NCBI GenBank assembly: GCA_011109175.1
Contig: RDEW01000069.1
Location: 1-38,704 of the forward strand
Direction of reading: 5' to 3'
Length of the DNA: 38,704 nt
Source of the DNA: Dicyema japonicum
Lineage: Eukaryota > Animalia > Dicyemida
Below the pieces are notes generated by a model. The model did not search any database. It was not told where the DNA came from and saw only the letters and a list, made by a program, of their open reading frames with translations. The position numbers and the translations under genes were made by a program. Below, piece after piece: positions 1-38,704 of the stretch; position 1 is the stretch's first letter, and each line of letters opens with the position of its first letter.

Positions 1-949
1 GGGATAAATAAAAAATAAATAAATTACAGACTCTCACTGGCCGATAAACCTAAAATGAGAATTTTCATGAACTATGTAAATGTGGGCCGATGAGAAATTC
101 TTCTTGTGAATGTGGCGACACCTTGTAACCTCATTATGGAGGATTTCTTCAACCACATAGAACTCGGGGCTTTCGTGAACTCTGTCTGGACCAAGATTAT
201 GCCCAATCTGGTGGAAAAGTGAAAACAGTGGACAACCTCGGTAAACTACGGAGGCGAACCAGGAGGAAAATTTCGTGGAGAAAACTGGTAGAGCGGATAG
301 CAAAGACCAGAGCGCAAACGAAACTTTAAGCACCAATATGCTTTTGGATAACGCGGGAGTACTCTTAATAGCTTACTTAAACTAAACTCCCGAAATGAGA
401 TTATTGATATAGTCTGATGGTCCGCTTCTATCGGGGGTACCTAGATTGAGTATAGGACTGAAAATCTTATATCTACGCAACTCCTCTTTTAAAAAGATTT
501 TCAAAGGTGCGAACCTCTTGCACTATTTACCGAAGTCTGAATCTATTAGTTAACTTGCGAAGGGAGACGAAAAATTAAAAATATCTTATAGGGTCAGAGT
601 TACGCTGAAAAGGACAAAGGGAAGAAAAGTGAAAGACTTCTGTATCGGTTAACGTTGAGATGTTGTGGTTTAAGAAAGTATGAGAATTACGGGGAATTCA
701 CTTCATTTTTCCGGTTCTTCACCTGTCCAGGACAGGGTCTAGGCGTAAAACATGTACAAAGAGTTTACAACGATAATTGTACCCGATAATCTTCTGATTT
801 TATAAAAATAAATATCTGGTTCGAGACTATTTTCAAATATTGATCAACGATGACCTCACGTAATTGTTTTTTGTGGAAAACTTAAAGCTTATAAAATATA
901 TTGGTACAACAAATCAAAATGTATGAATGTGCATCAATAGATAACCACA

Positions 950-1600
950 CAAGTTTACTCAAATCATAGTCATGTAGAATCTGTTGACCCTTTCAAACAT
1001 GTTTGGCTCGTTGTAGTGTCATGCATTGGTTCTTCATAAATATTAAATTCACTGTCACAGGCATTGATAAAAACTGGAGGCTGTGCTATTACAGGGATGT
1101 CAACTGTCTCATCAATAGCAATAGAAAAGTGTTCAAATTTAGAGATGCAGCCTTCCACTGTTATTTCAAATCATCCGCCATTTCATCAATCCGTTCAGCA
1201 ACAGTGTTACTGGTCAATGAAATGCCCTTAAATAACTGTGCTTTCTGCGGGCACACGATATCAGTCGTTTTTACCATGCAATGCTTTATGAAATCTCCTT
1301 CACCTTAATATTTGCATCCATGTCGATCATTCGGCTGACTTCATAGCTTGCAATAACATTAGCTACATTGGCTTGCTCTATTTTTGCAGAACATACCTGT
1401 TGCTGTGTCAGCTTTGCTTTCAACTCATTGAGACATGAAACACGCATTAGGCCTTCCTATTTATCGCAAGATCGACAGTTAGTTTCATAATATTTTTTTA
1501 AGTTGTATTATTTTGGTGAGGCAATGCTGTTATTGAAAACTAAGCAATGTATCTATGCATTATCCATTATACAAAAGAACTGCAGTTCACATTTTTCTTA
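950..1600 (-). mobile_element. hAT (SPIN/Buster, GTF2IRD2-like) transposase fragment, degenerate
   Basis: Minus-strand translation gives CLVFNNSIASPK*YNLKKYYETN, GDFIKHCMVKTTDIVCPQKAQLFKGISLTSNTVAERIDEMADDLK and FSIAIDETVDI..AQ..VFI..CDSEFNIYEE..MHDTTT. These are characteristic GTF2IRD2/SPIN transposase blocks, interrupted by stops and frameshifts. Confidence 0.85.
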
Positions 1601-1614
1601 AAATGGCCGGCACG

Positions 1615-1796
1615 AAAAATGATCATTTGCTCTCCCCCACTCCACTGGAGGGATTTCCACAACTGCAAGTATGGACGTCTTTTACCCTTTATGTTGATTC
1701 CGTGTGGACTCTTTCTGTAGAAATGTATACTGGATACACTTAGTTGGTTGTTTACATTAACTTCTTTCTCGGTGTATCCGGGGTTAATAATAATAT
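1615..1796 (+). mobile_element. Short non-autonomous retroelement fragment related to the GIT-ending LINE family
   Basis: The segment catttgctctc...gagggatttccac...tggacg resembles the LINE 5' leader (ccatttgctctc...gaggacttcccactggacg). The 3' part ggatacacttagttggtt...ttctttctcggtgt...cggggttaataataat matches the reverse complement of 38275-38340. Confidence 0.5.
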
Positions 1797-2779
1797 GTGT
1801 AATGTACGTAAACGCTCAGTGCTCTGCCAAACAGGTGGAAGCACGTACATGTAGGTCAGCATCGTTGTTTGTATATAAGGGCGAGCATAAAGTTTAAGTG
1901 TATGAACGTCTTCTGACCACGTAGAACGCTTATAACTCGCCTGTCAAATTTACGACATTGACAGAAATCGACTGCTTTTCTCTGGTGGTCTATTCTAATG
2001 AAGAGAGAATAACCATCCCTGTCGCCGACTATATAACACGCCTGCTTTAAGAGAGCCACGTGATTGATATTCCTGCTCTAAATAGCAACGTTGAGCAGAG
2101 TCCCGATTAAGAAAGGGGCTAAGTCAATCAACAAATAAAATAGTAAATGTCCTAACTGGTCGCCTTATGGCTCACTTGTTTTGGATTTGAATTGTGTTGG
2201 AAGAAGGTCTGTTTGTAAGATTATTCATAAGAAATTTACAATTCTGTTGAATTTTCTGGTTTTGACAGGGCAAGCCTCAATTATTGAATCTCAAAGAGTG
2301 TTATCAAATGACGAATGCTGTCAATGCCAGGTTCAACAAGAATTCTAAAGCCAAACAGTATGGAGGCGAATAATAGTTCGAAATGAGGAACCAACTGGTT
2401 TGGGACACTCGTGTATTGAAGCGCTGTAAACGCAAAGGGAAAAAATACTTCCCACGTGGTAAAAAGTATTTACGTTTCCTAAACCCGATTAGTAATAAAC
2501 AGTAAACGACTATCTATTTTACTGCTATAATTTTTTATTTTACAGATCAATCGCCACGTCATCAAAAAACCTACTTTTCAAGTCTTCCGTGCCGACATGG
2601 ACTCTTTCCAATTTACTTCATATCTGTCCATAATTTGGATACTCTAAAGAGGTTTTTCAACACAAAAAACTGAGAATATGCCCTTATTAGCACGTCAATC
2701 GAAAACTTTAATATTTTAATAACATCGGAACTCATGATATTCAAACAATAAAGAGAGCCTGTCGCAATTTTTTATTTTG

Positions 2780-3560
2780 AAATTATCGGAAGTCGAGCAG
2801 CCTCCCCAGCTTTCAACGCGGAACCAGCAAATCCCGACTGGGAAAGTTGTCGGTAAGAGCCCCATTCAAATTCAAGCATTTCCCCCCAAGAGAAGGGGAA
2901 GACAGTTACCCCGTCTAGACGCTTCCATCTCCACGATCCAGGCCCATCGGTTCCAGAGACGACGTGAATCCAGGCGCCTCAAGAGAGCGCTTTACAACTC
3001 CGTTGATGGCTGCATGCCTCAGAACCGGTCTTACAGACGGCAAGAGAGCGGGTGAAATCTTTTGCAGTCCACAACAGATCTACAACGGTATGGATGAGGC
3101 AGGCACAGGTCGATTGACAATGATGAAATTGCGTTCACTCAAGCAAAGCTATGAGGGGAAGAGGCTGCCAGAATGCAAGCCCTACGATGCAAGTCTTCCG
3201 TTTCCATAAGGGTCGAATGAGTATTGTTGTACAGAATGTTGGTCCAGTTCCTCAGTAGGTGCACATCATGGGGATTCTCTGAAAGCCATCGACCAGCTCT
3301 TCAACCCATCAACAATTTTGTCGTCCGGGGCTGACTTGCAGAAATCTAAAGAATGTTCTGGATGAGAACGCGTTGCACGATAAAAATGACATGAAGGATG
3401 GTAAGGAAACATCCACAACAGAAGTTAGGTCGATGCCCCCAAATCTGACGGGTAAGACAGCTTGCTTAAATCCAATGTTGTCGAAATTTATATTCACAAT
3501 CTCTTCAATACTCTTGGAATGTTGAAATTCTCCATGCTTTCCTGAAAGAGGTAGAATGAT
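2780..3560 (-). mobile_element. CRE-clade (RLE) non-LTR retrotransposon fragment
   Basis: QAVLPVRFGGIDL..VVDVSLPSFMS (post-RT block) and RHAAINGVVKRSLEAPGFTSSLEPMGLDRGDG (start of the restriction-like endonuclease region). Stops and frameshifts are present. Confidence 0.8.
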
Positions 3561-4999
3561 TCCGCTTCCGGACAGAAAGATTATATGTATTTTTTATTTG
3601 AATTATTAAACGAATTAACATAATTTTTTGCATCGGAAACCTCTGTCTTCTATCATTTCGCGTGAATGTACGTCTTACAGAACCATAGCATCGAAATCTG
3701 ATATTCAGCTAACTTGGATACCTCTTGTAGTCCCTAAAAGTTATTTTTATATTATTCTATGCCCACGCATTGATGATAGTCTAATCCCTCAAAAAAGTCG
3801 ATTGCGGACAATCAGACACACAGGGAGACACACAAATTTAAAATTTTTTATAAAATTACAAAACTGGGAGTATATAGTCAATTAAAAAATAAGCGTCCGA
3901 CGTCAAAACTTTTTTGACTATATTAACGGAGACTTTTTTTCCTGGCGAGATTTGTATTCCATTCAGTCATTTTTAAATCAATTTTCTGCTCTCATTTCAG
4001 TTTTGAATGTCAGTCTGAGGGATAAGAAGTAATCCTCAGTTTCTAGTATTCTTCACCCTCTCATCTTTTATCCTCTTCTTTGGTTAGTAAATTTGTAAAG
4101 TCAGGTTAATACTTAAGCTTTTATCGCTTCTGCCTATGACTGATTATAAGTATTTCTCAGGTATATAATAAATGATTCAAGTAAGACACTCATGAATCAT
4201 GAGTTTTCTCTTCACTAAGGTTAACAATCAACCGACATAATTGAAATATATTTTTGTACATCGCTAGAGCTTCTTAAGGTATTCTACACCACTATTATAG
4301 GTAATTTCTATGAAACAACGATTTTCTTAATAAATTACTAAAATTATTTGGGGGTTTATCTTACAGCACTTCCGAATCGTACTTGAAAGCGGAAACTGTT
4401 AGCTCACCAAGGTTAAAATATATTATAGGAATTCGCATTATGGAAGTTTTTAAATTTATAAAGAATGATTTAATTCAACTTTAAAAATTCTGGATTTTTC
4501 AATCAAAATTTTACCTTTCTTGGACCTGAATCAATCATGCGTCTCATTTCAGAACTACGTTCCTCAAAGATTATTCCGGTGAGGATTCCTAAGGTCTCAC
4601 TTCCTTTAGTCCAAAAGCCATCTCCAATACGATCGAGGATACCCTTCGGACAAACTTGATACTGTACTTGATGTGTCTGCTCAGTTTTGCCCGTTATGAG
4701 TTGGGACTCACTCGAGAGTGTCACGGAAGGTACTAACTCGCTGTTAACTTGAAGAGTAACATCAGTATTTTATGGAAGGAACTCATTTCCCTGACTACCA
4801 TACTTTTAACAAATACGGGAGACACAAAGTTCGAACAAGGAAGTATAAGTTCTCCGCCTCAAGACAACTGTTCGTCCAAAGTTGTTCGAAGGTAGGACTC
4901 ATGCAGTCATCATTGCACTTTCTTCAAGTGGACCGTGAAAACCAACTTTCTAGACCTACAGTATTTCGTTGAAGTACTCAATACCCCGATATCCAACAC

Positions 5000-5950
5000 C
5001 ACCGCACAATTTGCTCCCTGTAACTCTCCCCGTCGATGTTAGTTCCCTGAGCCTATTAATCGTTGAAATACTCCCTTTAATAGTGAATTTAGGCCCCAAT
5101 AGCAGTGGCGTTCTCGACGGAATGAAACCTGGTTATCTGAAAGACCTCGGAGGACCCCCGTATATTGTCTTCCGCGATTTGTAAATATTGATTCTATCCC
5201 TGTCAGAAGCTGGTTTATAATTAAATTATGACTAAACCCCTCATTATTCCTTCTTAATAGCAGTCTCAACATACAGAGGCCTACATTACTCTCCCTGCAC
5301 ATCCCTCGTCACACGTTCTGTGATACCCTTGTCAGGAGGACTCTACACTCCATCCCCAAATTCTCTATTGACAAGGACATCGTCAACACAGGTGAAGCCT
5401 GGAACTTTAATAACCTGTTCTTTCCTTCACCCCTGAACACTCAAAGAAGCCTGAACGATTCGAAGATCTATAGTGCATCTAACCAACACTGCCGTGCTTG
5501 TTTATTGTGGGAGGCGTCTTCCGAAGGTAGAGTCCGGCTCAACGCCACTCCATGTGGAGTTTACATAACCTTTTTGGATTATGAATACGTTAAATTGGAA
5601 TCTCATTATGACTAGGATTGAAAGTCTGGGTACCGTATCCATGCGATTCGACCATCTTCCCTTTAAAGCTAGGAAACCTCTCGTAAGGACGTCACCTGCA
5701 CCGACACTTTCGCCCATAGCAATATACATCAAAATTCCTCAAGAGCCACCGAGAAGGCCGAGAGATCAAAACGTGGAATATTATACCCGACGATGTTTTG
5801 ATTGTTCCAACGTCCGGTTCCCTTGCGCATCAACGCTCGAAGTTAGATTAAAAAACGCACTGGAGATATCCACACTGGAGAAAATTGGATTTAAAAACGC
5901 ACTGGAGATGTCCTGATCTCTGAATTTATCGCAGCAATAATTGTTGAATC
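5000..5950 (+). mobile_element. CRE-clade non-LTR retrotransposon, internally deleted and degenerate
   Basis: NSSGVLDGMKPGYLKDL (RT start, cf. SxGGxDGLRPQHLKDL) and, across frameshifts, TIFPFK..KPLV..DVTCTDTFAHSN....SRATEKAERSKR (RLE domain). Confidence 0.7.
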
Positions 5951-6513
5951 TGTGAACAAATAACCCTGGATATATCAGAAAGAGTTAGTCAACGTCTAAC
6001 CAAGGTATATCCATTCCCATGATAAGAGTAAGAGCACCATTTCCAACTATACATCCATTCATATCCGCCATTGTGGGAACACATCCGCTTGAGTAGGGAA
6101 GGGAATGATGCAAATGACAGTCTTTTAAAACCCTCTCAGAATTTTAGCAATTTCCTAAAAAAAGTTGAGGACCATCACGGAATACTATGTCTCAACCATT
6201 ACTTCTTGGAGAACTGTCTCGAATACTTGTTGACTTGGTTATGCCAGATTTTTAATATAATCTCAATTTTGGCAAATTATGAGCGAAGAAGATTCAAGTA
6301 TTATTTTCGAGATTTGTGGATGTTTGCTATGGGGAATGCATAAGCCAGGCAGCTAATCTAATTGATAAATTATTACAAGTCGGTAAGAAAAAAGACTACG
6401 TATAAATTTTCTGACAGCCACGTTTTAGCGAGTTGAAATAATAATATTTTTTAGTGAGAAAGTATATATTTTTTTTTAATAACAAAAATTTTTTTTAACA
6501 ATTAAACAAATGT

Positions 6514-6612
6514 CAGTTGAGGAAGCCTGCTGCGTGGATTGCGAACGAGTTCCCTCGGAGTATGGCTATTCCAATCTTTTGTCTTAGCCATAACCCTTCT
6601 CGTTGATCCCTT
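6514..6612 (-). mobile_element. CRE 3' terminal fragment
   Basis: DQREGLWLRQKIGIAILRGNSFAIHAAGFLN*; close homolog of 14505-14600. Confidence 0.8.
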
Positions 6613-6677
6613 TTAAAAATAATTACTGTAATTAAAATTATGCTTTATTAAAAAATTATTTTTAAATTATATTCGCG

Positions 6678-6765
6678 TGAGTACAGCAGGTTATGTGGGC
6701 GAATCTCGCTCGCCATTCTGAGAGGGAATAGCCACGCAGCCAGGGCGTACGCTGTAAGACCTTTT
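6678..6765 (+). mobile_element. CRE 3' terminal fragment, different subfamily
   Basis: GRISLAILRGNSHAA, matching the conserved QRISxAIxRGN terminal motif of CRE elements. Confidence 0.6.
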
Positions 6766-6849
6766 TGTCTATTTTATTCTGTTTTAACTATACAAAAATT
6801 ATTCGCATATGTCCAACAAAAAGCAATGTCTTGTATAATGTTTTCGAAT

Positions 6850-7280
6850 TCATAATTTCATTTTCCTGAAATAACCATTTAGATGTTTTCGCCATGTCCT
6901 TCTGTGCTTATTTCGTTCGCCATTAAACACAACCTCACATTCTAGTGTATAAATTACAAGCTGTAAACCGCTCAACATTCTGGGTATGTTACTCGTTGCC
7001 GTATCCACAGAGTTGTAGCTGTGATGGACTCGCAGATGATCAAATGCCAGTCTAAGGAAATTTGTGGAATATCCCCTCCAACAGTCCAATACGAGGATCG
7101 ATCATGTCTCCACATTTGTAAGATTGGTATGGTCAGAGTCTCCATATTTATATTGAGGATTGCTTCAAAAAAACATTGTTTAGTTTCTCTGCATGTCCCC
7201 CTTAATACCCATTGCTCAGATAATATTCACACTCTTGTGAGATTTGATCGCTTCTGTGTGATTTTGGGGCAGGTTGAATA
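6850..7280 (-). mobile_element. Merlin / ISXO2(IS1595)-like DDE transposase fragment
   Basis: QWVLRGTCRETKQCFF...TL..PI, then DCWRGY...FDHLRVHHSYNSVDTAT, matching the Merlin WVFGG.CRET / SDCW.AY / H.TVNHS..FVD motifs. Confidence 0.8.
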
Positions 7281-8689
7281 ATTTAATTACTTGGTTCATT
7301 AGCAGGAAAAATAGCGTGAAATATTTAATGAGTAATTATTAGGGCGGAAATTGTCCTATTTGAATGTTAATTAACGATTTTATTTTTCCAGTCGAAATTG
7401 CTGATAAAATGGGTGAATAAATGAGAAATACAATTTGGAAATAATTTAGGCTAATAAAGCCCGCCTTTAAAATGTTATAAATTGAATAATTGTGTTTTGT
7501 GGATTTTCGTGTGTTTTATTGTCTTAAGTCTGGACCATAAGACAACCAGATCTCTGAGATCCAACGAGCCAGACACGACCATATGAAATGGTTGTTAGTG
7601 TCAGGTTTCCTCCACTTGAAGGGACTTGGGGGAATAAATAATAAATTACGGACCATAATGCAAATTACAGAAACGAATCTGCACAAAAAATATTCAATCT
7701 TATGCCAAAGTTTAGTGGGTTAATGTTTGCACGTCGTTGAACCATCCAGAATGTCAAGTCAATAGAATATGCCATGTTTCCGTAATAAAGGAAATTTAGA
7801 GTGAACTGGGAGTTTATCTTGAATACTCGGAATACAAACACACTGAGAATCGATTGAGAGTCGTAAAAGATGATTCTACACCAAATGTAGCGTGTGAGCT
7901 CATATAATTGTTTCTACGCAGAATTCTCGAATATATCAAAATAACAATTTGTGTATAAATATATGGGAGAATATAAAAGATCACAAATGTAGACTTGTCG
8001 AATTTGACACGTGTGAATATTGTTGAGACTCTCATCAGGAACACAATCAGTTTCGTCGATGGTTACCCTCATTTTCGAGCACTTATCATTTGTAATGAAT
8101 TCTATTGTGCTTGGGCCAAAAACTTTGACGTCACCCCAGAAATCGGTTGAATCAGATATTTCTTTCTTTTTTGCTTCTTTTGCTGCACGTTGCTGACTGT
8201 GTTCGTCTATTTTGATTTCTCGGTTCGTTGATGTATTTATATTGACTGATAAGATATCTCATCGAAATATACAAAAAAAACAATTCATCAAGGCACCTGA
8301 TCATTAACAAGTACTTTAAATCTCCTCCAATTCAGTGACTCAAGAATTATTTTACTGAATTCTAAATCAAAAATACCCTAATGCCGACTTTATTCATTCA
8401 GGGATACAATGATTTGCAAAGATCTGATTAGAAGGTTTGGATATTGGTGAATGAGATGCTCTCCATTTCATATTTGTGATTTTCGATGTCTCCTGAGTAA
8501 ATTATGGAAGGGGAAGAGAAGTTATATTAACCTTAAGGAGATGAAGAGAGTATAATTAATTCAAACTACTGCTAAGAGCCACGAGAATTGAATACGTCTA
8601 CCATGTTCTTTTTGAAGAGGATTCTTTTAAATAAACTCAAATTAAACTATTATAACCCCTAGATGGAAAATTACTACTCCTCCAATATA

Positions 8690-8835
8690 AAACGCTTTTC
8701 GTGGAACAACCCTCCCGGTCGACTTACAAAACGATCTAAAAGCCGTGAAGAAAACATTGGCATCTGCTGACGACCTGGACACACTGAGGGACCTAGCTAA
8801 GAACAGAAGAGCTTGGAGCAACGAACTAATTCTCT
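8690..8835 (+). mobile_element. RTE-type LINE 3' coding end
   Basis: TTLPVDLQNDLKAVKKTLASADDLDTLRDLAKNRRAW, matching the RTE terminal LR.LA.DR..W motif. Confidence 0.6.
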
Positions 8836-8889
8836 TATATTTTTTCTGCACATGCGGGGCTATAAATATTATGGCTCTCGTGAAAGTGT

Positions 8890-8990
8890 TAATAATAATA
8901 ATAAAACCCCTGGAACACAGAAAGATGAAAAAGTTATCGTCTAATTAAGTGATCCCGGTGTCAGTGCATCTCCTTATTTTCCAGCCTTGT
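8890..8990 (-). mobile_element. 3' end of a GIT-ending LINE family member
   Basis: ...DTGIT* followed by a short UTR resembling those at 1730-1796 and 38275-38335. Confidence 0.45.
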
Positions 8991-10489
8991 TTGGAATTTT
9001 TCACGTGCCCAAATGGGAGAAGGTTTGTGTTCAAATTTAAGAGCAAACTAAGAAATCAATAACAATTATTGTTTAATTATTATTTTAAATATTTAATTAA
9101 TTTAAAAAAAATAAATAAAAACTGAGTTTATTAAAGAAAGGTTTGTTGTTATTATAAGGTTTGATTATAGCCTACATGCATTGAGTACGCAATTGGAGTT
9201 ACTTCTCATGATCGCGAGCCCAATGTTCTGGAAGAGCCATCGCGTCATTATAGTTCACCTTTCCGATCAACCTGATAAACTCAGTAACCTAAATAGAGGG
9301 CTGTGGTCATTGGGAGATGACAGTGAATAATCAGGTTGAATAATTTAATCACTTCAAGTAATACATTTCTAAGGTAGAACTGACGTGAAAAAATATATTT
9401 AGTCCCATTTCTTTGAATGAACAAATTTAGATGTTGAAATTAAAATTCATAAATTATAGAAAGACAAGTCCCTTCTAGTATACAAGCCCATCCAGAACCA
9501 GAAAAAATGTCACATTTTTGGAGTTGGGTAACTCCTATATAAGGACAATAGAGACAAGGTTAGTTGGCGCATTATAATGCTAGTATTTGACGATAATATT
9601 CAATTTAAATAAAATTTATAATCATTAATTCCTACTGAGGTGCGATTCTTACACCTAATATCGTCTCTATTAATAATTTCCAGGATTAATCTAAACGATT
9701 TTTCTGTTTGATGAAGTGTGGTCATGGGCGCAGTGTAACGAGTGACGGGCAAAAGGCTTGATGGCTCCTAGTTCGGATCTCGCTGCTGTACATTCATCTA
9801 CGATGCTTTGGCTTGACTAGTGACGCCATCATTAATCAACATCTCACTGCGGAACCGGATCGTCTACAAGAGGACTCACACCCCAGAAAAAGAGAAGTGA
9901 AGAGCATTCCTTGGTTCTCCCTCATAGATTAGTTATGATAACTGCTCTTTACTTAAAATAAAGTGTGTGCCCCTTCTGGGAGGAGCTATAACTAATACGG
10001 CTCTTCGTAAAGTGCAGTGTCGATGAATTTAATCCATCAGTAAGGGATGTCGCCTATATCGACTCTATCCCCTACTAACATCATCGAAATCGCGGTGAAG
10101 GGGTCCTCAACTGCAGAAAAAGCGGAATCATTTCCGGAAATGACTTGCTCTATTGTTACGTCCCTTGAATAGTGTTGACCGCATGGAAACATGGATCACA
10201 TAAGCTAAGTGATCCAACAGAATAATACTTCGAGTCATGGAAATTCGTTGATGAAACGAAAATTCTAAGGATTACAGGAAGATCAAATTAACTGATAGAA
10301 AATCCCTTAGTGATGGAACCAGCACCGCCTTGCCTGCAAGTTATTTGGAGCTGTTCCCTTGATTTAGACCTAGCCCAACGCCAATCCAAGCGGACCACTG
10401 GGAACGTTTCTAGACGAAGATTCCTTTAAATTGGAGTTTCACTACGTCTTGGACTTAATTTTGCGTAGAACATCCGTGCCAGATCGACT

Positions 10490-10705
10490 ATGGTCTGCCT
10501 CTACTCGCCTGTAGGTGGAATAAAATATGTAATGATAATTTGGACCTACATCTCCCCCTCTCTTGAAGTGGAAGTCTGGAATAGACTATTGGAGTTTGGA
10601 TTCAGTCGGCACAAGCAGACCTTTCCCTTAGATTCCTTCACTAGATTAATTAGTTGTGACTGTCTGTGCAGGGCTCACCAACAAGACTAAAGTGAAATAA
10701 ATAAT
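10490..10705 (+). mobile_element. 3' half of a putative SINE
   Basis: Homologous to 20090-20283 (shared gtcggcacaagcagac, gattaat.agttgtgac); ends in aaataaataataat. Confidence 0.6.
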
Positions 10706-10859
10706 GTTATCCGAATAGTTGAATCAATGTAAACAAAAGTGATACTTTAACTTTATTTTGAATGTTGCACGTGTAATTCATTTAAAGGGACTCACAGTGT
10801 CTTACAACATTGTTTTCGAATACTATTTTTTGTCCTCTCCTTATTTTTATGGCACGCTG

Positions 10860-11920
10860 TATAATCATTAATTCCTACTTCTCCTCACGAGTTCCTCGAA
10901 CGGGTTGGTTTTAATGACGAGGAGGATCTTTGTAGGGTTTTCGTTACTGTCTCTTGGAAAGAGTTTTTTTTTAGGTTGGGGTTGGAGATGTTAGTACCTT
11001 ATGCCGCGCAACAGTAACTGATTGACGGAAGTATATATTGGTAGTAGAGATGATCTAATGTTGGGTGGAACCATCTCTTGTAGTATCCAAGTAGCGTTTT
11101 TACAAAGTTTAATTTTCTCTGGGAAGAGGATATTATGTTGCTCACATGTTTGCTGAAGGTCATTAGTGGGTCATATGTGACCCCCAGTATTTTGGTTGAA
11201 TTTGTGGAGGGGATTGTTATTCCATTTAGAGTCAATGGAGGCGCCGAGTTAGTCAATCTTCTATTGGAAGTAAAGATCATAGAGCACGACTTTTCAGGAC
11301 TTGTGTGTAGTTGGTTCCTCGTAAGCCAACAGTTTAGGTTTTCCAGTGAATCTTGGTACCCGCTGTGTGGATGCACTGACTCTTGTTCACCGATTAAGTC
11401 GTCGGTGTAAGCAAGGAATAGGGTATCGTTGCAGCTGTAGGAAGGCATGTCGCTCATGAATAGGTTGAATAGAATGGAAGAGAGGGGGATCCTTGCGGGA
11501 CTCCGTTCAATAGAAATTTAGTGATTGAAGATGTGAAATGGAAAATTACTTTTTCTCTTCGTCTGTTGAGGAAGTTAGCGAGCTAAATTTTCAGGTTGTT
11601 CAGAATGTTAGAGCCATAGATCTTCCCAGTGAGCAGTTTCCTCAGTATTGAGTCAAAAGCCTTCTGTATGTCAATGAACACATAATGGTCTTTTGATGCC
11701 GAGGTTTGCGTTGAAGGCCTTCTTTGACGAATTTTGTCAGGCAAGTAAGGTGGGTAGTTGTCGAACGAGCCTTCTTAAATCCATGTTGGAAGGAAGGATA
11801 CGTCTGGGAGGTAAGGTTTAATCTGATTGAGAATGAGTTTTCCAGGATTTTGGAGGTGGCACACAGGAGGGATATTGGTCTGTACGAAGCTGGTGAGTCC
11901 TTCAACCGTCCAGGTTTTAG
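10860..11920 (-). pseudogene. 5'-truncated APE-type LINE RT (same family as 26000-29027)
   Basis: KPG..KDSPASYRPISLLCATSKILE, FQHGFKKARSTTT, NGVPQG, YTDD, KILGVTYD and LYYQYILPSISYCCAA, with frameshifts. Confidence 0.9.
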
Positions 11921-12149
11921 GTAAAATTTTTAGTTTGAAATTTTGATTTTTAATAAAATTATTGAAAAAGATTAATAAAAATAAATTTTTTTAATAATGT
12001 GTGGTCAATTTGAGAATTGGCACTATTGCTTCAATTAGAGAACATATTAACCAATTTCTGTATGGGTTTTAATAGGCTAATTTTTTTGATGATTCCAAAA
12101 AGGGGTAAAAAGATCTTTCGGAACTCCATCCATGAGTCTCCAGCACTTT

Positions 12150-13440
12150 TAAATTATTACATGTTTCATCCTCAGCTATTTGATAACAATGATGTAGCCA
12201 GTTATTTGGTAAACTCTTCTATTTCACACAAAGTAGACTATAAGACTTTACTTCGACCATAAGTCACTCAGTTAAATGGTCATTATCTAAAATAGAGGTT
12301 CCTATCGAAGCTCTGTATTACAAAGGCCCGAGATCCTAAAAACTACGAATGCCTGGTTGACAGTTCATTTTGAACAGGTCGCTGTCGAAAATCAGGGTCA
12401 TTGGAAGCAGATCCCTAACGCTGTTAAACCTCATTGGATTTCTTACCGGGAAGAGGAAAATGGATAAGCGAAAGAGGAGTAGTTTTATTAAGTGCATTTA
12501 CCTACAAATGGTAGAGGAAATCACCAGCCACGCTTAAATGAAAGATAAGTTTAGCTATTTTTGACTTTTTGTGTTTTTTTTGTTTTAGTAAATGAGGACA
12601 AAATCGTTGTTGTCAAAATCTTTCTGAGTAAGACCCGCTCGCCTAGTGTAATCCCTCTTTGGTTGAGGATAAATTAAGATCTCTTTACTTAGCCAATACC
12701 ACTGGGACCTTACGTGAGAATTGAAAATCTCTTGGAATCTGTGTTCGCCGCTTCATACGTGGAATTAACAATTTAACCAACTTTTTGTCTATTTTGCGCT
12801 AAATTAAACTACCAATCTATCCACGTGGTTACATTATCTTTTGGCCTGGACAAAATACCAGGCTCTTCCTCTAAAAAGGTAGGAAATACTTTTCTTGGGA
12901 CGCCACGTTCGTTAATGTTTCCCCCTCAATCCTTACGCTGCCAACTACTCACACAGGATCAGCCTTATGAAGTCCGAAACTTTTGAAAAAATAGAACGTA
13001 TTTCCACACAAATTGTAAGAGAAAGTGTGACCTAATCAATACGGCGTCATCTATTCAAGCCACAATTCAGCGTCATGATCATCTATGACGCCTGCACCTC
13101 TCATTTATTGACAAAAAAGTTGAAGAAAAAAATTACCTTACAGATGGAATAGCCACCGAGGATCGCCTCAAACAAGTTGAGGTGGAAAAGTTTATCTAAT
13201 ATGAGCTCTTTGCATGAGAAGTCTCGATCATGTATGACACCCAAGTAAGAATTGCATGGTGGTGGGAAAAAATCGCCTAAAAATGTTTCAGGAATTATAC
13301 GAGTAAGTTCAGTTCGGGCATACATCAATTCAGTCGCGCTTAAAAAAACTCTTGAAAGTACAATCATCAGACGTAGACATGGGATTAAAGTCCCTGAGGA
13401 TGAATTCACCTTTGATCTAAGCAAACTGGTGGAACTGACA
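12150..13440 (+). mobile_element. R4/Dong-like RLE non-LTR retrotransposon, degenerate 3' half
   Basis: Across frameshifts: FIDKK....DGIATEDRLKQVEVEKFI*YELFA and VRAYINSVALKKTLESTIIRRRHG (RLE end). Weaker upstream blocks include SKLCITK and CIYL..GRG. Confidence 0.65.
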
Positions 13441-13619
13441 TGTGATTATTATAAGGACACTACATTGAATATTAGCTGAGGAGAGGTGACTGATTTGTGT
13501 AAGGATGGAGGGAATAAAGATTTGTGGGCAGTTAACTTCTCTAAAAGGAGAAGAATGTTTTCCAATGTTAGGATGGATAAAAAGATAGATTTTAATAAAG
13601 TGTTTTTAAATTAAAATTA

Positions 13620-14403
13620 ATTCCAAAGACCACTGTTAAACCGAAAAACTAAACTAAGTGATCCCGACGAATTGGATCAAGGCTCTCATTTTTGCTCGGT
13701 GTTGATCCCTTGAGCCTACACAAGTTCGTTGCTGGCGAGCACTTCCTCTTTGGCATTTGTGTCCATATTTGTTTTTTTCGATTAGTTTCTCCATGGGCGT
13801 CTGTGATTTACTGTTTTCCCCTGTATACCATCTCTCGGTTAGTTTGAAGGCCCTTTTCTGAGTAGCAGAGATTTTCTGTATGTTCGTATAAGAAGCCAGT
13901 GGTCCCCATGAAGTACGCGCATATGAAATGCATGGTTCGGTGTACTGTGAGTTGAGCGTTTTAAGTATAGGGTAATGTCCAATTTTCCATTGACCTGTTA
14001 GGCATTTCAGAAGGTTGATTTTCTTCTCACATTTGTTCAGCACGTTAGTGACGTGTCTCGAAAAGTTCATGTGCATATCGAAAGTCAGACCCGATATTTT
14101 TTGCCATTTTCTGAACGGCAATGCTCTTACCTCCACAGTAACTTCTATTGTCCTGCTCGACAATCTGTTGTCAGAGGTATAGAGAGTTGTAACAAAATTT
14201 TCGGTATTGATTGACATTAAGCCACTCGAATAGTCGATCCATGTGGTGTTGTATTCTTTCCGTCGCTGTTTGGGTGTTGTGATCCCGTGAGGCTAAGACG
14301 ATATCGTCTGCATAAGCCAGAAGCAGGTCGTCTTCTCCATTCGGTGTCGAATGTCAGCTGTAAATAGGTTGAATATTAATGGTGATAGTGGCAACCCTGG
14401 GGG
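13620..14403 (-). pseudogene. 5'-truncated LINE RT 3' part (GIT-ending family)
   Basis: PQGCHYHH/PLIFNLFTADI, LLLAYADDIVLAS, GLTFD and RTCVGSRDQHRAKMRALIQFVGIT*, plus the family 3' UTR. Confidence 0.9.
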
Positions 14404-14504
14404 GCTTATTTTTTTAAAAGTCCTATTAAAAAGTTGCACGTTATATTATTTAATTATTTAAAATAAATTTTTTTAAATGACATTTATTTAACAAAAAAAA
14501 ATGT

Positions 14505-14765
14505 TAGTTGAGGAAGCCGGCTGCGTGGATCGAGAACGAGTTCCCTCGGAGTATGGCCATTCCAATCTTTTGTCTCAGCCATAACCCTTCTTGTTGGTCT
14601 CTTTTCTTTCTGGCAAGCACTCCTCAGAGTTCGCGAAAGAACTCAGCCGTCATTGGACCAACGGCTCCCGATGACTCGGCCGCAACAGGAGAAAATCGGT
14701 AGCGGTCTCCGAGGCATGAATATTTCTTGATTTTTTAGGTTTTCCGCGGTCGAAGCAGCTGCTCC
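14505..14765 (-). mobile_element. CRE 3' fragment (C-terminal part of the RLE domain)
   Basis: AASTAE..K.KKYSCLGDRYRFSPVAAESSGAVGPMTAEFFREL...LRQKIGMAILRGNSFSIHAAGFLN*. Confidence 0.85.
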
Positions 14766-15169
14766 AAATAAATTTAATTAATAATAAAAATATGTCATAA
14801 TTAAAAATATGTTATTCAAAAATATTCCTCGTTGATAAAAATTGGCCTATAGGATTCTATAGTTTGTGGCTGATATTTTAATACTTACTACTAAATGCAT
14901 GGTTTGTTTGTATCACTACAGTCAATAATAAAGCATTAACACTCAAATGCAAACTCGATTCCACGCACAAAATTCACACAGGCCTTCTACGCCGTCATAA
15001 AGGGCAGTTTTATATAATGAATCGAAAAACTCGAAGACTACGGTAAACCACTAACTAATCGAGTGGACCCGGCACATTGTGTTGAAATTCAACCATAAAT
15101 TACAAAATCATAAAGTTCATGAATAAAATAGTATTTGTTCGTTTTCAAACAATTTTCAGCGAAACACGT

Positions 15170-15860
15170 AGTTATCGGATAGTAAGGGTGTTGACACTCA
15201 AAGAAATCCCGTAAAGGTTATTATTCACAGGGTAACAAATAGTGAGCCTGATTAAAAAACTTAAGCAGTTAGTCCGTGGCAAGTCTTTCAAGTAGCTCTC
15301 CTGATCTTCATACTGCACACAAGTTCTCTTAATTCGGCCGTTTTTAGTTTTCTTCCAATGCCTTTTTAAGGCACAAATAGAGTTGTCCCGAGTCTCTCTA
15401 GGAAAAATCTTCATTGTTCCATTAATATATTCTTACATCTCACGAATCGCTAATGCTCCCATGTCCATCAGACTACATCTTCCATATCCTCCTAGAGCGA
15501 ACAGTTATGTATTTTCTAAGTCTCGTAAGATATACTCTCTCCACGGCTGAATGATGTAAACTCCGTTTTATCAGTGTAATCTTCAAGAAACATAATTGAA
15601 TATAAACGGAAGACATTCGGATACGCAGTGGAGACATTCAACGTCAGATACAAAATCCAAACAGTGTCTCCTTGAGGAACTCCTCAAGTGGTTTAAAAAA
15701 AGTTGGAGATAGAATAGTATCTTCTAGCAGCAAGGAGATTATTATAACTTCATCTGAGAAAGGTTTTCAAAATTTTAATGAGTATGCCTCCGTGGACAGA
15801 ATCAAATGCACGAGACATTTCGATACAAGAACTTAATATATTTCTTGTATTTTTGCCATA
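15170..15860 (-). pseudogene. Degenerate RTE-like RT fragment
   Basis: IEMSRAFDSVHGGILIKIL, GVPQGD and a YP..NNNLY....LS...IR thumb-like block. Confidence 0.6.
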
Positions 15861-15937
15861 AAGCTCCAGGCAACCTTTTGCGTCCAGAGTTGGTAGGCCA
15901 CCCTTCTGAAGATCGCAGAAAGGTAGGGAAAGTCGAA

Positions 15938-16002
15938 CGGTTCTCTTCCATGCAGAACTTGCACTGAGCGCCACTACAACAACAGGTGAACCGCATGACG
16001 CC
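15938..16002 (-). ncRNA. HDV-like ribozyme remnant (retroelement 5' head), probably inactive
   Basis: GGCGTC-ATG-CGGTTC-ACC...AGT-GGCGCT...TGCA(agttc)TGCA...GAACCG. P1, P2 and P4 pair; no C is seen in J4/2. Confidence 0.55.
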
Positions 16003-16249
16003 ACGTTTTAATTCATCCAGATTTATTTATTAAGATGCCAGCATATGTGGTGAAATGAAAGTATTTTTGAAATCTATATTTTTCTATTAATAATTTTTAA
16101 TTAATTAAATTATTTAAAAGTTATTTTAATGATTTTCGAAACTGATGTAGGTAGAGACTAGTTGACATTTCTTTCTAGGTAGAGAAAAATATGTCAATTG
16201 TCTTGTTGGAACATTAAAGAATCCTCGAAAAATTTTAATTGATTGTATT

Positions 16250-16533
16250 AAAGAAAATCGAGGACGTTCAAAAGAAGGCTTTCTGAATGACGGAGCGGTG
16301 GTCTTGTGGGAGACACAGAACTGGACCGACTACTCTGGAGGCCCTCATTAAACAAAACTCCGGCATGCGGGAATGTGGCTTTGCAAATACAGTCAGCCGC
16401 CCAGTACGAGCTTGTGTAGGTACGAGGTAGGAGCACAGGGAAAGAATGAGGATTTTGTCGGAACGCATCGGGATCACGTGATAGTTAGTTTTGGTTTTAC
16501 CGTGGTTTTGGGTGCTAAATAATAATAATAAAT
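16250..16533 (+). mobile_element. LINE 3' end (GIT-ending family)
   Basis: VQKKAF*MTERWSCGRHRTGPTTLEALI...RPVRACVGTR*EHRERMRILSERIGIT*, then UTR ttggttttaccgtggttttggg and a (TAA)n tail; homologous to 31240-31540. Confidence 0.85.
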
Positions 16534-17049
16534 TCCAATTGATTCATCCCATAATTCCGCTATTATATGCCAAATTATTGATGTTATTGCGAGAATTTAT
16601 ATTTGCTCATTCTATTCAGCTATCATGTTTTTCTCGAAAGAATAAAGCATATTAATGGGATGAATATAAAAACCACTAACATCACTTTTATGGAATAGGA
16701 TTGTGTCAACGTATTTACGAAAATCCAAAAGATAATAATTGAGTTAAAGGACAAGTTCTCGTATTATCAGGTTTTTTTGTTCGTCTTCGATCTCTGGCCG
16801 AGAACATTGCCATATTGCACTATTTCAATATCTCCTCCAGAGGCAGTAACCTCATGATCACCCCCGACGGAACTCCATATGAAGGTCTGAAAAGATGTCT
16901 TTTATTATGCACTTGTAGACTACCATTCGATGTGTCACATCTCAAGATTTTAGCGACGGCAGGAAACCTGTTCACCCCCATACGCTCTTCAGCTGCTTCT
17001 TGACAAGTGCTCATTACAATTCTCTCCATGGAAGGACACACTCCATCTC

Positions 17050-17280
17050 CACTGCAGTACCTTATCCGGGACATTTTAATAAAAACTCGCCATGTGTCCC
17101 TCGTTCCCACAGTTCATTCACTGGACAGACCTTTCCTTGGACTGGCAGACCTTGAGTGAATATGAACCCTCTCAAGAAATGCATTTCTATTTCTAAGTGC
17201 GTCGAATACTCGTAGTCAGATCTTCGTGACCTTTAGCGTTGGATAGCTACAGATCGATCCTGAACCGCACCAAATCTAAA
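17050..17280 (-). mobile_element. Jockey/I-type gag (ORF1) zinc-knuckle fragment
   Basis: KCIS*EGSYSLKVCQSKERSVQ*MNCGNEGHMASF, decayed tandem CCHC knuckles. Confidence 0.5.
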
Positions 17281-17299
17281 CTTCTCTAACTTTGTCATG

Positions 17300-17560
17300 G
17301 AAGTTTGCTAAAACATGTTGAAGTGGAAAAACTCCACAAATACGACCTTCTGGCAAGAAAACTAGGACAAATTCAAGGCCAAGGTGACAATAATTCCAAT
17401 TGTTTTGACATGGATGGAGTAGTAACAAAGTACTACAAGTCCTATTTGGAATGACTCAACGTGGATGTCTTTACAAGGGCGTCATCCAATCAATGACGAT
17501 TAAAAAACTTTAGAGAGCATGATAATCGAGCATAGGCATGATAATAAAGTTGATAACTAT
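17300..17560 (+). mobile_element. R4/Dong-like RLE element 3' end
   Basis: LKHVEVEKLHKYDLLARKLG..AKVTIIPIVLTW.DGVVTKYYKSYL...IQSMTIKK.LESMIIEHRH; same family as 12150-13440. Confidence 0.8.
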
Positions 17561-18389
17561 GATGAGGTTACAAGAGTGACTAATCATCTTATCGCAAGAG
17601 ACTCTGAACTCGGAGGTGACGTCGAAAAGGAACCAGAAGAAACAGCTGTTTTGTCTAATGATTCGCCTTCTCAAGTGGTATACGAGGGAAACAGTGATGC
17701 TGGTACAAGGGGCCAATGCCCAAAGAGGAGAATTCAGCTTGTATATTAGTGTTAATTAATTACGATTTAATTTCTTCGATAATAATAGTTCAGAATAAAA
17801 AATATTTAAAATCAAAAAATTATGTTTTATTTAATGGACTCATAAATCGTTGTTAGTCGTATTCCTTTGAATTCACACCTCTTATTATTATTAAAATGCA
17901 CTCCCGAGAAAACATAAAATTAGTTAAGTTTCCCTTGTGCCGTATTCAGAATCATCCTCTCCGTCAGCTCCGACCATGATCTTCCGTTGCGCATTAGTTC
18001 TCTAGGTCGTCCATGTGTCCGCCATTTCCATTATAATGTCAGATGCTACCCACACTATTGTAACACAACGAATCAGATCCTGATGGACTGAAAATCCGAA
18101 ACACTAATGTCGGCAGACCAGTGGAAGGGTAAAAAAGTGGAATCTGACAAACAGTTCTGTTGATTGTACGGTCGTTTTTGTCTCTTGTAACAGCAGACAA
18201 ATATGTCATATTTTGTTAGATCGCATGCCAGTTGGTGTTTCTGTAAGGTTGTTTAAGTCTTCTGCAATTAAAAAATCCCAGGGTGAACGTAGAAGTCGGA
18301 AGACATTGTGCAATAGAGGCGTCGTCACCACCTCAACCAAAACTCATACCTCTCAATTGTATATAAATTTTTCAATGTTCCAGATTGTG

Positions 18390-18900
18390 TAGTGGTCCTC
18401 ACTTTCGATTGCTTCACGTCTTTTCTATCTATAAATGAAATTGTTCTAAAGGGGAAAGATTGAAAAGAGTCCAGTTTCACCCATGTTTAGAATACGTCAA
18501 GGTCAACTTTTAACTTAATCATATTTTGTCCATTCAAATTCATTTCATCCTTTGTAAGCTGTTGGCATCTCCACGAAAAACTTTTAGTTTAAGATTAAAT
18601 TTACTTTAAATCTGTGTAGCCTCTACTAAATTCAAGATCATTAATTCCAAGCTTTTCATCAAATACATTAGCTTTTGTAATTGTGATATCTTCAGTTATA
18701 GACCATTGATTGAACCCATCCCTGAATTCCATTCAACAAATAAATTATCAAATTGATGATGTTTATAACTGTTTTGACCTGTTAATCATAGTTTCACGGT
18801 TTTCCCATTTTCAGGATTTTCTGAAAGTGTCGAAATTCCTAATAATGTATTTTTTTTATTTCTCAAATCTTTCTTTTCTGTACAATAGAAATTTCGGTCC
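18390..18900 (-). mobile_element. pogo/Tigger (CENP-B-like) transposase fragment
   Basis: FDNLFVEW...ITKANVFDEKLGINDLEFSRG (HTH_Tnp_Tc5-like) and NMGETGLF..FPFRTISF.......SKVRTT (cf. IFNxDETGLF...P.RT...SK.R.T). Confidence 0.75.
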
Positions 18901-18989
18901 TCTTTAGACCATGTGGCAGTGTAAGAATTTAAATTTAAAATTTAAATTAATTAAAACGTAGAATAAAAAGAAAATAAATTAATTTGAAA

Positions 18990-19740
18990 TTATTAATAAA
19001 TGCCTTTCAGATTGAAGTTTCGGTTTATTGAAGTCACTTTGTATGGAATCTTCGTCACTTTGTACTTTCCTCTGCTTCCCAGCCCATGTGGAATCTATCA
19101 TATCAACCTGTGCAAAGAAGATAAATTTTGTAAAGGCCTTCCTTTGGAACTGTGGAGGAATTTATCCGCCAGGTATCGGGACCCTCTACAAGCAGTATGT
19201 CGAGCCAACAATAGGCTATGCATGTGCTGCATGGGGATCTAACCTGTCGGCAACGAACCTAACAAAAATTCAAGATATCCAGTCAAGAGCAAAAAAATTA
19301 CTAGAAAAATATACAGATAAAGAAATTGCCCCCAGAGCACTCGAGTCTATCATAGAGGCAACTGGAGGCAATTTCAGAAGAGGAAAGGAAAAAGACCCCC
19401 GTCCGTATAGAAAATGCGTGGGATCACAGTCGGAGCATCGAGAAAAAATGGCCCGATTATTGAGAGATGCCGGGATCACCTGAATATTAGTTATTGGTTA
19501 AGACGGTGTTTCTTTGGCTTAAATAATAATAATAATAATAATCATCGTAAAAAATTGTCGACTCATCAAAAAATTCGGATTATAAATTAATCCGAAATTA
19601 TTAATAAATGTCTTTCGGATTGCGGATAATGAAGTTTCGGTTTGTTGAAGCCTTATTTTTATGGAATATTAGTAAAAAATTGGCGACTCATCAAAAAATT
19701 CGGATTATTGAAGTTCGGATTAATGGGGGTTTACTGTATA
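18990..19740. mobile_element. Tigger/pogo-type MITE end with tandem subterminal units, interrupted by a LINE
   Basis: The reverse complement of the right end reads TA-CAGTAAACCCCCATTAATCCGAAC. The unit ttaataaatg.ctttc.gattg...gactcatcaaaaaattcggatta occurs twice, and the first copy is split by the LINE at 19056-19539. Confidence 0.6.
19056..19543 (+). mobile_element. Recent 5'-truncated copy of the 26000-29027 LINE
   Basis: Near-identical to the reverse complement of 26000-26480, with a (TAA)n tail and an imperfect 9 bp TSD (aatcttcgt / aatcatcgt). Confidence 0.95.
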
Positions 19741-19849
19741 TGTTTTCGCTACGGGGATGTCTTGTTCAGTGTTTTCAACTAGTATTTGTTAACTTTGTTA
19801 TCAGAATGAAGGATATTCACGAAACCTGGCTTGTACACCAAAACATGCT

Positions 19850-20283
19850 CTCTGGCCTTCTGACTCAACACGTCTGATAACATCGGACAGTCGTGGGTTC
19901 GAATCCCAAAGATGGTGTTTTAGCAAAGGTAAATTCTCGTCAAACAGATCCCACCAATGAGGCACAAGTCTTTCTGGCACGACAAAGTTGTTGAAAGGGA
20001 TCTTATTACCTGTTCACTTACCAAATACACTGGATAAGACTATCCATTATGAAAACTATTCAACTAAAGAATTAAGTGATGTCCGCGGCGGTAGGACGTG
20101 TGATGAAATGGAAGAGACTTGACCTACTTCTCCACCTTTCTTCGAAAGTAGAAGCCTGTAATGGATTATTTGGAAGATGGATTTCGTCGGCACAAGCAGA
20201 CATTTTCTCTTGGGTTCCTTGCTTGGATTAATCAGTTGTGACCATTTGTGCTGGACTTGTAAGCCTGGGGTTAATAAATAATT
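19850..20283 (+). mobile_element. Putative tRNA-derived SINE (~430 bp)
   Basis: Pol III B-box GGTTCGAATCC at 19896-19906. The 5' body matches 25860-25985 (minus) and the 3' body matches 10490-10705. It ends ggggttaataaataat. Confidence 0.6.
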
Positions 20284-20700
20284 AACATGCTTTCTAGCGT
20301 TTTCCTCAACGTGACTGAATACTTAGTATTCGAAAATCTCTTTTTTTAACACGGTGTTATATCTTGGGTGTCTTTAGGATTTCTAAGAAAGATTCCGCAG
20401 AGTAGGCTGTCTGGAACGTTGGACATTGTTTTCAAATCAGTTTGATCCCTACGTCTTGCAGTAACCTCTTCACCTTTGCCGCTGTTCTTAGGTATTCCCT
20501 GTTTCTTTTATATGCTCTTGTCCCTGGCAATAAATGAAGTCTGAAGTCTTCACGTAAGAATCCAATAATTATAATGAAGACTAACTCGAGATAACTAATT
20601 TAAAGACATCATCTTTTAATGTCCATAGAATAACGAAGTCAGAAATTGTATGATATGCGAGCGTATCGACTTTCTTAAAATCTACGGAGAACTCGGACTT

Positions 20701-20922
20701 AATTTTCCAACATGAACGAAGTAACGTCCCCTTTACACATCTAACTCAGCGCTCCTCAACGTGGTCATCAGAATTTTATATGAGGAATACGATTTGATGT
20801 ATTCGAATTCAATTTTTCCAACATGAACGAAGTAACGTCCCCTTTACACATCTAACTCAGCGTTCCTCAACGTGGTCACCAGAATTTAATATGAGGAATA
20901 CGATTTGATGTATTCGAATTCA
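20701..20922. repeat. Two-copy ~110 bp tandem duplication
   Basis: aattttccaacatgaacgaagtaacg...gatgtattcgaattc repeated with a few substitutions. Confidence 0.9.
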
Positions 20923-22070
20923 ATTGTCCTCACTATGGACTTAGTTTTGCCTTGCATGAGGATAAGACCGTTGTCTAGAAACATGCAATGGCTGGAAGAA
21001 TATCACGCTTCCTTCAATCAAGTTTCACAAGATCTTCCCGTACGAGATCATGAGGGTAACTCCCATAGCCTGCAGCCATAACGGAAAAAAGTAATAAAAA
21101 CTAACTTTATTTTAATAATTGACTATCCCCCATATTCTGAATAAGAAACTATAGGAGATAGTTGGAGGCACCACTAAGCTGCACGAGCTTGATCCCCATC
21201 CTGCTTTCCCCTAAAAAATTATCTATTCCATCCGAAATTAATGTTTTTGCAAGTTCCTCTCCCTGTTACCTCTTTTCGGAAAACCTGGAGATTTTCAAAA
21301 AAACTTATTATCAAGTCTAGTGAAGAGATTGCAAATCCAACTAACTATGCATCGTTTTTAACTCTGAATAAAGATTTAATCTCCTCACAAACTCTGTTAA
21401 GTTATCGCGTATCACGTAAGATCTCCTCATGACACTCAGTAAATATGTCATCTCCTCCAAACTATCTTCAGCGATCCGAAGATACACGTTACAAGGACCA
21501 TCTACAAAACGAAGGAACCTATTCATTCCGAGTGAATCTCCTCAAGACAAATAAACTTATTACTAACGAAGGAACCCGTTACATGGAACCCATTATACTG
21601 TGGATAAGCATATCACAAATCGGAAGGATTATTCACAATTACGAAGAAACCTATTGAAAGCGCAGTAGACGAAGAGTCAAAATCTCTGGATATTCTCCAA
21701 GTTGGACCTGGTGCCACAACAATTGAATCCCTACATTCGAACCCGGGTCTACACGGAACTTTGTCATCATGCGGACTTTGATCCCTACAGGACCTGGGAC
21801 TATCGTAGATGTACATACTATAGTTGAGACCTACCGAAGGGTACCCATACCAAATGTTCCCTACATTCGTATTGGGTTCTGCGCAAGACTTTGTTAACCA
21901 CATTATTGGTCCCTAGAAGGCGGCTTGGGACTACTGTGGAAAAAAACATACTGGGAAAGGGACCTACTAAGGGAGAATTAACTGGAGATGGGCTTACTAG
22001 CTTTGTACCTACTACGCTCTGGATATAAGGGCAGGATTCATGGGATCCAACACTAGGACGAAATTCAACC

Positions 22071-22116
22071 AACGATAGAAGATAACTAAATGGAGTGTGG
22101 ATACATCGGAAGTGTC
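22071..22116 (+). mobile_element. 3' end copy of the jockey/I-type LINE running into the gap
   Basis: acgatagaagataactaaatggagtgtggatacatcggaagtgtc is the reverse complement of 33501-33545. Confidence 0.85.
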
Positions 22117-22528
22117 NNNNNNNNNNNNNNNNNNNNNNNNNNNNNNNNNNNNNNNNNNNNNNNNNNNNNNNNNNNNNNNNNNNNNNNNNNNNNNNNNNNN
22201 NNNNNNNNNNNNNNNNNNNNNNNNNNNNNNNNNNNNNNNNNNNNNNNNNNNNNNNNNNNNNNNNNNNNNNNNNNNNNNNNNNNNNNNNNNNNNNNNNNNN
22301 NNNNNNNNNNNNNNNNNNNNNNNNNNNNNNNNNNNNNNNNNNNNNNNNNNNNNNNNNNNNNNNNNNNNNNNNNNNNNNNNNNNNNNNNNNNNNNNNNNNN
22401 NNNNNNNNNNNNNNNNNNNNNNNNNNNNNNNNNNNNNNNNNNNNNNNNNNNNNNNNNNNNNNNNNNNNNNNNNNNNNNNNNNNNNNNNNNNNNNNNNNNN
22501 NNNNNNNNNNNNNNNNNNNNNNNNNNNN
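22117..22528. other. Assembly gap (412 N)
   Basis: Run of N. Confidence 1.
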
Positions 22529-24779
22529 TTTTTTTTATTTTAATAAATTTAAATATTATGATTTTAAATATTTTTATTTCACAAATCTTTACATAATATT
22601 AAGCACGTGTGAAATTATTACCAACAACTAGTTGAGGGTTCTCCCCTTGTCTCGATCAACCCCAAACAGGTCGTTACCAAATTAGTTCTCGCAGTAGAGG
22701 AGGTTGAAAAGATGATTTTAAAACTAAAGTCCATTTATTCAATAGTTCCAACGATATTCAAATTCCAGCATGTGTCCCTACGCAATCGGGGCCTTAACAT
22801 GGATATTCAACATGTCAATTAATCGGAACACTATGGCAAACTGTAAGTTTTCCGATCTCCCCCGATCATGAAGCATGGGAGATCACAGAATTCTGTTTTC
22901 TCTTACAGATTGATGTCTTATGTTCCTCGTAAAAAATTTTAAAAGCTTATTCTGAGCTACCAAAGCTGACAGAGAGGAATGGTCACGTCAAAATCTTCGG
23001 TGTCAGTCACTACCTTCGTCATTACTACTGTCACCTCAATATCTTGAAATAATCCTTGCATTCAGGGATCAATGCTCATAGACACAAGATCTGTTAGATC
23101 ACATTTGTAAGCTCTGTTAGATCGTTTAAGCATGTACTTAAAACCTTTCTGACCACAAGCTATGAACAATCACGCGCAACTCTATTCACGTCGAAAGAAA
23201 TCCCGTTGAAGTATTGTGAGTTGTCCAACTTACTTATGACTGGAACAACACGTGAACAATTTTTACTTTTTTACCATCAGAAACTCAACTTCATGAAAAT
23301 TTTCATTCAACAATACATAAGCTCTCTTCAACATCAGATTCTCTATATAATCAATACCACAAAAACAATCGTCAACTAATGTGGAATCACATGGAGTACG
23401 AATCTAAGAAAAACGTGCCTACAATAATCAAAGACTTCCACTCTACAGTAATTAGAACTCTCAAGAAGTTATTTTTCTTTACGGAAGACCTTACCTTCTT
23501 CTAATACTTTTGATTCCAAAAATTGAAGGAATTCTATTAATTACCTGATCGTCTATAACTAAAATTATATAGATTTTTCCAATAGAGCAACGAAGACTTG
23601 AATCAGTGGTATTGAAGGAAAAATCTGAACAATATGACAGTTATGCACAAACAAGGAGATAAGGGACCAAATTAAAAGTTAAGGTTTTCAATCAACCTGT
23701 GACTAATAAGAAGAAATCGTATTGGGTGTATTAAGATTGTTGACCAGATTGGAGGTAAGATTTAGTTTACAGTTACATTTGAGTTAGCCGCTTACGCACG
23801 TGAGACTAGGGGACTTATCCAGTTTATCTCTGCTGCAATTGTGACAGGCAACCCGATCTGCTTGATAAACTATTCATGTGCTGTGAACGAGAAACAGAGA
23901 CGTCTCAACGAATATTGGCTGGAAGGCAAACCGATCCCCAATGCGACGGTAATTCCCCCTTTTGGAATCTTCAAAGTACTCGATGAGGAACCACGTACAG
24001 CGTTCACTTGATTTTTGTTTGAAAAAGTTGAATCACAAGCAAGACACCTTCCTTGACTCCATTGCATTATAATTAAACATCCAGCATCTTTCCATCACCT
24101 CTGTCAAGTTCGACAGGTACCAGAAGGCAAATAAACCAGACATCTTCGATAGCCCTCATAACAATCTATGTTAGCATCTCCTCGCGAGGAAATCTCCTGA
24201 CGCTCCATCTTCATGGCAGTAGATGTAGTCCTTTACTATCAACATCCCACCACATCGATATCGGTGTTACATTGGCATTGGCGAAGAGCCACTCAAACAC
24301 TAATAGTTTCGCCATCAAACAGAGGACCAACTTCGAGAACCGGAAAAACCAGAACCCCGAATTCTCAGCAGAAGCGGCATTTAGACATGTGGGACGATGG
24401 GTATCTGCGGACCTTCCAAGTTCTTTTAGTTTTTTCCACAAAGGATTTCATCCCAGTCCTTTTGGGATGTAAAGTTATTCGGGACATCAAGCCCGTGTGC
24501 TCTCCATTGCAACACAACTGTGTTAAGCTAAGAAGTCAGAATCAATTCGGTGCAAAAACATGTGATTGACTCGGCCAAGGAGGGAAACTTACAAGGGTCG
24601 ACAGATATCAGATAATCGACAGAAGACCTCAAACCTGATGGGGATCTTTCTTTGAGACCAACGAATGCTATCAAAAAGATGTTGAAAATTTCTTCAGTTG
24701 TTATAATAAGTTCCTCCAGAGATTTGTGAAAACAACAGGAACTTGATAGTGAGAAAATTATCTAGGGAACAAAAATGTT

Positions 24780-25260
24780 ATTTTTCATTAAAAAAAACTC
24801 TATGCGATTCATGAGATTTAAGTTTTCCCGTCTCTCCATAAACTAGTTCTGTCTTCCACAGGACAAGGTGTAACAAACGAGAATAGCGATTTCTAGAGCG
24901 TCGATAATAAATGCATCTCCCCCAATCGTTCTATCGTCTAAGAACCATATATTTAGCGGTCAATATTAAGGGAAAGAGGTCCAAGGGGGTCAACTTGCTG
25001 CACACCAGTAGAAGAGTCAACAATGTGATCTCCTAGATAAGCGAACTTTTCATTCTCATTTTAGTAATTTCAGGCGCTAGTTTGCGCTCTCTAAATTATA
25101 TCTGGATAGTAAACAAGCATGTTGAATTCATGCGGGCCTTACTGCCGTGAGGGACACCAACTTACAGCTGGATTGGAAAATATTACTTGGGAGATATTGT
25201 AATCGACGCACCAACTATGTCCTCAAAAGTTGGAGAGCATGTTGTTGGAAATAGATACAG
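24780..25260 (-). mobile_element. CRE-type RT core fragment
   Basis: PIQL*VGVP, IDSSTGVQQVDPLGPL and PLNIWFLDDRTIGGDA (cf. GVQQGDPLGP / WYLDDGTIGG). Confidence 0.75.
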
Positions 25261-25584
25261 AGTATGCACTAGGAGTTGGTTGGTTACGAAGCCAATCACC
25301 TGGTAGAATTACCAACTCAGTTCGATGACCTGGCAGGCGATCCTGTTGAGGTTAAAACGGAAAGGTTTCAGGTCAACGACTTCTCTTCTAAAAAGAGAAA
25401 GATCTCTAAGTGAGTAGTAATGTTAATTTAATTTGGTTTTCCGTAAATTTTACGCCCTTCTAACTCAATCTTCTCTTCTTGGGGCCAATCCATATTGCCT
25501 TTATAGGCGTGTTCACGTCGATGCATACCCCACATTCAGAGACTACCTTAGGTTGACATTCCATGGAAAGTCCAAAATACTATT

Positions 25585-25765
25585 AAATTGAATTTATTAA
25601 ACCAGAAAAGACAGTTATTACCAGAATAAAAAAATTCAGGTGATTTCAGCCTCCCTCAACGGTTTTCGCATGGTCTGACTTGAAGGAAGTGCCGTCCAGG
25701 AGGAAGTCCTCTGGATGGTTGTTGACTTACTGGAGCCACCATAGATGGTGAGCCACATGACGCAC
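25585..25765 (-). mobile_element. Bipartite non-autonomous element (LINE 5' ribozyme head joined to LINE 3' end)
   Basis: gtgcgtcatgtggctcacc...ggtggc and ccagaggacttcc..ctggacggca match 29027-28920, joined to LREAEIT* and a family-like 3' UTR. Confidence 0.8.
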
Positions 25766-25859
25766 GATAATAATTCAAGCTCCCTGGAACCAAAGAGAAG
25801 AGGATGAACAGAAGAAACAAACAAAAAATCTTCATATTATCACGTTCTCAATCCCCTTC

Positions 25860-25992
25860 TCAGATATAGGTCCTTTCAACAACTGTGCCGTGCCAAAAGA
25901 ACTCATCGCGTAACTGGTGGGAGCTTCTTGACAAGAATTGGCCTTCACTGAAAAGTCCATCTATCTGATTCGAACCCACGACTTTCAAATCC
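25860..25992 (-). mobile_element. 5' part of the putative tRNA-SINE
   Basis: agtcgtgggttcgaatc...tcccacca...tggcacg.ca.agttgttgaaagg, shared with 19889-20000. Confidence 0.65.
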
Positions 25993-28846
25993 TTTCCGGT
26001 ATTATTATTATTATTATTATTTAAGCCAAAGAAACACCGTCTTAACCAATAACTAATATTCAGGTGATCCCGGCATCTCTCAATAATCGGGCCATTTTTT
26101 CTCGATGCTCCGACCGTGATCCCACGCATTTTCTATACGGACGAGGGTCTTTTTCCTTTCCTCTTCTGAAATTGCCTCCAGTTGCCTCTATGATAGACTC
26201 GAGTGCTCTGGGGGCAATTTCTTTATCTGTATATTTTTCTAGTAATTTTTTTGCTCTTGACTGGATCTTTTGAATTTTTGTTAGGTTCGTTGCCGACAGG
26301 TTAGATCCCCATGCAGCACATGCATAGCCTATTGTTGGCTCGACATACTGCTTGTAGAGGGTCCCGATACCTGGCGGATAAATTCCTCCACAGTTCCAAA
26401 GGAAGGCATTTACAAAATTGATTTTCTTTGCACAGGTTGATATGATAGATTCCACATGGGCTAAGAAGCAGAGGAAAGTATCAAAAGTTACACCCAGTAT
26501 CTTCTGCGATTTCTTTTGTGGTATAGGTACTCCATTTAACGTGACATCAATTGTTTGCGTTCCCATCTTTCTATTCTTGGTAAATAGAATGACTGCTGAC
26601 TTTTCGGAACATGCATTTAATCGATTTTCGCACAACCATTCAAATATGTTATTTAGTATTCCTTGTAGTCTTTCTTTAGCATGTTCGACATTTACGTCCC
26701 TAGATGCGACAACTATGTCATCGGCATAAGAAAGTAGCATGTCATTATCATTCATAGGTACGGGAAGATCACTCGAAAACAAATTAAAAAGGGGTACACC
26801 ATTGGGTAATAATCCGATCTGGAACTCTTGTTTCCGACGGACACTTTCCCTCGGCGTCCACATACGAAATTTGCTAACCATAACTTTAATGGTGCATCAA
26901 TTTTTGTCAAAAATATTTTTCGTATGAGAATCTTCATTGGGACAGAGTCGAAAGCTTTTTGAATGTCGATCGTACATATGACCGATTTTTCCTGTTTTGG
27001 CTTGTTCTTGTGTCCTTCAGTTATGAACTTCATTAATGTTGTTAGGAAGGAGGTTGTTGATAATCCTTCCTTGAAGCCATGTTGGAATGTAGGTTGTGGG
27101 AGAGAAGGGCGAATAACTTTTAGGACCAGTTTCTCCAGGATCCTCGACAAACACATATAAGGGAAACTGGTCTGTAAGAGCCGGGATCGTTCTTCGGTCT
27201 TCCCGGCTTCAATATTGGTCGAATTTTTGATAGTTTCCATAAAGTCGGTATGGTATTTGTGTTCAGCGATGTGTTGTAGACGATTGTTAATGCATTTATT
27301 GATGCTGGGCCCAAGTGTTTCAGCAGAATAAGAGGAATTCCGTCTGGGCCACATGAGTTTGTTTTTTTCTGATTTGATATTGCTTTGGATACATCTTTAG
27401 TGAGAAAATAAATCAGCGGGGCAAATTTGGATGGCTTTCTCTTTATTTTGGTTTGTGTGTTAATCTTTTTATAAGGAATGTGACTGATTCGAATACAATG
27501 TTTTATATATTTATTCAGATTGAGCTGGCATTGTTCTTTGTTATCTTCGTATTCTGGGTTCTTCAGACGCCTCAACATCTTCCACATGTTGGAAATTGAG
27601 GTCTGATTATTCATGGCAGCAGAGATTCGAATGAGTTTCTTCCTTTGGGTGTTGTTTGTGCTTTTCGTGATAAGAATGTTTAGTGACCTGATTCGATTAA
27701 TAACCTCTCGTGAACGATGTATCATTCTCTTAAGGTTGTTTCTTTCCATAATTATTTTCTTTGTTTTTGAGTCGTATTTCAATTTTTCGTTTTTTATATA
27801 TGCTTTTCTGATAAAAATATTTCTCCCGTCAATGATTGTTTTGTTGAAATAGTATACAGCTTTGTCTATGGAGGAGAAATTTTCAGGTTGGAAATGTTGC
27901 AGTTTTGAATCAACGAAATTTGTAAAGCCAGTCCGATTTGCATTTTTGTAATCATAGAAATGAATAGGCTTCGGTACAAAGCGTGGCTCGCAGTTCAGCT
28001 TCATTAACATTGAATGGTGGTCGCTCCGGAGGTCATAACGGACCGTCCAATTAATGATCGGGGAAAGACGAGGTGAGCAGACGGATAAGTCCGGAGATGT
28101 CACCATGTCCTTCGTGTTGTATGGTGTCCTAGTGTTCTTTTTCGGGTTGTTGATGATTATTAAGTTTTGCATTTGGGATAATAGCAGGTTTCCTCTGTTA
28201 TCAGCGATTGGTAGCGGAACCAAGAAGGATGCTTCGCATTCAGGTCTCCACATAAAAGCAAGTTCTCCAGTTTGTCCAAGGTAGATAGGTCAAAGGAGAA
28301 ATTTTTCTTGCAGAAGACAGGAGGAGGAACATAAACATTCGCAATTTCAATTTTTCCAATGGAAGTTATAACAGAGATTCCAATTATCTCCGTGTTCGAG
28401 TCTTCCATTAANTTCGCATTAAGGTCTCCACATAAAAGCAAGTTCTCCAGTTTGTCCAAGGTAGATAAGTCAAAGAAGAAATTTTTCTTGCAGGAGCCAG
28501 GAGGAGGAACATAAACATTCGCAATTTCAATTTTTCCAATGGAAGTTATAACAGAGATTCCAATTATCTCCGTGTTCGAGTCTTCCATTAAGCTCTTGTA
28601 AAGAGAAGGGTTCTCGAGGTATTTTATTCCTTTTCTCACAAGAGTCAGTAGACCCCCTCCTTGGCCAGATGGGCGGTCGGATCTTACTGTGTTGTATCCG
28701 TTAAAGAGAGGAGTAGGAATGTTATTTGAAAGTTTCGTTTCCTGGAGAAGGCAGATGTCCACTCTGTTCCTCTCCAAGAATAAGGAAAGTTCGGCAATTT
28801 TTCCTCTGATCCCGTTTATGTTTAAGCTTTGGATTGTTAACTTCTT

Positions 28847-28900
28847 TGGGCCTGGGTTTTGTTCCACGTCTCCTGAGGTCAACAGTCTCAATCGATAGAA
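28847..28900 (-). other. 2A-like StopGo ribosomal-skipping peptide
   Basis: FYRLRLLTSGDVEQNPG/P matches the D(V/I)ExNPGP consensus with an upstream LL..GD, immediately before the APE domain. Confidence 0.9.
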
Positions 28901-28959
28901 TGTTCCAACAGTGAGAGAATGCCGTCCAGTGGGAAGTCCTCTGGTTGGTAGAGAGCAAA

Positions 28960-29027
28960 TGGTTCTTTTTAGATATAGTTTAAAACTATACCCGACGCCA
29001 CCAGAAACGGTGAACCACATGACGCAC
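28960..29027 (-). ncRNA. HDV-like self-cleaving ribozyme at the LINE 5' end (predicted)
   Basis: P1 (GT)GCGTC/GGCGT(C); J1/2 AUG; P2 TGGTTC/GAACCA; P3 ACC/GGT; GG after P1'; P4 GTATAGTT../..AACTATAT; J4/2 CTAAAAA with a candidate catalytic C at 28972. L3 (GTTTCT) and the base of P1 deviate from consensus. Confidence 0.7.
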
Positions 29028-29279
29028 ACAGTGTTTTCCTCATCCATGTCTTCGAGATCCCCCTGACATTAAACGAGAGTAGGTTGAAACCATCCCATTG
29101 AATCTTGTATTTTTCAGACTGCATTTAAAGAGCCACGTCACTAACTCAACCAATTTATGACGCACGCTAAAATTATAAACATAAATAAATTCATATTTAA
29201 TTAATTAAAAATCATTTTTAAGATAAATAATAGTAAAATGTTTTGTTTTAATATTTTAAATATATGTGGGTTGTTGTGA

Positions 29280-30010
29280 ATGGATACTTCTTTAACTAAA
29301 AACACTGGTATTTCTGATGTAAACATCATAGAATGGGATTCTGACTCTTGCAATCATCTCATAGATAGACTTTTACCTTGCCATGATCCAGATATGCCTT
29401 CGTATCCTTTGAAAGAACTCTTTGATGAAATTAATTGGGAGAAAATTGCCTTTAATTCATTTTCCCCAAAGAATTGCCGCCAAAAAATTGAATTTCTAAC
29501 AAACGATGTTTTTTCCTTTTAAAATATTTAGGTCAGACAGCAGACGACCCTCGGAGATGTCCTTGACCGAATTTACTTCAATTTGGACAATATCGTGAAA
29601 AATTTAAACTTTTATCAAAATTACCATCAATTTTATCCAACCAAAGAATTCTCCCACGTGTGCGTCGATCTGTGTAACAAAATACCGTAAATTCCTTTTA
29701 TATATCATGTTAGATTGAAGGATGAGGTTTCGGGTTATGAACGACTTTACACTACTAGAAGACCTCGTCAGAGGACGCCGAAAAAGGCCCTTACTGAGAG
29801 AAGAGCTAGAATTCCTCGCAGGAAGCTTATTGGGGGACCTGTGTTTATTATTTTGATGTTGACTAGAAATTAGATGATGATCGCAATATGATCAATTTTT
29901 TAGAGTTTGTGGGTAAGCGATATCCACGTGGCATAAATAACATGACTGAATTGGGCAAGAAAGAAATTGTTAATGATTTTATAAATTATATTAATAATAA
30001 AACTGACTGA
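29280..30010 (+). CDS. UBF (nucleolar transcription factor 1)-like protein, 217 aa; exons 29280-29507, 29532-29686, 29714-29840, 29867-30010
   Basis: Removing three GT-AG introns (24, 27, 26 nt) gives a stop-free frame. WDSDSCNHLIDRL...INWEKIAFNSFSPKNCRQKIEFLTND|VRQQTTLGDVL aligns with the UBF N-terminal domain (WEKVAFKDFS...C..K.......VRKFRTLTEL) across the first splice junction. Confidence 0.8.
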
Positions 30011-30139
30011 CTTTAATTTTAGTTTATTTTTTTGACAATTAAATTATTTTATTAGTTATTATTATGAGTTAACAATCCCCGTTTGAGGTCCTTGTGAGGA
30101 ATTCATATTCTCAAAATGGAAAACCGCCAGAAGAATGGT

Positions 30140-30220
30140 ACTATCGAAAATGTGTCGGTTCCTGAGAACAACACCGGGAAAAGATTGGAAAATTGCTGAG
30201 AGAAGCCGGGATTGCCTGAT
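30140..30220 (+). mobile_element. LINE 3' coding end (GIT family)
   Basis: YRKCVGS*EQHREKIGKLLREAGIA*. Confidence 0.75.
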
Positions 30221-30499
30221 GGCGTTTTCCTTATAAAAAGTGTTTATCTGTTTATTTCTGGCTTGATAATAAAGTTAAGGGGAAGTAATACGAAATGGTA
30301 GGGTTTGCTAACCGACTTCTTCCACACAGTCTCCCAAAAATCGATCATACANAATGTAAGGTATCGATCGTATATCAATCTCATGATTTTTTGCGTTCCG
30401 AAAATTTTCAGCTTCCGTTTTATGTTTGAATATTGTGACGTCGGACTTGGAGGGGGAGGTGGTTGGTTAATAACCAAGACTCTAGAGAATCTAAGTGTG

Positions 30500-31180
30500 T
30501 TTGGACGCGGGCTGAAATAATGTTTCTATCCCAAGCCGCGAGGATCAAGTCATCCGTATAGGACCAGCGTATCTTCCAGCTCTGGTATGCTACTCAAGTG
30601 GAGGTTGAACAAAGTCGGAGAGAAGGCAGAACCTTTAGGGATTCCGTTTTTGAGGTAACAGGCACGAGATTTCTTTGACATAATCAAGGTACGTCCAAGT
30701 CTGCCATGATTTTAGCCATCTCTGTATGAATTGGAATACTCGTTGCGGTTATCTTGTTGCAAACAACTTGCCGGGCCTCAGTAATGTCGATGAGGGCAAG
30801 AATAGCACGGAGTTGCGGTTTGCGATTGTTGAATCCATCCTCAATAAAGTCAGTTGGTTAGATCGGTTGAGGTTGAATGCTTTATGCGGAAGCTGTGCTG
30901 AGAGTCGGACAGATTTAGGTGTATCTCTCAAGAATATTTGAGGCAGCACAAAGGAGGGAAATTAGTCGAAAGGATCCTGAGTCATGTGGGTCCTTATTAT
31001 TGCCCATTGTTTTCAGAGCATAATCGCAAATTCTGAATTCAAGGATGTATGAAAGATGACTGTAAGGGTCGCAGTTCGTTTTGCCCAAGATTTTTTAAAT
31101 GATGTATGCATATTCCGTCTGGGCCTTTTGAGTGGAGTTCTTTGCATCATTATCAGGACACGCATCAGTCCGAGCAAATG
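30500..31180 (-). pseudogene. LINE RT fragment
   Basis: GPDGICIHHLKNLG, DSGSFRLISLLCAASNILE, NGIPKGSAFSPTLFNL and YTDDL. Confidence 0.85.
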
Positions 31181-31239
31181 TTAAAAGACACCCAAAATTT
31201 TTGAATAACGTTCCAAATAAAGCAATTGAATTTATTCCA

Positions 31240-31803
31240 TTATTTTATTTTATTTATTTAACCCAAGACCACGGTAAGACCAAATTAATTATCACGTGAT
31301 CTCGATGCATTCTAACAGAGACCTCATCTTTGATCGGTGATCTTCTTTCGTGCCCGCGCATGAACGTACAGGACGGCTGCCTGATTTTTCTAGGCCACCT
31401 TCCCGTGATCTGGAGTCTAGTCTCATAAGGGCCTCCAGAGACGTAGGTCCGGTTCGGTGATCTTCACAAATCCAACGCTCCGTCAATCTGTAAGCTCTCT
31501 TTTGCATTTCCTCAATTTTTTTCATATTTGTCCAAGATATGGACGGTCCCACAGAGGTAAATAGTGACGTAGACGACTTCTCTGCATTCACCACGAGCCG
31601 GTTGTCCATTATCCAGGCATTAAGCCTGTCAAGGTTAATTTGTATTTTCTTTGTGGCCTTCTGGATGTCCTGATCTCGCTAAGCCAACACAATATCATCC
31701 GCATAGGAAAGAACATCATTATCAGATTCAAGAGTCGAGAGATCAGCCAGAAAAAGGTTAAACAGAGCAGGGGATAAAGAAGGTCCTTGAGGGACTCCGT
31801 TTC
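31240..31803 (-). pseudogene. 5'-truncated, internally deleted LINE 3' part (GIT family)
   Basis: NGVPQGPSLSPALFNLFLAD, SYADDIVL, NAEKS and RSCAGTKEDHRSKMRSLLECIEIT*, plus the family UTR and an A-rich tail. Confidence 0.9.
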
Positions 31804-31959
31804 ATTTTTAAATCTTTTTTTTAAATAAAAACTTTATTAATAATTAATTAACACAGCCATTCATCCAAAGTAGTCCCCACCGACATTATCGACGCTTTTA
31901 ATTTTTACCAAATTAAAAATTCGAAAATTTCAATCGGCTAAAAGCCACTACAATTTTTT

Positions 31960-32388
31960 TCAATATATTTAACACAAAATAGATTTTCGAAATTNAATAT
32001 TAACAAGTGGAAGGAGTGTATGTCATCTATAATGACGATTGGAGCTAAATCGAGTGACCCTGACCGACTCAGAAACAGAGGGGGTTTTCTGTTGAAGGAT
32101 GCTGCGGATTTACAGAGGTTTAACAATGAGTGTGGAAAGCTGGATGCAAAAATATTAGGATTTGTTATTGATGATGAGGAACTGAGTGAATTGATTGAAG
32201 AACAAAAAGGGGCTTTCAAAGAACTTGTGACTGAAGAGAAGCAAATAATGAGTGATAGTAAGGTATCTCGTAATGATAGTGTGAAAAAGAGTAGAGGAGA
32301 ACAGTCAAAATATACCCATTCTGTATTTTTTTATGTTATTTAGACTCCATTGTCGGTTAGTAATACTAACAAGGGAAATAAATGTTAG
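31960..32388 (+). CDS. PRC1: PRC1/Ase1/MAP65-family microtubule bundler, 3' portion only; 21 nt intron at 32323-32343
   Basis: INKWKECMSSIMTIGAKSSDPDRLRNRGGFLLKD matches the PRC1 KW.........KASDPNRFxNRGGxLLKE signature. The last exon reads TPLSVSNTNKGNKC*. The 5' end is obscured by the N at 31995 and upstream LINE sequence. Confidence 0.7.
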
Positions 32389-33439
32389 ATTTGATTTGTT
32401 ATAAACTTTCACTTTATTACAAACTCGTTGCAAAAGTAATAGTTTCACAACTATGTCTTTTTACATAATCATTATGCGACATTTATACTAATATTGTGGT
32501 TTAATGTGAAGTAGCACATAAAAATTCTTTAATTGTAGACAAATGCTTTCTCTAAGACTTGGGTTGAATAATGTTAGCATTTTTTGTTGAGATTATACAA
32601 AATATCAATCTTTCATAAAGCGATTAAACGTAATCCTTTCCCAAGAAGTGGTAAATACAATTAACGCAGGTATAAAATGTATACAATCCCTGATCATGGT
32701 CGGAACTGCTAATATATTTCAGATATATGAAAAATTGTTATGAAAAAGAATCAAATAAACCTGGTAATAATGTAAATCCAATATATCCCCAATTATTCTC
32801 AACAAGTTGTATGAACAGAAAATGAATAATGAGTTAACCGTAATATTTGTCCAAATATAAGCTTAATAGGATATGAATTCCATAATATTGATGTGGGGTG
32901 TTTTTATTTCGTGGACATGATGTATCGATGTCTCCGAGTCAGTCATTTGACCACAGTCAGATTGAAAAATGGATTACGTCCGTCACAGGAATATCAAGAT
33001 ATTTAGTTCTATAGAGCTACATCAGCTCGACCTCTTGATCTTTTAACCAAACTGGTGATATGGAATAATTCATTTTACGAAATGATTTCGTCTCCTCAGT
33101 TGAAAAATTACATCCTACATTTATCCATGACTTCATGGTTAGTTTTCTTCTAATAGACTATCCCGGTCCCAAGAGTTTCATGAAGTTTTATAATTAGTTG
33201 TTACTATGATCTGTGCATATGATCCTCCTGGTTACTTGGTCAAGGGTTTCTTGAATTTTCCTCAGTTCCTTCATTTCATTACGTTATTATCATCATGACA
33301 TGTGATTTACCTGCTTATAAGGCGCATAGTGCCAGAATTGCATCAAAAAGGTTAAATTACTCTTTTTTACCTCGGGGAATTTTTCGTACACTTTGATCTT
33401 AGCCAAAAGACCAAGAAGAGACCAAACCAAACCAAATTT

Positions 33440-36400
33440 ATTCCAAAGTAAGTAAGGAGTTATTTTTAGGATATTTAAACGTGTCCGACTATGCGGCCTG
33501 GACACTTCCGATGTATCCACACTCCATTTAGTTATCTTCTATCGTCGGATCGCATTGATTCTTTTCTCTACGATGTTTTTTAACAGGAGTTAGAATCATG
33601 TCTTCTTCAGTACTGAGAGCATCCCAGAGCCTTTTCCCTAAAGCCAACTTTATTGCCGACTTTCTGGTTTTTTCAATGAGAAACATTCTTCTTTCTCTTT
33701 GGCAAGAGAAAAACCATGCTACGCATCCATATAGCAGTTCCGGTAGGATGATCCTCATGAAGATGAACAAGAAGGTTTCCAGGCTTACAAACAACTTTCT
33801 CGTACATAAGAGTGCTTGAAGCGCCTTCTTCCTTCTTCGTCTTATGTCCTCCATGAAGGAACCATTCCCATCGATTGCTATCCCGAGGTAGCGCATTGAG
33901 TTTACTTTAGGAATCTCTAATGAGTAAGGCTGCTTCTGATGCCTCCTTAGGCGACTTACTCGTAGAGAGCTGGATTTCTCAGTAGACAATCTCATCCCTC
34001 TTTTTGTGCACCAGTCCTGAACACTTTAGGAATCTCTAATGAGTAAGGCTGCTTCTGATGCCTCCTTAGGCGACTTACTCGTAGAGAGCTGGATTTCTCA
34101 GTAGACAATCTCATCCCTCTTTTTGTGCACCAGTCCTGAACTTGTCTAATGAATGACATGATCCTTTTCTCCGAAAGAGTTGATTTGCCAGATGTATCTG
34201 TGATCAGAATATCATCGGCGTATATCAATAGTTTTGTGTTAATATCCGGTGGAGTTGGAAAATCTGATAGGAATATGTTGAATGGCAGAGGGCTCAGGAC
34301 GGAACCCTGAGGAACTCCCCTCTTCAGTATGATGTCTTTCGACATATGTGCTCCAACACGTACTTGGGAAATCCGTTTTGTTAGGAAATCTCTTATCCAT
34401 ATGAGAAGTTTTTTTGGATCTGAGCAGCTGCTAGCCTTGATAGGAGTGCTTCGTGCCACACACTATCAAAAGCCTTGGACAGATCCAAACATACCAGGTT
34501 GACTAGTCTTTTGACTTCCAGACCTCTCAATACCGTTGAATGCATCTGGTAGATACAGTCCGTGCATGATTTTCCAGGTCTGAAGCCCCATTGTTCTGCG
34601 AGGAAGAAACCACTTTCTTCTATGTGGTCGTTAAGCCTTCTGAAGATAATTCGTTAGATAATCTTGGAGATCGAACAGATGAGGCTTATCGGCCTATAGC
34701 TGAGAGGGTCCCTCCTCGATTTTCCTGGTTTCAGTATCATTCTGACAATGGAAGATTTCCAGCGTTTTGGGACATGACCATGATGNCTTTTGACTTCCAG
34801 ACCTCTCAATACCGTTGAATGTATCTGGTAGATACAGTCCGTGCATGATTTTCCAGGTCTGAAGCCACATTGTTCTGCGATTTGGAAACCACTTTCTTCT
34901 ATGTGGTTGTTAAGCCTTCTGAAGATAATTCGTTCGATAATCTTGGAGATCGAACAGATGAGGCTTATTGGCCTATAGCTGAGAGGGTCCCTCCTCGATT
35001 TTCCCGGTTTCAGTATCATTCTGACAATGGAAGATTTCCAGCGTTTTGGGACATGACCATGATGAATGCTTGCATTGAATAAATTCTTCTGTATGGGAAA
35101 TAGAGCCTCTGGGGCTTCCTTGAACAATCTCATGCTTAGATGGTCAAGTCCAGGAGCGTTAGCCTTGCATTTCATGATTGCAGTCATGACTTCATCCGTA
35201 GTTATTTTCACTCAGTATCTTTAAGATCGTCCAAACAGTAGGTTAAAATTTCACGTGAAGAATCTAACGTCTCCCTCGGAATAAGCTCCATCGGGTTGAC
35301 CCCCTGAATACGGTCCAGTTGTTTCTTAAAAATATCTGAGGCTTCTTCCATAGAACACAGTCCACCTTCTGGCTTGGTCAAGGAGATTTTTATGTCATTC
35401 CTTTTCTGGTTAGTTATTCTTTTGTAGAACTTCCAGAACGAGGGGTCTTTGGTGTTTAGTTTGCTTGCCTCTACCCTCAAACATTGTTCTTGAGATAGTC
35501 TTGTTCCTTCTTCAATGGCTTTCTTGGTTATCTTCAATTGTCCGGTCAGTGCAATCCGGTCTATCCAGTCCACACATCTTCTGAGTTTAGTCCTCAGGCG
35601 ATTCCTTTCATTGATCAAAGATAATGTGGAAATCGAAAGACTGATGCTCTTTCCATGATTAGTACTTGAGGATCTCCTTCTTGCGTAAAGCATTAAGTAT
35701 GTCTCCATCATGATAGAGAGTTCATTGTCTATGATGTCGATATCACTTCGGGAATAATCTTTATCCTTCCAGTCTTTGAGGTTTCTTGATATGTACCTTC
35801 TGTAGTGTTCCCAGTTTATTCTTGTTAGGTCGTAACCTGTAAACACAGAGTCCATGGAGTCTGGAGCTAGGTTCAATAACATCTCTTGGGGTATATGATC
35901 ACTCCCGATGTCCCACATGATCATCGGCTTTTCTACATAATTGTAGAGTGGTGGTGACACCAGGAACACCACCAAACATGTCTCCCCCGTAGTGCGAGTA
36001 ATGATTCGGTTTTTCCGATGTCAAAATCTCAAATCCAGTTTTATCACTCAATTTCCTTAGTCTGATTCCATCATCGTTAGTACCGAGGCATCCATATTCA
36101 ATGTTTTTGGCATTTAGATCACCCACTAGGATAGACATATCATTTCTTGTGAAGAATTCTAGTCTGATTCCATCATCGTTAGTACCGAGGCATCCATATT
36201 CAATGTTTTTGGCATTTAGATCACCCACTAGGATAGACATATCATTTCTTGTGAAGAATTCTTCAATTTATGTGGAACACTTTCTAAGGTCTTTTGAATA
36301 CATTCCACCAACGTGAATCCAACTGCCGCAGCATCTCACCTCGACGGAAACAAATTCATAGTGTGTATTCATAATAATTTTTGGCTCACGTATCTGTAGA

Positions 36401-37760
36401 ACTTCACTTTAGAACAATGTGGTTCCAGTACCAGCTTCTGCACCTTCGACCCATGGAAATTCTACAGAATTGTATCCCTCTAGCATTGTGTTGTTGGTCT
36501 TTTACACTTTGGTCTCGTTGACCACCAGGATGTCGATCTTAATGGACGATAGTAGTAGTGCCAGGTCATGACGCCTCTTCTTTAGCGATCGGGCGTTCAC
36601 CAGCACTATCTACAAGTTTCTTTTAAATTTTCTTGTTGGTGGCCCGGACTCTCCATGGCCAGGTCCACCATATTGCGTAAATCCACTCCGAGTATGTTTC
36701 TTAGTTCCTTCAGTCTTGATACTATTTCCTTTAGTTTTTTATAATACTCCCTGATAACTTTTCCTTTGGTAGACTCTCGTGGAGGAGGTGCAGCTTCGTA
36801 CTTGTTAGTACTTGGGCCAATTATCCTTTTTTGGGCTGGCGGTTCCAATTTCTTGGTTATAATATCCGTCTGTTTCTGTTCCCTGTTGTCGATTCGGGAG
36901 TTTACTTTTCGTCTGGCCTCCATGAATACAGGGCATCCTTCGTATCTTGCGCCGTGTCTTGTTAACCCGCAGTTAACATATTTTCGTTCAAGAGTTGGAT
37001 CCGCCCGTGCACTGGTATGCAAAGTGGCCGATTTGCTGATAACTGTAGCAGATTGGTGGTTCTCTTCGCATCCATTCACAAAAAATCTTGTTCGTCCCGA
37101 TGTAGAAGCCACATCTAATTAGTGATGTAGCCTCCGACTTCATATTGATCGTGGCCTTCGCCAATGGCATGGCCTGCGATCCTCTGGTCATTCGGGTAAC
37201 CTTCGTGACTGAGGGAGCCATCTCCTGAAGGTAGTCCAAGAGGTCGTCCTCCTTTACCCAGAAGGGAAGGTTCCTGAGGACAATCTCAGACGGTTTTGTT
37301 GAGATTGTCTTGAAATGGTGATTGTCATTACCAAAAAGGCAGGTCTCATTCACCGCCTCTATAAAAGTGGCCACATAAGAGTTATCCAGGAAATCCAGTC
37401 GGAAAGAGTTCGGTCCTTAGTGGTTCATCCTCATAGATCCGTATTGGTCATAGTATTGTAAAACATTTGCGATTTTAATCGCATTCATAGTAGAATTCAC
37501 TGTAATTAATATAGTCTTGTTCTCTGAATGATCGGATTTCATTAGTTCATCCGTATATTTAGACATATCCTTGGGATCGTATTTTATAATGACATTCGCT
37601 GGTTTAACAAATTCAGCCTTATGCGGAGTCTTGTTCTCTAGAGAGAATGATTCAGCAGTAGCACTTCCCGGAGGACGAGAAAATCTTTTCACTTTAGTGG
37701 TTTTTACTGGTTTTAATACAGATCTCTTCGTGTTTGTTTTCTTAACCATTTATTCTGTAA
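33440..37760 (-). mobile_element. Near full-length jockey/I-group LINE (gag ORF1 plus APE-RT ORF2), disrupted
   Basis: ORF1 (37749-36606) has CYSYQQIGHFAYQC and VNCGLTRHGARYEGCP knuckles. ORF2 has VNARSL, VVNETK, GDLNAK, GSDH, ILKPGK..YRPISL, LDLSKAFDSVWH, GVPQGSVLSP, YADD and RYLGI. Frameshifts and internal duplications are present. Confidence 0.93.
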
Positions 37761-37804
37761 TAATAATAATAACCATTTATTCTGTAGAACTTCACTGTAG
37801 AACT

Positions 37805-38078
37805 GTTCTAATTTATCCTAACGCATCTTCTCATTCACCCTAGTCCATTCTCTAATACACCCAAATCCATTTTCTAATACATCCTAACACATCTTCTAAT
37901 TCACCTTAACCCATTCTCTAATACACCAAAATCCATTCTCTAATACAACATAATTCATTCTCTTATTCACCCTAATCCATTCTCTAATTCATCCTAATCC
38001 ATTCTCTAATACACCCTAATCCATTCTCTAATACACCCTAATCCATTCTCTAATATACCTTAACTCCTTCTCAAATAG
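37805..38078. repeat. 22 bp minisatellite (about 12 units, consensus ccctaatccattctctaataca)
   Basis: Directly visible head-to-tail units with substitutions and no spacers. Confidence 0.9.
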
Positions 38079-38271
38079 ACTTTAATTAATCAGAAAATAG
38101 GGGACCGATATCAAGGTCTCCCATTTTTGTCCCATACTACGTCGAACATGTATTCTCCATATAACTTTCCTCCTCTCCTATATTTAAGAAATCCCAAGAT
38201 TGATAAGAAAGTAGAATCGATAGAGGACCACTCAAGGAAAGTCCGAGAATTACTCAAAGTTAGGATCATTT

Positions 38272-38704
38272 AATTATTATTATTTAACCCCGAAAATGGA
38301 ACACCAAGAAAGAAGGAGTAAACCAACTAAGTGATCCTGGTACGCCTCAAGGTTATCTATTTTCCTGGTTTTAGGAAGGGTATTATAAGTGAGTTCTTCC
38401 ATTTGCATAAGATGACGTTCTTGTTAGAAGACAAATTAAGAAATGATTGCAACATTACCAAGGTGTTTTAGCAAAAAAGTGCCGTCAGGATATTTTAATC
38501 GATCTCATTTGCGTAAATAAATTGATTTACGAAGTTGGTTTAGGCATTAAATTCCGAATGTGACAAGAATGAGATTTCGAGAAGTCCTTGTGACTTATAG
38601 ATGCGTAGTATTTCATTAGGTTGTTGCACAGTATTTGGAGCAAAAAAAGATTCTTATACATATGATAAGTTTAGCTTGATTCGATGAATAGTTTTCCATA
38701 AAGA
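38272..38704 (-). mobile_element. Internally deleted LINE: RT N-terminal part fused to the 3' end
   Basis: PDG.FLLKHLG and KWKNSLIIPFLKPGK, followed within about 25 nt by ggatcacttag (..IT*), a UTR and ggggttaaataataat. Confidence 0.7.

Follow-up and report, generated by a model that had tools for sequence, protein, structure and literature searches.

The L1Tc/ingi elements of trypanosomes (Pr77/L1TcRz) are single-ORF APE-RT LINEs in which a 2A peptide lies directly before APE and whose 5' HDV-type fold also occurs in short non-autonomous derivatives (PMC3185411, PMC3383444, PMC4035085, PMC3708506); the combination of an HDV-like ribozyme and a 2A peptide in L1Tc/Ingi-type elements, from which the initial annotation of the locus described here set out, is thus known from the literature. 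The HDV-like ribozymes of R2 elements have the helix order and 5' position that we describe below, and their fold helps the template apart from cleavage (PMC3774820, PMC11331408); it was proposed that this benefit comes from the structure, without activity being necessarily required (PMC11331408). According to a citation of Ruminski 2011 in PMC13725137, such ribozymes have also been reported to promote translation. [quoted passage not shown] How translation of single-ORF LINEs starts, and what role a 2A near the start plays, are open questions (PMC3894237, PMC3708506).

We analyzed a stretch of 38,704 nt from Dicyema japonicum (contig RDEW01000069.1; hereafter, the window), which contains a LINE whose presumed start codon lies within an HDV-like pseudoknot and is in frame through a 2A-like peptide into APE-RT (Table 1). 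The reading we favor, with a probability of roughly 0.58, is that the head of this LINE is a translated, eroded knot that cuts rarely or not at all and is kept as a 5' structural module. Genome-wide counts refer to the 67,542,437 bases, in 377 pieces, of the D. japonicum assembly, described as 67.5 Mb in 377 scaffolds with 49% repeats (PMC6736024).

Table 1. Features of the LINE, its 5' head and related heads; coordinates are those of the window unless a locus is named.
Feature	Coordinates	Strand	Remark
LINE copy	~29172 to ~26000	-	single-ORF APE-RT, ~2.9 kb
True 5' tip of LINE copy	29157..29172	-	TTTTAGC and first copy of 9-bp duplication
Inserted repeat piece	29028..29156	.	129 bp, unrelated repeat, at least 40 copies
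P1 5' strand	29021..29027	-	core 29025-29021; extendable past bulged T to 29027
AUG in J1/2	29018..29020	-	ATG read 29020-29018
P2 5' strand	29017-29012	-	3 pairs with two-sided changes
P3 5' strand	29011-29009	-	invariant; common to canonical ribozymes of relatives
L3	29003..29008	-	6 nt, U-rich, without penultimate G
P3 3' strand	29002-29000	-	
P1 3' strand	28999-28995	-	
P4 hairpin	28972..28992	-	G28992 able to pair with C28972
J4/2	28971-28966	-	A-rich
P2 3' strand	28965-28960	-	
57-codon leader frame	28850..29020	-	stop-free, crosses fold
2A-like peptide	28847..28900	-	ends GDVEQNPG/P; motif as in PMC3708506
APE endonuclease	28160..28846	-	Pfam Exo_endo_phos; frame break after assembly N at 28412
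Reverse transcriptase and short C-terminal part	26060..27354	-	broken frames
3' end and (TAA)n tail	26000..26110	-	copy ends near 26000
Second head, lineage C	15938..16007	-	T at C28972 slot; truncated before any 2A
Third head	25585..25830	-	short non-coding derivative
Canonical-looking HDV-like ribozymes of distant relatives	L075:351-415, L197:1084-1154, L073:284-354, L198:213-283, L200:138-215		

By its architecture, the element would belong to the Ingi group as a Vingi-like LINE: one ORF encodes APE and then RT, with no ORF1, and Pfam at E 0.1 matched no RNase H in the ~150 aa after RT. The Pfam Exo_endo_phos match starts at residue 65 of the frame opened by the ATG at 29020. Within the APE region, positions 28320-28412 hold an N followed by a duplicated APE stretch, probably a gap-closing artifact of the assembly. 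No clear target-site duplication was found at the 3' end of the window copy. A 5'-truncated copy of the same LINE is present at 19064-19542 (+), comprising the 3' 480 bp with the tail. A full copy of 2.87 kb, 76% identical to the window LINE and with the identical order of head, leader, 2A, APE, RT and tail, was found at locus L071 of GCA_006345805.1, which we take to be an octopus assembly, L071 probably representing parasite DNA within that of its host.

The 17-nt head sequence occurs three times in the window, against 0.09 expected; the genome holds 514 occurrences, which fall into about ten lineages, while the control gave 0. Overall, the fold is carried by about 500 LINE-type heads and by a SINE of about 980 copies. 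The helices follow in the order P1, AUG, P2, P3, L3, P3', P1', P4, P2', that is, the HDV order claimed for this head in the initial annotation, and the pairing is backed across lineages: in P1, P2 and P3, 97% of the cells are paired, a fraction that drops to 33–56% in slid registers, and pairing together with covariation exceeded 500 of 500 shuffles as well as every slid register. Because related sequences can beat shuffles on their own, the weight of this comparison is carried by the slid-register control and by an independent test of P4, the arms of which differ in sequence among lineages and pair with their own partners in 46/50 cases, against 27.5 for permuted partners (0/20000). Two-sided, compensatory changes affect three pairs, all in P2, whereas base changes in P1 are confined to one side, and lineages A and B differ there in length by one base in a matched fashion; the covariation test suggested at the outset turned out positive for P2 and P4. 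In uninterrupted copies, the 5' strand of P1 allows one base beyond the equivalent of 29027. Minimum-energy folding of the head gave z values of 0 to -1.5 relative to shuffles, which is not significant; such a weak signal is expected for a pseudoknot, and the evidence is carried by the covariation. On these comparative grounds, the head is a real nested pseudoknot.

The SINE, ~270 bp in length, holds the best-paired version of the knot, fully Watson-Crick, together with a 41-nt pyrimidine-rich leader and an AUG-UGA; it ends in a (TAA)n tail and shows a duplication of 14 bp. It was seen on the minus strand of locus L003, with the head at ~1345. In the window, a 5'-truncated SINE copy lies at 1605-1795 (+); at 33292-33363 (+) and 33346-33422 (-), a fourth head, decayed and of SINE type (72% identity over 65 bp), and a U2 snRNA 5' fragment (Rfam E 0.02) abut each other. 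At two further loci, L055 and L058, an antisense SINE-like repeat of ~300 bp occupies the same head position between different flanks, with a duplication of ~14 bp; relatives of this repeat are found at 9810-10004 of the window. The third head of the window combines a pyrimidine-rich 5' leader and a LINE-like 3' end with deletions of P4 and P2'. The AUGs of the second and third heads (15996 and 25758) had been noted to open stop-free frames across the fold as well. They do open frames across the fold, but these run only to stops at codons 64 and 40, respectively, both without a 2A, and given that an open stretch of 20 codons has a chance of about 0.5, they provide no evidence of coding.

The frame of the complete LINE head is a different matter. 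The ATG at 29020 opens 57 codons without a stop that end in ...LLTSGDVEQNPG/P, the Pro codon occupying 28849-28847 on the minus strand, so the proposed path from the AUG through an open leader to NPG/P, directly before APE, was borne out. The sequence D(V/I)ExNPG/P follows a leucine-rich stretch in frame, a motif that by itself is insufficient for skipping (PMC3708506). Conservation of the frame, a second check suggested in the initial annotation, was evident from lineages with leaders of different length: the stretch from ATG to NPG spans 171 nt in both A and A2, 174 nt in B1 and 162 nt in C; L3 measures 6, 9 or 15 nt, differing by threes; and the phase from ATG to P2' is constant in A, A2, B, D and E. 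In lineage D (L016, L017), with a 15-nt loop, the AUG of the knot is in frame with APE although there is no 2A. The remaining two frames contain stops in A, A2, C and D, and shuffled sequences yield an open leader with a chance of 0.05 for A, 0.02 for B and 0.095 for C. The frame is one base off in lineages F and G, each a single copy, which make up 2/6 lineages with a readable 2A; lineage F has a visible 5-nt deletion. Sublineage B3 carries 2 additional nt in the spacer (13 copies vs 47). In family A, the leader is intact in only 16/30 copies, as expected of dead copies.

Comparison of family A with A2 (L071) gave synonymous/non-synonymous codon counts of 1/3 in the fold, 3/4 in the spacer, 5/2 in the 2A and 44/35 in APE. 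A fold rich in non-synonymous changes next to a 2A rich in synonymous ones is the pattern expected for a disposable peptide, albeit in small numbers. The idea of a structure-constrained leader discarded by the 2A stands insofar as the leader appears to be kept for its frame and not for its amino acids, whereas the skipping itself is a prediction. Judged from these patterns, the leader looks translated. The stretch was matched in no RNA sequencing run.

Whether the AUG in J1/2 is the main start has to be weighed separately. Its context is weak, and among 854 copies in the searched flanking context, 745 carry the ATG and no AUG-less family was found. The SINE also keeps the AUG, directly followed by UGA, and because the codon is retained in this non-coding element, its conservation alone is no proof of initiation. 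The AUG might then owe its conservation to a structural role or to an internal promoter that includes it, with the ORF translated by leaky, non-AUG or downstream initiation or from an IRES-like knot. Apart from the ~980 SINE copies, such an account would draw on the capacity of the AUG to join an extended P2 or, at the expense of P3, an alternative P1, on the second in-frame AUG of lineage B, on the Met located just before APE in lineage D, and on distant relatives in which the frame is open across the ribozyme and an in-frame AUG is found elsewhere (L075, L197 and L200). We nevertheless consider it distinctly unlikely, given that in A and A2 the J1/2 AUG is the only one before APE and that in four lineages differing in length the AUG is exactly in frame.

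With respect to catalysis, the head departs from known enzymes in several respects. An Rfam scan of the window yielded no match to an HDV family, and none of the 56 heads of the D. japonicum genome passed a canonical HDV descriptor. The 6-nt loop of family A has no G in its 3' part and hence no counterpart of the active-site G (G25), a penultimate loop G being present among the lineages of this genome only in B and C; and the linker is 2 nt longer than in canonical relatives. C28972, previously taken for the catalytic C, does not qualify as an invariant unpaired base: this slot contains C in most lineages (8/10) and T in 34/34 copies of lineage C, and, C or T, it always lies opposite a G that continues P4. 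Known enzymes cleave much less or not at all when the loop G or C75 is missing (PMC13635239, PMC3774820), and C75U is inactive (PMC13635239). As to P1.1, between L3 and the bases after P1', the registers available are rich in wobble pairs or shift, and a Watson-Crick P1.1 at loop positions 2-3 combined with the loop G occurs in 0/56 heads. The flexibility of HDV-like cores counts against a non-cutting fold, and so does a C located 7 nt before P2', where the catalytic C is expected: it occurs in most lineages, as well as in 81 of the first 100 SINE copies listed. By its motifs, the catalytic core of the D. japonicum heads is eroded, which weakens the claim to being an HDV ribozyme and leaves the resemblance in place; self-cleavage is poorly supported, and the fold is probably non-cutting.

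The main competitor is an active, non-canonical HDV ribozyme that would cut at 29027 or right beside it, C28972 serving as the general acid; on the resulting uncapped RNA, the AUG would lie at about +8 to +9, and the 2A would discard the leader. Its HDV ancestry (see below), the C found at the slot in eight of the ten lineages, a drawable 7-bp P1 with one bulge, a U-rich L3 able to pair with the GG or AG after P1', and the penultimate loop G and linker cytosines retained in lineage B all speak for such an enzyme, but the short G-less loop of family A, the extended linker and the C/U variation opposite G at the slot, together with the upstream sequences discussed next, make it unlikely. A more elaborate version, in which a non-canonical core is both active and coding, competition between folding and ribosomes switches the RNA between template and mRNA, and the 2A frees the enzyme, strikes us as quite doubtful.

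Position 29027, proposed as the 5' end of the family, proved to be only the edge of the 129-bp insertion, which sits inside the head and shows a 9-bp duplication and a 5-bp microhomology. An in-frame ATG at 29047, considered as a start, was rejected as a chance ATG of the inserted repeat. The same head insertion, with near-identical flanks, is present at L062 / L032 (contig 323); this locus and that of the window are segmental duplicates or else haplotypes that the assembly left unmerged. The actual tip of the copy lies at 29170-29157; it agrees with the upstream consensus of family A (25/29 copies) and is backed by contig loose ends (four runs) and by L071. Upstream of the proposed cut, family A has TTAGC in ~85% of copies (24–26/29 per position), and sublineages B1, B2 and B3 each have their own 4-5-mer, which points to inheritance through RNA and argues against cleavage at P1. 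So does the best-paired knot, that of the SINE (S2), whose copies bring the upstream leader along: of about 980, 753 hold at least 17 nt upstream of the P1 core. The SINE's 5' end runs about 39 nt upstream of the cut, and the start of one copy, set by the 14-bp duplication, lies 41 nt upstream.

Element 5' ends therefore do not coincide with the first base of P1, with the possible complication of a target preference in family A. The target-site analysis covered the window, L071 and a few further loci. AGCGT follows only 2/162 tails, which indicates that those five bases are not a duplicated target and leaves a cut right after TTTAG uncovered; the six tails examined show no TTTAG duplication, and TTTAG is absent at both true 5'-truncated junctions that could be checked (n=2). 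The TTTAG before family A might reflect a target preference without duplication. It has also been considered that TTTAG, or a pyrimidine tract followed by AG, serves as a splice acceptor before P1, the capped 5' end being set by cis- or trans-splicing; a TAG immediately precedes the head in A, A2, B3, C2, D, F, S1 and S2, with a pyrimidine tract ahead of it in both SINE types, but its absence from B1, B2, C and G renders this explanation highly improbable. Taken together, genomic 5' ends upstream of the cut and a non-canonical core, two points on which the proposal in part falls to its own stated refutations, leave self-cleavage at 29027, with release of an uncapped RNA carrying the AUG at +8, unsupported, whereas the fold and the frame on which that proposal was built hold.

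The origin of the fold was approached through distant relatives. Searching with a profile built on the leader and APE retrieved many 2A-APE proteins, and we examined ten distant loci. Five of these (L073, L075, L197, L198 and L200), from metagenome and Logan contigs, possess a canonical HDV-like core 180–370 nt before the 2A end, with a 6-bp P1 (5 or 6 pairs formed), a 6-bp P2, the same or nearly the same P3, a 7-nt loop ending in CG-pyrimidine (CGY) and a CAAAY linker, whereas under the same motif no canonical core was found in L072, L074, L076, L199 and L201. L073 gave a weak, sub-threshold Rfam HDV match (E 0.21). The presence of canonical ribozymes at the same place in 5/10 relatives implies that the fold is, by descent, an HDV fold. 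The location of the start codon varies: in L075, the ORF starts with an ATG inside J4/2-P2'; L073 has an ATG in J1/2, like the window head but one base off frame; and in L197 and L200, an in-frame AUG lies downstream. In 5/5 relatives, no stop interrupts the 2A frame beyond the start of P1, with a combined chance in shuffled sequences of ~0.01, but the other frames are often open too, and this observation is only suggestive. As candidates for a ribozyme that is both translated and active, these five relatives surpass the window head. Searches with the 17-nt head yielded only chance matches in metagenomes, with the fold in 0/118 and one human-gut metagenome contig excluded, and none in viral contigs.

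From the fold, the frame, the 2A motif and the copy ends we infer the following route for the favored reading of a translated, rarely cutting knot. The RNA would start at least 5–10 nt upstream of P1, as the copy ends suggest, and fold into the nested pseudoknot, presumably inherited, to judge by the relatives, from an HDV-like ribozyme. Ribosomes would initiate at the J1/2 AUG, melt the knot and read the 57-codon leader, of which the frame but not the sequence would be kept, and StopGo at the 2A would release APE-RT beginning at Pro. In family A, cutting would be lost or rare, and the knot may protect the template, aid full-length copying or dampen translation, by analogy with R2 templates.

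If so, the Dicyema LINE offers a testable answer to the questions of how translation starts and what the 2A does: the 2A would shed a leader whose sequence is dictated by the RNA fold. The canonical ribozymes of distant relatives, the eroded coding lineages and the 980-copy SINE form a natural series that lets one ask what role an HDV fold plays once cutting is lost. Since 5' modules are important in gene-insertion tools built on Vingi and R2, the question is relevant there as well.

Compared with the described systems, the head is probably a translated, non-cutting variant of the known L1Tc/R2 device. L1TcRz resides in the 5' UTR, cuts at the element's +1 and has been shown to be active, whereas in the Dicyema LINE, of about 2.9 kb, the ORF begins within the fold, copies reach beyond P1 on its upstream side, and the loop and linker are eroded. 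The R2 ribozymes cleave and have retained the catalytic C along with four other invariant positions; moreover, R2 is RLE-type and rDNA-specific. The Dicyema family has a 2A, whereas none was detected in Vingi by the survey of animal 2A-bearing non-LTR elements, which mentions no ribozyme (PMC3708506). In our literature search, Ruminski 2011 lying outside its coverage, we met with no description of an animal Ingi-group element whose start codon is located within such a fold, and the overlap of ribozyme and start codon may already be partly known. The joint presence of a ribozyme and a 2A, the 2A of animal LINEs and ribozyme-linked initiation in retrotransposons are all known; what appears to be new is the start codon inside the fold, combined with an eroded core.
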